Shown piece after piece: positions 1 through 64,000 of a stretch of DNA of 64,000 bases (position 1 is the first letter of the stretch; each line of letters starts with the position of its first letter). Location: the NCBI GenBank assembly GCA_037310415.1, contig CP147780.1, positions 1,344,001-1,408,000 on the forward strand. The letters run 5' to 3'. The position numbers and the translations under genes are program-made. Under the pieces are notes generated by a model, which ran no database searches, was not told the DNA's origin, and saw only the letters and a list, made by a program, of their open reading frames with translations. Source of the DNA: Candidatus Atabeyarchaeum deiterrae (GTDB lineage: Archaea > Asgardarchaeota > Atabeyarchaeia > Atabeyarchaeales > Atabeyarchaeaceae).

Positions 1-828
1 GTTGACCTCCGTCTCAACCACGTTAGACAGCTCTATCTTGGCTTTTTCGCAGCCTTCCTTTAAACGATACATAGCCGTCTTGTCGTTTCTCAAGTCAATT
101 CCCGTATCCCTCCTGAAAAGATTGGCTATGTAGTCAATTATCAATTTATCCATGTCAGTTCCCCCAAGATGCGTGTCACCATTAGTCGCCTTCACTTCGA
201 ACACGTTGTTCCCGAACTCCATGATTGTCACATCATATGTTCCGCCGCCAAGCTCAAACACGAGGATCTTCAACTCCTTTCCAGCCTTGTCAACACCAAA
301 AGCTAGTGCTGATGCAGTAGGTTCATTGATCAGCCTGATTGTCTTGAGCCCAGCTATTTCCGCTGCATCTTTGGTTGCCTGTCGCTGGTTGTCATTGGAA
401 TGCGCGGGGACAGTTATGACTGCCTTTTCAAACTTCTCACCAGTCTGAGTTTCAGCGTCTCTCTTCATCTTCTGTAGAATAAATGCTGAGATCTGCTGAG
501 GAGTGTACTCCTTCCCAAATACTCTGATCTTCTCGTTAGTTCCCATCTTTCGTTTGACTTCAAATATCGTTCCTTCAGGGTTAGTTATCGCCTGTCGTCT
601 TGCTGGCTCGCCCACCAGCAACTGACCATCTTTCGTGAATGCAACAACTGAAGGAAATGCTTTCCCAGTAAGAGACACTCCCTCAGCGCTTTGAATAACG
701 ACGGGTCTACCACCCATCACCACGGCCACAGCCGAATTACTCGTTCCAAGATCTATTCCAAGAACCTTCTCCTTTTTTCCCGTCTCCTTTTTCTGCCATT
801 CAGCAGACTCATTTGTAGAGGAAGACAT
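1..828 (-). CDS. dnaK: Molecular chaperone DnaK (Hsp70), 5' part; runs off the left edge
   Basis: Not in the ORF track. Manual minus-strand translation from ATG at 828 gives [57 protein letters not shown] upstream; downstream of grpE. Confidence 0.96.
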
Positions 829-950
829 TGAAACCACCTCTCTTCTATTTCATAAAATACTGAACGTGATCGTAACAGCAAACCTGCTAGAATCTCACTA
901 TCTCAGTTCTGCAAATCGGTTATGTATACATACCCTGTTAATTTCAGGTG

Positions 951-1673
951 CTATTCTCCTTTATTAGTCTCCTTGCTCGTGTCGCCATCATCTACCTGCT
1001 CTTCTTCATTCGAACCCTGATTATCAGTGGCAGGTTTATTCTTCTCAGGCAAGCATGACACAACTACCATGCTCGGTCTAAGCACCCTATCATCAAACTT
1101 GTAGCCCGCTCTGACTTCTTCGATCACCGTGTCAACCGGACATTTATCCGTCTTAGTGACGGTCACTGCTTCATGCAACTCCGGCGTAAATTTCCTACCA
1201 ACGGCCTCGATCTTCACTATTCCCTCGCTCTTTAGGATCTTTAGGAGTTCCTTCAGAATCATCTCGATTCCGCTGATCAACTTGCTCGATTCGCCAATAG
1301 CTTTGCTTGCATTAATCGTTCTTTCCAAGTCATCCACAATACCAAGCAACTTCCCAGCAAGTCTCTCGCTTCCCCTTTTGACAAGTTCATCCATGTCTCT
1401 GGCTGTTCTCTTCTGGTAGTTCTCCAACTCAGCCCTAAGGTATTTGAGGGAGGTAAGATACTGCTCTGACTTCTTCTTCTCCTCATCAAGAGATTTTCTC
1501 AGAGCTTCGATTTGCTTCTCCTTTGGATCCTCAGTCGCTGTTTTTTGAATTTCCTTACTCTCTTCGCGGGACGCACGGCTCTTCATTTCTAGAGACTCCT
1601 CTATGGTTTTTTCCGCTTGACTCTTCTCGTCTTTGGGAGAAACACTTTTCTGCTTCTCGTGAGTTGTCATCAT
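951..1673 (-). CDS. grpE: Nucleotide exchange factor GrpE
   Basis: RAELENYQKR, FTPELHEAV and GYKFDDRVLRPSMVVV motifs; adjacent to dnaK. Start placed at MMTTHE (the ORF track extends to 1769). Confidence 0.94.
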   Translation of the reverse strand: MMTTHEKQKSVSPKDEKSQAEKTIEESLEMKSRASREESKEIQKTATEDPKEKQIEALRKSLDEEKKKSEQYLTSLKYLRAELENYQKRTARDMDELVKRGSERLAGKLLGIVDDLERTINASKAIGESSKLISGIEMILKELLKILKSEGIVKIEAVGRKFTPELHEAVTVTKTDKCPVDTVIEEVRAGYKFDDRVLRPSMVVVSCLPEKNKPATDNQGSNEEEQVDDGDTSKETNKGE

Positions 1674-1933
1674 TCTCAGACTCCGGAAAGAACTACACAT
1701 GCCGTAACCTTTGAAATTTGTATTCAGAGGGGCGCGTTGTGCGCATTGACCGTGCGAGAACGAGTGCACTTACATTCAAATTGATCTAAGTATCATACGG
1801 AGACACGTCACGCGCATATCAGTGCAGTGACATCCCAGTCTTCTAAAAAATGCGAATAGAACTCATATATAAACTCTTCGCAGAAACACAACCTCAATCT
1901 TCTCCATCGATTGTTGCTGCAACCGAAGGTTTT

Positions 1934-2614
1934 TCACTTTCTCCCTTTTATCACGAGCCAGAAAGGCCCCTTCCCAACTCTGCAGAACCTGCCAAGCTTT
2001 GACTTCCTGAGCAATGCAGAAGCCTCCTGTTGGGTGTAAGAGGACTGGATTGACCCAAGAGGCTCGCCAGCTCTCCTGAGAGAAGGAGGAACTATGAAGT
2101 GCTGTGCAAACCACATAAGACCGATGAAAACAGGTATAGCATCTCTTCGCATATCAGCAAGCACGCACTTCCCTCCACGCTTTAGAATCCGCGCAACCTC
2201 GTCAAAGACCTTTCTTGGCTCAGACCAGTGATGGAGTGACAGCGTGCTCACAACTAGGTCAAAAGACCCGTCCGGATAAGGGATGCGCTGAGCGTCTCCC
2301 TTCTTGAATGTCACACGTTCACCTAGACCGGCTTTCATTGCCCTGTTTCTGGCCAGCCTCACCATTTCGTCAGACAGGTCAACTCCTACTACCTTCAGGG
2401 AGGCATGCATTCCTGCAAGAGCGATAACCAAGCTTCCATTTCCACAGCCGATATCTATCGCCCTTACTCCCCTTACGTTGGTTGCCGCCTTCTGCGCTGC
2501 TAACCGCAACCCTAACTTGTACTGGGGCAGGTTCGTTATTAGACCGAATCCCTGCGCAACACTCGGATCCTCGATAGCTTCAATCCGTACTCTGCGCCTC
2601 GGAAAAACTCTCAA
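1934..2614 (-). CDS. Class I SAM-dependent methyltransferase (UbiE-like)
   Basis: IDIGCGNG motif I, GVDLS, GDAQRIPYPDGSFDLVVSTLSLHHW. Confidence 0.88.
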   Translation of the reverse strand: MRVFPRRRVRIEAIEDPSVAQGFGLITNLPQYKLGLRLAAQKAATNVRGVRAIDIGCGNGSLVIALAGMHASLKVVGVDLSDEMVRLARNRAMKAGLGERVTFKKGDAQRIPYPDGSFDLVVSTLSLHHWSEPRKVFDEVARILKRGGKCVLADMRRDAIPVFIGLMWFAQHFIVPPSLRRAGEPLGSIQSSYTQQEASALLRKSKLGRFCRVGKGPFWLVIKGRK

Positions 2615-2751
2615 GTCACATCAACGCCCAACTCTACAGTTTCAGCAAATTGGTGGTCAATTGGCACATAAGAGAATTTCGGTAAACATCATTCCTCACC
2701 GTGCCTAATTCCAAGTTTATTTGCTTCTTACGGTATCTTCTGATCACAAGC

Positions 2752-3354
2752 CTATTCCTTGCTTCCAACCTCGTCTTTAACTGCCTGGACAAGCCTCTTC
2801 GTCTTGTGACTTCTCAAGCCAAAGAGCCTGCCCGAGAAAGCTACAACCACCGAAACCAGATCCCTTGCACGCTCCTCTTGAGAAGAGACATGCTCTTCTT
2901 CACTTACCGCAACTATCTCCGTACCATATTTCTCACATAGCCACGATATCAACTCAAACCCGATCCTGGCCAACCTATCCTCAAAGGTCACGTAGACCTT
3001 GGCAATTTTCTTCGCGGCAATATCGCCTAAAAGGTGAAACAGTCCGTCCCTTCCAAAGTTCAGCCCTGATTTGACGTCCGTGTAGACAAGCCCCTTCGGT
3101 GCAAACTCTCTGAGAAATTCAACCTGTCTATCAAGTTCCTGTTTCTGATCCCGTGACAAGACCCTAGCGTATATTGCATCTTTCCTATCCTCCTTGATGT
3201 TCAAGAGGCGCTTAACCTCACTCTCTGGAACACGTCTCCTGCCGGAAGGAAGCCTTACACAGTGCAGTTTTCCCTCTCTATCCCACACTTGAATGGTATG
3301 AACTGCGACACCCAGTATAACTGCAGCTTCCCGTGGGCTATAATTTCTCTCCAT
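2752..3354 (-). mobile_element. tnpA: IS607-family serine recombinase/transposase TnpA, orphan (no tnpB), catalytic Ser replaced by Leu
   Basis: N-terminal MerR-like HTH (SPREAAVILGV...WDREGKL...GRRR), resolvase domain YARVLS...DQ, SGLN, DRLARIGF, C-terminal FSGRLFGLRSHK. Confidence 0.88.
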
Positions 3355-3370
3355 AGTAAAGAATAACATC

Positions 3371-3444
3371 GATACACATTTATATACATTTCCAAAATCA
3401 GAAATTGCGAGTCAAGTTCATGAAAATACATGTTGATACACATT
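3371..3444. repeat. Short direct repeats upstream of IS607 tnpA (candidate left-end binding sites)
   Basis: GATACACATT at 3371-3380 and 3435-3444, plus degenerate TATACATT (3383) and ATACATGT (3426). Confidence 0.5.
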
Positions 3445-3541
3445 ATTGGTATCAGGGAAGCATCCCAAGATTTTTAAGGGGCGGTACCCTAACGGTACGA
3501 CAACGCAAAGCAAAGATGAAATGTGGGGAGAATACAGTAAC

Positions 3542-5146
3542 ATGAATAGGAACATACTCTTCGCAGTGGTTATCATCGCATTGCTGGCAACCTCAGCTGC
3601 AGTATCCATCGCACCTGCTGCACCATCAAGCTTGGAGCGCTCTACAACACCTCAGCAGAGCAAAGCACCCGTAATTACGATTCCTGCGACAATGAAGTAC
3701 GAGATTAATGGCACACTTCTAGCATGGATCGATCTATCGGGGTATGCGCTTCTGAACACCAACTTACCTGCGTTTAAGTCGGCCAACATTACCATCCGCG
3801 AGTTCTACATAGGTATCAAAGTCACGGTATCATGCACTAACATAACAGTGGATTCGATAACAGGTGTCGGTAGCGCGACCGTTAATGTGACGGCAAGACT
3901 GGTGGGTCGAATGAACATATACGTCAACTTCAATGGAACTCAGGTAACTACACTCATAGACAACGTTGACGAGTACGATAGCTTGGCATGGAACGCGAAG
4001 TGGTTCGTGCCATGGGGAGACACCAAGAACTTCACCGCTCCAATTCCAGTAATTGGACCTGAGCAGGCTAACAGTAGCACGGCAAACCCTGACCCGCTGA
4101 AAATAGTGTTCACTTCGGCGAACGTTACCTCAGACTCTATACAATATGCTACAATTCGCCATGTACAATGGGACTTCAGCGATTGGATGAGAAACAAGTT
4201 ACAGTCTGCGCTTGACCAACTATGGAATAGCGTGGGAAGCATTATTCCTCCTGAAATATTGTCAAACCTTCTGGGCGGCTTTAACGTGGTCCGAAGTATT
4301 GGCAAAATCGACCTCTGGCTAGCTAACGCCACGGTCGGAGCAACACCGGTGCGCAATGTTCTACTGATGGCAGGCGGACTCATCAACCTACTGGTAAGAT
4401 GGAGTCTTCTTGGAAGCGGATCTTTCGCTGCATCCATTCCTTATATTGGGTCATTCAATGTGGACTACGACGTGAATCTGGCCGCTGAAGGCGGGCTAGT
4501 TTTCGCGCTATCTGTCACGAGCGACTACTATCGCACACACAATTTGATCGGTGACAACAAGATAAACACGTTCACAGTCAAAGTCCCTGAGAACGGCACC
4601 CTAACTTGGAAAAAGATTGGCGTGATTGTCTACTACGGTAGCCCGGCTCACAATATCGAGGTGACTGGAGGCACATCATGGGGTTACTACCAGTACCCAA
4701 CAGGTGATGACAAACTCTTCTTCGTCGACTATGGATGGGACGGAGTGCCAGACTTTGCAACTAATGGAACAGGTGACCCAACGCAGATCAATCTGGGCAA
4801 CGTGACTGGAACAACTCATTCGGGGACAAGATGGACAGTGAACTTGGACAAGGCTACAGGCTGGATATACTTTGACTTGAATGTTCCTCACGGGTACACC
4901 GTTAGGAGCATCACAAAGGACGGATCTGCACTCGGCACAACTCAATATTGGGTCGAAAACGGAGTGTTGTACGTATGTGATGACCCGACATCCAGCTACG
5001 TAATTGACTTCGTCTCTGGAGCTCCAGGTGGTACTGAATTAACGTTGTTCATCTATGTCGGAATAGCTGCAGTAGCCCTCATAGCGGTTGCGGCTTTCGT
5101 CTTCATGCGCAGAAGAAGCGTGTCGTCCACGGTTACCGTGAAGTGA
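3542..5146 (+). CDS. Secreted, C-terminally anchored cell-surface glycoprotein
   Basis: Signal-peptide-like MNRNILFAVVIIALLATSAA; beta-rich T/N/G/W body with many N-x-S/T sequons; C-terminal TM helix followed by MRRR. Confidence 0.75.
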   Translation: MNRNILFAVVIIALLATSAAVSIAPAAPSSLERSTTPQQSKAPVITIPATMKYEINGTLLAWIDLSGYALLNTNLPAFKSANITIREFYIGIKVTVSCTNITVDSITGVGSATVNVTARLVGRMNIYVNFNGTQVTTLIDNVDEYDSLAWNAKWFVPWGDTKNFTAPIPVIGPEQANSSTANPDPLKIVFTSANVTSDSIQYATIRHVQWDFSDWMRNKLQSALDQLWNSVGSIIPPEILSNLLGGFNVVRSIGKIDLWLANATVGATPVRNVLLMAGGLINLLVRWSLLGSGSFAASIPYIGSFNVDYDVNLAAEGGLVFALSVTSDYYRTHNLIGDNKINTFTVKVPENGTLTWKKIGVIVYYGSPAHNIEVTGGTSWGYYQYPTGDDKLFFVDYGWDGVPDFATNGTGDPTQINLGNVTGTTHSGTRWTVNLDKATGWIYFDLNVPHGYTVRSITKDGSALGTTQYWVENGVLYVCDDPTSSYVIDFVSGAPGGTELTLFIYVGIAAVALIAVAAFVFMRRRSVSSTVTVK

Positions 5147-5385
5147 TCTTAGAGTGCTGCGAAGAAAATCTGAGAATCATACCTAAACCCTTCCCTCTTT
5201 TTTTAGTGATGTTCTCATCTTTCAGAGCTGTCAGCAAGCAGCGATAGAATTCTGCGGGAATCGCAGACAAGACTCCCAAAAAGAGAAACACAGAAATAAC
5301 CGAATAGGGTACACTAATTGTCGTTCTGCAAATATTCACTCTGAATAGATTATCTGCACTGCTAGCAGATGGGGGTTGTATCTTC

Positions 5386-6132
5386 GTGGAGCGCGTGTCA
5401 ACAGGGATCGAAGGACTGGACAGATTTGTTGATGGAGGCTATCCGAAAGGACGTTCTGTTTTGGTATCCGGAGATCCAGGGTCTGGCAAGACAACTTTCG
5501 GTCTCCACTTCCTCTTGGATGGTATTGTCAACCACAAAGAGAATGGAGTCCTGGTCACTCTGATGGAGGAAGCCAAAACAGTGTTATTTGAAAACGCTGC
5601 TGAATTCGGCTTTGACTTGGCCAAGTATGAGAGCGAGGGTTCACTGTGCATTCTTGATGTTAGCCCTGTTAGAGTCGTAGTGGACAAAGAAATGGCTTAT
5701 GCTATCCCATGTGAGGAAACTGAACTCGGAACAAGAGGATTCAATGTCAGTGAACTGATCTCGCTGATAAACAAGAACATCATGCAGTCCAATGCGAGAC
5801 GCGTTGTAATAGATTCTGTAACTCCTTTGATGCTGAGCAGAAAGGATCCATTCGAAGTACGATACGATATCAGCACGATAATCAGAGCCCTAGATGCGGC
5901 TCTTGTGACGTCTCTGCTGATGTCTGAGAATCTGTCGTGTTTTGAGGAGAATGGCAAGGTTGGATTCGAATCCTTTCTCACGGATGGCGTAGTAGTTCTG
6001 AGAACCATTTGGGACAGTCGAAACATAAGGAAGCGCAACTTGGAAATTCTAAAAATGAGGGGAAGCGCTCACAGCCTCAAGCCGATTGAATATGAAATCA
6101 CGCAGAAAGGAATTCAATTGTCAATAGAATGA
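5386..6132 (+). CDS. KaiC/RAD55-family RecA-superfamily ATPase, single domain
   Basis: ERVSTGIEGLD, Walker A GDPGSGKT, RVVIDS, LTDGVVVL, ILKMRGSAH. Confidence 0.9.
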   Translation: MERVSTGIEGLDRFVDGGYPKGRSVLVSGDPGSGKTTFGLHFLLDGIVNHKENGVLVTLMEEAKTVLFENAAEFGFDLAKYESEGSLCILDVSPVRVVVDKEMAYAIPCEETELGTRGFNVSELISLINKNIMQSNARRVVIDSVTPLMLSRKDPFEVRYDISTIIRALDAALVTSLLMSENLSCFEENGKVGFESFLTDGVVVLRTIWDSRNIRKRNLEILKMRGSAHSLKPIEYEITQKGIQLSIE

Positions 6133-6204
6133 CGCAACTCAAATCAGAGCGAGTTCAAACTCTTTACTTGCCATGGTGATGTTAAGAAAACAGTTCCTTT
6201 CGGT

Positions 6205-6714
6205 CTAGAGTTCGCATGGTATTGATGGCTGCACTTTGAGGGCGACTTTGTACAGATATGAGACAAGTTGTTCGGCTCCGCTTTTTACCTTTGCTGATGT
6301 ACCTACGATGGGGGTTCCTGGAAGATTGATGGCTTTCTGCATCTCAGTTGGTCGCATAGCTTCTGGGCAGTCCTGCTTGTTTGCGGCTACGATGCATGGA
6401 GTAGTTCTTGCATCTAATGCTGTGAGGATTCTTTTGGCTTGTGAGATTGAATCTGGTTTTGTTGAATCTACTACCATGACCAAGATCCTCATTCCTCTTG
6501 AAAGTATCTCACGGACAACGGCGAACCTTTCCTGCCCAGGTGTGCCGAAGAGATGGAGTCTTACACCATCAACATCGACATTTCCATAATCCATGCAGAC
6601 AGTTGTACCCTTCTTGTCGATGTTAATTGCGTTGCCATTCGTCATCAGGTTGATCAATGAGGACTTGCCTGCTCGATAGGGTCCAGTAACAAGAACCTTC
6701 ACTTCTTTTACCAT
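6205..6714 (-). CDS. MglA-like small GTPase
   Basis: G1 GPYRAGKS, TTVCMDYG, G3 LFGTPGQERF, G4 ANKQD, G5 TSAK. Confidence 0.88.
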   Translation of the reverse strand: MVKEVKVLVTGPYRAGKSSLINLMTNGNAINIDKKGTTVCMDYGNVDVDGVRLHLFGTPGQERFAVVREILSRGMRILVMVVDSTKPDSISQAKRILTALDARTTPCIVAANKQDCPEAMRPTEMQKAINLPGTPIVGTSAKVKSGAEQLVSYLYKVALKVQPSIPCEL

Positions 6715-7014
6715 ATGCAGATCATCCCTCTACTTACAGATGCCTCCAGGGGGAGATCCCCTTTACACCATTTCCCATTTCATAAGCGCGGATCGTGACA
6801 TGGGTTGCTTGAAGAAAGGGTTGTAAGACACTTTTATCTCTTTCCAGTGTCGGTAATCTCTGGATGTTCCGAAAAGAAGATCAGCATCATACCATACTCT
6901 GAAATCGTTTTCAGCCATCTGGTGGAAAAAGGTGATGGCTTCGGCTCGCCAATCGGGAATCGTGCTGAGGAACGATCATGCGAATCTCTTGGCGATCCAA
7001 AAAAAGGAGAGAGG

Positions 7015-7812
7015 TTACTTGAGAAACTCAAACAAGGTATTCATTACTTTGTCTGGTTCTTGAGAGAAGAGTGCATGAGCACTGTTCTCAAAGTACGCTA
7101 TCTTTGCTCCCGGTATTCTGTCTGCTATGATCTTGGCGTTTTGTGGTGGCAACAGGATGTCTTTCTTACCATGCATCACTAATGTTTGCGCTTTCACCTT
7201 GGGAAGCCTTTCGTATGTGTCAAACTTCATGATGGCCCTAGTCTGCTGTGCAAAGGAATCTGGATCAATCGGGGCAATCAGCAATCGTCTGGTCACTTCT
7301 TTGATCAATTCGGGGTTCTTCTTGATGAAGTCGCTGGTGAATAATAGCGGGATAGTCGCTTTAACGACTTGCTCGGGCGGGATACCTTGTCTATTACCAG
7401 TAATGAGGCCGAGGACTTGTGGCGAAGGGGAGACTGATTTGGTACCCCCACAACTCGTTGAGCATAGAACCAGTTTCTCAACTCTGTCAGGATAATTGAG
7501 AGCGACCTCTTGAGCTATCATTCCACCCATTGAGATTCCGAGTATGTGTGCCCGCTTGATTTTCAGAGCATCCATCACCCCGATGGTATGATCAGCGAGT
7601 GTTTTGATTGTGTACTCGACTTTTGTTTTGTCTGAGCGTCCTGCTCCACAATTGTCAAAGATTACCGTCTTGAGTCTCTTTGATGTCTCCTGCAATAGCT
7701 GTGGATCCCACCAATCCGTGTTGGCTGAGAGTCCCATGATCATGACAAGCGGAAAGCCGTTGCCTTGAACCTCATAGCAGATATTTATGTCTTTGACTTT
7801 GACTTTCGGCAA
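7015..7812 (-). CDS. Alpha/beta hydrolase
   Basis: FDNCGAGRS, nucleophile elbow GISMGG, HGKKD, SAH. Confidence 0.9.
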   Translation of the reverse strand: MPKVKVKDINICYEVQGNGFPLVMIMGLSANTDWWDPQLLQETSKRLKTVIFDNCGAGRSDKTKVEYTIKTLADHTIGVMDALKIKRAHILGISMGGMIAQEVALNYPDRVEKLVLCSTSCGGTKSVSPSPQVLGLITGNRQGIPPEQVVKATIPLLFTSDFIKKNPELIKEVTRRLLIAPIDPDSFAQQTRAIMKFDTYERLPKVKAQTLVMHGKKDILLPPQNAKIIADRIPGAKIAYFENSAHALFSQEPDKVMNTLFEFLK

Positions 7813-8019
7813 TTTGATGTCCCCTCAGTAAGCAGATTGTTTGGCATGCTCTGCTTATTGATCGTGGTTCATTGCTTAAATACATTAGACGTCTCATGCT
7901 GGAACGCCGCAGATCTTCCCTTTTCTTGAACCTTAGATTCTAGTGACAATGAAAAATGGGGAAAGGGGGAGAGATTTAAACAAAGTTGTTTGTCCTTGCG
8001 TAATCAGCTTCCCGAGAGC

Positions 8020-8406
8020 TCACTTCTCCTCCAAGGGTGCGAGATTCTCTTCACTTATTGGTCTCTCGCGGAAGATGAATGCGTCTTCTCCATCAGATAC
8101 TACTCTCAGCTCATGGTCTACCTTCTGTTTGTTGAGAAATCTCTTTAAGTACACCTTAAGCTTGGTTTTTGAAATGGTCGGAGCCTCAGTTGCAGCAGGT
8201 ATTTTGCCTTTTCCTTTCTTCTTTTTTCCTCCGACCTTCTTTCCGGTTTTTTGAGTGAATGGTTTTGGTGTTAGTGCAACATCGTCTCCATCTACTTTCG
8301 CATCTACCTTCAGAGCGGCGATGCCGTTAATGAATTCTGCTAGTTTCTTCATTAGGTCGTTTCCGTGTTTCTTGAGTTCGCCGCTTTCGACGAATATCTG
8401 AGACAT
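8020..8406 (-). CDS. rpl22e: Ribosomal protein eL22 (RPL22e) homolog
   Basis: C-terminal ISKTKLKVYLKRFLNKQKVDHELRVVSDGEDAFIFR resembles the eL22 core (SKRYLKYLTKKYLKK...LRVVA...YELR). Basic, 128 aa, GGAGG SD. Confidence 0.72.
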   Translation of the reverse strand: MSQIFVESGELKKHGNDLMKKLAEFINGIAALKVDAKVDGDDVALTPKPFTQKTGKKVGGKKKKGKGKIPAATEAPTISKTKLKVYLKRFLNKQKVDHELRVVSDGEDAFIFRERPISEENLAPLEEK

Positions 8407-8582
8407 TCGACATCAATCCTCCATATCCAACGACGTCAGCATGGTGTTCGAGCGATGCTGAGCCACTCTGTCTTGAGCAGAGTCCTAAATAAGATTTGTG
8501 TATGATGTCTTCTCCTCTTTGATCGTCTCTACATTAACATCAACATTAACAGTTTTGGGTCGGAGAACTGCACCATCTTCTG

Positions 8583-8981
8583 CTAGTCGTGGGTCTCAGA
8601 GAACAGTCCCCCAAACAGACCTAAGACGAATCCCACGTAGAATCCTCCTCCTAGGAGAATCAGGCTGAGGATGGAAAACACGCTAACCAAACTTGCGGCA
8701 GCGGTCTTGCCTGTTCTTCCGCTCAATGAAGCTAACGCGAGAGAGCTTACGAGCATTATGATTCCAAAAGAGAGATTTATGTATCCCCCCCAGTCTGATA
8801 GAATCTGAATGCTTGCTTGGAGAGGTGACCGAAGAACTTGTGAGACTCCCTCAACGATTACTAGAATTGATCCTACGAGACAGAATAGTAGGCCAACCTT
8901 GTACAGCCTGTTACGCTTAGATGTTCCCTTTATGCCCCCAACCTTCGCTTCTGTCTCTTTGTCGCTGGCGCGCTTCGACAT
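8583..8981 (-). CDS. Small multi-pass membrane protein
   Basis: About four hydrophobic segments; C-terminal GGGFYVGFVLGLFGG. Confidence 0.65.
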   Translation of the reverse strand: MSKRASDKETEAKVGGIKGTSKRNRLYKVGLLFCLVGSILVIVEGVSQVLRSPLQASIQILSDWGGYINLSFGIIMLVSSLALASLSGRTGKTAAASLVSVFSILSLILLGGGFYVGFVLGLFGGLFSETHD

Positions 8982-9051
8982 TGTTCCGATCCAACCTTTT
9001 CAGAGCATTTTTCGCTATCGTATTTGACATATTCATACTTAAATGTTATAC

Positions 9052-9351
9052 TCATTTGCCTAGCAGGAAACCTAGCCCTGCTTCGACTACTTTCCGCTTT
9101 ATCTCTTTCAAGTCAGGTTTTCCAACTATCTTCAGGTCTTTCTCGCGGACGGCCACGCTGAACACAGCTTCAACTTTCTGCTCAATCTGGCGACCGCAGG
9201 TGGGGCATTTTCCTCGGAAGAAGCCGTCAAAAGTCACTCTCACATTTCCATTTTCGTTAGTGATGTTGCTGACTCGATAGTTCGGGCCTATATTCCCCTT
9301 CACATACTCAAACGCCGCTCTTTCAGGTGTCGCGTAAGCATACGTAGACAT
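9052..9351 (-). CDS. Hypothetical protein with one CxxC
   Basis: 99-aa ORF with GAGG SD and CPTC; co-oriented with acdA. Confidence 0.6.
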   Translation of the reverse strand: MSTYAYATPERAAFEYVKGNIGPNYRVSNITNENGNVRVTFDGFFRGKCPTCGRQIEQKVEAVFSVAVREKDLKIVGKPDLKEIKRKVVEAGLGFLLGK

Positions 9352-9408
9352 AACATCGCCTCAACCGACCATTCTCTGGTGGGCCCAATCTCAATCAACC
9401 TCCAACTT

Positions 9409-9711
9409 TCAAGAGAGGTTCTTCGGCCAATCGAGTTCTTTGACTTCAACGTTGAGACTGTTTCTTATTTTCTCTCCGACTTTCTTTAGGGAACTCCCAT
9501 TCTCACTTATTAATAGACACTTCCTTTCCTTCACATTTGCAATCAGAGCCGATTTGTGGAATGGTTCAGAGTAGAAATCATAGTAACTCTCAGCGTCAAC
9601 TCCGAATGCTTCCATGAACAGATCATTAAGCTTTCTTCTCTGATCGCTCTGGCTGATATAATGAGGAAATCCAAAATCCTGTGCCGCTATGTTCACCAGT
9701 TTCTCTATCAT
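9409..9711 (-). CDS. Hypothetical protein
   Basis: 100-aa ORF starting 3 nt after the acdA stop. Confidence 0.6.
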   Translation of the reverse strand: MIEKLVNIAAQDFGFPHYISQSDQRRKLNDLFMEAFGVDAESYYDFYSEPFHKSALIANVKERKCLLISENGSSLKKVGEKIRNSLNVEVKELDWPKNLS

Positions 9712-9714
9712 TTC

Positions 9715-11259
9715 TCACGCCGGCTTTCCTGACTTTTTCTTTATGCTAGGTTTCTTCAAGCTTTGCTGCCCCTCTGTGTCGATACCTACGACATTCTTCA
9801 GATACCGCTGATATTCATATAGTTTTGATAGCACTTTGGCTGCTCTCTCTGGTGTCGAGTACACGAGCAAGTTCTTATGTTCCTTGAATCTATCTGCCCC
9901 CCCTCCTTCTGCTGATGTCAAGGTCACAGCAACTATCGGCTTTTCGTACCTGCTAACAAGTTCCGATATCTCTCTTACTAAGTCTTGGTCACCCTTCTCG
10001 AATAGTTGGCCTAATGCCTCAGTACCGCGTAAGTCGGGCAAGTTCGTAGACTTCTTAATGAGTTCTACGAAACGTGATGCACCCGATATTACGCCCAGCG
10101 CAATAGTTGCTTCGGTTTCACTACTCCTCACCATCAGATCAAGGCATTTAATGTGTGCCTTTCTATCAAGTGTGCCTACAAGGTCAACTGGGTTTCCTTT
10201 ACTCCAATATGGCGGGAGTATCTTGTCAAGCTCGGATATGAGCTTCGGTGAGAGCTTGGGAACTTCTAATCCAGCTTCTGAGCATGCGTCAGCGCTGACG
10301 ACTCCGTAGCCACCACCCCAAGTGAGTATGCCGACACGTCTTCCTTTGGGAAGTGGGGACTCCTCGAATGCTTTCGCTAGATCTAGCAGTTCTTCTATGG
10401 TTGATGCCTGGATGACTCCACACTGCTTGAAAGCTGCATCGTAAATCTGCCTGGAACCTGCAAGTGCTCCGCAGTGCGACTTCGCCGCTCTGGCGCCTGC
10501 TTCAGATCGGCCAGCCTTGTAGACTACAATTGGTTTCTTCTTCGCGATCTTTTTGACCACTTCCATGAAATCCTTTCCACCATCGATCCCCTTGAGCCCT
10601 TCTATATATGCTAAGATGACTTTGGTTTCCGGGTCTTCGCCGAAGTACCTGATGTAGTCGACTGATCTCGTTGCAGCCTCGTTGCCCGAACTTACGAATC
10701 GACTAAAACCAATTCCATAAGGTTCTCCCATGTCAAGAAGCTGCGTTCCAAGGTTTCCGCTTTGGGAGACAAGAGCCACTTTGCCTTGCTTTGGACGGAC
10801 TGGTGGCATCAAGGCATAGAGGCTCATGGGTGCGCTGTAGACTCCCATGGTGTTCGGTCCTACGACAACTATTCGACCCTTTGCCGCAATTTCTGCTACT
10901 TCCCGCTCTAACTCTGCGCCACTTTCACCTGTTTCACTGAAGCCCGCCGTTATGACTATGGCTGCTTTGACTCCTTTCTCTACACAGTCTTCCATTATTG
11001 ATGGCACTGTGTTCGATGGGGTTGTTATTATTCCCAAGTCGATGTCTTCAGGGATTACGTTAATGCTTGAGAAGACTTCCTTGTTAAGTATGGTCTTCTC
11101 CTTCGGGTTCACTAGAAAGAGCTTTCCTCGGTATTGACCTGTCAATATGTTTGTCGGGACGATGAAACCCCACTTGAAAGGATTACTACTAGCACCTATG
11201 AGTGCTATACTCCTCGGATTGAACAGCATGTCCAAGTTTCCAAACGGCGATCCCGTCAT
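9715..11259 (-). CDS. acdA: Acetate/acyl-CoA ligase (ADP-forming), alpha subunit
   Basis: CoA-binding PRSIALIGAS, ITAGFSE, VGPNTMG, SQSG, SSGNEA, phospho-His SHCGALAG, NPVDL, YSTPERA. Confidence 0.92.
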   Translation of the reverse strand: MTGSPFGNLDMLFNPRSIALIGASSNPFKWGFIVPTNILTGQYRGKLFLVNPKEKTILNKEVFSSINVIPEDIDLGIITTPSNTVPSIMEDCVEKGVKAAIVITAGFSETGESGAELEREVAEIAAKGRIVVVGPNTMGVYSAPMSLYALMPPVRPKQGKVALVSQSGNLGTQLLDMGEPYGIGFSRFVSSGNEAATRSVDYIRYFGEDPETKVILAYIEGLKGIDGGKDFMEVVKKIAKKKPIVVYKAGRSEAGARAAKSHCGALAGSRQIYDAAFKQCGVIQASTIEELLDLAKAFEESPLPKGRRVGILTWGGGYGVVSADACSEAGLEVPKLSPKLISELDKILPPYWSKGNPVDLVGTLDRKAHIKCLDLMVRSSETEATIALGVISGASRFVELIKKSTNLPDLRGTEALGQLFEKGDQDLVREISELVSRYEKPIVAVTLTSAEGGGADRFKEHKNLLVYSTPERAAKVLSKLYEYQRYLKNVVGIDTEGQQSLKKPSIKKKSGKPA

Positions 11260-11604
11260 GAAACTCGCTCCATCAAGATGTTTTTTCTAAATAACTCTGC
11301 CTTCCAGTCATAACGACATTAGATCTCGTTAATGAAGGTAGTGACCTGTGCCAAGAGCGCAGTCAGTCTTCTTGAAAACTGATATTTCTTTATTAAAGTC
11401 TAATAAAGGTTGGCAAACTCCAAGAAAGTGGGGGAGCGTAAGGAAATGACCTCATGGGTCAAGTTGTTCCAGTTTCTCCAATTGCTGTATTACCAAAACC
11501 ATTAAATAAATCAAGCAATATGCAATTGAGTGATACTGTTCGATCAGATTCTCAATAGAGGGCAGGGTTTCAAGGGGATTTGAACTTAGAGAGGTAACCC
11601 AAGG

Positions 11605-12561
11605 TTGCAGGAATTTGTGCTCTCTGATGTTGCCGATGAGATCGGGAGATGCGCTTCTCTTTCGATTCTACTTGAGGTTAGTGGATACCCTAAGCCTGGC
11701 AACATTCACCGAAACAGGGATTTCCCCAAGACAAGATATGAACACTTCCTCTGCGGAGCAATAGCTATAGCGCCTGCGATGATCACTTTGACGTTAAACG
11801 GCGTTCTTCTCGGTTTAAATAGGTTGAAATTGGAAGAGATAGACCTAGGCAAACATATTTTCACTGCTATCTCCGACACACAGAGATGGCAACACGGCGG
11901 TAATACTAACTTGGGTACGGTCTTCTTGCTTGGTCCGTTGTGCGTCGCTGCTGGTGCAGCATCCTCCTCTGGCATGATGACTACTGGAGGAATCAGAAAA
12001 GAAGTTGAGCGCGTGATGCGTGGAACCACAGCTCGTGACGCTGTTAACGTTTATGAGGCCATAAAGGTCGCAAGGCCGGGTGGATTGCGCCCGATACCAG
12101 AGTTTGACGTTAACAACGAGGCATCTGAAGAAGATATTCTGAAGAGAAACATTACTCTTTATAGGATCTTTGAATTGAGTTCGTCATGGGACAACATAAG
12201 CAAGGAACTTGTGACTGGGATGAGAGTAACATTCGAAATCGGCCATCCGACTTTCATGAAGACGTTTGAAGAAACACAGGATGTGAATGCTGCAACCGTC
12301 AACACTTACTTAACCATACTTGCAAAGGAGCTGGACACGCTTGTGATCAGGAAGAACGGGGAGACAGCCGCTCATGACATCTCGAAACGCGCCTCTGAAA
12401 TAATAGAAGCTGGAGGTCTCAAGAGTGCAAGAGGCAGGAGAATGGTCCAGAGCTTCGATGATGACCTCTCAAAGAAGAGTGGCAAATTGAATCCGGGGAC
12501 AACAGCGGATCTTACATGCTCTTCAATAATGGTGGCACTACTTGAAGGGTGGAGACCCTAG
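11605..12561 (+). CDS. citG: CitG-family triphosphoribosyl-dephospho-CoA synthase-like protein
   Basis: LEVSGYPKPGNIH, GGNTNLG, DTLVIRKNG, LNPGTTADL. Confidence 0.88.
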   Translation: MQEFVLSDVADEIGRCASLSILLEVSGYPKPGNIHRNRDFPKTRYEHFLCGAIAIAPAMITLTLNGVLLGLNRLKLEEIDLGKHIFTAISDTQRWQHGGNTNLGTVFLLGPLCVAAGAASSSGMMTTGGIRKEVERVMRGTTARDAVNVYEAIKVARPGGLRPIPEFDVNNEASEEDILKRNITLYRIFELSSSWDNISKELVTGMRVTFEIGHPTFMKTFEETQDVNAATVNTYLTILAKELDTLVIRKNGETAAHDISKRASEIIEAGGLKSARGRRMVQSFDDDLSKKSGKLNPGTTADLTCSSIMVALLEGWRP

Positions 12562-12595
12562 CTCGATGAAATCGGCGACGCTCTCATTTTTCAAC

Positions 12596-14572
12596 CTAGT
12601 CTGTGACGGGAGACTGCTCAGTTCTAAGCATAGTGTGACGAGAGTCGCTACCAGCGCCGAAATGCGATACTGGGCAGACTTTCGTGCATAGTCCACAGTG
12701 AGAACACTTCGCTTCATTAATTACAGGGCCACTATTGAGCGTCACTGCTCCTGTTGGGCAGATTGAGATACATGAGCCACATTGGATACATCTCTCAGTT
12801 CGGATGACTGCCATTCCAAGTTTCAGGGCGTTCTGATAGGCGTTTCTCTCGTCAGGAGAGTTTACCACAATTCTTCCATCGCTGAAAAGGTAGATGTTGG
12901 TTTCTTTGCTCCAAATTCTGACTGCTCCCTTAGTTTTCTTAATAATCCCAACACTATTGAGTATGTTAGCTGCTTTCTCAAGAGGTAGGGCGCGGTTAAA
13001 CGCTCCTTCGACGCTCACTCCTCCTCTGCCACACGGTCTCACTCCGCCTACCAACGAGAGGGTAAGTGTCTCCTGTTGATGATCGATTTGTTTGGGCGTG
13101 ACACTGATACCTTGAGCTGCAATAAAGGTCCGAATATCTCCAGGATATCTCCTCCACCTCCACAAACCGTATGTCACCCATCTCTCGTCGTATCCCACCT
13201 TTTTAGCCCATTGTTTAAGAAATGATTCCCATCGATTCCACAGGTCCGGATGTTTCTTCTCAACAATTTTGAATTCAGCCATCTCACACGCAGGACATAA
13301 CCAGCAGCCTATTCTATCCATGCCTTCGAAGTAGAGAGGATTCGGGTCAACTTTCTTCTTCATCAAGTAGAGCCAGACGTGCAGTGACGTCCAGTCGTTT
13401 ATCGGGGATGCTTCAATATTCAATGGAATCCATGGGTTGACCCAAATGTCGGATCTCCTCGCTCTGGTTAGGCTCTCGTACCGTCGTTGCCCCACGAACA
13501 TCAAGCAACCTCCTGGAAACTTGTTCCTTGTTAACTTCACCACAGGAGATAGCTTAGAAGTCTTGCAGCACCATCTGTAGTCCTTTGAAGGCGGACCAAA
13601 CACTCCGAGGCTATTCCAGAAGATATCGCCTGCGTTCTCCTCCACCAAGTCGAATCCTAGTTTTGGAACTACTTGATGAGTATGCTCAACGGTCTCAGGC
13701 ATCTCAAGACCAGTGTTTATGAAAACAGCTGGCCCTTTGATCACGTCGCTAGACAATAGAAGCATGGCCAAAGAATCCTTTCCGCCAGAGAAAGATATGG
13801 CTGATGGAAGATCACTCTTCTTGCTTGCAAGTCTTTCCATGAAGCGCTTTGCTTTCTGCTCTCTTCTTATCAACGTAGCTTCGTTGGATGATATCACATC
13901 CTGCCAGTTTTGACCCCCTTTCTTTGGAGAGGAAACTGCTTGACCCCCAGAAGACGATGATGAAGAACCTCCGATGTACGATGTAACTCTGACAGCTACA
14001 GCTTTCGATCCTACGCCAATCTCGTTCATGACCTTGCCTACGCCGAGTGCTTCATCATCCTTATCTGGAAGAATCAAAACATATTCTCCTTTTGAGACAT
14101 CCGGACCGACCTCGGCGATGTTCGATGAGTAGACGTCTCGACCTCTCAATACATACCTGCGAGCACTATTCTTGATCCTTACATACCTTTTGCCTATGGC
14201 AGAAGCCATCACTCTGGCGCCCTGAGCTCGGGGTCTGAAAACCCACTTCATCGCAAACAAGTCAAATCCAATAGACCCGACAGAACGACCGTTGACAATA
14301 ATATCGTCAAGATGATCAATGGCTGGAGCCTTATTCAGCAGGACAACCCTATTGAAAGGAACAACTTCACCCGTCCCTTTTCCAAACTGCGCCTCAACAA
14401 CCCCACGAATAAGTCTTATGTCATTCTCGAATGCGGGCCTGACATCTGCGGGAGGATAGATCCTGACCTCTATCCCTCTCTTATCGCATACGGTACAGAT
14501 ACCAGCATCCATTATTGGAACATTACACTCAGGGCACCAATGAAGTGGGGCCGTGATTGGAAACTTGGGCAA
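12596..14572 (-). CDS. PAPS-reductase-family protein with N-terminal Zn ribbon, PUA domain and C-terminal 2x[4Fe-4S]
   Basis: WCPECNVP...CTVC, PP-loop SFSGGKDS, RWCCK, GQRRYES, RIGCWLCP, two CxxCxxCxxxCP. Confidence 0.88.
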   Translation of the reverse strand: MPKFPITAPLHWCPECNVPIMDAGICTVCDKRGIEVRIYPPADVRPAFENDIRLIRGVVEAQFGKGTGEVVPFNRVVLLNKAPAIDHLDDIIVNGRSVGSIGFDLFAMKWVFRPRAQGARVMASAIGKRYVRIKNSARRYVLRGRDVYSSNIAEVGPDVSKGEYVLILPDKDDEALGVGKVMNEIGVGSKAVAVRVTSYIGGSSSSSSGGQAVSSPKKGGQNWQDVISSNEATLIRREQKAKRFMERLASKKSDLPSAISFSGGKDSLAMLLLSSDVIKGPAVFINTGLEMPETVEHTHQVVPKLGFDLVEENAGDIFWNSLGVFGPPSKDYRWCCKTSKLSPVVKLTRNKFPGGCLMFVGQRRYESLTRARRSDIWVNPWIPLNIEASPINDWTSLHVWLYLMKKKVDPNPLYFEGMDRIGCWLCPACEMAEFKIVEKKHPDLWNRWESFLKQWAKKVGYDERWVTYGLWRWRRYPGDIRTFIAAQGISVTPKQIDHQQETLTLSLVGGVRPCGRGGVSVEGAFNRALPLEKAANILNSVGIIKKTKGAVRIWSKETNIYLFSDGRIVVNSPDERNAYQNALKLGMAVIRTERCIQCGSCISICPTGAVTLNSGPVINEAKCSHCGLCTKVCPVSHFGAGSDSRHTMLRTEQSPVTD

Positions 14573-14592
14573 GCTTTGATGGGTCCTCCTCG

Positions 14593-15141
14593 CTATGTCT
14601 TCAAATATAGCTCCTCATTCATTCTCGGAATGAAAGCCATGAGAACGGCTTGCTCGGTTAATTTGCACCTGTCAAGCTCACCGTGAGAAAGAAAGCCAAT
14701 TGCACCCATCTTCTCACCGATATCTTCTATGCCTGTGAGTGACTCCATGACCTCACCGACTTCCTTTCTTTTGGTTAGAACTTCTTCGACCACTCTTGGA
14801 GGATACTCAAATCCAGAACCACAACCGACCGTTACCCGATCTTTCTGGTCAATTATCGCGGCAAATTGGATGTCAAAGTACCCTGTCAGCGTTTGAGGGA
14901 CTTTCACCAGTCCAGCCTCAATTCCAATCCCCAGTTCTGCACTGGGGACCACCTTCATTGCTTCTTTAGCCCTCTTGATTGCTCCGTTGACATTCTCTGC
15001 CAAACCAATAGGCTGTTTAGGAACGCCTGACTTGACCTCAACAGCGACAACTTCGAATTTCGTGTGGAATAGTTTTTCAACAACGTTGGTCACCGCAGAG
15101 ACTTTCACTGGATTCCGTGTTCCAACGGATAAAGTTTTCAT
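14593..15141 (-). CDS. yjjX: Inosine/xanthosine triphosphatase
   Basis: GTRNPVK, SGVPKQP, GIGIEAG, GAIGFLS. Confidence 0.9.
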   Translation of the reverse strand: MKTLSVGTRNPVKVSAVTNVVEKLFHTKFEVVAVEVKSGVPKQPIGLAENVNGAIKRAKEAMKVVPSAELGIGIEAGLVKVPQTLTGYFDIQFAAIIDQKDRVTVGCGSGFEYPPRVVEEVLTKRKEVGEVMESLTGIEDIGEKMGAIGFLSHGELDRCKLTEQAVLMAFIPRMNEELYLKT

Positions 15142-15356
15142 AAGTTCTACACACCATTAGAACACACTCGAACTGCATTATATAATGCTTCTTAATAACT
15201 TGAATGAAGAACAATGGCTCATGCAGCGGTCTTTTTGAGGAAATAGTTTATAATCTACTTGCCTCAGATTTCTATACGCAAAAGCATAACGTTTACCGGA
15301 GGGTTCTGCAGCTATTGGGTTTCAGCCAATCTCTTGATCGATATCTTGGAGACAAC

Positions 15357-16745
15357 TTGAACGATGTCTTGGAGAAGGCTCTGGATTACTCTCAAAGGTT
15401 GGGTTCCTCTTACACAGACATGAGAGCTGAGACTACTTTCTCAACCTCGGTCATGGTTGGCGACAAGACAATTGATCAAGCAACATCAAGCTTCAGTGAA
15501 GGTGTCGGAATCAGAGTTCTGGCCAATGGTGCTTGGGGTTTCTCAGCCACATCAGACACGTCACGAAATGAGATCATGAAGAGTGTCGAGGCAGCTTTTA
15601 AGATGGCGAAGGGGATAGGCGAGCACCTCAGGGAAAAAGTCAATATAGCCAGCATTCCCCCAGTTAAAGATTCAAGCAAAAGTAAGGCAGAGACACCATT
15701 CTCAGAGGTTCCCATTGAAAGGAAAATCCAGTTGGCTTTAAGACTAAGTGAAACAATCCGAGAGAACTCAGCAGTTACTAGCGCTTCTGTCAACTACAGT
15801 GACTCATACGGAAGATCGATGTTCCTAAGCAGTGATGGATCAAGAATATCAGGTGAGCCTTCGAGGGGAACGATAGTATTCATCGCCGTGGCGAAAGAGG
15901 GCGACAAGATCCGCCAGTACAGAAAGAGAATCGGTGACATTGGCGGATATGAGAAACTTGAGAAAAAAGACCCTGAATCCGCTGCCAGATTTGCCGCTGA
16001 AAGAGCTTCTGCTCTGCTGAAAGCTGAGCAAGCTCCTGGTGGTCGCTTCACGGTGGTCGCAGATCCTGAGCATATTGGAGTCTTTGCTCATGAAGCGCTC
16101 GGGCATGCTACTGAAGCTGACTTCGTCATATCTGGAGAGAGCATTCTGACCGGGAAACTCGGGGAAAAAGTTGGGATGGAAAACGTGACGATTTTGGACG
16201 ATCCAACCATTGACGGTTATGGTTCATTCAAGTATGACTCCGAAGGAACACCTGCCAAGAAAAGAACACTCGTTGACAAAGGTGTCCTGAAGGAATACAT
16301 ACTGAACAGAGAAGCCGCGGCGAAGTTGAAACTAGCACCAAATGGAGGAGCGCGCGCTCTCGGGTACCAGTTCCGCCCGATCCCGCGGATGTCAAACACG
16401 TTTATTGCTCCTGGGGACTACTCATTTGAAGAACTAGTTGAGGATATTGACAGCGGGATATATGTTAAAGGGACTAGAGGTGGCCAGGTGAATATAGCCA
16501 TTGGTTCATTTCAGTTCTCGGCACAAGAGGCCTTCTTGATAGAGAAAGGAGAGATCACGAAGCCTCTCCTCGACGTCTCCCTGAGCGGGCTAACTCTTGA
16601 GACTCTCCAGAACATAGATGCGGTTGGAAAAGACTTCTCGCTGACAGGCATAGGATTCTGCGGGAAAGGCGAACAGAACAACTTACCTACTGGAACCGGA
16701 GGGCCATCTGTTAGAATAAGAAACACCGTGGTTGGAGGAGGATAA
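15357..16745 (+). CDS. tldD: TldD metalloprotease
   Basis: GVGIRV...WGFS, HEALGHATEAD, YDSEG, PRMSNT, CGKG. Start placed at TTG 15357 after GGAG (the ORF track starts at 15204). Confidence 0.92.
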   Translation: MNDVLEKALDYSQRLGSSYTDMRAETTFSTSVMVGDKTIDQATSSFSEGVGIRVLANGAWGFSATSDTSRNEIMKSVEAAFKMAKGIGEHLREKVNIASIPPVKDSSKSKAETPFSEVPIERKIQLALRLSETIRENSAVTSASVNYSDSYGRSMFLSSDGSRISGEPSRGTIVFIAVAKEGDKIRQYRKRIGDIGGYEKLEKKDPESAARFAAERASALLKAEQAPGGRFTVVADPEHIGVFAHEALGHATEADFVISGESILTGKLGEKVGMENVTILDDPTIDGYGSFKYDSEGTPAKKRTLVDKGVLKEYILNREAAAKLKLAPNGGARALGYQFRPIPRMSNTFIAPGDYSFEELVEDIDSGIYVKGTRGGQVNIAIGSFQFSAQEAFLIEKGEITKPLLDVSLSGLTLETLQNIDAVGKDFSLTGIGFCGKGEQNNLPTGTGGPSVRIRNTVVGGG

Positions 16746-16751
16746 CTGGAA

Positions 16752-18185
16752 GTGAAGACCGGCAAGTCCAAGAAAGAGATAACTGGAGAAAGCAGTAGCA
16801 GCATGGATGCCAGCTTAGTTCCAGTAGCCTCCAAAGCTGTGACTACTGCAGAGAAAATGGGTGCTGCCCAAGTAGAGGCTTATGCACTACGCAGAGTTAT
16901 CTCAACATGCTCGATAGAGAAGCTTGAAGTTACGTTTGCCCAGCGCAAGGTCCAAGCTGGAGTAGGGATCCGCGTTGCGCTAGAAAAAAGGATCGGGTTT
17001 TCATGTACTTCAAGCTTGTCAGACGGACCAATAAAGGAAACCATTGAGAAAGCGCTGAAGGTGGCTCGAGCAAAGGAAGACGATCCAAGGTTTGACTCCT
17101 TCCCATCAAAGAGCCATTACCAAGAAGTACCTGGGATCTTCGACAGGCAAGTGAAGGAATCTCCAATTGAAGATTTGATCAGCAGAGGAAGATCCCTCGC
17201 TGAGACGATGCGGGAAAGCGACAAGAGAATAAAATCTGGTAGCGGCACATTGGCGTATATTGCATACAACAGAGGCATAGCAAACAGTTCTGGCGTAGAC
17301 CTTGAAGAGACTGATACTGTTGTTGATTGCCGAGTGTCGTCGATGGCAAAGGACGATGGCGATGTTTCAGGTGTGGACTACTTGGAATTGGGCAGAAATG
17401 CAGGAGATGTAGATGTTGAACGAGTTGGCGCCACAGTCTCCAAGTTGACCGTCGACCAGCTTGCGAGAAAACCCATTGAAACGAAGAACATGGATCTGGT
17501 GCTACATTCTTATGCAATAGGTGAACTCTTCTCTCACACTCTCCATCCAGCCTTCATGGGTGACAACCTCTCGCGCAAAAGGACTCCGTTTGCGGGAAAA
17601 CTTGGTGAAAAACTTGTCTCAGAACTTATCTCGATTGACGATAACGGTATTATCACAAACGGGTTGGCTTCGCAGTCGTTCGACGATGAAGGAAATCCGA
17701 GAAGAAACACGAATCTCATCGAGAAGGGAGTTGTCAAATCATTCGTCTATGATTCCCTGTGGGCTAACCAGGCCAAGGAACAGAGCACTGGGAACTCATG
17801 CAGAAAGGAAGGAACGGGATTGAGAACGTACGGCTCTGAACCGGTAATTGAAACGACTAACATAGTTGTCAATCGAGGCGACAGAAGTTTCGACGAGCTG
17901 GTATCCGAGGTGGACGACGGAGTACTTGCTTACATGGTACTAGGTGCTCATACATCGAATCCGGCGTCAGGCGCATTCTCAATAGCAGGTCAGACAGTCT
18001 TCAGAATTGAACATGGAGAAATAACGTACCCAGTCAAGGAAGCAATGATGGGTGGCAATCTGATTCAGCTTCTCAGCCACGTTACTGGCGTGGCCAATGA
18101 TGTGAGAACGTATGAAGATGAGCTGAGACATAGAGTTACGATTGCACCGTCGCTAAGGTTCTCAGACCTGAAGATATCAGCATAA
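16752..18185 (+). CDS. pmbA: PmbA/TldE protein
   Basis: GVGIRV, FDDEG, STGN, GAHTSNPASGAFS; no HExxxH; directly after tldD. Confidence 0.9.
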   Translation: MKTGKSKKEITGESSSSMDASLVPVASKAVTTAEKMGAAQVEAYALRRVISTCSIEKLEVTFAQRKVQAGVGIRVALEKRIGFSCTSSLSDGPIKETIEKALKVARAKEDDPRFDSFPSKSHYQEVPGIFDRQVKESPIEDLISRGRSLAETMRESDKRIKSGSGTLAYIAYNRGIANSSGVDLEETDTVVDCRVSSMAKDDGDVSGVDYLELGRNAGDVDVERVGATVSKLTVDQLARKPIETKNMDLVLHSYAIGELFSHTLHPAFMGDNLSRKRTPFAGKLGEKLVSELISIDDNGIITNGLASQSFDDEGNPRRNTNLIEKGVVKSFVYDSLWANQAKEQSTGNSCRKEGTGLRTYGSEPVIETTNIVVNRGDRSFDELVSEVDDGVLAYMVLGAHTSNPASGAFSIAGQTVFRIEHGEITYPVKEAMMGGNLIQLLSHVTGVANDVRTYEDELRHRVTIAPSLRFSDLKISA

Positions 18186-18236
18186 TGGATCTGGAAGAAA
18201 CCCATCTATCTCCTTTTCTTCTTGGCTCATCACGAG

Positions 18237-19493
18237 TCATCTGGTTATCATCACAGTGACTCTCTTATAGATCTCTCCCACGGATTCCATGGCTCTTTTG
18301 CTGGCTTCATTCTTGGATCTGCCAGTTCTATGAACTGTGCAGATAGGATCACCTCGCTCCAGAATTGCCCCTTCAGGAGATATGTCCCCTACTCCAACGA
18401 CTCCGCCTAGGTCACCTAGAACACATCTCTCCTTGGCGAAAGGTATCATCTTGGTAGCATATCTGATGGCACTAGGAATGGTACTACTCATTCCATCTCT
18501 GAAGACTTTTACATGTTCACTAACGAGATTCATTCCCGTTGCTAACTCCACGCATTCTAGCGTCCCTTGGAAACGAGGGTTGCATTCAATCAAAACAGGT
18601 TTGTTGTCCACTGCCCGCAGGACAAAATCGAAGCCATTAGATCCAACCAACTTGAGCTCCTCTCCAAGACTTTGAGCTGCGCAGGCAATCGCCTTCGCCT
18701 TCATGCCTTTGTTCGACAGATCAAGGGGAACAACATTGCCGCACCAAACAAAAGGTGCTCTTGCCCCGAGTTCCTTCAGCCCTATCAACTGCTCATTCAC
18801 GCTGACCGCAGTACACTTGCTTCCGTCCCCCAATACTGATGCGCTCACATTCTCTCCCCTGATATATTCTTGGACAATGATTGTCCCGCCGAATTTGGGC
18901 TTCATTTCATTCGTGTACTGGTCTTCAAGCTCGGACTTGTCTTTCGCGAGTTGGATGCCGAGACCTCCGCCACCTTCCATGGGTTTCAGGACAACTGGAT
19001 ACCCAATCGTTTCAGCCGAGCGCAACAATTCCTGTAGGCTCGAAACCTGAAGAGTCACAGGAGCAGGTATTCCAAGTCTTGAGGCCGTCTTATAAAGGCG
19101 GAAGCGGTCTCTGACCTTTCTCACAGTCTCGACGGGGTTCCCGAACACTGGTCCAATCCTTGCAAGTTCTTTCCACAGATCTGGACGGTCGTCAAGCCCG
19201 CTACCAATAAGAACAAAGTCAACCTCACTGACATGCCTCTGAGAAATCCTCTTCGCCCCTTCAACTAGCAACTCACAAGTAGGTCTACTTAGTTGCTCTC
19301 TTGGTCTCTCACCAGCAGTTTGCTTCAGAACTGCTTCAATGTCATCTACTGATCTAACGAGATCAATGTCACCCCAGTAGTCAACGGCCAACACCTTGAG
19401 GCCCATCCTCTTAGCTGAAAAGACTATAGGCCTCGCGTTGAAGCCGACAACAAGAGCGGTATCTCCCTTGCTATCTGTCCTATTGACGGTCAT
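18237..19493 (-). CDS. ATP-grasp family ligase (archaeal/C1-cofactor-associated type)
   Basis: VDYWGDID, VLKPMEGGGGLGI, VQEYIRG, GSNGFDF, IECNPRFQG. Confidence 0.85.
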   Translation of the reverse strand: MTVNRTDSKGDTALVVGFNARPIVFSAKRMGLKVLAVDYWGDIDLVRSVDDIEAVLKQTAGERPREQLSRPTCELLVEGAKRISQRHVSEVDFVLIGSGLDDRPDLWKELARIGPVFGNPVETVRKVRDRFRLYKTASRLGIPAPVTLQVSSLQELLRSAETIGYPVVLKPMEGGGGLGIQLAKDKSELEDQYTNEMKPKFGGTIIVQEYIRGENVSASVLGDGSKCTAVSVNEQLIGLKELGARAPFVWCGNVVPLDLSNKGMKAKAIACAAQSLGEELKLVGSNGFDFVLRAVDNKPVLIECNPRFQGTLECVELATGMNLVSEHVKVFRDGMSSTIPSAIRYATKMIPFAKERCVLGDLGGVVGVGDISPEGAILERGDPICTVHRTGRSKNEASKRAMESVGEIYKRVTVMITR

Positions 19494-19620
19494 CTTTTTG
19501 GGTCCCTTCTCCCGACAAAGAAACAATCATCACAAACGGCTAATGCTACAACTTAATAAATAAAACTGAGGTAAGTGATTTATAAAACTTAACGAGCGCA
19601 GTCTTTTTGGAGGATGGTTC

Positions 19621-20373
19621 TTGATGAAAGTGGTCTTGATCGGCTCTGGGGGAAGTGCAATTTCTCCCGATCGCTCGCTCCCTTCGATTCTGGTAGACCG
19701 AGACGTACTTTTTGACTGCGGCGAAGGAGCAACACAATCACTTCTTAGAAGAATGGGGTCACTGAACTCGTTGAAGCAAGTCTTCATCACGCACCTTCAC
19801 TGCGACCACATTTCTGGTTTCATGACTCTGGTATGGGCAATGTGGCTGAGAGATCAGAGAAAGGAACCACTCACGGTAATCGGGCCCGAAAAAACGAACA
19901 GCACAATCATGGATCTACTCAAGACGGTCAACACTCCGCTCGAATCCGTGACTTTCCCCCTCAAGTTCGTTGAGTTGAATCCAGGAGAGAAGTACGGGAC
20001 CATGATCTCGACAACGAAATCAATCCATAATCCAACTTGCATATGTTATCGTTGTGAGAGAGATGACTCCTCACTTTGCTACACTGGTGACACTGCGCCT
20101 TCTAAAGATGTTTCGAAACTAGCCTCCGGCTGCAAGTTACTCATACATGATTCCGCCTTCCCCGAAGATATGGCTGACAAAGCGAAGAAAGCCAACCATT
20201 CAACTACCGTCGAAGCTGCAGCAATAGCAAGAGAAGCTGGGGTAAAGACTTTGGTCCTCTTTCACTGGAGTCATGTCTCCGAAGGAAAAGAGCAATCCCT
20301 CGTAACTCAGGCGAAGAGAGTGTTCAAAGGTGAAGTGCTCCTCGGAAGAGATGGATTGGAGATAGCACTTTGA
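19621..20373 (+). CDS. RNase Z-like metallo-beta-lactamase-fold hydrolase
   Basis: DCGEG, THLHCDH, YTGDT, IHDS, HST, LFH. Confidence 0.85.
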   Translation: MMKVVLIGSGGSAISPDRSLPSILVDRDVLFDCGEGATQSLLRRMGSLNSLKQVFITHLHCDHISGFMTLVWAMWLRDQRKEPLTVIGPEKTNSTIMDLLKTVNTPLESVTFPLKFVELNPGEKYGTMISTTKSIHNPTCICYRCERDDSSLCYTGDTAPSKDVSKLASGCKLLIHDSAFPEDMADKAKKANHSTTVEAAAIAREAGVKTLVLFHWSHVSEGKEQSLVTQAKRVFKGEVLLGRDGLEIAL

Positions 20374-20539
20374 CCCTCACTTCTGAGACAGCCAGATTGG
20401 ATTCCTAAGGGACAGGAAGACCATGATTGATTGGCAAAAGTTGATAAGCCAACGAGCACATTTTATTTGTGGGGATCCTGCCTTCCAAGAAAACTTCTGC
20501 TTACATCATATCCAAGCATTAGTGATGGTGACCTAAAGA

Positions 20540-22051
20540 TTGCCAGACAAAGATGAAAGCAAGCCGAAGAAGATTGAAGATGAGTTAAGAGAGGAGCAGG
20601 AAAAAGTTGTCAAGAACCTGCTCAGTGAGATGGGTCTTACATCCAAAGAAGTTGAAACCATTCTGGAGCCTGCTGGCGGAGCAGATGGCGGTCCCGGCGG
20701 ACCAGAACCAGCTGGAGGAAACACTGCTGAGGAAGTCAGCGAAGTGCCTGTGGGTTCGCCTGAGCCGCAATCAGAGGAAGTGTCGACTATTCCTACTAAG
20801 ACGGGTGCGCCAGAAGGTGGTCCAGAAGGCGAGGGCATGGGTGCCATGCCCGGTATTGAGTCCATATTCTCCAAGTTTGATGATATGACCAGAACAGTTT
20901 CAGCGCTTGAGCGGGGAATAGCGGCTAGTCTGTCTACGAAATTACTCGAATTCCGTCGGGACCTCATTGACCTTAGAGTAGAAATCGCAAACAAACTGAC
21001 AGAAAGACTTAGAATGAAGGCATTTGCCCCAATGGTTGAACGCGCTATTTCCGAGGTTGTCGTAGACGAAGTTAAGAGACTCGAAGAAAGTCTATTGGAA
21101 TCATTTTCAAAGGAAATCATTAGCAAGTTCAAGAACTTCAGGGAGGATATATCGGGTTCCAAACAGAGAATACTCGACGCGATACAGGAGCAAGCCGACA
21201 TCTATGGTGCACACGGAAGAAGCCTGGAAGACGAAGTAACGCTGAAAGAGAGACAGATAAAGGATCTGAAGGGAGAGTTGGCAAAACGGGAAACAATCAT
21301 TTCGGAACAGGTGTCCATGATAACGGAATATGAGAAACGCACAGGCAAACTAGAGGCGGAATTGAATGAGGCCGCGGGTTCCCCACAGGCCGGCATAATT
21401 CTAGTCAACGACTTGAAAGCGAAGGTAGAAGCTCAACAGTCAACAATAGATCGACTGAAGTCTCAGGTAATCGAGTCAAGTGAACTCAAGGCAAGAGTGA
21501 AGGCATACGAGGACAGCAATGAAGAGAAGAGAAAGAAGATCGAGGAACTTAATGACAAAGTAATGGAACTTGAAGGAAAATACGCTGAAGCTGCAGAGAA
21601 GGCGAGAGACCTTGTCCCACAAAATGTCTCTCTGAGAGCCGAAAACGACAAGCTGAGAGCCGAAAACCTTGCAACAGTGAAAGACAGAAGCAGGGCGATA
21701 GAACTCGACGCATCACTACAGAGAGCGAAGCAGGAAATCCAAGATTTGAAGGGCATCATAGAAGAGACGGAGGACAGAGTGGAACAGAGAAAAGCAGAAG
21801 TTGCCAGAATAGTGAAAGTCATGTCGAAGGAGCCAAAGTATAAGGTACTTACAATACTAAAGGATCTGGGTACTCTGAACTACACCGAAATTGCTCGGGC
21901 AATAGGTCAGCCAGTTGCCATAGCAAAGAGATATTCACAGGAACTTCAGCAAGATGGGTATGTCAAGATAGAGGACGTCAATGTAACTGGAGTCGGCGAA
22001 TGGGCTAAGAGAGTGGGAAGCGAATCAAAAGAGACCAAGCGAAGCGCCTAA
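20540..22051 (+). CDS. Long coiled-coil protein with acidic/Gly-Pro N-terminus and C-terminal winged HTH
   Basis: Heptad-rich E/K/L region of about 300 aa; terminal KVLTILKDLGTLNYTEIARAIG...LQQDGYVKI; TTG start with GGTGA SD. Confidence 0.75.
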   Translation: MPDKDESKPKKIEDELREEQEKVVKNLLSEMGLTSKEVETILEPAGGADGGPGGPEPAGGNTAEEVSEVPVGSPEPQSEEVSTIPTKTGAPEGGPEGEGMGAMPGIESIFSKFDDMTRTVSALERGIAASLSTKLLEFRRDLIDLRVEIANKLTERLRMKAFAPMVERAISEVVVDEVKRLEESLLESFSKEIISKFKNFREDISGSKQRILDAIQEQADIYGAHGRSLEDEVTLKERQIKDLKGELAKRETIISEQVSMITEYEKRTGKLEAELNEAAGSPQAGIILVNDLKAKVEAQQSTIDRLKSQVIESSELKARVKAYEDSNEEKRKKIEELNDKVMELEGKYAEAAEKARDLVPQNVSLRAENDKLRAENLATVKDRSRAIELDASLQRAKQEIQDLKGIIEETEDRVEQRKAEVARIVKVMSKEPKYKVLTILKDLGTLNYTEIARAIGQPVAIAKRYSQELQQDGYVKIEDVNVTGVGEWAKRVGSESKETKRSA

Positions 22052-22356
22052 TAATAGATCTTTCAAGCATCCGCGCTGGTTGTCCTCATTATTTACTTTG
22101 TGACGCAATGCATGGACTTCACCATGATAGAACGTTTCTATTTCTGTGACATTTTTTCGCGAGTACGTTGAGTGAAAGAAAGAAATTCCCTCCTGGTTCC
22201 CACTGTTCTTAACCGACTTCTGCCAGTCTTGTTGGGCCTATGCTATTCATTTGCGAAGATCGTTGCGAACTTCTCATAATAACAGACGGAAAAAGGTAAA
22301 CATGAGCTATGTTTATGAATCCTAGTTGCCTTTTCTCAAATAACGAGGAGTCACAG

Positions 22357-23121
22357 ATGACAGAAGTAGCAGCGAGGAATTTGGCTTCGATGTCCGATGA
22401 GAAACTGGAGAGGCTCTATGCTTACCTGAAGACGCTATACACTGTCAACGCTATTGTCCTCACAAAACTTGGTATGAGCCGCTTTGTGTCCGATACTTAC
22501 GACGAGCGCATGCAAGATGCCGAGCAGATCTATGGTGCAAACGGAAGAAGTTTTGCCCAACAGACGGCTGACTACTTGAAGTACCATTTCTTGGGAGGTA
22601 TTCTGAGAAACGATGACAGCGGGAACAGGATCTGCTTCTCTGAAGGTTACTCCCCGAAGTATTTTGAAAAGAAACACGGATTGAGGCCGATCATATCAGC
22701 CTTTTCAACAATTTGGGCAGATCCGCTTGTTGGAATAGGAGGGGTAATTGCCCATTGCATATCGAAAAGATATGATCGAAGCGCGATAGGGCAAGCCGAA
22801 GAAAGATACTTGAATATTTGGAAGCAGAGAATTGCGAGTGATAACAGTGCCAAGATATTGAAACTGGAGATAGATGATACCGGTCAAAGGATGGAAGAGA
22901 TGATAGTAATCGGCTGGGAATTCGATGAGAACAAGAAATTCGATTCACAAAAAGTAACGGATCGGATTTTCAGCTACCTTGACGGAGAAACGTGTCTCGA
23001 TGAGAGCAATGTGAGAAAAATGCTTGTCGAGAACCCGATATTGAATGCCATCGATGAAAAGCAACCCAGCGCGCTGAGAGTGAACAACCTCAAGAGTGCA
23101 ATGGGGATGGTTGGCTCTTAG
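22357..23121 (+). CDS. Hypothetical protein
   Basis: Long ORF with GAGGAG SD before ATG 22357; no recognised motif. Confidence 0.65.
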   Translation: MTEVAARNLASMSDEKLERLYAYLKTLYTVNAIVLTKLGMSRFVSDTYDERMQDAEQIYGANGRSFAQQTADYLKYHFLGGILRNDDSGNRICFSEGYSPKYFEKKHGLRPIISAFSTIWADPLVGIGGVIAHCISKRYDRSAIGQAEERYLNIWKQRIASDNSAKILKLEIDDTGQRMEEMIVIGWEFDENKKFDSQKVTDRIFSYLDGETCLDESNVRKMLVENPILNAIDEKQPSALRVNNLKSAMGMVGS

Positions 23122-23166
23122 CCAGCTGACACAGACCAAGGTTCTGATCGTTGACTTCTGCTATGC

Positions 23167-24474
23167 CTATATGAGAACTTCCTCTTTCTCAACTTTGCGG
23201 TTAGCGACGCTGAGTGTGTCGGTATCAATCTTTGCGCCACTGTATAGTGTCGTGACTTTCTCCCCTCTGTACAAGGCATCCGCCATTCTCCCAACTGCAT
23301 CTGCTTTCATAATCCCTGAGCCACTGTCACCTGTGACAAGAATCATTCCAGCTTCTTTGTACACGTATGGCACGGCGTCAAAACTATATGCATACGCCCC
23401 CGCCCAACCGCTTGCTGGTCGAACATCTCTGAACGATGGCAAGTACGTTGAAAGCACTGGGTACATGCTCTGTTCGAAGTAGCTTTGCTCACTCTTCCAG
23501 TCATCTTCGCTCTGTACATATTTGAAGGTTCTTCCCAACTTGTCTGCGCATCCAACCCAGAATGATTCCTCTTGCCTGACTGGACGAAGGTAGACCCCTC
23601 TGGGAAGGATCGTGAATGGAAGTAAATTGAATCTGCTGAAACCTTTAGCGTTGAGGATTGATCTCAAGGAATGACTGTCTGCGGTTGAAACTCTGAAAAG
23701 CTGCCTCTTCTTGGCCTTCACACGACCATCGATGCCAATTGGATCAGTGAGCTGGTTGACCCACGTTCCTGCAGCCACAATAACAGTGTCCGCCCTGAGC
23801 TCACTAGACGCGGTTCTCACGCCAACTACACTTGCATCTTGCCAAACAAATGGTTCACCTGGAACGCCGAGCTTGTTTGCAGGTTCAAGAAGCAATCCTT
23901 TGACATCTGTGTTAAACATCGGCTTGACTCTTGACATCTTTACAAACTCATTCTTGTAGAAGGTTACAAGCTTGCTTGGGTCTAAGGTTCCGCACTTAGG
24001 GCCGAAGAGTCCAGCGTGAATATCCTGCAAGTTCATTATTTTCGCTTCCTCGTCTTCGGAGACTCTCATTTTGAGTTCTGGGAGTCTCTTCTTCAGTTCC
24101 TGCCCCTCGTAAAGCTGGTACTTGATGCTGTTTGAATCCATCTTGTCCATCCATTTCTTGGTCAATGGGTCGCTCACCTGTTTTTCTGTGAGGAGCCACA
24201 AATAACCCACGAGTTGCAGGTCAAGATCGAATTTCATGTTATCTTGGACGTTAATGAAGAAACTGATGGTGGTGTCCGTTAGAATCTGATTCGTTCTGGA
24301 AGAGAACATGTTTCTGAATGCCGCAGCACTCATAGCGGTATTGGCTTGACCGGCGTCAGCAAGCTTGTCAACTAGAAGAATCTTCTTGGTGGGATTATTC
24401 TTCTGCAAGTGATATGCTGATGCCAATCCGAATACCCCAGCGCCAATGACTATTATGTCGAACTTCTCACTCAT
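23167..24474 (-). CDS. FAD-dependent oxidoreductase (DAO/sarcosine-oxidase-beta/proline-dehydrogenase family)
   Basis: DIIVIGAGVFG, AAGTW, WAGAY, GDSGSGIMKA. Start placed at MSEKF. Confidence 0.88.
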   Translation of the reverse strand: MSEKFDIIVIGAGVFGLASAYHLQKNNPTKKILLVDKLADAGQANTAMSAAAFRNMFSSRTNQILTDTTISFFINVQDNMKFDLDLQLVGYLWLLTEKQVSDPLTKKWMDKMDSNSIKYQLYEGQELKKRLPELKMRVSEDEEAKIMNLQDIHAGLFGPKCGTLDPSKLVTFYKNEFVKMSRVKPMFNTDVKGLLLEPANKLGVPGEPFVWQDASVVGVRTASSELRADTVIVAAGTWVNQLTDPIGIDGRVKAKKRQLFRVSTADSHSLRSILNAKGFSRFNLLPFTILPRGVYLRPVRQEESFWVGCADKLGRTFKYVQSEDDWKSEQSYFEQSMYPVLSTYLPSFRDVRPASGWAGAYAYSFDAVPYVYKEAGMILVTGDSGSGIMKADAVGRMADALYRGEKVTTLYSGAKIDTDTLSVANRKVEKEEVLI

Positions 24475-24671
24475 GTCAGAGTCCCGCCTATTCATTGTGG
24501 ATTCTATAAAATGAGTACATGGATGATTGCGTCTCTTCGTCGTAATTGATTTTGCATGGCATATAAGCATTCTCTTAAGATTACAGGAGAGTTGCAACGA
24601 AGCGATGACGAAAATCGTTATAACAATGATTGCCATAAAGTTCACTCAATAGTTGTTGCAATGAGGTGTGT

Positions 24672-25412
24672 ATGGAATTGGAGTTTCCTCCTCGTGCAGA
24701 GTGGGTCTTGTATTTGGGCTGCTGGGCATCGTATCGGGCAGTCGAGTCAGCCTACTGTACTGCAAAGATCCTTGAGAATCTTCAAGTAGATTTCACAGTG
24801 CTCGGAAAGGATGAGAAATGCTGTGGCATGCCCTTCGTCGAAATGGGAGAAGGCGAAAAGGCACAGAAACTGGCGCTATCTAATCTCACCACAGCTCGAG
24901 CGAAAGGCGCAACGAAGATTCTGGCGGTCTGCCCAGGTTGCTACCACTCAATGAAACAGGCACTGCCAAAGTTTGCTTCCGAAGAGATGGAAGTCCACCA
25001 TATATCTACATTCATTAACAACAAGATAGAGAAGGGGGAGATAGACCTCACCAAGCCGCTGAATGCTAAGGTCACTTATCATGACCCCTGTAAACTTGCA
25101 AGATACTATAACATAATGGAAGAGCCGAGATCAACAATTAAGAAAATCAAGGGAGTTCAATTCGTCGAGCTCCAGCACTCAGGACTCGAAGCCAGGTGCT
25201 GTGGGCGAGTGTACGAGAAGGAACTGGCTGAATTGACTGTTGCAATGAGTAAAGAAAGAATTGAAGAAGCCGCCTCAGCAAAAGCTCAAGTCATCGCAAC
25301 GTCTTGCCCGATCTGCGCTCGGAACCTTCTAATAGGAGCCCAGTCCGCGAAAAAGAATATCACCGTATATGATCTTCCAGTGCTGGTTGCGAAACAGGCT
25401 GGCTATGTCTAA
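24672..25412 (+). CDS. CCG-domain Fe-S protein (LutA/GlcF-like)
   Basis: YLGC, EKCCG, CPGC, YHDPC, RCCG, TSCPIC (two CCG domains). Confidence 0.85.
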   Translation: MELEFPPRAEWVLYLGCWASYRAVESAYCTAKILENLQVDFTVLGKDEKCCGMPFVEMGEGEKAQKLALSNLTTARAKGATKILAVCPGCYHSMKQALPKFASEEMEVHHISTFINNKIEKGEIDLTKPLNAKVTYHDPCKLARYYNIMEEPRSTIKKIKGVQFVELQHSGLEARCCGRVYEKELAELTVAMSKERIEEAASAKAQVIATSCPICARNLLIGAQSAKKNITVYDLPVLVAKQAGYV

Positions 25413-25493
25413 AGGTCTCAGAAAAGCAAATAGCACATTCGCAAGTAGAGCAGAAAAAACTATTCAAAAACTCACTGAAGAGGTAATGGTCAG

Positions 25494-26798
25494 ATGGTAG
25501 AAACACCACCATTTACGGATTTACAGAAACGATTCAATGAAGCATTATCCAACAAGAACGATGTCATGAGCAGGAAGTACATTTGTGACAACGCTGCTGT
25601 GCTCAGGCGACAAACTGCTAGAATGGATCTGAAGAGTGCACAGGAGAAGTTTCGCCGGATCAAGGAGTACTCAATACAGAATTTAGAAACACTTGTCAAG
25701 CAGGCCAAGGCAAGCTTCGAAAAGAATGGGTGCATAGTGCATGTATGTAGAAATGCGGACGAGGCGTTGAAGACAGTCACCGAACTGGTCAAAGGTGAGG
25801 AATTCGTTCTAAAATCCAAATCAAATGAAGTCAAGGAAATCGGTTTACCTGAAACCCTTGAATCTCAAGGAATCAAAGTGATTGAGACAGACCTCGGAGA
25901 CAGGGCCCTGCAATTGACTGGAGACAAGCCCTTCCACGCTCAAGGACCAGCAGTCCTAGTTCCCGCGGCGAAAATAGCGGAGGCTTTCTCAAAGAACCTA
26001 GGGCAGCCCGTCAAGCCCATGCCACATGACATAGTTGCGGCAGCCCGAAAAGGATTCAGAGATCTGTTCTTCAAGGCAAAGGTTGGAATCACAGGGGCAA
26101 ATGCAATTGCAGCAGAAGGAGCAATAGTTCTGGTCGAGAACGAAGGGAACATATCGAATATCACGAGGCTATGCGATCGTCACATAGTCGTGGCGGGAAT
26201 AAACAAGGTCGTCCCCACATTCGAGGACGCTTTCCATGTAGCAAGGACTAATGAGCACTTCCTTGGAATACTTGGAACGTATATTTCGGTCATAGCCGGT
26301 CCAAGTAGAACCAGAGACATACAGGGGTTAGAGGTGCTAGGCGTCCACGGTGCAAAAGAGGTTCATGTAGTTCTTGTTGACGACTGGAGAACCAGAGCTA
26401 AGCAGGAAGGATTCGAGGAGAGTCTGTACTGTGTTCACTGTTCATCATGTTTCTACGATTGCCCTGTATTTAGGCAGGTAGGTTCAGACTATGGCTACAA
26501 GTACAAGAACTTCGGCGGAATTGGCGTAATTCACACAGCTTTTCAGAAAGGATTGAAGGAAGCCGCGCGGGCAGGTCTATTCGCTTGCACCGTATGCAAA
26601 GGTTGCGTCGACAAGTGTCCAGGGAAAATAGATACGCCAGGCATGATACTCAAGTTGCGGCGAAAAGCGATAGAAGAGGGAATCAAACCACCAATCTATG
26701 ATGCAACATTGGAGAACATTGACAAATCAGGAAACGTCTTCAACCTATCATCTGACGATAGGCTCGAGTGGATCGAGACTGGAGAACCATCATTCTAG
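25494..26798 (+). CDS. lutB: LUD-domain 4Fe-4S protein (lactate utilization protein B-like)
   Basis: KSKSN, ETDLG, ITGANA, ENEGN, GPSRT, two ferredoxin motifs. Confidence 0.85.
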   Translation: MVETPPFTDLQKRFNEALSNKNDVMSRKYICDNAAVLRRQTARMDLKSAQEKFRRIKEYSIQNLETLVKQAKASFEKNGCIVHVCRNADEALKTVTELVKGEEFVLKSKSNEVKEIGLPETLESQGIKVIETDLGDRALQLTGDKPFHAQGPAVLVPAAKIAEAFSKNLGQPVKPMPHDIVAAARKGFRDLFFKAKVGITGANAIAAEGAIVLVENEGNISNITRLCDRHIVVAGINKVVPTFEDAFHVARTNEHFLGILGTYISVIAGPSRTRDIQGLEVLGVHGAKEVHVVLVDDWRTRAKQEGFEESLYCVHCSSCFYDCPVFRQVGSDYGYKYKNFGGIGVIHTAFQKGLKEAARAGLFACTVCKGCVDKCPGKIDTPGMILKLRRKAIEEGIKPPIYDATLENIDKSGNVFNLSSDDRLEWIETGEPSF

Positions 26799-26951
26799 TA
26801 TCAGAGAAAAGACTGTTTGGCAATCTCATCCAGCCTTTTCATTGTTACAGGTCTAAGGACTGCTTAGACTTCGACACTTTGTTTCTGAACAGGAAAATCT
26901 TATTATGCAGATGTAAATACTACGAAACTTAGAGGTTAGAGGTGATGTTGA

Positions 26952-27185
26952 ATGCCACCAGAGATCGATAGAGATACATGTATTGGGTGCCAAGCGTGTG
27001 TTCAAGCCTGCCCGAACAATGCACTTGAGATGGACTCGGAGGAGAAGTCTGTCTTAGCTCATCCTGAAAAATGCACAGACGTATGGGCTTGTGTTGACGT
27101 GTGCCCAACGAACGCTTGTCAGAAACCTGCGAAGAAAGAGGCACCCGCGAAGAAGGAAGCGGCGGCGAAACCTCCCAAGAAATAG
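26952..27185 (+). CDS. Dicluster ferredoxin with Lys/Ala/Pro tail
   Basis: CIGCQACVQACP and CTDVWACVDVCP; GAGGTGA SD. Confidence 0.88.
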   Translation: MPPEIDRDTCIGCQACVQACPNNALEMDSEEKSVLAHPEKCTDVWACVDVCPTNACQKPAKKEAPAKKEAAAKPPKK

Positions 27186-27334
27186 ATGTGAACAATTGAG
27201 CTAATCGATTTTCCTCCTGAGACACTTTTTTCGGCGTATGAGTGAAGTGAGTGTTACTGACACAGTATTAAGCAATTAAAATACAGAGGTATCCAATCAA
27301 TTAGTATCCCAATGGAACTAGCAAAGAGATATAT

Positions 27335-27601
27335 TTGGAAGACGATCCTAAGCAATACAAATGGGTCAGTCTATCCAGGATGGCGAACCAGTTGAGTAAG
27401 TTTGTTAAGATGCCCGTGATTGATCTTGACACATGCGTCGGAACCGGAAACTGTGTTCAAAACTGCTCGAAGAAAGCGCTGAAGTTGGTAAACGGTAGAG
27501 CCGTTCTTACAAACGAGCGTCTCTGCGCTGACTGCAGAGAAACAGAATGCGAATTCTGCTGCCCAACTGGTGCAATCACTGTTAAGTACAGAGAGGTTTA
27601 G
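27335..27601 (+). CDS. Ferredoxin-like 4Fe-4S protein
   Basis: CVGTGNCVQNC and CADC...CEFCCPTGAI; start uncertain. Confidence 0.8.
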   Translation: MEDDPKQYKWVSLSRMANQLSKFVKMPVIDLDTCVGTGNCVQNCSKKALKLVNGRAVLTNERLCADCRETECEFCCPTGAITVKYREV

Positions 27602-27748
27602 GAAAAGCCTGCCGCTGATTATTGCTGACGCTAATCCCATTGTTACACAATCAAATATCGTCTGCTTGCATTCAACTCTCTCTCACATGAGTGAATGAAT
27701 GCTATATCTTATTTTCCAGACCGACCATGTCTTGAAGAAGGTTCGTGC

Positions 27749-28270
27749 TCAACTCTTTCCGGGTGACTTACCTTTACTTGTTCGCTTTTTCGATAGGTCG
27801 TCCAGAAGCAGTTTCAGTGAAGAGACTATTGCCTCATGCACTTTCGGACTTAGCTCAGGCGTCAGATCAATTCCCCTCAGGTTGACCAAGTCTTGGGAGT
27901 AGTTATCTAGGAAGACTTTAGTCACTTCCTGCAAGACAACCTCTGCAATCCTCAGTGGAAAACTCTCAAGAGCTACAAGAGAAACAATGACTTGAGGCTG
28001 CTCCATTACCTGTTGTGCCACAATCTTCAACGGGGGAATGCTGACTGTCTTCAAGACAGCGTCTTTGGAAACCTCCCTTGCAAATGATGCAATTGCACTA
28101 AGAAAGCCTGTGACTAGATTCGGCTCAACTGAGCCTCCCCAATACTCAAGGTGAAACACGGAAACCCCATCAACCATTATGTAAACGTTGCTGATTGCCC
28201 CATGTTCCCCCATTTCCTCATTTTCCATTGAAGCAGATCCTCCGCAAATATTCAACAGCTTGCAGCCCAA
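27749..28270 (-). CDS. Longin-like domain protein (Asgard type)
   Basis: ISNVYIMVDGVSVF...NLVTGFLSAIASFAREV...FLDNY pattern; true start probably a little downstream of 28270. Confidence 0.72.
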   Translation of the reverse strand: MGCKLLNICGGSASMENEEMGEHGAISNVYIMVDGVSVFHLEYWGGSVEPNLVTGFLSAIASFAREVSKDAVLKTVSIPPLKIVAQQVMEQPQVIVSLVALESFPLRIAEVVLQEVTKVFLDNYSQDLVNLRGIDLTPELSPKVHEAIVSSLKLLLDDLSKKRTSKGKSPGKS

Positions 28271-28605
28271 TTATCGCGATTGGACAGAGCTGCAAATTGG
28301 AACTCAGAAGACAATCACGTTTTTGAATGATACAATGCGAACATCCTCTGCATACCGATATTATTAAGCTTGTCACAACAACATTAAAATATTTTCGGCA
28401 GAAAGGATTAGTTAACCCACAAGCACTGTACTAGCGATAGCACGATAAGTTGAGATGCCCGCTGGGTGGAGATAGTATTATACTATACACATGAGATTTA
28501 AGACACTTTACTCTAAATCAATACATCCTGCAATAATACTAGCATAACTTACTGGAAATAACTTCTTGATCACCCGTTACATTACGTTTTACTCCTAGCT
28601 CCTAG

Positions 28606-31485
28606 GTGTGTGAGAGTCGATTGCCCAGTAAACCTCAGCAAACTCAAAACGAGGTTAAGGATGCCACCAAGAAGATGGTGAAATGGCACCTGATGGAGCC
28701 TAATGACGTACTAAGGAGCCTAGATACTTCCCCTAAAGGACTAACCAAAAAAGAAGCCCTGGTACGAATCGAGAAGTTCGGTCCCAACGAGATCGTTTCT
28801 AAGAAGAAGTTCTCCAAATTGAAACTACTTCTTAAACAATTTACCAGTTTTCTAGTCATCATTTTGATCGCTGGGGTAGTAATCTCAGCCGTAGTCGACC
28901 TGGCGAAGAATGAGTTTCCGGTGGACTCCGCTGTAATACTGGTCATAGTAGTAATGAGCGCCGTTCTTGGATTCACTCAGGAATATCGTGCCGAGCAGGC
29001 GATGGAAGCACTTAAGAAAATGGCTGCCCCGAAAGCAAAAGCTCTCCGAGATGGAGTCGAAACTGAGGTGGAGTCGCGCGAACTCGTACCAGGTGACTTA
29101 CTCCTCTTAGACATGGGAAGCAAAGTCCCCGCTGACGCAAGACTGATTGAAGGAATGAACCTCAAGATTGACGAAGCCGTCTTGACTGGTGAGTCCACAT
29201 CGGTCGAGAAATCAGCCGAGCGGCTCAGGGACGACGCTCCCGTTAATGAGAGAGCGAACATGCTATTCGCTTCAACAATAGTGACCTACGGAAGAGGTAA
29301 GGCCGTTGTAGTGGGCACGGGGATGAGCACTGAGTTCGGGCAAATAGCCAGGATGATGGAGGAAGCAGAGAAGGGAAGTACGCCTCTTGAAAAGAGACTT
29401 CAAACAGTTGGAAAGTGGCTAGGAATCACATTTCTGTTTGTTACAATGGTTGTAGCCGTCTTTGGACTCATCAGGGGAGAATTGGACCCTCTTAGTATGC
29501 TTGTATGGGCGATAAGTTTGGCGGTTGCAGCTATCCCTGAGGCTTTGCCAGTTGTCATCACAGGGTCACTCGCCATTGGTATGCGGCGCATGGCTAGGCA
29601 TAACGCCATAATCCGAAAGTTGCCCGCAGTTGAAACACTCGGATGTGCAACAGTAATCTGCTCAGACAAGACAGGTACTCTGACCAAGAACGAGATGACT
29701 GTTCGTAAGATCTTCACTTCGGAGAGGTTCATCGACATATCAGGTGTGGGTGTGACGCCCAGTGGTGAATTCTCAATCAATGGTGAGAGAGCTGATCCGA
29801 GTGATGATGAGGATTTGATGAAGCTCCTCACTGTTGGAACGCTCTGCAACGACTCAGAACTCATCTACGATAACAACTCTTGGCGAACCACGGGTGACAC
29901 TACCGAAGCGGCCTTACTAGTGGCAGCCACGAAAGCAGGTGTTAACAAAGAAGAGTTGGACACAACGCATCGGAGAGTAGCCGAAGTTCCATTCGAATCA
30001 GAGAGAAAGCGAATGTCAACTATTCATCCCTTAGAAGACAAAGGATTCATTGTATGTGTCAAAGGGGCGCCAGAAATACTTCTTGATCTTTCAATAAGGT
30101 ACAGGAGTGAAGGGAAAGAAGAGAAGCTGACGAACAAGGTCAGGCAGTCATTCTTGAAAGCGAATGAAGAGATGGCCTCAAAAGCGCTGCGTGTATTGGG
30201 TATAGCTTACTCAAATCTGGAGAAACTGCCCAAAGGTCAACCAACTCCGGAAACTGTCGAGAAGGATTTAGTATTCGCAGGACTTGTGGGAATGATTGAT
30301 CCACCAAGGCCAGAGGCTAAACAAGCTATCGAGAAATGCAAGACTGCAGGAATAAAAGTGATCATGATCACGGGGGACCATAGACTCACAGCGGAAGCAG
30401 TTGCGAGAGAACTCGGATTACTTACGGATGGCGACGATGACCGCGAAAAAGGCTCGCAGAACGATGCATCCGACAACAAGGCTGCACTAAGGATCATGAC
30501 CGGTGTCGAACTGGATAAGATAAGCGATAAGCAACTCGTGAAGATAGCAAATGAAGTGGCAGTATATGCCAGAGTATCACCAGAACATAAACTAAGGATC
30601 GTTAAAGCGTTGAAAGCAAATGGCCACGTCGTGGCCATGACTGGAGATGGAGTAAATGATGCTCCAGCATTGAAAAACTCAGACATTGGTGTCGCCATGG
30701 GAATAACCGGAACCGACGTGACCAAGGAAGCTTCTGACATGGTCTTATCGGACGATAATTTTGCGACAATAGTCTCAGCTGTTGAAGAGGGCAGAGGGAT
30801 ATACGACAACATCAAGAAGTATCTTTTGTATCTGCTTTCAAGCAATGTTGGGGAAGTTCTGACCCTTTTCCTAGCAAGTGCCCTTGGTTTCCCACTCCCG
30901 CTCATCGCGCTGCAAATTCTTTGGGTAAATCTTGTAACAGACGGGTTCCCAGCCCTAGCACTCTCCATAGATCCGCCTGACGTAGATATCATGAGTAGAC
31001 CTCCGCGAGATCCCAAGGAAAGCATCTTCACGAAAAGAGTTAAGGCAATGATCTTAGGAATAGGTTTCCTAATGCCCCTTTCAGTTCTATCAGTCTTCTA
31101 TATCTACAATCCTGCTCTCAGTGATAGCGTAGGATCTCCCAGCGCAAGTTATGTGTATGCAATGACGATGGCTTTTACAACAATGGTCATTTTTGAAATG
31201 TTCAACGTCTACACATGCAGATCTGAGAGATACCCCGTCTTCAAAGTAGGATTTCTCAAGAACAAGTACCTGAATATTTCGGTGATAGTTTCAATACTCC
31301 TTCAATTGCTCGTCGTATACACGCCAATGTTTGAAGTGCTCTTCGAAACACACTCTCTGTCAATATGGGACTGGACTATAGTAATAGCAGCAGGTTGCAT
31401 TCCGCTGATAGCAGGAGAACTGGGAAAAGCGGCATTCCCATCCAAAACGAAGCGAGCGAAGCAAGTGGGAAACAAGCGAAGTTGA
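28606..31485 (+). CDS. P-type ATPase, type IIA (Ca2+-transporting, SERCA-like)
   Basis: TGES, AIPEAL, DKTGTLT, KGAPE, TGDGVNDAPAL, LWVNLVTDG. Confidence 0.95.
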   Translation: MCESRLPSKPQQTQNEVKDATKKMVKWHLMEPNDVLRSLDTSPKGLTKKEALVRIEKFGPNEIVSKKKFSKLKLLLKQFTSFLVIILIAGVVISAVVDLAKNEFPVDSAVILVIVVMSAVLGFTQEYRAEQAMEALKKMAAPKAKALRDGVETEVESRELVPGDLLLLDMGSKVPADARLIEGMNLKIDEAVLTGESTSVEKSAERLRDDAPVNERANMLFASTIVTYGRGKAVVVGTGMSTEFGQIARMMEEAEKGSTPLEKRLQTVGKWLGITFLFVTMVVAVFGLIRGELDPLSMLVWAISLAVAAIPEALPVVITGSLAIGMRRMARHNAIIRKLPAVETLGCATVICSDKTGTLTKNEMTVRKIFTSERFIDISGVGVTPSGEFSINGERADPSDDEDLMKLLTVGTLCNDSELIYDNNSWRTTGDTTEAALLVAATKAGVNKEELDTTHRRVAEVPFESERKRMSTIHPLEDKGFIVCVKGAPEILLDLSIRYRSEGKEEKLTNKVRQSFLKANEEMASKALRVLGIAYSNLEKLPKGQPTPETVEKDLVFAGLVGMIDPPRPEAKQAIEKCKTAGIKVIMITGDHRLTAEAVARELGLLTDGDDDREKGSQNDASDNKAALRIMTGVELDKISDKQLVKIANEVAVYARVSPEHKLRIVKALKANGHVVAMTGDGVNDAPALKNSDIGVAMGITGTDVTKEASDMVLSDDNFATIVSAVEEGRGIYDNIKKYLLYLLSSNVGEVLTLFLASALGFPLPLIALQILWVNLVTDGFPALALSIDPPDVDIMSRPPRDPKESIFTKRVKAMILGIGFLMPLSVLSVFYIYNPALSDSVGSPSASYVYAMTMAFTTMVIFEMFNVYTCRSERYPVFKVGFLKNKYLNISVIVSILLQLLVVYTPMFEVLFETHSLSIWDWTIVIAAGCIPLIAGELGKAAFPSKTKRAKQVGNKRS

Positions 31486-31557
31486 TAGCAGACTGGGGTT
31501 CTTCTCGGCAAAACGAAAAAAGGTCACTTCCAAATCTTGGGGAGCTGCAAGATGTCT

Positions 31558-32022
31558 TTATGCATGGACTTTGACCTCCACCTGCGGGTATCCTTTGAGC
31601 AGTCTCTTGAGAGACTGTGCCATTTCTCTCATCTCCACGTCATCTGAAGAGAACTCCCTCAGGAAGTTGTAGAACTCGACATGGATTACTTTGCCTGCGC
31701 GATAGACGGTTAGAATCCTTAGATAGCCCGATGAGTTTTCGTCACTCATGGTAGAACGTTTAGTGAAGATGCCATCTATCCTTTCAGTGAAGTCCTCACT
31801 TTTCTCGATACTTGTGGAGCTGTAGCCCATCTCATTCAAGCGATTCAGGATCACGCTGAATACCCTTTCAGTCGTGATAGGCTCCATGGGCGTCACCCCT
31901 ACTTCCTTCCTATCTTCGGTGTCCGCCGTATCGACTCCTGTTGGTTCAAGCCCCTTGTTTCTCAATTCTTTCTCAGCCGCGCCTATACCATTCGTATTCC
32001 TTTTCATCTCTTTTCTATACAT
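31558..32022 (-). CDS. Hypothetical protein
   Basis: 154-aa ORF filling an intergenic gap. Confidence 0.55.
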   Translation of the reverse strand: MYRKEMKRNTNGIGAAEKELRNKGLEPTGVDTADTEDRKEVGVTPMEPITTERVFSVILNRLNEMGYSSTSIEKSEDFTERIDGIFTKRSTMSDENSSGYLRILTVYRAGKVIHVEFYNFLREFSSDDVEMREMAQSLKRLLKGYPQVEVKVHA

Positions 32023-32253
32023 CGCATCTTACTCGGGTTCATGCAATCAGAGTCTATGGATCTCACGTCATCCAGTGGCTCTCGTTTACTTCGAAAACAA
32101 GATTGTTGATTGCGTAATTCCCCGCACGATGGGTATATTCCTGTTCCGCGTCTTCTAACTATTTTGAGGAATCCATGGTATATAAGGGTTAGACTGTTCC
32201 TTCAGTAAAAAACGCTTTCTCCCTCCCCCCTTTTTGCAAGAATCGCAATCTAT

Positions 32254-33111
32254 TCATGCGAGGTCCTTAATGCTCCTCGGGTTTACCTTCACGCCTTCAG
32301 GCTCAACCCTCTTCTTTCTGAGTTTGTGAATCTCTTCCTTCGCTGACTTGAGTCCGAGCTTGAAGGCCTCCTCGAAACCGTAGAGCGCCTTCCTGTCTTG
32401 ATTGATGTTTAGGTACGCCATCGCGATATTGTACCATCCGAGGGCATTCTTGCGATCCAATGAGAGGACTGCTTCATAACAGACTATTTCTCTACCATGA
32501 TCGTTTCTTCTCCCATATTCGACTCCGAGATTCATCCATGCCAAGGTGTAGCTAGGTTCTATTTCCAGCGCTTTTCTGTAGCGCTCAATCTCCTTGTCGT
32601 GGTTTCCCTCCATTCCGTTAGTTACGCCCAGATTGTACCAAGCTTCGAAGAAGTTCTCATCTAAGGAGAGCGCTTTCTCGTAGGACTTTCTTGCGTTTTC
32701 GTATTGACCGTTCTCGCCATAGGCGCCTCCCAAGGCGAACCACGCAACATGGTTCTCGGGATCTGCTTGAGTTGCTGTTTCGAAACATTTGATCTGTTCC
32801 TCGCTGTTTCCCTTCAATCCGTGTGTTTCACCAAGTTCAAGCCACGCGGTTGAGTTTTTGGAATTTATGTTTAGAACTCTCTTGAAACACTCTATTGCTC
32901 GATCGAGTTTCTTGTCCTCCTTGTAGGCTTCACCTAAATAGAACCACGCATCAGAATTCGCAGGCTCTAGCTCAGCAGCTTTCTTGAATAACTTCACAGC
33001 TTTCCCAAAATCCTCTCTATCCAGGCAAAGAAATCCCCCTCTCATGGAACTAGAAAAAGACTCAGACACAGCATTACGCCTCCAAGAAAGCAAATATTCA
33101 GACATATACAT
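32254..33111 (-). CDS. Tetratricopeptide repeat protein
   Basis: Repeated AW-x-x-LG...A motifs at 34-aa spacing, about 7 repeats. Confidence 0.9.
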   Translation of the reverse strand: MYMSEYLLSWRRNAVSESFSSSMRGGFLCLDREDFGKAVKLFKKAAELEPANSDAWFYLGEAYKEDKKLDRAIECFKRVLNINSKNSTAWLELGETHGLKGNSEEQIKCFETATQADPENHVAWFALGGAYGENGQYENARKSYEKALSLDENFFEAWYNLGVTNGMEGNHDKEIERYRKALEIEPSYTLAWMNLGVEYGRRNDHGREIVCYEAVLSLDRKNALGWYNIAMAYLNINQDRKALYGFEEAFKLGLKSAKEEIHKLRKKRVEPEGVKVNPRSIKDLA

Positions 33112-33267
33112 TGCAGATATTTATCTCACACCCTTCCGTGGAGCATTCAATCAGAAGGGGGTTTAGCAAGAAACCCAATGCGCTTCAGCGGTTGGATGAA
33201 TTGCGCGCCAGCCTTCAGGCTGGACAGTTCCAAGCTTCATGCGGCGATTCTTCATCTAAGAGCTTTT

Positions 33268-33662
33268 ATGCCAAGAGGTTATCAAAGGGCAGCCACAACT
33301 ATTCACCTTATGAACTACCACTTCGTGCGGAGCCCCAGATACATGAGAAAACTATTGATGGGGAGAATCGCCCAAAGGCTGGGCAGTTAATATACGAGAA
33401 GGCTAAACAACTGGAGTGTAAAGTCATCCAGCTGAGAATCGTGCCCGACCACGTGCACCTCTTCACAGAGAGCAACCCGAAGTTATCTCCAAACAGAGTC
33501 ATAGGGGAAATAAAGGGCTACACATCACGGGTTCCAGGGCGGGAGTTCCGGGAGTTGCTAAAGATGCCGACTCTGTGGACGAGAAGCTACTTGGTCAGTA
33601 CAACAGGAAACGTAAGCTCGAGAATAATAGAACCGTATACTGAAGTCTAGAAAAGGACTTGA
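33268..33662 (+). pseudogene. tnpA: IS200/IS605 Y1 transposase TnpA pseudogene
   Basis: MPRGYQRAATTIHLMNYHFVRSPRY frame stops at 33390 and continues in another frame with PDHVHLF...KGYTS...LWTRSY. TAG at 33648 sits at the Q of YxxxQ. Confidence 0.88.
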
Positions 33663-33666
33663 AACC

Positions 33667-34995
33667 ATGCAAGTCGTCAAGACCGTTAAGATACCTCTGC
33701 ACTACTCAACGACAAAACGTAAGCTGAGTATTCTAGACAAGCTGACGGCTAGGTTGACTTACGGAGTAACACTGTGGTCACGGCTGATTGAGGAACATGG
33801 CGTGGAAGATAGGAGCAGGCTAAGAAGTCGCGCCTTGGAGGCTCGAGTGAAGGAGAGGACTGGACTGAGCGCGGGCTTCGTTCAGTGCTGTGGGGACACA
33901 GCTCTTTGGATGTGGCGAAGCTATGGGGAGCTGCACAGAACCTGGGCGAAAACAGTTAAGATGGCTGAGAGCAACAAGGAGCAAGAATGGCTCAAGAAGC
34001 TCCAAAGAAGAGAACCCAAGAAACCTCTGAGCAACGGTCTTAGACACAAGATCCCAATCTGGTTCGACTATCGTGTAGGCAAGCTGGAAAAGGCTAGGAG
34101 AATCAAGATGGCGACCCATGTCATCCGCGTAGCTACATTGAAGAGGGGTGAATGGGTGACAATTCCACTCAACCCGGCTCCGTGTCACATCCAGCTGCTT
34201 GGGCAAGGGACAGCCAAAAGCTTCCAAATCGTGAAGAAAGGCTCCAAGTACAGTGTTCACATTAAGATCGAGCATAGGGTGCTGGATGTGCCTGTTGCAG
34301 GCGTTCTGGGAGTGGATCTGGGTGTGAGGCGCCACGCGGCAACCGTGTTGCTCAGTGGCGAGAAGCCTCCTAAGCTCACCCCGCGATCGTTCCTGACTAT
34401 CCGTGACGGGGAGAAGAAGAACCGTCTGGACAGGTTGAATAGGCTTGTGTCAGAGCTGCAACAAGCGGAGAAGTATGAGACCTTGAGACGGTTAAGGCAT
34501 AAGAGGAAACAAGTCGCAGTGTACTTTGACCGCTTGTCCGCTAAGACGCTGGCTGACATGTGTGGGGGATGTCTCCTCGTTGTTGGCCACCCGAAGGGTG
34601 TCAAGTACAGTAACTTCAAAGGTAACGGCAAGAAGAAGCTAAGGAAAGTGCTGACGCGTTGGAGCTATGCCCGCTTGATACGGTTCATCGTTGAGGAGAG
34701 AGCGGAGAGAGGACTGTCGACGGCTGTTGTTGATGAACGGTGGACATCCAAGACATGCTGGAAATGTCGCTCAAGACATACTCTTCGCATGAATCAGTCA
34801 ACCCTCTTCTGCCGTCATTGTGGCATGACTTTCAACGCTGACTACAACGGTGCGTTGAACATCGGCCTGCCTTATTTGGCTAAAGCCGCGGGCCGAAGGG
34901 CTGCAGATGAGCCAGCCCAAGGAACCGAGGATGACCAGGCAAAAGAAATAGTAGCCTGCAAGCTCGGAAGCCAACACCCTTCAAGGGGTTTGTAG
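33667..34995 (+). CDS. tnpB: RNA-guided endonuclease TnpB with rearranged RuvC-II
   Basis: RuvC-I LGVDLG; VVG at the canonical Glu position; VDERWTSKTCWKC; CRHC; RuvC-III NADYNGALNI. Confidence 0.93.
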   Translation: MQVVKTVKIPLHYSTTKRKLSILDKLTARLTYGVTLWSRLIEEHGVEDRSRLRSRALEARVKERTGLSAGFVQCCGDTALWMWRSYGELHRTWAKTVKMAESNKEQEWLKKLQRREPKKPLSNGLRHKIPIWFDYRVGKLEKARRIKMATHVIRVATLKRGEWVTIPLNPAPCHIQLLGQGTAKSFQIVKKGSKYSVHIKIEHRVLDVPVAGVLGVDLGVRRHAATVLLSGEKPPKLTPRSFLTIRDGEKKNRLDRLNRLVSELQQAEKYETLRRLRHKRKQVAVYFDRLSAKTLADMCGGCLLVVGHPKGVKYSNFKGNGKKKLRKVLTRWSYARLIRFIVEERAERGLSTAVVDERWTSKTCWKCRSRHTLRMNQSTLFCRHCGMTFNADYNGALNIGLPYLAKAAGRRAADEPAQGTEDDQAKEIVACKLGSQHPSRGL

Positions 34996-35016
34996 CTCAC
35001 ATTCAGTTAACTAATC
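34850..35016 (+). ncRNA. Predicted omegaRNA/reRNA overlapping the tnpB 3' end, plus flanking guide
   Basis: Hairpins GGGCTG/CAGCCC (34898-34918) and CCCT-TCA-AGGG before the terminal TCAC. Boundaries inferred from known TnpB locus architecture. Confidence 0.55.
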
Positions 35017-35127
35017 TCGCTGCGAATCCATAGTATGCTTAAATACCTTTAAGAACAGAATACTGCAAACAGAAGGGTCCCAGCGCTATTGTCTAGTTCT
35101 ACCGAATGAGATAGGAGTTGTCTGAAG

Positions 35128-36141
35128 TTGGTGCATGAAACTGGCGTTTCATATTACGGTTGCACGCAAGCTGACCACGCAAGAGAAGACTTCAAAGAGA
35201 TGGTTGACCACAACTGTAACGCCGTCCAGTTCGCCATAAGTGAGTTTGACTGCCAGCACTGGTGGCCAGCCATGAAGGAGATAACCAAGATCGCGAAAAA
35301 CGAGTTTGGGTTGAGAGTTCACGTCAGCCTGTGGGGATTTGGAAGAGTCTTCGGCGGTGAACCCATCTCAGCGTTTCTTGAAGAACACGCAGATTATCGC
35401 CAAGTCACTTCGGCAAGCGGAAAGCTGCGCCCAGCAGCATGCATCAACACGGAATTCAGAAAATACTACCTAACCTGGGTCAAATCATTCCTGAGAGATC
35501 TCACTTGGGATTACCTTTTCCAAGATGAACCTCACTACGCTGTGCCCACCTCAAGTGAGTGGACATGCCGATGCGAGACATGCCAACAACTCTTCAAGCA
35601 GAAATATGGCTATGAAATGCCCAAAGAGTTGACTGACGACGTTCGCAAATTTAGAGAACAAAACTTGGTTGCACTGCTCGTCGAGGCAGCGCGACTAATC
35701 AAATCCACTGATTCGAGCAAGAAGGTGATTACCTGCCTATTGCCTGGGGGAGGAGAACAGTCCGGAATCGGTGATTGGTCAAGAATCGCTTCAGCACAGG
35801 AGATCGATGTTCTTAGTACTGATCCATATCCGTACGTATTCGGAAAACCGGCAATGCGCCCATACGTGACTGAAATAACAAAGAAAGCCTTGAAGTACTG
35901 CAAAGATTACAGCAAGATGTCACAAATCTGGGTTCAACTGTTTAGTGTCCCCGCTGTCAGGACAGAAGAGGTCAAGGAAACCATTAAGCTAATAGACGAA
36001 CTGGATCTTGATGGAAAGAAGGTCGACAGCATATTTTGCTGGTCCTATAGGGCAACAAAAGGGACAACGATAAGCTGCACTAGGCCAGACTTGGCATGGA
36101 AACTCGTCGGAGAGGCATTCAGAGAAGTTCTTGAGAAATAA
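35128..36141 (+). CDS. Glycoside-hydrolase-like TIM-barrel protein
   Basis: GVSYY start, acid/base-like FQDEPH, CRCETC Zn site reminiscent of GH42, TDPY. Confidence 0.65.
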   Translation: MVHETGVSYYGCTQADHAREDFKEMVDHNCNAVQFAISEFDCQHWWPAMKEITKIAKNEFGLRVHVSLWGFGRVFGGEPISAFLEEHADYRQVTSASGKLRPAACINTEFRKYYLTWVKSFLRDLTWDYLFQDEPHYAVPTSSEWTCRCETCQQLFKQKYGYEMPKELTDDVRKFREQNLVALLVEAARLIKSTDSSKKVITCLLPGGGEQSGIGDWSRIASAQEIDVLSTDPYPYVFGKPAMRPYVTEITKKALKYCKDYSKMSQIWVQLFSVPAVRTEEVKETIKLIDELDLDGKKVDSIFCWSYRATKGTTISCTRPDLAWKLVGEAFREVLEK

Positions 36142-36298
36142 TGCCACTCCTCTTGGGGATTCTGCGTCTCGACCTTTGAGAAGTTCTCAATCGATTTTCC
36201 GTCCGAGCCTTGCGGTCGCCTAATATTTAAACGGTGACCGAGTCTGATCCATTGTTGAGGAACAGTTCTATCTGTCTCGCCCAAAGGGGGCATACATC

Positions 36299-37120
36299 TT
36301 GATTCGTAACGTGTGGGTAATAGAGAAACTCAGTGGTCGTTGTCTCTTCCATCTCGCCTACGAAAAAGAGCTGAAGGAACCTGACCTGATTTCTGGCTTC
36401 CTATCAGCACTTACCAGTTTCTCAGAGGCTGAGCTCAAAGGAGAAAGGCTTTCAGTAGTCGAAACAGAAGGTAGAAAGTGGGTTTATCGTTATGTTGAAC
36501 CCCTGATATTTGTAGTAACAGGCGCAAAAAAGGATCCTGAATCACATCTAAAAGCTCAAGTGAGCTACTTAGCCAACGTGTTTCTTGACGCGTTTCCGGA
36601 GCTAAAAGCAGAGACTGCGAGAGGTTTCTTTGAAAAGTGGTCGGGGGACAGAAATTACTTTGGTAGACTTGAGCCGCTAGTTGACCAACTCGTAGGGCAA
36701 TGGAGCGAAGTTGATCAAGTGAATAAGGCTGCCAAAGCCCTAGACGTGGTGGAAATCTACCAAAGAATCTTTGACGCCATAATCTCCGATGTGAAGGCAT
36801 GCAATGGTAAGATCTCAACCGAATTTCAATCTGCCGTGAAGGAGTTTGACGACGCGTGCAAAGCGAAGATCACGTACGCGGTTTCGGAGTTCAGCCCGAC
36901 GCTTGACCTCTTAAACATAAATGTCTTCTCAACAGGATACGAAAAGCTGAAAGAAGAACTCGGTTTACTATTGACGAGACTAATGAGAATACTGAAGGAT
37001 CATCTTCCAGCCGGTGAAACTGAGAGAATCATGAAGTCCAAAATAGTCCCGATCATGAAAACCGATTGGAAAAGGATAGACGTGTACAATATTGACCCCG
37101 TTCTGATTTCACTTCTGTAA
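36299..37120 (+). CDS. Longin-like domain protein with C-terminal helical extension (Asgard type)
   Basis: MIRNVWVIEKLSGRCLF...DLISGFLSALTSFS...LIFVV...FLDAF. Confidence 0.78.
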   Translation: MIRNVWVIEKLSGRCLFHLAYEKELKEPDLISGFLSALTSFSEAELKGERLSVVETEGRKWVYRYVEPLIFVVTGAKKDPESHLKAQVSYLANVFLDAFPELKAETARGFFEKWSGDRNYFGRLEPLVDQLVGQWSEVDQVNKAAKALDVVEIYQRIFDAIISDVKACNGKISTEFQSAVKEFDDACKAKITYAVSEFSPTLDLLNINVFSTGYEKLKEELGLLLTRLMRILKDHLPAGETERIMKSKIVPIMKTDWKRIDVYNIDPVLISLL

Positions 37121-37164
37121 GTGACTCGCTTCTGATCGCTTCGAGCTTATTTCTCTTCCACATC

Positions 37165-38421
37165 CTATTCTAATTCTACCGTTGCAGGGGGCTTAGGGGT
37201 TACGTCATAATAGACGGATCCAACTTTGCCACATTTATCCATGATTCTTTCCGAGATAGTATATAGCTTACTCCAATCAAGCTTAGCCACATTCGCTCTT
37301 GAGAAGTCATCAGTAAGGATAGCCCTAATCACTGCGAGGTATTTTCCATTCTTCGGTTTCTTAGTTACGTTGTACAGACATCTTGTGAACTCCTTCTGTT
37401 TCTCAACAAACTCAACTGGAAAGTCAACCAAGTCATCATGGTCTGGCTCAAAAATCTCTTTTGATCCTAGAAGTGTCACTCTTGAGGCTGACACTTTCAT
37501 GTAGACTCTCTTCTCTTTCCTTAATCCAGCAACTTCACTTCGAGGAATCTTTAGATCAACTTGGTTAGAACCTACGTCCAAGAAGTCTGAGATTCGTTCT
37601 CTTATCCTGTCAATATTGACATCATCGTCATCCTTATTCTCGATTATTGCAGCAAGGCATTGGGTAGGCTTGATGTACTGAAACTCATCCTCAACTATTG
37701 CGTTTGCTTCCCTAGCTTCCTTCAATCTCTCATCGTTGACTCTTCCTACCACTCGAATCAAGAGTCCTGGCGCAGGGAAAGGATTCAAATCTGAGAGTCT
37801 GGGCGGGAGTTCCAGATTCTCAGCAACATTCAAAACTTGCTGCCTGCTCAGAGCACCCAACGGCTCAATCACCTGGAGAGAATGTCTGGTGAACAGTTCT
37901 TTCAATGAAGTTATTGAAGGTTGATCAATTGCAGTGCTATTCTTTGCACTTGTTCCAAAGACCACAAGTTTTGCTTCTTCACCTTCACCAAGTTCCCTGA
38001 GAATTGTATAGAAGGTTTCGTAGAAGGCCTTCCTCTTTTCTATGGCAGTTTCGGCCTGCTCCACACTCTTCATGACTCGTTTCCTGGCGTCGATCACCTT
38101 GAGAGGCAACTTTAGCGGCGCTCTCTTGATAGTCTCTGAAACCGTATCAGCTTCATTCTTCCTCAGGAATCCCGTGTCAACGAAGACGGGGATAACGTTT
38201 GCTCCATTTGTTGCTCGTTGAATGATGGCTGCTGCTACGTTGCTACTAACCCCACCACTACATGCGAGGAGAACCATTTGCCTACCTACAGTGCTTCTGA
38301 CTTCCTGTATCTTGTTTCGCACGAAAGCTCCAGCGTCGAACCTTTCGCTCAAATTGCTCGACCTTCCTAAATCAGTCTGAATAAACTGGCAACAATCAAG
38401 TAGTTTCAAAGCGGAACACAT
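37165..38421 (-). CDS. GMP synthase subunit B-like protein with degenerate catalytic motifs
   Basis: SGGVSS, FVDTGFLRKNE, PFPAPGL.IR, YDVTPKPPATVELE. Confidence 0.82.
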   Translation of the reverse strand: MCSALKLLDCCQFIQTDLGRSSNLSERFDAGAFVRNKIQEVRSTVGRQMVLLACSGGVSSNVAAAIIQRATNGANVIPVFVDTGFLRKNEADTVSETIKRAPLKLPLKVIDARKRVMKSVEQAETAIEKRKAFYETFYTILRELGEGEEAKLVVFGTSAKNSTAIDQPSITSLKELFTRHSLQVIEPLGALSRQQVLNVAENLELPPRLSDLNPFPAPGLLIRVVGRVNDERLKEAREANAIVEDEFQYIKPTQCLAAIIENKDDDDVNIDRIRERISDFLDVGSNQVDLKIPRSEVAGLRKEKRVYMKVSASRVTLLGSKEIFEPDHDDLVDFPVEFVEKQKEFTRCLYNVTKKPKNGKYLAVIRAILTDDFSRANVAKLDWSKLYTISERIMDKCGKVGSVYYDVTPKPPATVELE

Positions 38422-38625
38422 ATAGTTAAAGATGTGGGTTTGTTGGTAACGTGACTATCGGATTACTTAATTAGTCAAAAAACCAAGCCAAACTTTAAAA
38501 ATTTGGGATACCTACTCAATTAGCGGGTTCTCCATAAACTATCTGCCACTTGAGGACGCAGTTGTTTTGCGCGATTTGATAGATATTAGTCATCTAGAGT
38601 ATAGAATAAAGGTCGGAGAAAAACG

Positions 38626-40371
38626 ATGGGCTCTAGAAAAGTCACAGATATGTTACTCAGGGTTGCTGGAGAGTCAGGAGAAGGCATATTGACAACTGGC
38701 GAACTCCTGACATTTGCTGCAGCAAGACTTGGCCTAAACATATGCAATTTCAGAACGTATCCTGCGGAGGTCACCGGCGGTCAAAGTCTCTACCAAGTAA
38801 GACTCACAACAGAAAAGTTTCTGTCGCCATGGAACTCGACAGACATCCTGATAGTATTCGACGAGGATGCATTCAACTACAACATCAAAAGTTTACACGG
38901 GAAAGGTTCTTTGGTCTACGATCCTGATCTGCACACTCCTCTTCTTGAGAAGAATTCCTCTGCCAGTCTCTACGGACTACCTATGACCAAGATCTCCAAA
39001 GAACAAGTAGGTTTGACAAGAACCAAGAACATGGTTGCTCTCGGAGCGGCGGCAAGCATGATTTCAATCCCGTATGGCAACATCGCAGACCTCATTCAGA
39101 GACGCTTCAAAAGTATGGATAGACAAACGCTTGATAAGAACGTGGAAGCTCTGAAGCTAGGTTACGATCATGCCGAGCAAAACTCTCCTGCAAGATACGA
39201 ATTCCCGAGAGTTAGAGTCTCCCCCACGAAAATATACCTCACTGGTAACACCGCGATCGCACTGGGAGCGCTAAAAGCTGGCTGCAAATTCTATGCAGGT
39301 TACCCTATAACACCATCATCAAGCATCCTGGAGTACCTCTCTCGCGAGTTTCCGAAGTTTGGCGGAATCATGTTTCAGACTGAAGACGAACTCGCTGCAC
39401 TCTCTGCCGCCATTGGAGCATCATTCGGCGGAGTGAAATCAATGACGGCAACATCTGGGCCAGGTTTCTCACTCATGGCTGAAACGCTCGACCTAGCATC
39501 CATGGCCGAGATACCTGTCGTGATAGTTGACGTTCAAAGGGCTGGTCCAAGCACAGGCATGCCGACGAAAACCGAGCAAGGCGATCTAAATGCGGCTTTG
39601 TATCAAGGTCATGGTGACGCGCCCAGAATTGTCCTTGCGCCAGCGGATGTTGAAGATTGCTTCCACTTGACTATCAAAGCATTCAATTTATCCGAGAGAT
39701 GCCAGATGCCCGCAATCATACTTTCGGAGCAGTCGCTATCGGACCGAGCCGAGATGATTGAGAAACCAGATCTGTCGAAGATCAAGGTAGAAGACAGGAT
39801 GAAACCCAACTACCAAGAGATAGCAAAGACTGGCGAATATAAGAGATACAAAATAACAGAAAATGGAGTCTCACCTATGTCTACGCCCGGCGACAAATAT
39901 GGCATATACGTATCAGAAAGCCTTGAACGCGAAGAAAACGCGAAGTTCAGCTATGAACCCGAAGCGCATCAAATAATGATGGAGAAGAGGTTCCGGAAAC
40001 TAAGGATTGCCGAAGATGAACCAAATATGACTAGATCATTCTCGATAGGCAAGGAAAAAGCCGATCTCGGGGTGATTAGCTTCGGACCCTCTGAGGACGC
40101 AGTCATAGAAGCCGTAACCAAAGCCAACAAAGAAGGGAAGAAGGTTTCGTCTCTGCACATTCTTATGCTTTCACCCTTACCAATCAAACAGATCAAACCC
40201 TATCTCGAACGAGTCAACAAAGTCATTGTTGCTGAACTAAATCACACCGGCCAACTCTCATCCCTACTCGCTAAAACACTCTTGCTCGATTCTACTCCTT
40301 TGCGGAAGACAACTGGGCTACCCTTCACGACTGAAGAGATCTTCAACAAAATAAAGGAGGTAGCCCCATGA
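38626..40371 (+). CDS. korA: 2-oxoacid:ferredoxin oxidoreductase alpha subunit (gamma-alpha fusion)
   Basis: GESGEG, YAGYPITP, QTEDE, TATSGPG, QRAGPSTGMPT. Confidence 0.93.
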   Translation: MGSRKVTDMLLRVAGESGEGILTTGELLTFAAARLGLNICNFRTYPAEVTGGQSLYQVRLTTEKFLSPWNSTDILIVFDEDAFNYNIKSLHGKGSLVYDPDLHTPLLEKNSSASLYGLPMTKISKEQVGLTRTKNMVALGAAASMISIPYGNIADLIQRRFKSMDRQTLDKNVEALKLGYDHAEQNSPARYEFPRVRVSPTKIYLTGNTAIALGALKAGCKFYAGYPITPSSSILEYLSREFPKFGGIMFQTEDELAALSAAIGASFGGVKSMTATSGPGFSLMAETLDLASMAEIPVVIVDVQRAGPSTGMPTKTEQGDLNAALYQGHGDAPRIVLAPADVEDCFHLTIKAFNLSERCQMPAIILSEQSLSDRAEMIEKPDLSKIKVEDRMKPNYQEIAKTGEYKRYKITENGVSPMSTPGDKYGIYVSESLEREENAKFSYEPEAHQIMMEKRFRKLRIAEDEPNMTRSFSIGKEKADLGVISFGPSEDAVIEAVTKANKEGKKVSSLHILMLSPLPIKQIKPYLERVNKVIVAELNHTGQLSSLLAKTLLLDSTPLRKTTGLPFTTEEIFNKIKEVAP

Positions 40372-40418
40372 AGGGGTTTACTGCTGAATAGAACAGTACA
40401 GTTGGAGGGAAAAGAAAA

Positions 40419-41267
40419 GTGGTTGCGACGGAACAGAAATACTCTCCTGGAGATTACCGGAGTGATATTAAACCTGTCTGGTGCCCAGGCTGCGGAGACT
40501 ACGGTGTATTCACGGCTCTTCTGAATGTCTTGAGTCAGAAGAACTACAACCCATGGGACGTCGCTTTAATCTCAGGCATAGGATGTTCAAGCAGGACACC
40601 CAGTTTCCTCAAAGTCTATGGTTTTCATACAGTCCACGGAAGAGCACTCCCAATAGCATCAGGTTTGAAGCTCGCCAGACCAGATCTCCACGTCATGGTA
40701 GTCACAGGAGATGGGGACGGAATCTCCATAGGCGGAGGACACTTCATCCACGCAGCGAGACGAAACATTGAACTAGTATACATCATGATGAACAACTCAA
40801 TATACGGTCAAACAAAGGGCCAAGCATCTCCCACAACCCGTCAAGACGCCATCACAAGAAGCACACCTTACGGCGTTTTCGACCAACCTCTCAACCCATC
40901 AAGCTTGGCAATTGTGTCTGGCGCAACTTTCGTCGCCAGAGGATTCACAGGCAACCCGAAGCAATTGACGGATCTCATGATGAGGGCGATCAACCACAAA
41001 GGTTTCGCATTCGTTGAAGCTGTGAGCCCATGTGTTACTTTCAACAACACTCTGAGATTCATAAAGGAAAGGGCAAAGGACATAGACTCTACTCACGATG
41101 TAACCGACAAACTAAAAGCATTGGGTCTAGCTTTTTCGGAGGAGCCAATGTACTTTGGATTGTTATATAACGTCCAGATGCCCACGATGAATGAAAAAAT
41201 CAGCGATCTTACAGCCAAGCTCAAAGGCAAGGCAACCATAGATGAACTCCTGACCAGCGTAATGTAA
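40419..41267 (+). CDS. korB: 2-oxoacid:ferredoxin oxidoreductase beta subunit
   Basis: WCPGCGD, SGIGCS, HGR, GDGD, YGQTKGQ, SPCVT. Confidence 0.93.
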   Translation: MVATEQKYSPGDYRSDIKPVWCPGCGDYGVFTALLNVLSQKNYNPWDVALISGIGCSSRTPSFLKVYGFHTVHGRALPIASGLKLARPDLHVMVVTGDGDGISIGGGHFIHAARRNIELVYIMMNNSIYGQTKGQASPTTRQDAITRSTPYGVFDQPLNPSSLAIVSGATFVARGFTGNPKQLTDLMMRAINHKGFAFVEAVSPCVTFNNTLRFIKERAKDIDSTHDVTDKLKALGLAFSEEPMYFGLLYNVQMPTMNEKISDLTAKLKGKATIDELLTSVM

Positions 41268-41382
41268 GTCTGAATCAGGTGACTTACCAACTTCTTAGTT
41301 GTTGTCTTCCTACATGTATCAAGCGGACCGTGTAGATCACCCTCTGCTCTGCCTTATATAGGAAAGATCATCCATTCCGAAA

Positions 41383-41865
41383 TTGAGTGAGATGATCATG
41401 GGAGAGAACATGATCGTTCGCCACATTAGACCGGAAGAATTAGACGCGTTGCTCATGCTATATACTCACCTTCACCGCGAGGACGCCCCACTACCAGAAA
41501 AACCTGAACTAGACGCAATATGGACAGACATTATTTCGAATCCCCTCTTACACTATATTGTCGGAGAGTGGAAGAATGAGATCGTTTGTTCATGCACCCT
41601 CACTATAATCCCTAATCTCACGAGGGGAGCTCGCCCGTATGGGTTGATTGAGAATGTTGTCACAAATGTCAACAATCGCGAGCGATAGTTTGGGACGGCA
41701 GTCCTGAGCTATGCTCTTCAGGTCGCATGGGAGGCGAATTGTTACAAAGTAATGCTCCTTACTGGCTCAAAAGAAGATAGTATGTTCCGATTCCATGAGG
41801 GCGCGGGATTCAGAAGAGGAACAAAAACAGGCTTCATCGCCTATCCTCCGGAAAAGGATGGTTGA
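41383..41865 (+). pseudogene. GNAT acetyltransferase interrupted by an in-frame TAG (41686-41688)
   Basis: IIPNLTRGARPYGLIENVVT...RER*FGTAVLSYALQVAWEANCYKVMLLTG...GF continues in the same frame to TGA at 41865. Confidence 0.8.
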
Positions 41866-41959
41866 AATACACAAGAAGAATGGAGACTGACATTGGCGAT
41901 CAGTACGAATCGGAGAAGAAGCTCATCAAGTTGGTGCTGCGAATCTAGGCAGATTAAAG

Positions 41960-42505
41960 CTAGGTTTTCAACAATCCTTTGCCGTACTCGTACCCCTTTT
42001 CGAAGGCCATCATGTTCAGTTCTTCAGTTCCCTTAGGGATGTTTTCTTTTATTGATTCTTTGATGGCCTTTTTATCCACAATTCTGGTGATGGCAGTGAA
42101 AGCACCTAACATTACGATGTTTGCGACTATTTTGTTTCGAAGTTCCTCGGCGATTTTCGTGGCTGGAACCTGGAAAACCCTGACGTTTTTCAACTCCTTC
42201 CTTGTAGGAATCATGTCAGGGTCTAAAATCATTGTCCCGCCAGCTTTCAGGTCTTCAGCGTAGTCATTGTAAGCATGTTGAGACATTACGACCAGCACAT
42301 CAGGTTCAGTCACTTTCGGGAAATCAATATCCCCTTCTGAAATGACGACTTCAGACTTGCAGGCTCCACCTCTTGACTCAGGGCCATAGGATTGTGTTTG
42401 AACTGCATTCTCTCCTCCGTGAATGCAAGCGCCTGCAGCAGTAATAATCCCAGATTTAATAATACCCTGGCCACCGAACCCCGCAAACCTAATTTCAACT
42501 CGCAT
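41960..42505 (-). CDS. korC: 2-oxoacid:ferredoxin oxidoreductase gamma subunit
   Basis: AGFGGQG, SYGPESRGG, ANIVMLGA. Confidence 0.92.
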   Translation of the reverse strand: MRVEIRFAGFGGQGIIKSGIITAAGACIHGGENAVQTQSYGPESRGGACKSEVVISEGDIDFPKVTEPDVLVVMSQHAYNDYAEDLKAGGTMILDPDMIPTRKELKNVRVFQVPATKIAEELRNKIVANIVMLGAFTAITRIVDKKAIKESIKENIPKGTEELNMMAFEKGYEYGKGLLKT

Positions 42506-42515
42506 GTTACATCAT

Positions 42516-43367
42516 CTACCGTAATACTTTCTCATTGATCCTGGACATCTTCTCATGGAGCAACTTCTCATAACTCGGCTTCTCTATGTCTACGAATTCG
42601 CCTACAGGTATTTTTTCCGATGTTATCTCGGCTTTTGCTGGATCTGAAAAGCTCTCCACAACAGAGACTTTTTTGAACCATTCCATATTCTCTAGACCAG
42701 ATTTCATCTTGTTGTATCGCCCGAAAATCTCAGGGCAAGGCGATATGACTTCGATGAAGCTGAAACCTTCCTTCTGCATCATCTTTTTTATAGATTGTGT
42801 TAATCTTCGCGCATGCAGAGTTGTCCATCTGGCCACATAAACAGCACCTGACGCCGCTGCAAGGTGCATGAGATTGAAGGGCCGTTCTATGTTTCCATAA
42901 TAAGTCGTTGTTGTTTTCGATTCAAGCGGTGTTGTTGGACCAGCCTGTCCACCTGTCATTCCATAGTTGAAGTTGTTCACACAGATCACCTTAATTCCTA
43001 AGTTTCTGCGCGCAGCATGGATGAAGTGATTACCGCCAATTGCAAACAAGTCACCGTCTCCACTTATGACAACAACCTGCAACTCTGAATTAGCCAGTTT
43101 GACTCCTGTCGCAAAAGCTAATGCACGTCCATGCGTAGTGTGGAAAGAATCCATATTTGTGTATCCTGCAGTGCGACCAATGCAACCTATTCCTGATACA
43201 ACGACGATCTTGTCGATGTCCACCTTCAGCTCATCCAAAGCATGAACAAAAGAGTTCAAGACAGTACCATTACCGCATCCCGGGCACCATATGTGAGGCA
43301 TCATTGCTTTTCTCAGATATTTCAGAAAAGGATGTTCAACTGTTTGTTCAATCGTTTGTTCCACCAT
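42516..43367 (-). CDS. korB: 2-oxoacid:ferredoxin oxidoreductase beta subunit
   Basis: WCPGCG, SGIGC, HTTHGR, GDGD, YGMTGGQ. Confidence 0.93.
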   Translation of the reverse strand: MVEQTIEQTVEHPFLKYLRKAMMPHIWCPGCGNGTVLNSFVHALDELKVDIDKIVVVSGIGCIGRTAGYTNMDSFHTTHGRALAFATGVKLANSELQVVVISGDGDLFAIGGNHFIHAARRNLGIKVICVNNFNYGMTGGQAGPTTPLESKTTTTYYGNIERPFNLMHLAAASGAVYVARWTTLHARRLTQSIKKMMQKEGFSFIEVISPCPEIFGRYNKMKSGLENMEWFKKVSVVESFSDPAKAEITSEKIPVGEFVDIEKPSYEKLLHEKMSRINEKVLR

Positions 43368-44527
43368 CAGGAACTCCCCCTTATCGCTTGGAGAATCTCT
43401 GCAGGCGTATGAGGATCTTCACCTAGCTTACCTAGGAATGTCAAGGGAGTCTCTTTTGCGATTCTTTCAACTTCCCTTACAAGCTGTCCACAGTTCATCT
43501 CAGGAACGACTATCGCCTTCACCTGTTGTGCCATTTTGGCAACCTGTTTCTCCGGGAATGGCCACAATGTGATTGGACGGAGAAGACCCGCCTTTATGCC
43601 CTTTTCTCTGGCTTTCCTCACTGCACTCAAAGCGGCTCGAGAGACTATTCCATATGCTACCACGCCGACTTCAGCATCCTCAAGTAGTACTTCGTCAACT
43701 TTTACTATCTTGTCTGCATTTCGTTCTATTTTGTCGCATAGTCTCTTGACTAACTTCGTCTGGACATCAGAACTTGAGGTTCGTGGAAAACCATGTTCGT
43801 CATGAGTGAGACCAGTCGCGTGAAAACGATATCCTTCGCCGAAGCAAGCCATCGGCGGAACTAGGTCATCGCCAGGCATGAAAGGTTCATACTCGTCTGG
43901 CGAAACACTCGGCTTCTTACGATTCACTATCTTTATTCTATCAGGCGAAGGTATCGCAACCTTCTCCCACATATGTGCAACAATCTCGTCTCCCATAAGG
44001 AGTGTAGGCACTCTATAAGTTTCGGAGAGGTTGAAAGCCTCAATCGTCAAGTCGAACATTTCCTGAACAGACGAAGGAGACAGAGCGATAATTCCATAGT
44101 CTCCGTGGGAACCCCACTTTGCTTGCATGACATCCTGCTGTCCTGGCAAGGTGGGTTGTCCAGTGCTCGGTCCCCCACGCATGATGTCCACAACTACGCA
44201 TGGCGCTTCCGTCATTACCGCCAGACCTATGTTTTCCTGCATGAGACTGAATCCTGGTCCCGAGGTGGCGGTCATGGACTTTAGGCCAGAATAAGAGGCG
44301 CCAATGACAGCCGCTAATGACGCGATTTCATCTTCCATCTGAATATAGATTCCACCAAATTCTGGCATTCTCTGTGAGAGATGTTCAGCGATCTCTGTTG
44401 CAGGCGTAATCGGATATCCAGCGAAGAATCTGCAGCCAGCTGCTATTGCGCCCTCAGCGCAAGCAATGTCACCATTCATGAAGTGGGAACCGGTGAGAAA
44501 AGCTCGTTTCTGGCTCATGCTTGACAT
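43367..44527 (-). CDS. korA: 2-oxoacid:ferredoxin oxidoreductase alpha subunit
   Basis: GYPITP, QMEDE, TATSGPG, RGGPSTGQPT, PEMN. True start probably about 44518. Confidence 0.93.
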   Translation of the reverse strand: MSSMSQKRAFLTGSHFMNGDIACAEGAIAAGCRFFAGYPITPATEIAEHLSQRMPEFGGIYIQMEDEIASLAAVIGASYSGLKSMTATSGPGFSLMQENIGLAVMTEAPCVVVDIMRGGPSTGQPTLPGQQDVMQAKWGSHGDYGIIALSPSSVQEMFDLTIEAFNLSETYRVPTLLMGDEIVAHMWEKVAIPSPDRIKIVNRKKPSVSPDEYEPFMPGDDLVPPMACFGEGYRFHATGLTHDEHGFPRTSSSDVQTKLVKRLCDKIERNADKIVKVDEVLLEDAEVGVVAYGIVSRAALSAVRKAREKGIKAGLLRPITLWPFPEKQVAKMAQQVKAIVVPEMNCGQLVREVERIAKETPLTFLGKLGEDPHTPAEILQAIRGSS

Positions 44528-44799
44528 CCTCCTTTACAGGGTTTCTCAATGACGTAAATCGCAAAATCTGGGCAGATGGATGTGCAGAAGTTGCAGATAA
44601 CACATTTGCTTTCGTCAACGATTTTCGGGGGACGAACACCGCGGGCATTGATATCCTGTGACTCTTCTAGAACCTTCCTGGGGCAGAATTGAATGCAATA
44701 ACTGCAGCCCTTGCATTGATCCCTGATCAAGTGTATCTCCGCCTTTGGAAGCTTCACATTCTTTGCGTCAAGAGGTTGATGTTTGATTCTTTCAGGCAT
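44515..44799 (-). CDS. korD: 2-oxoacid:ferredoxin oxidoreductase delta subunit (ferredoxin)
   Basis: CKGCSYCIQFCP, CVICNFCTSICPDFAI. Confidence 0.9.
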   Translation of the reverse strand: MPERIKHQPLDAKNVKLPKAEIHLIRDQCKGCSYCIQFCPRKVLEESQDINARGVRPPKIVDESKCVICNFCTSICPDFAIYVIEKPCKGGCQA

Positions 44800-47242
44800 C
44801 GCTAGTTCCCACCTTCAAAGCCTTTCCGAATACCTCTTTGGCTTTTTCTATGTCTTCAGGCGTGACTTTCTGGATGATTGAGTGCAATTCACGAATCTCG
44901 TTGGCGAATCTCTCGCCTTCTGCAGCAGAAGCCCATAGCAACTGTAGTCTTTCCTTGCTCAACCCATTCTGCTCCATTTTCTTCCACAACCGCTCCACGC
45001 GTTTCTGCGTTTGATAGTTGGCATTTATGTAGTGGCAGTCTCCCAGGTGACATCCAGCAACCATCACGGCTGCAGCTCCTCTTGCAAACGCTCTTTCAAC
45101 AAACTTCTGGGCAACACGACCAGAACACATGGTCCGGATTATGCGAACGTCAGGTGGATATTGCATTCTGTTAACACCGGCAAAATCTGCTCCTGCATAC
45201 GAACACCAGTTGCAGCAGAACGCAACAGCTTTCTTTTCTGGTGAATCTTCGGTTGCAGCGTCAATCTGAGATATGATTTGTTCATCAGTGAAGTGGCTCT
45301 GCGTCAACGCGCCGAATGTACACTCAGCTGCACACGTTCCGCATCCACCACAGGCTGCCTCGACAATGTGGATAGTTTTCTTTTCCTTGTCCAGCGTGAT
45401 GGCGTTGTAGGGGCAGACTTTCACGCAGAGTCCACACGCCTTGCATTTCTCAGCATGGTAAATCGGGGTAATAGCTTCAACAGTCACTTTTCCTCGGGAC
45501 ATCAAGATCCCTGCGCGAGCCGCGGCTGCACTCGCTTGAGTTACACTATCCTTGATGTCCTTGGGAGCCTCAGCACAGCCTGCAAAGAATATCCCTCCGG
45601 TGGCAGCGTCCACGGGTCTGAGTTTTGGATGGGCCTCCATAAAGAACCCGTCTTGAGTTCTGGAGAGCGTCAATAAGCGCTGTATTGTCTCGCTGTCTTT
45701 TCTCGCTTCCAATCCTATCGACAAGATCGCTAAGCCTGCGTTTATCCTGTACAAATCCTTCTGCAAGGTATTCTCGCCAATGAGCCAGACGTCGTGAGTA
45801 TTCTTGTCCTCTAGAATCTCAGTTGGGAGCCCTCGGATAAATCTGACTCCTTCTTTCTTGGCCCGTATGTAGAGGTCTTCAAAGCCCTTCCCATAGGCTC
45901 GAATGTCAACATAGAAGACATATATCTCAGTTTCCGGCCAATGCTCCTTTATCAATAGCGAATCCTTTATGGTGTTCATGCAGCAGACATTGCTACAGTA
46001 CTGCTTTCCAATTTTGTTCGAGCGTGAGCCCACACACTGAACGAATGCAACGCGCTTGGGAATCTGGAAATCGCTGGGTCTTAACAACCGCCCGCTAGAT
46101 GGCCCACCCGCATTAATTAACCTCTCAAACTCCAATGAGGTAATCACGTTCGGATACTTGCCATAGCCGTAGTTTGGCAATACGGATGGGTCGAAAACAT
46201 CTGCACCAGTTGCAACTATTATAGTTCCAACATCGAGATCGGCAATTTCGGGCTTCATATCAAGGTCTACAGCCTGTCGCTCGCAGGCCTTGATGCATTT
46301 GTCACAGACTATTACGCCGTCCTTGTTGAGACAATGACTCATGTCGATTAAGTAGGTCGATGGAACTGCTTGTGCAAATGGCGTATAGATTGCGCGTCTT
46401 GTGGCTAGACCAACATCAAACTCGTTGGGGACTACTACGGGGCAAACCTTGATGCATTCACCGCATGCTGAACAATCCTTCTTAACATAACGCGGCTTTC
46501 TCAACACTCTTGCATGGAAGTTGCCGATGTAACCCTTAACTTCAACAACTTCGCTGTTGGTCAACAGCTCGATGTTTGGATGGTGCCCAGCATCAGACAT
46601 CTTGGGCGCGAGAATGCAGATGGAACAGTCCATCGTTGGGAAAGTCTTGTCTATTCTTGCCATCATTCCTCCGATGCTCGGTTCCTTCTCAACAAGATAC
46701 ACTTTGTATCCTGTTTCAGCAAGGTCAAGTGCCGCTTGAATGCCAGCCACACCGGCTCCTATAATTAGTGCTTTGCGAGTTATCGGAACTTCAATCTCTT
46801 CTGCGGGCTGAAGCAAGGCAGCCTTGGCTACAGCCATTCTTACAAGGTCTTTGGCTTTTTCTGTTCCGCCTTCCTTGTCATAGAGGTGAACCCAGCTACA
46901 TTGCTCACGAATGTTAGCCATTTCGAATAGGTATTTATTCAACCCAGCATCTTCACATGCCTTTCTGAAAGTTGGTTCGTGAAGGCGAGGTGAGCACGAC
47001 GCTACCACGACGCGGTCAAGTTTTTGTTCTTTAATGTCCTTTTTTATTATATCTTGACCTTGGTCTGAACATGTGTAGCGGTTATCTTTCGCAAGAACCA
47101 CGTTTGGAAGGCTTGCGGCAAACTTGGCAACTTCTGCGCAGTCGACAGAACCAGCTATATTCAATCCGCAGTGGCAGACATACACTCCAATGCGCACAGC
47201 GTCACTGCCTTGTTTAGCTTCTGATTGCTTCTCTTCTGCCAT
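44792..47242 (-). CDS. hdrA: Heterodisulfide reductase subunit A fused to MvhD
   Basis: IGVYVCHCG, ASCSPRLH, NIREQCSW, DKTFPTMDC, QCVGSR...YCSNVCC. C-terminal MvhD: FCCNWCSYAGAD, MCSGR, GCHLGDCHY, SAAEG. Confidence 0.95.
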   Translation of the reverse strand: MAEEKQSEAKQGSDAVRIGVYVCHCGLNIAGSVDCAEVAKFAASLPNVVLAKDNRYTCSDQGQDIIKKDIKEQKLDRVVVASCSPRLHEPTFRKACEDAGLNKYLFEMANIREQCSWVHLYDKEGGTEKAKDLVRMAVAKAALLQPAEEIEVPITRKALIIGAGVAGIQAALDLAETGYKVYLVEKEPSIGGMMARIDKTFPTMDCSICILAPKMSDAGHHPNIELLTNSEVVEVKGYIGNFHARVLRKPRYVKKDCSACGECIKVCPVVVPNEFDVGLATRRAIYTPFAQAVPSTYLIDMSHCLNKDGVIVCDKCIKACERQAVDLDMKPEIADLDVGTIIVATGADVFDPSVLPNYGYGKYPNVITSLEFERLINAGGPSSGRLLRPSDFQIPKRVAFVQCVGSRSNKIGKQYCSNVCCMNTIKDSLLIKEHWPETEIYVFYVDIRAYGKGFEDLYIRAKKEGVRFIRGLPTEILEDKNTHDVWLIGENTLQKDLYRINAGLAILSIGLEARKDSETIQRLLTLSRTQDGFFMEAHPKLRPVDAATGGIFFAGCAEAPKDIKDSVTQASAAAARAGILMSRGKVTVEAITPIYHAEKCKACGLCVKVCPYNAITLDKEKKTIHIVEAACGGCGTCAAECTFGALTQSHFTDEQIISQIDAATEDSPEKKAVAFCCNWCSYAGADFAGVNRMQYPPDVRIIRTMCSGRVAQKFVERAFARGAAAVMVAGCHLGDCHYINANYQTQKRVERLWKKMEQNGLSKERLQLLWASAAEGERFANEIRELHSIIQKVTPEDIEKAKEVFGKALKVGTSDA

Positions 47243-47247
47243 AGCTT

Positions 47248-48681
47248 CTAACCTTCCAGAGATGTTAAGTAATTCTCAATTGACTCGGCAGCGTTTTTCC
47301 CAGCTTGGATCGCTTCAATCACCGTAGCCGGACCTGTAACGACATCCCCGCCCGCAAAAACCCCACGAATACTAGTTTCCATTGTGATTGGATCAACTTG
47401 CAAAGTCCCGTCATCATTAACGTCTATCCTTTTAGGTAGAAATGCTAGGTCTGGGGTCTCTCCTATCGCGAGAATAATCATGTCAGATTTTCGTGTGAAA
47501 TCTGAGCCTTCAAGAGGAATTGAAGCTCTTCTCCCAGTTTCGTCAAGTTCACCCAATTGCATGCGGATGCATTCAATAGCAGTGACCCTTCCCTGTTCTC
47601 CGAGTATCTTTCCGGGTGATGTGAGAAACTCGATTTTCACACCTTCTTCTTCAGCCTCTTTGACTTCCCAAGGGATCGCAGGCATTTCATCCCGTGATCT
47701 CCGATAAAGAATGGTCACTTCGTTTGCCCCATGCTTCAAGGCAGTTCTCGCCGCATCGACTGCAATGTTTCCTCCGCCGATTACAACGACGTTTTTTCCG
47801 ATCTCCATTCTTTCTCCAGAGTTAACATTCCATAAGAAGTCAAGGGCGTGAATTACTCCTCCCAAGTCTCCTCCTTCGATTTTCAATCTTGTGCCTCTGT
47901 GAGCTCCAACTCCTATGAATATGGCTTTATAGCCCTTCTTGCTCAAATCCTCAAAACTCAAATCTTTCCCGACTGTTGTTGCAGTCTTGAAGCTCACACC
48001 TAGATCTTTGAGTAACTGGATTTCCTTGGCTAAGACTTGTCTTGGCAGTCGTGTGTCAGGTATGCATTTTGTCAACATACCGCCTGGTTCACGGAGTGAC
48101 TCAAGAACAGTGACGTCGTATCCTTTCAGGCTCAGCTCGTATGCGACCGTTAATCCCGCAGGACCAGATCCCAAGACTGCGACTTTCTGTCTTGAGGAGT
48201 GAGTCTTAGTAGCTTTTCCCGTTTTCAGGTTTTCTTTGCGCATCCTTTCAGCTTTGTCTAAAACAGCTTGTTTGTCCAATCCTGCGCGTTCAGGGTGAAA
48301 ACAAACAGATAGCGCTACAAGTGGCAGAGGAACGGTTTCAACTATCTTGTGAAGTGCATTCTCGAAAGGCTGCATTTGCCCTTGCTTGGCTGCCATTGTA
48401 CGCATGAGCAGAAAAATCTCTGGAAGCTTAAGCGCTTGTGGACAACGTTCATAACATCTATAGCACCAGCCACACAACCAAAGCTCATCAGAGGCCAGAG
48501 CTTTCTCAGGACTAGTAGCAACTCTTTCCAACAATGTTCGGGGATTGTAGTCCTTTCCAAACATTTCCGATATGGAACAACTTGCAGTGCAGATTCCACA
48601 TTCGTAGCAATACCTGAGCTTCTCAGTGCCGAGAATCTCTTCAAGAGTTTTTTTAATGGTTACCTGTTCCTTTGTCTCCAA
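47248..48681 (-). CDS. HdrC-like 2x[4Fe-4S] domain fused to a GltD/NfnB-like FAD/NAD(P)H oxidoreductase
   Basis: CYECGICTASC, CGWCYRCYERCP; GSGPAG, GGGNIAVDAAR, YRR, GVFAGGD. Confidence 0.85.
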   Translation of the reverse strand: METKEQVTIKKTLEEILGTEKLRYCYECGICTASCSISEMFGKDYNPRTLLERVATSPEKALASDELWLCGWCYRCYERCPQALKLPEIFLLMRTMAAKQGQMQPFENALHKIVETVPLPLVALSVCFHPERAGLDKQAVLDKAERMRKENLKTGKATKTHSSRQKVAVLGSGPAGLTVAYELSLKGYDVTVLESLREPGGMLTKCIPDTRLPRQVLAKEIQLLKDLGVSFKTATTVGKDLSFEDLSKKGYKAIFIGVGAHRGTRLKIEGGDLGGVIHALDFLWNVNSGERMEIGKNVVVIGGGNIAVDAARTALKHGANEVTILYRRSRDEMPAIPWEVKEAEEEGVKIEFLTSPGKILGEQGRVTAIECIRMQLGELDETGRRASIPLEGSDFTRKSDMIILAIGETPDLAFLPKRIDVNDDGTLQVDPITMETSIRGVFAGGDVVTGPATVIEAIQAGKNAAESIENYLTSLEG

Positions 48682-48828
48682 GCTTGAGCCCTCACAGTAA
48701 TAAGACCTGCAGAGATACGAAACTGTACAAGCATAAAAGTTTTTGCGAGTAGCTTATTACTCTTCTTCTCATCGAATTGGTTGTTCACATGAACAGCCAG
48801 TCTGACAAGCTCCATCTTCAGGGCTGAA

Positions 48829-49398
48829 CTATCTGGTTTCATTCGCTACTCTCTTAAAGTCCTCTTCTAAAACACTTCTAAGTTTTGCATCATAGAGCAC
48901 CGCCGCCGGATGATAGAGAGGAAATATGACCCTGTTTGCCATCCTAGCCGGCTGTCCGTGGGCTCTCGAGATTGAAATGTCTTTTCCTAAGAATACTTTC
49001 AAAGCGGTGTTACCCATCAAGCATATCACTTTAGGATCGATCAACCTGATCTGTCTCTCAAGGTAACTGGAGCAGGCAGATATCTCCCCCACTCTCGGAG
49101 GTCTGTTTTTGGGTGGTCGACACTTCACGATGTTCGTTATGTAAACATCCTGTCTACTGAGATTTATTGATGCGAGAAGTTGAGAAAGTAGTTTTCCTGC
49201 GGTCCCAACGAATGGTCTTCCCTGCAAATCCTCTTCTCGCCCTGGAGCTTCCCCAATAAACATCATCTTGGTACTAACATTTCCTTCACCTGGGACGGCG
49301 TTCTTCCTCCCCTCGTGAAGCTCACACTTGGTACATCCTCTGACTTCGCGACTGATCTGCTCAACGAACTTCAGAACCATGTCGCTCAATTTTGACAT
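48829..49398 (-). CDS. udg: Family 4 uracil-DNA glycosylase
   Basis: CTKCEL, GEAPG, PFVG, KCRPP, YHPAA. Confidence 0.93.
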   Translation of the reverse strand: MSKLSDMVLKFVEQISREVRGCTKCELHEGRKNAVPGEGNVSTKMMFIGEAPGREEDLQGRPFVGTAGKLLSQLLASINLSRQDVYITNIVKCRPPKNRPPRVGEISACSSYLERQIRLIDPKVICLMGNTALKVFLGKDISISRAHGQPARMANRVIFPLYHPAAVLYDAKLRSVLEEDFKRVANETR

Positions 49399-49454
49399 CC
49401 ACCCTTGAGCAACTCTGTAATTGGTGCCGCTACCTCTGAAACTGCTTGTGAGCG

Positions 49455-50603
49455 TTAAAGCCGAATTCCCACACGACCCAAAGCCCTAGCAAAGAAGCTT
49501 TTTCTGAGCTCATATGCTCCATTAGGACAGACCTCATTACATGTGAAACACCGCAAGCACCTATTGTAGTTCAGCACAGGGTAAGGATTCAGTCTAATAG
49601 CATGAGCAGGGCAGTGGGATGCACATGTCGCACACCTAGTGCAATTCGCCTTGATCAACTTTGGCCTGGTGTAGACGAGACCCATCATCATTCTGAAGAG
49701 ACGGCTTGGCACAATGTCTAGCGGCATTGTCCTGACTTTGTCCCAAGATAGATTGAGTTCTCTTGGGTCCAGCCCTCTGATCTGAATTTCTCTCAGCGCG
49801 CCTTGCCCCAGACCTCTATTCGAAGCCTCAACAGTCGTGAGGATCTCATTCTCTCTGTAGCCAACCAAGCTGGAACATACCGCGTCTAACGCAACGCTAT
49901 CTCTGCTCGCGGCAATAATCCCAGCTTTCCTAATCGTTCCGTAACTTGGTCCATTGCCATCCATTCCGACTACTCCATCCATGACAGCGAGTGAAGGTCT
50001 GATCGCTGAGTATATGTCGACTATGCCTTGGCTGAACGACCTGATCTTGCCAAGTGCATGAAGCTTCATCCTCGTCGCTGTAGGAATAGTTCCAAAAAGA
50101 TTTTTCAAAGCTCCCGTGAATTTGGTCATGTTGTGATTCTTCAACTTTGGTACTGACACGATGAATTGAGAATCAAGAACTGGCTTGGCCACGTAAACCT
50201 CGCTGAGGCGCATCGAACCTTTTGGCGCGAGGATCTTGGCGAAGCCTTCAGCCTCAAAGTTGACCGCCTTGGCTTTTGTCTCCTCTGCAATCTTCTCAAT
50301 CCCTGCAACCTTCAGAGCTTTTCTGGTTTCAACTGGACCGGCTGCTGAAGAGTCTCCAAGAATAACATCTGCACCGGCGTCTTGGAAGTATTCAACTAGC
50401 GCTTTTGCTACTGTCGGGTGGGTTGTAACGGCATCTTCCGGTTTCCTGGCGGCGAGAAGGTTCACCTTAAGGAGGACTCTATCTCCGCCACTGATGTGCA
50501 GACCCTTCTTGCCGCCTATCATGGTGAGCGAGGAGTAGACCGCCTGCTTTACTTCATCATATACGTAACTCGAGCATCCGGTTACGACCACTTCGGTCTT
50601 CAA
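49455..50603 (-). CDS. DUF362-domain Fe-S protein
   Basis: LLKVNL, TTHP, PKLKNH, LKNLFG, GNGP, two C-terminal ferredoxin motifs. Confidence 0.85.
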   Translation of the reverse strand: MKTEVVVTGCSSYVYDEVKQAVYSSLTMIGGKKGLHISGGDRVLLKVNLLAARKPEDAVTTHPTVAKALVEYFQDAGADVILGDSSAAGPVETRKALKVAGIEKIAEETKAKAVNFEAEGFAKILAPKGSMRLSEVYVAKPVLDSQFIVSVPKLKNHNMTKFTGALKNLFGTIPTATRMKLHALGKIRSFSQGIVDIYSAIRPSLAVMDGVVGMDGNGPSYGTIRKAGIIAASRDSVALDAVCSSLVGYRENEILTTVEASNRGLGQGALREIQIRGLDPRELNLSWDKVRTMPLDIVPSRLFRMMMGLVYTRPKLIKANCTRCATCASHCPAHAIRLNPYPVLNYNRCLRCFTCNEVCPNGAYELRKSFFARALGRVGIRL

Positions 50604-50799
50604 TGGGCGAATGCCCTCCGTGCTTTTAATTCAGAGGATAGCTGAGAAGCGAGAAGAGACTACTTTGCATCTTAAAGACTTTCATTATTCCTTGAGGTCA
50701 CTCATTTAAAACCTTTTGTCCGGTAGATTTGATGTCTCATACGGATCATGAGTTCTAGTCTGGCGAGGATCAAGATTAACTGTGGCAATTGTTGTGTCT

Positions 50800-51402
50800 C
50801 TAAAGGATTCCTATGTAAGTCGTCTTGTACACTAAATAACCCATGCCATTCATGGTTACTAAGGATCCCAAGAACACTCCGGCATACCACACTACTATGG
50901 ATGACAAGAGGTCACTTCCTAACGGAATCAAGACAGCCATATATGATCCAACAATGAAAGTTACGACGACGTTCTCAACCAGTATCGCGATTTGAACCCA
51001 TAAGAGCCCTCTTTTCCCTCTGTTGACAAACATCATGCAGACTTTGTAGCCAAGAAACGCGGCCAGAAAGTTAGCGACAGGCCCCCCAATGACATCAAAC
51101 GCGACGGTCGCGCTGGTTGCAAAGCCATAGTAGTTTCCAACGATGCACCCAATGGAAACTCCAAGCACACCAGCATAGCCGAATACAAACGCAAGAGGCA
51201 TAAGGCAATCGGCGATGCGGATCTGTGCGGGACCAAAACCAAAAACCCAGAAGACTATGACCATGGTCGCATACAAAGCTGCCACAATAGATGAAATGGC
51301 AACTCTCACTGCGGGCTTCTCGTATGGCTTTCCAGAAAGGCCAGAGGCACCCGTTTTCTTTGTTTTGAGCAGAATGCTCGAATATCCTCTTCTAAAGTTC
51401 AA
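50800..51402 (-). CDS. queT: QueT-family 7-deazaguanine (queuosine/archaeosine precursor) transporter
   Basis: IVAALYA...FGPAQIRIADCL..L...GVSIGCIVGN...DVIGG pattern typical of QueT; about 5 TM; GGAGGTGA SD. Confidence 0.8.
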   Translation of the reverse strand: MNFRRGYSSILLKTKKTGASGLSGKPYEKPAVRVAISSIVAALYATMVIVFWVFGFGPAQIRIADCLMPLAFVFGYAGVLGVSIGCIVGNYYGFATSATVAFDVIGGPVANFLAAFLGYKVCMMFVNRGKRGLLWVQIAILVENVVVTFIVGSYMAVLIPLGSDLLSSIVVWYAGVFLGSLVTMNGMGYLVYKTTYIGIL

Positions 51403-51482
51403 AACCTTTTCTCACCTCCACTTCCCGGGGTTTGTTTTGACGCGGAACGGTTGGGAGGACCCACTCACCCGCGCACATTCGC
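51403..51482 (-). promoter_or_regulatory. Structured 5' leader of queT, candidate riboswitch
   Basis: mRNA-sense GCGCGG/CCGCGU stem enclosing UGGG/CCCA, then CAAAACAAACC, then SD GGAGGUGA. TATA-like TTTAATA at 51507-51513. Confidence 0.45.
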
Positions 51483-51593
51483 TTTCTAGTGTTGACTCAG
51501 GCTTAGTATTAAATCCTTGTGTCGCGATCTTGGGTTCATGTCCTGTTGTTCCATCTTCTTGGAGGCTTTCCTCTAATAACGCACCCATGGCCG

Positions 51594-51980
51594 TCAGAAG
51601 AGTTCGATCCAGATCCCATTCGGGTCTTCAACATAGGCCCAGCGGCCACTGTTGGACTTCATTTCCAGCAAAATGCAATGTCCTGCAGCACCAGCTTCTT
51701 CCAAAGCCTTGTCCAAGTCCTCGACCTGAAAGGCAAGATGATCCAATCCTTCACCTACACTATACTCTTTGTTGTAGGGGCTGTTTTTCCCATAATAGTT
51801 CAGTTCAAGTATGAGGCCACCCTTCTCGCTTTCCAGTGCGACGGTTTCTCCTTTGGTTTGATCAATTTTGCCGCGATTCACCATCTTCATGCCGAGAAGT
51901 TTCGTATAAAAGTCGATGGATTTCTCGAGATTCGTCACTCTTATTCCTACATACGTGAATTTAGCTTTCATAACTCTCAC
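51594..51980 (-). CDS. VOC/glyoxalase-family protein
   Basis: YVGIRV..LEKSIDFY, LELNY, DHLAF, EDPNGIWIEL. Confidence 0.9.
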   Translation of the reverse strand: MRVMKAKFTYVGIRVTNLEKSIDFYTKLLGMKMVNRGKIDQTKGETVALESEKGGLILELNYYGKNSPYNKEYSVGEGLDHLAFQVEDLDKALEEAGAAGHCILLEMKSNSGRWAYVEDPNGIWIELF

Positions 51981-52129
51981 CTAGCTGCATGTCGAGTCTC
52001 TTACGAAGAGACAAACAAGTTATGACAAATACTTATGTATTGGGCTCACGATGAATTGTTAGCCGAGAGGTGAACTCGATAATTGTCGTCGTCAGTCTAT
52101 CCTATGATCTTGAGACACTCAGTTGAAGG

Positions 52130-53155
52130 ATGTGGCAAAGCATGATAGCAGTGGTAATCTCAAGTGGCGGTTTAGATGTCAAGGAAGTGGATCAACCTGA
52201 GGTTAGAAAAAGGGATGTCTTAATTAAAGTCATGGCTGCAGGTATTTGTGGCACAGATCTGGCAATCGCGTCGAGAAAACTAAAGACTCCACTGCCTTTA
52301 ATTCCTGGACACGAGTTTACAGGTGAAGTTGTTCAAACAGGTGAAGACGTGAATGGATTGAAGACAGGGAACAGAGTCACCAGCGAAATAAACTTGACTT
52401 GCGGACGATGCTTCTTCTGCAACTCCGGTGTAAAGACACATTGTCTAAACCGCAAAGCCATAGGAATAGACGTCAACGGAGCGCTCGCCGATTACATAGC
52501 CGTTCCTGTCGAGAATATTCATATGCTGCCAGAATCCATAACCTATGAAGAGGGTGTCTTCATAGAACCCCTCGCGGCTGCAATACAGACAATAAAAATG
52601 ACTCCAATAAGCACTGGTAGCAGTGTTGCGATTATCGGAGACGGCCGACTAGGTCAGCTCATAGCACAGGCGATCAAGGCTAACGTTGCCGATTCCAGAA
52701 TGCTAATGTTAGGCAAACATGATTCAAAACTGGGACTCGGGGTAGAACTTGGAGGCGCCGACATAGCAATCAATATCACCCATGAGGATCCAGTCAAGGC
52801 GGTCCTAAGCGAAACAGATGGTCTGGGGGCTAACATCGTTGTTGAGGCAACCGGAAATCCCAACGCCCTGAGCCTGGCACTGAGCATCGTTCGCCACAGA
52901 GGAACAGTTGCCTTGAAAAGTACGCACGGTGAACAATCAAGAATAGATGCTTCACAAGTTGCAGTGCGAGAGATCACCCTGCAAGGTTCACGTTGCGGAC
53001 CATTCGAGGAGGCCATCAAGTTACTCAACGAAAAGAAAGTCAAGGTTAAACCATTGATCTCGGCGAAGTTTCCATTGAGGAAAGCCAAAGAAGCATTCAA
53101 GTTTGCCAAGAAACCTGAAGCCCTAAAGGTGATTCTCTTACCTAGACTCGAATAA
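52130..53155 (+). CDS. Zn-dependent MDR alcohol dehydrogenase
   Basis: GICGTD, GHEF, CGRCFFC...C, IEPLAA, GDGRLG. Confidence 0.9.
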   Translation: MWQSMIAVVISSGGLDVKEVDQPEVRKRDVLIKVMAAGICGTDLAIASRKLKTPLPLIPGHEFTGEVVQTGEDVNGLKTGNRVTSEINLTCGRCFFCNSGVKTHCLNRKAIGIDVNGALADYIAVPVENIHMLPESITYEEGVFIEPLAAAIQTIKMTPISTGSSVAIIGDGRLGQLIAQAIKANVADSRMLMLGKHDSKLGLGVELGGADIAINITHEDPVKAVLSETDGLGANIVVEATGNPNALSLALSIVRHRGTVALKSTHGEQSRIDASQVAVREITLQGSRCGPFEEAIKLLNEKKVKVKPLISAKFPLRKAKEAFKFAKKPEALKVILLPRLE

Positions 53156-53224
53156 ACAGTTATCGTCTAACCAACTTTCAAATCCAGGTTGCATTAGAAG
53201 GTTACTCTTGGTTGTGATTTCGCT

Positions 53225-54304
53225 TTGAAGATAGTTCACAGAAACCTGAAGAAAGGCTTGCTAGTGTTGAAACCTGAGAACTTAGATGACCTCTGGATCC
53301 TCTACAACACCATTCTTCCTGGCGATAGGGTATACGCCAAGACCCAGAGGAGAGTTAAAGCTCAAGAGGAGACTTTACGGCAAGACGAAGGCCAAAGAGT
53401 CACCCTCTATTTGGGCATCAAAGCTGAAGAAGTCTACTATGACCCAAACTTCAATCGGCTTCGGGTCAAAGGCGTAATTGTTGAGGGTCCTGAGGAAGTC
53501 GTTAGGATTGGCTCCTATCACACGCTCAGCTTAGAGCTCGGTTTCGACGTGAGGATCATTAAAGACCATTGGCAGAGCTATCTTCTTGATCGAGTTAAGC
53601 AATCACTAGAAAGCCAAGAGAGGCCTAAAGTTATGGTTGTGGCCGTAGAGGAGGGGGATGCCTGTGTCGCAAAAGTGGGGGACTTTGGCATAGATGTCTG
53701 TGCAAACATAACAATGGCGATACCAGGCAAAGCTGATGAATCAAAGCAAAGGGAACAAGTCCTCTCGAAATTTTTCAACGAAGTGTACTCGACCATTAAG
53801 CAGAACCTAAGCGACAAGAGAATCAAGAGCATCGTGATCGCTGGACCAGGATTCACGAAGGAAAGGCTACTCTCATATCTTGACAAGGACAAGGAAATAC
53901 GAAAACTCTGTTCTTTGGAGACGGCCAGTAACGGAGGTATGCCAGGCGTCCAAGAAGTGATAAGAAGGGGTGCACTCACAAAAGTTCTCGAAGATATTCG
54001 ACTGGTTGAAGAGTCAAAGCTAATGGAGGAGTTGCTGAGGCGACTCGGCAAAGACGAGAGAACAGCAGTCTATGGCAGGAGCGAAGTTGAAAGGGCAACA
54101 TCCTTTGGTTCTGTCGAAACATTACTAATTACTGATACGTTGCTGAGGAACGCTTCGGCTGAAGAGAGAACGAGACTCGATGCGCTTCTGAGAAACGCCG
54201 AGAAGATGAGAGGAAGAGTGGTTATCTTCAATGCTGAGAGCGAGACTGGAGAAGAGTTGACTTCGCTTGGAGGAATAGCTGCGCTCACACGTTTCAAGAT
54301 TTGA
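53225..54304 (+). CDS. pelA: mRNA surveillance protein pelota
   Basis: PENLDDLW, RLRVKGVI, GSYHTL, AGPGFTK, LGGIAALTRF. Confidence 0.95.
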   Translation: MKIVHRNLKKGLLVLKPENLDDLWILYNTILPGDRVYAKTQRRVKAQEETLRQDEGQRVTLYLGIKAEEVYYDPNFNRLRVKGVIVEGPEEVVRIGSYHTLSLELGFDVRIIKDHWQSYLLDRVKQSLESQERPKVMVVAVEEGDACVAKVGDFGIDVCANITMAIPGKADESKQREQVLSKFFNEVYSTIKQNLSDKRIKSIVIAGPGFTKERLLSYLDKDKEIRKLCSLETASNGGMPGVQEVIRRGALTKVLEDIRLVEESKLMEELLRRLGKDERTAVYGRSEVERATSFGSVETLLITDTLLRNASAEERTRLDALLRNAEKMRGRVVIFNAESETGEELTSLGGIAALTRFKI

Positions 54305-54547
54305 TGAGCAGTCTTGGTTGTTGCTTAATTCTCTTCTCTGCAGATTCTGTGTAGATTAATTAGATATCTGCAGGGATTTGTGCGTGACAAATCCCCTGAT
54401 CAGAGAACGATGAGATCGAAGAAGTAGAAAAATGAAAAATTGAGGAGAGAAGGCTATGGCGTTACAGTTATCGGTATAACTCTTAATCCGCACCCCTCTT
54501 AGCTCAGTTGACCTGTCTCCCCTCGATGGTTCTTCTCCGGTAGCGTC

Positions 54548-54727
54548 TTATGGCTCTATTTCTTCAGATTCTTCTGCTTCTTCCACACCGACTGAAGCGC
54601 AGTCCTTGCACAACACTTTGTTTGTCAAAACCTGTTCCACGCACTCACTGCATACCAATGTTCCACACGAATAGCAAGCACGGACGCCACTTCTGGATCC
54701 GCAGAATTCACAGGCTAATCGACCCAT
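54548..54727 (-). CDS. 59-aa 8-Cys zinc-finger protein (not in ORF track)
   Basis: MGRLACEFCGSRSGVRACYSCGTLVCSECVEQVLTNKVLCKDCASVGVEEAEESEEIEP: four CxxC and an acidic tail. Confidence 0.78.
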   Translation of the reverse strand: MGRLACEFCGSRSGVRACYSCGTLVCSECVEQVLTNKVLCKDCASVGVEEAEESEEIEP

Positions 54728-54990
54728 CGGTCAACCAACCCCTGACATAATGTATAGGGTACCTCAAAATAAACCTTTTCCGTTCACCGTTGCGATTCTC
54801 ACAGTTCACCAAACTTTCTCGCGAATCTCTGCGACTGGTACATCAAAACCTAGCTCTGCACGTCTCCCAACAAACAACGAGAGAATGATTTGGAACGTAT
54901 TAGCTTAAGAGGGAACTGAAATAGGTTTAAATCGAGAAATCAAATCTAGGTTCTCAGCCTGAGTTGAACAATAGGACATGAGGAATAAAC

Positions 54991-55581
54991 TTGATTCTTG
55001 GCATATGTGGCAGTCCGAGGAGGAAGGCAACTGAACATGTTCTCAGAGAAGCACTGCGAATGGCGGAGGAAGCAGGATCCAAAACTGAGTTCTTTAGCGT
55101 CAGTGGGAAGAAGATAAGTCCTTGTCAACATTGCGATTACTGCCTCAGAAACAAGGAGTGCCGGATTAAAGACGACATGTACGAACTCTATCCTCTTCTC
55201 AAGGATGCTCAAGGAATGATAATCGCTACACCCGTCTACATGGGCGGACTAAGCGCACAGACAAAGATCGTCATAGATCGATGCAGAGCTCTACTTGCAG
55301 CTAACCGGGATGTTTTCAAATATAAACTTGGTATGGCAGTTGCGGTTGGAGGAGACCGTTCGGGAGGACAAGAGCTCGCAATACAACAGATAACAGCATT
55401 CTTCATATTAAATGGAATCATACCGGTGAGTGGAGGCTCATTCGGAGCAAACCTTGGAGCAACATTCTGGTCGAAGGATACGCTAGAAGGGGTGAAAGAG
55501 GACGAAGAAGGACTCAGAACACTTAAGAAAACTGTGAAGAAGTTCGTGAGCGCGTTGGACAAACTAAAGATAAAGGAATAG
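54991..55581 (+). CDS. Iron-sulfur flavoprotein (Isf/flavodoxin family)
   Basis: GSPR, PCQHCDYC....C, ATPVY, GGDRSGGQE. Confidence 0.9.
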   Translation: MILGICGSPRRKATEHVLREALRMAEEAGSKTEFFSVSGKKISPCQHCDYCLRNKECRIKDDMYELYPLLKDAQGMIIATPVYMGGLSAQTKIVIDRCRALLAANRDVFKYKLGMAVAVGGDRSGGQELAIQQITAFFILNGIIPVSGGSFGANLGATFWSKDTLEGVKEDEEGLRTLKKTVKKFVSALDKLKIKE

Positions 55582-55612
55582 ACGAAAAATCTTCGACCGC
55601 ATTCTTGGAGGA

Positions 55613-56200
55613 GTGAAAATGCCTGAGCAAAAAGAGGGCAAGAAGATAAAGAAGGTGGCTTGGGGAATCACAGGCAGTGGAGACAGGCTACGTGAGACCG
55701 TTGAAGCAATGAGGAAGATAAGAGATCAGTTTGCAGATAGAGTTGACGTAAGGGTTTACGTATCGAAGGCAGGGGATCAAGTTCTAAAGTATTACAAGTT
55801 GAGCCACGATCTGGAGGAAACCTTCGACAAAATCTGGATAGAAATTAACGCTAACTCCCCCTTTCTGGCAGGTCAGCTTCAATCTGGAAAATTCGAGTTC
55901 CTGCTGATCGCTCCGGCAACGTCGAATACAGTGGCTAAGATCTCGATGGGTCTGGGGGACAGTCTTCTCTCCAATTCGGCGATCATGAGCTTGAAGGCAT
56001 TTGTACCGGTATACCTGATGCCCTCAGACTATGAAGAAGGGATCGTAACCACGAAGCTTCCTAACGGTCGCGATCTAAGACTGAAAGTCAGAAAAGAAGA
56101 TGTGGAGAATGTCAAGAGAATAGCCAGCATGGAGAATGCATTCATACTGGAAAAACCAGAAGATATTAGCAACGTCTTCAGAAAGCATTTCGGTGAATAG
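55613..56200 (+). CDS. afpA: Archaeoflavoprotein AfpA
   Basis: VAWGITGSG, NANSPFLAG, APATSNTVAK, MPSD. Confidence 0.88.
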   Translation: MKMPEQKEGKKIKKVAWGITGSGDRLRETVEAMRKIRDQFADRVDVRVYVSKAGDQVLKYYKLSHDLEETFDKIWIEINANSPFLAGQLQSGKFEFLLIAPATSNTVAKISMGLGDSLLSNSAIMSLKAFVPVYLMPSDYEEGIVTTKLPNGRDLRLKVRKEDVENVKRIASMENAFILEKPEDISNVFRKHFGE

Positions 56201-56202
56201 TT

Positions 56203-57741
56203 CTAAGCAAAATGCTCTTGTATCTCACTTAATAGTGGCTTCACGTCTAACCCCTTGTATCCAATTCTCTGCGCTAACTCGACGACATCATATTTCTGCC
56301 CTTTGGACCAAAGTCCCCCGAGGATCCTGCCCGTCTTTAGACTCTTGAACCAAGCCTCTCCAACTTTCTCTACCAAGTATGCCCTCAATTGTGACTCGAA
56401 TATCCAAGCTCTTAGGTACTGGGACGTGTAGAAACCATCATCGGTGTCCGTCAGGTAGTGCGCCTCAGGATGTTGAAACTTGAGTGACTCTTCCATTTTC
56501 TCTCGATAGACTTCGCTCATGTTGTCGACTTCATTGCCTTGGTGAAGAATCAGCTCGTACTTCAGTTTGGCAGCGTACCTCCTCAGGAAGTACAACTTGT
56601 AGAGGTATGCAAAGTCAAGGTATTTGTCGAACTCCGTGATTCCAACATTCTCCTTGAGCCACGTCTTGTTCAGCGTCAAATACTCAAGCAAGAAAGCATA
56701 AGTTTCAGTCACCGATGCATCTCCGAGTCGCTTGTACTCAACAGGTGACTTCGGATCAACCAGTGCATAGTGCATAGTGTGGCCAGCCTCGTGCAGCATT
56801 GATGTGTAATCATCCTGACCACCTTTTGGCATGACCACCAGCCTCACATCCCCCGGAACCTTTATGACTGAGGTGAACGCTCGGGGGAGTTTTCTAGGTC
56901 TCTCTTCCACATCAATGAGGATGTTTCTGTACTTCTTTATGCTGTACCCGATTCCTCTCAATGTGTTCTCAAGAACCGGTGAAGCGTTTTCCTTCCTAAA
57001 GTAAGAATCATATTCCTTGGCACGAAAAACATGAGCTGCGTCATGTTTCTCTGCCTCACGCAGGTGTACTCCGATCACTTTTTGCATTGCCTCATCCATT
57101 TTGTCAACATATAGGGACTCCGTTCTTTCAACGAAATAGGTCATTGAATCGCTCAATTCCTGGAAATTGATGTTCTTCGTGTCTCGGAAAAGCCAAACAT
57201 AGTCACGGTATCCAAATTCGTGTGCAATGCTGTGAAGCTTTTCAACTCGTCGCTTGAGGATAGGCGTCAACTTGTCATCAATGATCGTGTTCCTAGCACG
57301 AAACAGCATTGATCTCTTCTTTCTATCATCTTCGTTCAAAACCTTCACTTCGGCTAGTCGGAACGGTATCTGTTCGCCATCGATTTTGATGATTTCCTTT
57401 GAAGCTACTGTCTCAAATTCGTCGGTGTACTCTTTGACACTATGCCCGAGGGATTCTTCAGTTGCAAAAGCCTGCAGATAGCGAAGTCTACGCTCGATTT
57501 CCCCTCCTTTTCTTTCTTTGGTTCTCATTTTCTTTATAATTGTCACGTTCTGCCTATCGAAGAGATTCGCATACTTGTTGAATATGTTAGAGAGATTCAG
57601 GTCTTCTTTCAGACCCGCCCAATTTAGATAATATTCAAGACTCGTCTCACTGCTGAATTCATCAACACCCTTTCTGAAGGATTTCAGGTCAAACAACTGT
57701 GGTCCCCCCGAAGAAGAATACCGGATGCCGTTGTTCCTCAA
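56203..57741 (-). CDS. M3-like zincin oligopeptidase
   Basis: PRAF, LHEAGHTMH, downstream TETYAFLLE, YTSQYLRAW. Confidence 0.75.
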   Translation of the reverse strand: MRNNGIRYSSSGGPQLFDLKSFRKGVDEFSSETSLEYYLNWAGLKEDLNLSNIFNKYANLFDRQNVTIIKKMRTKERKGGEIERRLRYLQAFATEESLGHSVKEYTDEFETVASKEIIKIDGEQIPFRLAEVKVLNEDDRKKRSMLFRARNTIIDDKLTPILKRRVEKLHSIAHEFGYRDYVWLFRDTKNINFQELSDSMTYFVERTESLYVDKMDEAMQKVIGVHLREAEKHDAAHVFRAKEYDSYFRKENASPVLENTLRGIGYSIKKYRNILIDVEERPRKLPRAFTSVIKVPGDVRLVVMPKGGQDDYTSMLHEAGHTMHYALVDPKSPVEYKRLGDASVTETYAFLLEYLTLNKTWLKENVGITEFDKYLDFAYLYKLYFLRRYAAKLKYELILHQGNEVDNMSEVYREKMEESLKFQHPEAHYLTDTDDGFYTSQYLRAWIFESQLRAYLVEKVGEAWFKSLKTGRILGGLWSKGQKYDVVELAQRIGYKGLDVKPLLSEIQEHFA

Positions 57742-57945
57742 CTTGGTTAACGCATGTAGTGATGTGCGGAGAAATATATCTCTATCGCATGAGGTTTCGT
57801 ACTATTATTCGCCTATATAACTGCTATATCGCAATAATGCATGCGTGGAGTGCTTCTCAAAGGCAACTAATTAAATACTTGTCAACTTATAGTTGACCAC
57901 GAGGTCATCTGCATTCGTTGAGCTGTCAGGAGCGATAGGGGAACC

Positions 57946-58455
57946 ATGAACGGAGTTCATGTAGATGAAACCTATGTGAAGATCCTCGTAGCTGGGGAAT
58001 CCCAAGTGGGGAAAACAGCTCTGGTGAACAGGTATTCAATGGGGAAGTTCGTAGCCCAAGAAACAATTGGAATCGATTTCTCTTCGAAATCAGAGGAGAC
58101 ATCGGAATTGGGTCGCTTCAAGTTTTCGATCTGGGATCTAGGCGGCGAAGAACGGTTTCGCTTCATACTTCCGGAGGTTTGCAAGGGAGCCAAGGGAATT
58201 ATGCTGCTCTTTGACCTATCAAGACCGAAAACCTTCAGCAACTTGGACGAGTGGGTCAAAGTAATCCGGGACTGCATGGGAAATGTTCCTGTTCTCCTCG
58301 TTGGAGCAAAGTCTGATTTAGAAGGCAAAGTTCCTGAAGAGCAAATTAGGAGATTTGTGAAAGAGAAGAACTTGAGTGGTTACGTAAAAGTGTCAGCAAA
58401 ACTCAACAGGAATGTTGATGAGGCCTTCAAGAAAATAACCACGTTGATATCATAG
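57946..58455 (+). CDS. Rab-like Ras-superfamily small GTPase
   Basis: KILVAGESQVGKT, TIGIDF, IWDLGGEERF, GAKSDL, VSAK..NV..AF. Confidence 0.9.
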   Translation: MNGVHVDETYVKILVAGESQVGKTALVNRYSMGKFVAQETIGIDFSSKSEETSELGRFKFSIWDLGGEERFRFILPEVCKGAKGIMLLFDLSRPKTFSNLDEWVKVIRDCMGNVPVLLVGAKSDLEGKVPEEQIRRFVKEKNLSGYVKVSAKLNRNVDEAFKKITTLIS

Positions 58456-58649
58456 ACCTTCCTTATTCTTCTTTCTGTCCTTTTCCTTTTCGTCACTTAA
58501 TTCTGCCTTCCGCAACTGACTCTTACATCACGTGGCATCTGTTTGACTATGCGTGGCTATATATTAGAGACGATTGTTTCGTTATACTCTATTTAAGTCA
58601 ATGCAGCGTCTCAGGGCAGGAGCGCCCGGGACGAGAGGATTGAAAAGGA

Positions 58650-59837
58650 TTGAACTCACGCGATAGATTAATAGCAGTTCTTGAGAGACATGAGCCGGAT
58701 TACGTCCCAATAGTTCTTCAGTCCGTCATCTCCTCGAGAGTCTCTGATGAATTAATGAAAGCAACTGGACAGAACGGTAGACGGGGATCGACTTCCCCAT
58801 CGGTAGGCATAACGTACAGGATGTACAGGGAATTCGTAGACAAACTTATCAAGTCAAATCCCTCAAACTGGAAAGAAGAGTTCACAAAAGTAGCCAACAT
58901 GGTTGCAGTCACTCCAATTGACATTAACCTTTACACGAAACTAGGTGTCGATGGTTTCTTCCATGCAGCGTCTAATGGGAGAGTCAGAGTACTGGACGAA
59001 AACCATGTTATCAATGAGTTCGGTCAGATTTCGAAATTCGGTGATGCAAACGGCGAACTCATGCAATGGTATAATGACGGGTACCTCAAGACGCCTGAAC
59101 AGCGTGACCAATGGGAACAGTCGCTACCTGGACCAGATCGAGTTAAGCCCTACGAGGCGGCATTGAAGACCTGCGGAGAAAGGGTCTATCCGATCGGGTT
59201 CGTGGTTGGAATATTCGAGTTGACGTGGCAGTCTATGGGCTTCACTGAGTTTTCCCGCAACTTGAAGGTCAATCCCGGATTTGTGCGAAGAGTTTACAGT
59301 GAGCATGCCAAGTTCGCTGAGGAGTTAGCCAAGCAGTTCATAGACGCAGGCGCCGAGGTCTTAGGAATAGGAGATGATGTGGCTTACAGAGATAACTTGA
59401 TGGTTTCTCCCAAAATGTGGGCTGAATTTGTTCAGCCTCATGTGAGAAGAATTGTCAACACTATTCACAAACGTGGAGCACTCGTCTTCATGCACTCTGA
59501 TGGTTACATCACGCCTCTGATGGACCTCATAATCGGATCTGGATATGATGGAATACAGAGCCTTGAACCACTTGCTGGTGTGAAACTGTCTGAAGTTAAG
59601 AAGAAATATGGTGAACGAATAGGCATGATAGGTGGCATTGACACATCTCAGCTACTGCCATACGGGACTGAGAATGAAGTGGAGACCGCTGTTAGGCAAG
59701 CTATACGAGCAGCTGGGAAAGGAGGAGGCTACGCGATCGGGCCTTGCACCGAGATCCACTGGGGGTGCAAAGCTGAAAACGTTTTAGCAATGATCAAGTA
59801 CGCTAGAAAATACGGCAAATACCCTCTCCAGAAATAG
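58650..59837 (+). CDS. Uroporphyrinogen decarboxylase/MtaA-family protein
   Basis: MNSRDR...EPDYVP, GDDVA, HSDG, GGID, GGGYAI. Confidence 0.85.
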   Translation: MNSRDRLIAVLERHEPDYVPIVLQSVISSRVSDELMKATGQNGRRGSTSPSVGITYRMYREFVDKLIKSNPSNWKEEFTKVANMVAVTPIDINLYTKLGVDGFFHAASNGRVRVLDENHVINEFGQISKFGDANGELMQWYNDGYLKTPEQRDQWEQSLPGPDRVKPYEAALKTCGERVYPIGFVVGIFELTWQSMGFTEFSRNLKVNPGFVRRVYSEHAKFAEELAKQFIDAGAEVLGIGDDVAYRDNLMVSPKMWAEFVQPHVRRIVNTIHKRGALVFMHSDGYITPLMDLIIGSGYDGIQSLEPLAGVKLSEVKKKYGERIGMIGGIDTSQLLPYGTENEVETAVRQAIRAAGKGGGYAIGPCTEIHWGCKAENVLAMIKYARKYGKYPLQK

Positions 59838-59873
59838 AATGAATCAAAGCAGAAGTCCTGGTCAGGAATGTAG

Positions 59874-61088
59874 TCACGCTAGGTCTCTCGCGATTTGCTT
59901 AACTGTCTCCTTGAATGTCTGCACTTCTTCAAAGGTATTGTAGAGATATAGTGAAGCTCTAACTGATCCCTGCAACCCTTGCGCGTTGAACCAGCTATGC
60001 ACGCAAAACATCCCTGATCTCACCATGATGTTAGCCACTTCATCGAGAATCATAGCAACATCATGAGAATTGAGCCCTTCAACGTTGAAACTGAAAATAC
60101 CTGATCTGAGCTTCGGATCTCTTGGACCGATCAACTTGATTTTGCCCTCATCGACAAGGAGTTCTGTTATAGCTTCATTTAGCTCAGTTTCATGCCGCTC
60201 AATTTCATCCATACCGATTTTCATCAAATACTCGGCAGCAGCCCCAGCTCCGATTATCCCAGCGTAGTCTTGGAGCCCTGCTTCAAATCGCTCAGGTGGT
60301 TTGAGCATTGTGTATGAATCATAGTGCGTGTCTGAGACGGTGTCTCCTCCGGTCATAAAGGGCTTCAACTTGTCCAACTGATCATATCTACCGTAGAGAA
60401 CACCGATACCGCTCGGTCCACACATCTTGTGAATCGAAAAAGCGAAGAAATCAACATCAAGGTTAGCAACATCGATTTTCCTATGTGGTGCACTCTGAGC
60501 CGCATCAAGCAAAACCAACGCTCCATAATCATGGGCCACCTTGATTATTTCTCGGGCTGGTATGGATACCCCGTCAAGATTCGACGTGTGAACCATTGAG
60601 ACCAGCCTGACCTTTCCACTCATCACATTCTCGAACTCAGTCATGTTGAAGGTAGTATCACTATTAGACTTGACAACAATATGCTTGATTCCAGTACGTT
60701 GAGACAGAACCAGCCACGGAACCAGATTCGAGTTATGTTCATGATCAGTTGTTAAAACAATATCCCCCTTCTTCAACTCAAGGGAATTGGATATGAGGTT
60801 GATAGCTTCCGTGGTGTTCTTGGTGAAGACTATCTCTTCCTCTTTTTCAGCTCCTATCAGGTGACTGATTTTAAGACGAGCGTCATCACATAGCTGGGTC
60901 ACTCTCAGTCCCAATTTATGTATGCTTCGGCCTCCGCAGGCAGGGTAATTCTCATAGTAACCGCATATCGCCTCGACCACCTGCTTGGGTCTCAGAGTCA
61001 TGCAAGCACTATCGAAGTAAATTGGTAGCTTCCCGTTGAGAAGCTTGCTAAGTACCGGGAAATCTTCCCTGATCTTGCTAACATCCAA
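59874..61088 (-). CDS. sufS: Cysteine desulfurase, SufS type
   Basis: IREDFP, YFDSA, EHNSN, DAAQS, SIHKMCGP, VRSGMFC, RASLYLYN. Confidence 0.9.
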   Translation of the reverse strand: MDVSKIREDFPVLSKLLNGKLPIYFDSACMTLRPKQVVEAICGYYENYPACGGRSIHKLGLRVTQLCDDARLKISHLIGAEKEEEIVFTKNTTEAINLISNSLELKKGDIVLTTDHEHNSNLVPWLVLSQRTGIKHIVVKSNSDTTFNMTEFENVMSGKVRLVSMVHTSNLDGVSIPAREIIKVAHDYGALVLLDAAQSAPHRKIDVANLDVDFFAFSIHKMCGPSGIGVLYGRYDQLDKLKPFMTGGDTVSDTHYDSYTMLKPPERFEAGLQDYAGIIGAGAAAEYLMKIGMDEIERHETELNEAITELLVDEGKIKLIGPRDPKLRSGIFSFNVEGLNSHDVAMILDEVANIMVRSGMFCVHSWFNAQGLQGSVRASLYLYNTFEEVQTFKETVKQIARDLA

Positions 61089-61161
61089 GCTTTGCCCATC
61101 TCCTTCAATGAAGCTGAGGTTTATTTCGGAATTCTCTTCAGCTTCGCTTGGCTTACTGTTG

Positions 61162-61527
61162 TCAACAGGTCTTCCTGATTACAGCCTCAGAAAGCATTTT
61201 GCTTATCATTTGAAGGGTCTTGACTGCATCCTCACGATCCTTAGCACGTCTTATGATTATCTTTCCTTGTTTCCATATGTGAATGTTCTTGTCTTCATAT
61301 TCGACTATTGCGTAGCCCAGTTCTGTCGAACAACGGACTTTCCGGAAGTCTCGGGCCTTGTTTAGAATATCACACATCTTGACGGAATCAAAGTACGATC
61401 CTTTTCTTTCAGTTCCATCCTTTGTTCTTAACTTTGATTCCAGAGTCATCCGTTGGTCCTCGGCGCACGGATTCACCTCGATCACTTGACTCTCTTCGCC
61501 GTTCTCGTCACGATTGTTGACGGGCAT
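61162..61527 (-). CDS. Hypothetical protein, possible TBP-like alpha/beta domain
   Basis: NPCAE...IHIWKQGKIIIRRAKDREDA; lies between iscS and sufS. Confidence 0.6.
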   Translation of the reverse strand: MPVNNRDENGEESQVIEVNPCAEDQRMTLESKLRTKDGTERKGSYFDSVKMCDILNKARDFRKVRCSTELGYAIVEYEDKNIHIWKQGKIIIRRAKDREDAVKTLQMISKMLSEAVIRKTC

Positions 61528-61581
61528 CCCAGTTTTCCCCGATGAGTCATGTGATCAGTGAGTACAGTCTGTTCGTGCTAA

Positions 61582-62766
61582 TTAGGATTCTGACGGCGCA
61601 ATTGGAGACATCGCTCTAAGCTTTTTGACAATGTCGGGTAGGTTCTCCAGAATCAAGTCAACATCGCTCTCAGTATTTGCCTTGCCCAGACTGAACTGAA
61701 GAGAACCGTGTGCCTCCTCATGCTGACAACCGATTCCTATTAGCACATGTGATGGCTCAAGCTTCTTGGACGTGCATGCTGATCCCGATGAGACATAGAC
61801 TCCAAGCATGTCGAGGTTAAGTATCATAGATTCCCCTTCAACATAACTGAACCTGATGTTTGCACTATTGGGAACTCTCTTGGTCGGGTGTCCATTCAAA
61901 TATGCATGGTCCACCTTTTCCAGTAGGCCCTTTATCAGTTTGTCCCGAATCTTGGTGAGCCTCTTGCCTTCTTCCTTCATTTCGAGCTTAGCAAGTTCAG
62001 CTGCTTTTCCCATGCCAACGATGCCGGGAACATTCTCGGTCCCCGACCTTAGCCCCATCTCCTGTCCTCCGCCCTGGATTATGGGTTGAATTCTTACATC
62101 TTCGCCCACGTAGAGAACTCCAATACCTTTCGGACCATACATGTCGTTGGATGAAATCGTCAGTAAGTCAATTTTCTCTTCCTTTACATTGACTGAGATC
62201 TTTCCGCATGCGGCCACTGCATCAACGTGGAGTGGCACATTTCTGTCTGAAGCGATCTCGCCTATTTGCGGGATGGGTTGTATCGTTCCAATCTCGCCAT
62301 TGGCATAGGTCAAAGTTATGAGAATAGTCTTCTCAGTAATTAGTGAGTCTAGCTTCTCCGGGTCGACTAAGCCGTACTTGTCTACGGGTACATAGCTGAT
62401 TTCAAAGCCTTCTTTTTCAAGGGACTTTAATGTGTTAAGAATGGACATGTGTTCAATTGGGGTTGATATTATGTGGTTACCTTTTCCCTTGTTCCTGTAA
62501 GCTACTCCCTTTATCGCTAGGTTATTTGACTCAGTTGCTCCTGAAGTGAAACCTATCTGCCTAACGTTGTCAGTGCCTATCAGCTTCGCAACGCCTGCCC
62601 TGCCATTCTCAACAGCGCTCTTAGCCTCCAATCCCATGCTATGAACTGAAGACGGGTTTCCGAACCTCTCGGTGAAATATGGCAACATTTCCTTCAATAC
62701 TCTAGGATCAACGGGATAACCCGCGGAGTAATCCATATAGATCCTTTTTTGAGTCTGCCCACTCAT
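61582..62766 (-). CDS. iscS: Cysteine desulfurase, IscS/NifS type
   Basis: FGNPSS, TSGATESNN, HVDAV, YGPKG, RSGTENV, SSGSACTS. Confidence 0.92.
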   Translation of the reverse strand: MSGQTQKRIYMDYSAGYPVDPRVLKEMLPYFTERFGNPSSVHSMGLEAKSAVENGRAGVAKLIGTDNVRQIGFTSGATESNNLAIKGVAYRNKGKGNHIISTPIEHMSILNTLKSLEKEGFEISYVPVDKYGLVDPEKLDSLITEKTILITLTYANGEIGTIQPIPQIGEIASDRNVPLHVDAVAACGKISVNVKEEKIDLLTISSNDMYGPKGIGVLYVGEDVRIQPIIQGGGQEMGLRSGTENVPGIVGMGKAAELAKLEMKEEGKRLTKIRDKLIKGLLEKVDHAYLNGHPTKRVPNSANIRFSYVEGESMILNLDMLGVYVSSGSACTSKKLEPSHVLIGIGCQHEEAHGSLQFSLGKANTESDVDLILENLPDIVKKLRAMSPIAPSES

Positions 62767-62893
62767 TTGTTCACACCTCTCCTAAACAATGGTAGGAGGA
62801 CTGAACTCAGTAGAGATCAGCGCACCTACACCTTTTAGTTGTGATTCATCTGAACTTAACTGTTGTTCTTGTCTTCTCTTCTGTCGAGAATCC

Positions 62894-63307
62894 CTAGAAG
62901 AACATTACTCCGTCTGACTCGAGCACGAGATCGTTGAGTGTCGCTGCGCCGACTACCTTGGCTTCTGGTATGAATGCACCTTTCGGATCCATTCCAAACA
63001 ACATGCAGCTTTGCTGGCAAATCATGAGTTTTACTCCTGCTTTGACTGCGTCGTCCATGACTTGCTTCAATGTAGGGAAGCTTCCAAGCTTGATTTTCTC
63101 AGCTTCGCCCTTCTTCACTACCATGACGCCCTTTTGCAAGAAGTAGACCGTTGCATCCAAATCCATGGCTCTCGCTGTTTGCCCTAGGATAAACGGGGAG
63201 TAGAGTCTCTCAGGAGTATCTGGACCGCTTGTCTGGACGTAGAGCAAGGATTGTTTCTTGCCGCCTGCCGTCTTTTTTGCAGCTTTAGCTTTTGGCACTT
63301 CTATCAC
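62894..63307 (-). CDS. DsrE/DsrF-like sulfur carrier
   Basis: TSGPDTPER...PF, YF...GV, CQQSC, VVGAA. Confidence 0.82.
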   Translation of the reverse strand: MIEVPKAKAAKKTAGGKKQSLLYVQTSGPDTPERLYSPFILGQTARAMDLDATVYFLQKGVMVVKKGEAEKIKLGSFPTLKQVMDDAVKAGVKLMICQQSCMLFGMDPKGAFIPEAKVVGAATLNDLVLESDGVMFF

Positions 63308-63308
63308 C

Positions 63309-63569
63309 TCATTTCTTTTTCCTTATTATGAATCGTAGCTTGCCATCTTCGCTTTTTGTGAAGGAGACTATTTCCTGTCCGAATCTCTTCGCCCACCTGT
63401 CTATATCTTCCTCGGCAGCTGGATCGTCTGCTAGAACTTCGAGGACTTGGCCGACTTTCATTCTGTCAACTTCTTCTCTAGTGCGGTACACTGGGATCGG
63501 GCAGTAGAATCCGATCAGATCTAGGATCTTATCTGGCTTGACCTCTGTCTCTTTCTTCGTAGGGCACAA
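63309..63569 (-). CDS. tusA: Sulfurtransferase TusA
   Basis: LDLIGFYCPIP, LEVLADDP...DI..W. Confidence 0.9.
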   Translation of the reverse strand: MCPTKKETEVKPDKILDLIGFYCPIPVYRTREEVDRMKVGQVLEVLADDPAAEEDIDRWAKRFGQEIVSFTKSEDGKLRFIIRKKK

Positions 63570-63734
63570 CCTCTTTTCATCTCCTCACTCATGAATATCA
63601 TGACTTTTCTATGACAAGCTTCACGTATTAATGATTCAATAGAACTCTATTTACATGTATGTTTGTTCTCATCGGACTCACTTCACTCGATGTCAGATAT
63701 GGGAACTCGAGATTGCTATGCAGTTAATAGTCTA

Positions 63735-64000
63735 CTACTCTCTCTCGATTATTGCTGCTGTTCCCTGTCCGCCACCAACGCACAACGTCGCTAGCCCATA
63801 TTTCGCATTATTCGATTTGAGTATTCGAGCGAGTGTCCCTACAAGTCTTGCCCCTGACGCACCGAGCGGATGTCCTATTGCTATGGCTCCACCCTTGACA
63901 TTCACTTTTTGCGGATCCATTCCGAGCTTGTCCAAAGCGTATAGCACAACGACTGCAAATGCCTCGTTAATCTCCCAGAAATCAATGTCTTCCGCTTTGA
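63735..64000 (-). CDS. Thiolase (acetyl-CoA C-acyltransferase), 3' part; runs off the right edge
   Basis: [30 protein letters not shown]. Confidence 0.93.

Follow-up and report, generated by a model that had tools for sequence, protein, structure and literature searches.

Three classes of preQ1 riboswitch are the closest described systems to the RNA leader reported here. All three are bacterial, and all of them regulate queT or que genes (PMC11625349). The consensus features used in this study were taken from the 2024 review of the family (PMC11625349). The aptamers of class I (RF00522) bind preQ1, preQ0 (7-cyano-7-deazaguanine) and guanine with graded affinity, carry a conserved AC (type 2) or UC (type 1) before the 3′ strand of stem P1, the C of which pairs with the ligand, and lay their tail along P1 so that the next nucleotides are brought to the top of the helix (PMC11625349). 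Class II (RF01054, the COG4708/queT motif of Streptococcaceae and Lactobacillales) occurs only in Bacillota and forms a pseudoknot of the HLout type that includes a P4 hairpin, and the floor of its pocket is a U-A-U triple (PMC11625349). Class III (RF02680) is an RNA of approximately 100 nt with five helices, in which more than 40 Å separate the aptamer from the Shine–Dalgarno sequence (SD). The class III pocket has U and A residues in common with class II (PMC11602147).

Archaea are absent from the 2024 review (PMC11625349), and McCown et al. (2017) listed very few riboswitch classes in archaea, mainly those for TPP and fluoride. The substrate of the archaeal tRNA-guanine transglycosylase (TGT) is preQ0 (PMC5372724). 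A full-text literature search found no archaeal riboswitch described for preQ0 or preQ1, and a report in a subscription journal is possible. In this study, the leader of queT in Candidatus Atabeyarchaeum deiterrae was compared with these classes and with related archaeal leaders. The leader is probably a member of a previously undescribed class of archaeal riboswitches, acting as a preQ0-sensing OFF switch on the translation of queT.

Materials and methods

The analysed DNA, hereafter the window, was a stretch of 64,000 nucleotides from Ca. Atabeyarchaeum deiterrae (GCA_037310415.1, contig CP147780.1, positions 1,344,001 to 1,408,000 of the forward strand); positions are counted from its first letter. 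The genome is 97% complete and consists of a single contig. Its class is represented by three species genomes, two of them single contigs of approximately 2.8 Mb. The window DNA was found again in wetland and freshwater-sediment metagenomes.

Loci of queT were gathered by a protein search of related genomes, and the same upstream sequence was present at 11 of the 13 loci. A covariance model was built from 16 copies and used to search 151 genomes sampled from the phylum. A first, looser sequence pattern was run on genome contigs and yielded mostly chance matches in GC-rich bacteria, together with 6 true copies. A stricter pattern matched 120 metagenome contigs, of which approximately 115 carried true copies. 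After duplicates and five chance matches were dropped, 131 distinct copies were left. Pairing in stems P1 and P2 was scored in 100 copies aligned to the model. The pseudoknot was scored in 50 copies chosen by spacing alone, with the complementarity of loop and SD ignored.

Results

Organisation of the queT leader

The leader spans approximately 51484–51403 of the minus strand. The sequence-only reading of this DNA had named a TATA-like box, a GC-rich stem, a hairpin carrying CCUCC, an A-rich tail and a GGAGG element, and each was recovered on the minus strand where it had been placed. The features are as follows, in 5′ to 3′ order of the transcript.

51507 to 51513, minus strand: TATA-like box TTTAATA of the queT promoter, read from the sequence and from the TATA position in the family
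51469 to 51474, minus strand: 5′ strand of P1, GCGCGG, of which the inner GCGG is constant across the motif family, with covarying outer pairs
51467 to 51468, minus strand: invariant G-U directly 3′ of the P1 5′ strand (end of GCGGGU), candidate ligand-pocket nucleotides
51452 to 51463, minus strand: P2 hairpin UGGG-UCCU-CCCA, whose loop and 3′ strand bear the anti-SD
51458 to 51454, minus strand: anti-SD CCUCC, within the P2 loop and 3′ strand
51446 to 51451, minus strand: ACCGUU, the junction joining P2 to the 3′ strand of P1; in its G-Y-U, the G and the final U never vary
51440 to 51445, minus strand: P1 3′ strand CCGCGU, pairing with GCGCGG at 51474–51469
51431 to 51439, minus strand: A-rich linker CAAAACAAA, predicted to lie along P1
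51425 to 51430, minus strand: invariant tail C-CCCGG (family consensus YCCCGG), candidate ligand pocket or alternative pairing
51415 to 51419, minus strand: SD GGAGG, 3′ strand of the pseudoknot, with CCUCC at 51458–51454 as partner
51400 to 51405, minus strand: GUUUUG over the start codon, complement of CAAAAC at 51439–51434; specific to the window
50800 to 51402, minus strand: queT, a 200-aa ORF with a TTG start codon (51402–51400), Pfam QueT PF06177

The linker is directly followed by CCCCGGG (51430–51424, minus strand). The upstream glyoxalase-family gene ends at 51594, and queT therefore has its own promoter region. When folded as a single sequence by a program that cannot represent a pseudoknot, the leader was unremarkable in stability relative to shuffles (z +0.43). 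The nested minimum free energy (MFE) fold of the window leader pairs the SD with the CCCC tail, and the free-SD state is a putative one there.

Distribution of the motif

The motif has the order GCGGGU-[hairpin]-GYUCCGC-[A-rich]-AAAYCCCGG-[spacer]-SD and is approximately 65 nt long. In the 151 genomes, the covariance model matched strongly at 27 loci, with E values from 1e-8 to 1e-20, and these were confined to four families, namely, f1 (2/2), f2 (4/4), f12 (17/19) and f20 (3/3). With one exception, which is truncated by the end of its contig, all strong matches lie directly 5′ of a queT homolog. Of the 55 genomes of the sample that have queT, 27 thus carry the motif before it, and approximately half of the queT genes lack it. 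The genome of Ca. Atabeyarchaeum deiterrae holds one strong copy; a weak second match in the same genome (G000:C1:1632878-1632913, L164; 36 nt, 20.7 bits, E 0.0013) is probably noise.

Copies were assigned to Promethearchaeota (Asgard) and to Bathyarchaeia, and five further motif-bearing species genomes are labelled Bathyarchaeia or Bathyarchaeota. By these assignments, the motif occurs in two or more archaeal phyla. An archaeal RNase P RNA is encoded on the contigs of two metagenome copies that are among the most divergent.

A genome of the sister genus (G002) has two queT paralogs, on contigs G002:C62 (L013) and G002:C49 (L014), each with a copy of the motif. The search match to the ortholog of the window queT in this genome contains an internal TAA stop, and its motif is cut by the contig end.

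The queT genes of families f16 and f19 (L008, L009, L290, L291, L292, L301 and L302) are without the RNA motif. They carry two or three TACGTA-centred palindromes (e.g. ATACGTATAAATACGTAT) 15–50 nt before the start codon, which look like a protein operator in place of an RNA switch. At L009, a divergent small ORF just upstream has a ribbon-helix-helix-like N-terminus and a CxxC...CxxC zinc ribbon.

Covariation of stems P1 and P2

P1 consists of four invariant pairs (GCGG:CCGC) and one to three outer covarying pairs in the 131 copies. The fifth pair is GC in 77 copies, AU in 28, UA in 7, GU in 6, CG in 4 and UG in 4, with 5 mismatches. For P1 and P2 together in the 100 aligned copies, 93.0% of cells were paired against 81.3% in shuffles, the covariation score was 0.273 against 0.081 and none of the 500 shuffles scored as high; these covariation counts, like those for the pseudoknot below, are drawn from related sequences in alignments partly fitted or selected by spacing. 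Slid controls reached at most 63% pairing. P2 was 91–98% paired across alignments. In the 50-copy subset selected by spacing, it is typically GUGG:CCAC and is 98% paired yet invariant, and in the wider set of copies it covaries (GGAC/GUCC, CAGA/UCUG and GGAGG/CCUCC). Conservation and covariation among related queT leaders had been proposed as a test of the sequence-only reading, and both were found.

The anti-SD:SD pseudoknot

The helix formed by the P2 loop and 3′ strand with the SD region was 92.7% paired in the 50 copies. Both partners vary in six of its 11 pairs, none of the 500 shuffles reached its score, and slid controls were at most 60% paired. The alternation is clear at single positions: columns 25-69 are CG in 25 copies and UA in 21, columns 26-68 are UA in 25 and CG in 21, and columns 23-71 are CG in 19, AU in 15 and GU in 4. 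The strands are CCUCC/GGAGG in the window and CCUCC(C)AC with GU-A-(G)GGAGG in most copies. Beyond the 50-copy subset, the helix is rebuilt as UCACCUC/GAGGUGA, CAUCUCC/GGAGAUG, ACAUCUC/GAGAUGU, UUCCGA/UCGGAA, CCUUCC/GGAAGG and CCUCAAA/UUUCGAGG, and throughout family f12 it is CUCGCA/UGCGAG or UUCGCA/UGCGAA. The combination of CCUCC-C with G-GGAGG occurred 38 times and that of CCUCC-A with A-GGAGG 39 times, a pattern that none of 1000 permutations reached. The complementarity of CCUCC and GGAGG, noticed earlier in the single leader, is thus a true pseudoknot that is kept through compensatory changes.

Duplex energies of loops with their own SD regions differed modestly from those with foreign SD regions (−12.5 vs −10.5 overall), with 13 of the 34 non-canonical copies ranking in the top tenth. 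This comparison is weak because most copies share the same SD and related copies share variants; position-specific pair counts were used in its place.

The CCAC strand can pair either with GUGG in P2 or with GU-A-GG just 5′ of the SD in the pseudoknot. Since these two partners are nearly identical, P2 and the pseudoknot are mutually exclusive. The comparison shows two predicted folds, one with P2 closed and the SD free and the other with the pseudoknot over the SD. Such pairings, which would expose or mask the SD in turn, constitute a predicted expression platform. In the window, the approximate energies are −7.5 kcal/mol for P2 and −8.7 kcal/mol for the pseudoknot duplex, a balance close enough for a ligand to tip.

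Invariant core and A-rich linker

Outside the covarying helices, approximately 20 positions are constant, namely, GCGGGU, G-Y-U-CCGC, A.AAA and YCCCGG. The pattern that recovered most metagenome copies fixes these blocks, and invariance independent of the pattern is given by the 27 covariance-model matches, in which the sole exception is one CCCAGG/CCGU variant. The G-U after P1 is invariant in the 16-copy alignment and in all 27 matches. The middle position of GYU is U in 117 copies and C in 14. After P1, the unpaired linker is most commonly 7–8 nt long and is 61% A in the 131 copies, so that the A-rich tail described earlier directly after the stem is a conserved element.

No covarying partner of the YCCCGG tail was found in the 131-copy family. 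Four candidate partners were tried, namely, CCG in the junction, GGG in the 5′ strand of P2, GGG in GCGGGU and the SD itself, and none was both universal and covarying. Where the tail varies between C and U, no compensating change accompanies it. GCGGGU contains the only G-run present in all copies, a GGG of which the first two Gs are already paired in P1. Likewise, no covarying pairing was found that explains the invariant GGGU/GYUCC nucleotides. The tail and the top of P1 may together build a pocket for the ligand; one possible form is a three-way junction with GGG:CCC and CC:GG in place of the upper end of P1. Alternatively, the core nucleotides could have two partners in two states, which would likewise freeze them. 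By analogy with class I, the geometry of a P1 of 5–7 bp followed by an A-rich linker of 7–8 nt supports a pocket at the top of P1.

Promoter, transcript start and start codon

TATA-like hexamers cluster 37–31 nt 5′ of the G of GCGGGU in 127 copies. The TATA box of the window starts at −40 or −41 relative to GCGGGU (TTAATA at −40). The usual archaeal TATA box is centred approximately 26 nt before the transcript start; the transcript would therefore begin at P1 or a few nucleotides before it. In the window, the predicted start is approximately 51480–51488. A leader of approximately 80 nt had been deduced from the TATA-like box, which agrees with the fixed TATA distance and a start at the base of P1.

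An alternative pairing of CAAAAC with GUUUUG over the start codon had also been suggested. It exists in the window, where it contributes −7.0 kcal/mol and is part of the nested MFE fold, but it is not a family feature. The pairing in the window is the strongest of this kind among the 131 copies and is not kept even in the sister genus, and a role in the family was ruled out since family-wide pairing was no better than with unrelated partners. By these comparisons, it is a peculiarity of the window genome.

Seven metagenome copies (L183, L196, L215, L228, L246, L262 and L281) have no ATG, GTG or TTG at the normal spacing after the SD. CTG or ACG stands at the expected start site, e.g. GGAGGUGAAAAAACUGGAU and GGAGGUGAAAAGAACGGAU, and these may be non-canonical start codons.

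Downstream genes and preQ0 physiology

The product of the window queT is a 200-aa S component of the ECF type (PF06177, 71.4 bits against a gathering cut-off of 33.7, E 1.2e-19). The alignment with the sister-genus ortholog (L013) includes the first residues of QueT (LNF), and the ATG of that ortholog lies two codons upstream; the N-terminal extension and start region of QueT are therefore real. Downstream of the motif, 121 of 135 ORFs match a QueT profile, and the rest are mostly contig-end fragments or chance matches. On 15 contigs, queT is followed by queC, which overlaps the queT stop by 13 nt (PF06508, E 4e-62). On one contig without queT (L176, 737-2280, plus strand), the motif is followed by a QueE-like radical-SAM gene and then by queC (PF06508, E 1.5e-35). 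The five best NCBIfam matches of this QueE-like protein are all QueE, the best being full length at E 2e-31 and below the trusted cut-off. All identified downstream genes are thus predicted to serve the uptake or synthesis of preQ0. No QueF-type preQ1 gene was found next to any motif copy, and no conserved neighbouring regulator gene accompanies the motif.

PreQ0 is the precursor of the tRNA base archaeosine. The window genome encodes an archaeal-type TGT (PF01702, E 2.9e-85) and, elsewhere, two EcfT proteins that could power QueT. QueD had no match in this genome, QueE had none with one query, and QueC had only a 60-residue PP-loop match that scored better as NAD synthase. With TGT present and queC, queD and queE not found, this archaeon should depend on imported preQ0; it is apparently auxotrophic for preQ0, with QueT as its means of supply. 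A real QueC was not found (best E above 1e-8) in 26 of the 27 motif-bearing genomes, a plain count over genomes that are in many cases closely related and incomplete.

Comparison with the preQ1 riboswitch classes

The sequence-only reading had noted that the leader fits none of the preQ1 classes I, II and III exactly. A search with the Rfam covariance models bears this out. The riboswitch families of Rfam 15 gave no match at E up to 10 to the 91-nt leader or to a 901-nt region, and no preQ1-I, -II, -III or other riboswitch match at the gathering score was obtained in 20 diverse copies.

Class I is similar in strand order, namely, P1, loop, 5′ strand of the pseudoknot, junction, 3′ strand of P1, A-rich tail and a 3′ strand in or beside the SD. 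It also shares an H-type pseudoknot, a P1 of 5–7 bp, an A-rich linker of 7–8 nt, control of translation through masking of the SD of queT or que genes (predicted here) and, as far as can be deduced, the ligand family. However, the archaeal leader is approximately twice as large and has the extra hairpin P2, which competes with the pseudoknot. G-U-U or G-C-U, rather than AC or UC, precedes CCGC in 131/131 copies. The invariant YCCCGG block is a further addition, and class I is bacterial.

In class II, queT is likewise the associated gene, the SD makes up a whole strand of the pseudoknot helix, and regulation is exclusively translational. The archaeal leader has only the helices P1, P2 and the pseudoknot, with other conserved nucleotides and another helix order. 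In class III, which is also found upstream of queT, a hairpin-loop anti-SD docks onto the SD in the 3′ tail (helix P5; PMC11625349). The archaeal motif is shorter than this class at approximately 65 nt, and its core is G/C-rich and adjoins the SD helix. Classes II and III both differ from it in having U/A-rich pockets and another order of helices (PMC11625349, PMC11602147). The leader would work like a preQ1 riboswitch and is a member of none of the three classes.

Discussion

The queT leader is almost certainly a functional, conserved cis-regulatory RNA. It displays the general traits of a riboswitch as far as these can be read from alignments: covarying helices, an invariant unpaired core and an association with genes of one metabolite pathway. 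The proposal of a translational 7-deazaguanine-sensing riboswitch, which had been made from the single leader, is strengthened by conservation, covariation, gene context and the lack of a match to classes I–III. We consider it likely that the leader is a riboswitch for a 7-deazaguanine, with preQ0 as the foremost candidate. On balance, we also favour the view that it represents an archaea-specific class outside Rfam that is common to Asgard archaea and Bathyarchaeia, a fourth structural solution for 7-deazaguanines, tuned to preQ0 rather than preQ1 through an invariant G/C-rich junction (GCGGGU, GYUCCGC and YCCCGG) as a pocket that resembles none of the preQ1 pockets described.

In the proposed mechanism, preQ0 would bind a pocket of invariant unpaired nucleotides at the top of P1, made up of GCGGGU, GYUCCGC, the A-run and YCCCGG. 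Bound preQ0 would stabilise the pseudoknot and hide the SD, and the translation of queT would be off when preQ0 is ample. The logic would be that of preQ1 riboswitches on bacterial queT genes, in which ample end product means less transporter; both the ligand and the direction of switching are inferred. In the window genome, the switch would tune the uptake of a base that is not made there.

The same architecture could serve another ligand, such as 7-carboxy-7-deazaguanine (CDG), preQ1, archaeosine base or guanine, and we regard this as unlikely. The 15 operons that pair queT with queC alone would fit the uptake of CDG and its subsequent conversion to preQ0, and the graded affinity of preQ1-I for preQ1, preQ0 and guanine (PMC11625349) illustrates that sequence alone does not fix the ligand. 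However, imported CDG would be useless to the window genome and to the 26 of 27 motif-bearing genomes without QueC. The use of preQ0 by archaeal TGT (PMC5372724) and the lack of a QueF-type gene next to any copy argue in the same direction, and preQ0 is the end product of the regulated genes queE and queC.

A translational operator read by a protein or an RNA (e.g. a tRNA), or a ligand-independent element such as a thermometer or a folding or stability element, is improbable. Control of queT by protein does exist in the phylum, where the f16 and f19 genes are apparently under a DNA operator (TACGTA palindromes), and structures that mask the SD can serve as thermometers. Against this, approximately 20 unpaired nucleotides have stayed invariant in two phyla and the helices vary freely, which is the usual signature of a small-molecule pocket, and thermometers are normally without such invariant cores. 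Moreover, no conserved regulator gene lies near the motif, and its association is confined to one metabolite pathway. A chance GC-rich stretch without function, which the folding energy of the single sequence (no better than shuffles) might suggest, has a negligible probability and is refuted by the 131 distinct copies, their fixed place before queT, their covariation and their fixed promoter distance.

If the preQ0 riboswitch reading is true, archaea evolved metabolite-sensing RNAs of their own, and a new RNA fold is added for a well-studied ligand family. The switch would also make preQ0 salvage and the supply of archaeosine directly testable in uncultured Asgard archaea and Bathyarchaeia. 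The motif would further be an annotation marker for archaeal genes of 7-deazaguanine transport and synthesis, e.g. the membrane protein at L213. At this locus (246-980, plus strand), the motif precedes a gene for a multi-pass membrane protein of 245 aa, which had no match to Pfam, NCBIfam or the QueT profile and is a candidate for a new family of 7-deazaguanine transporters.
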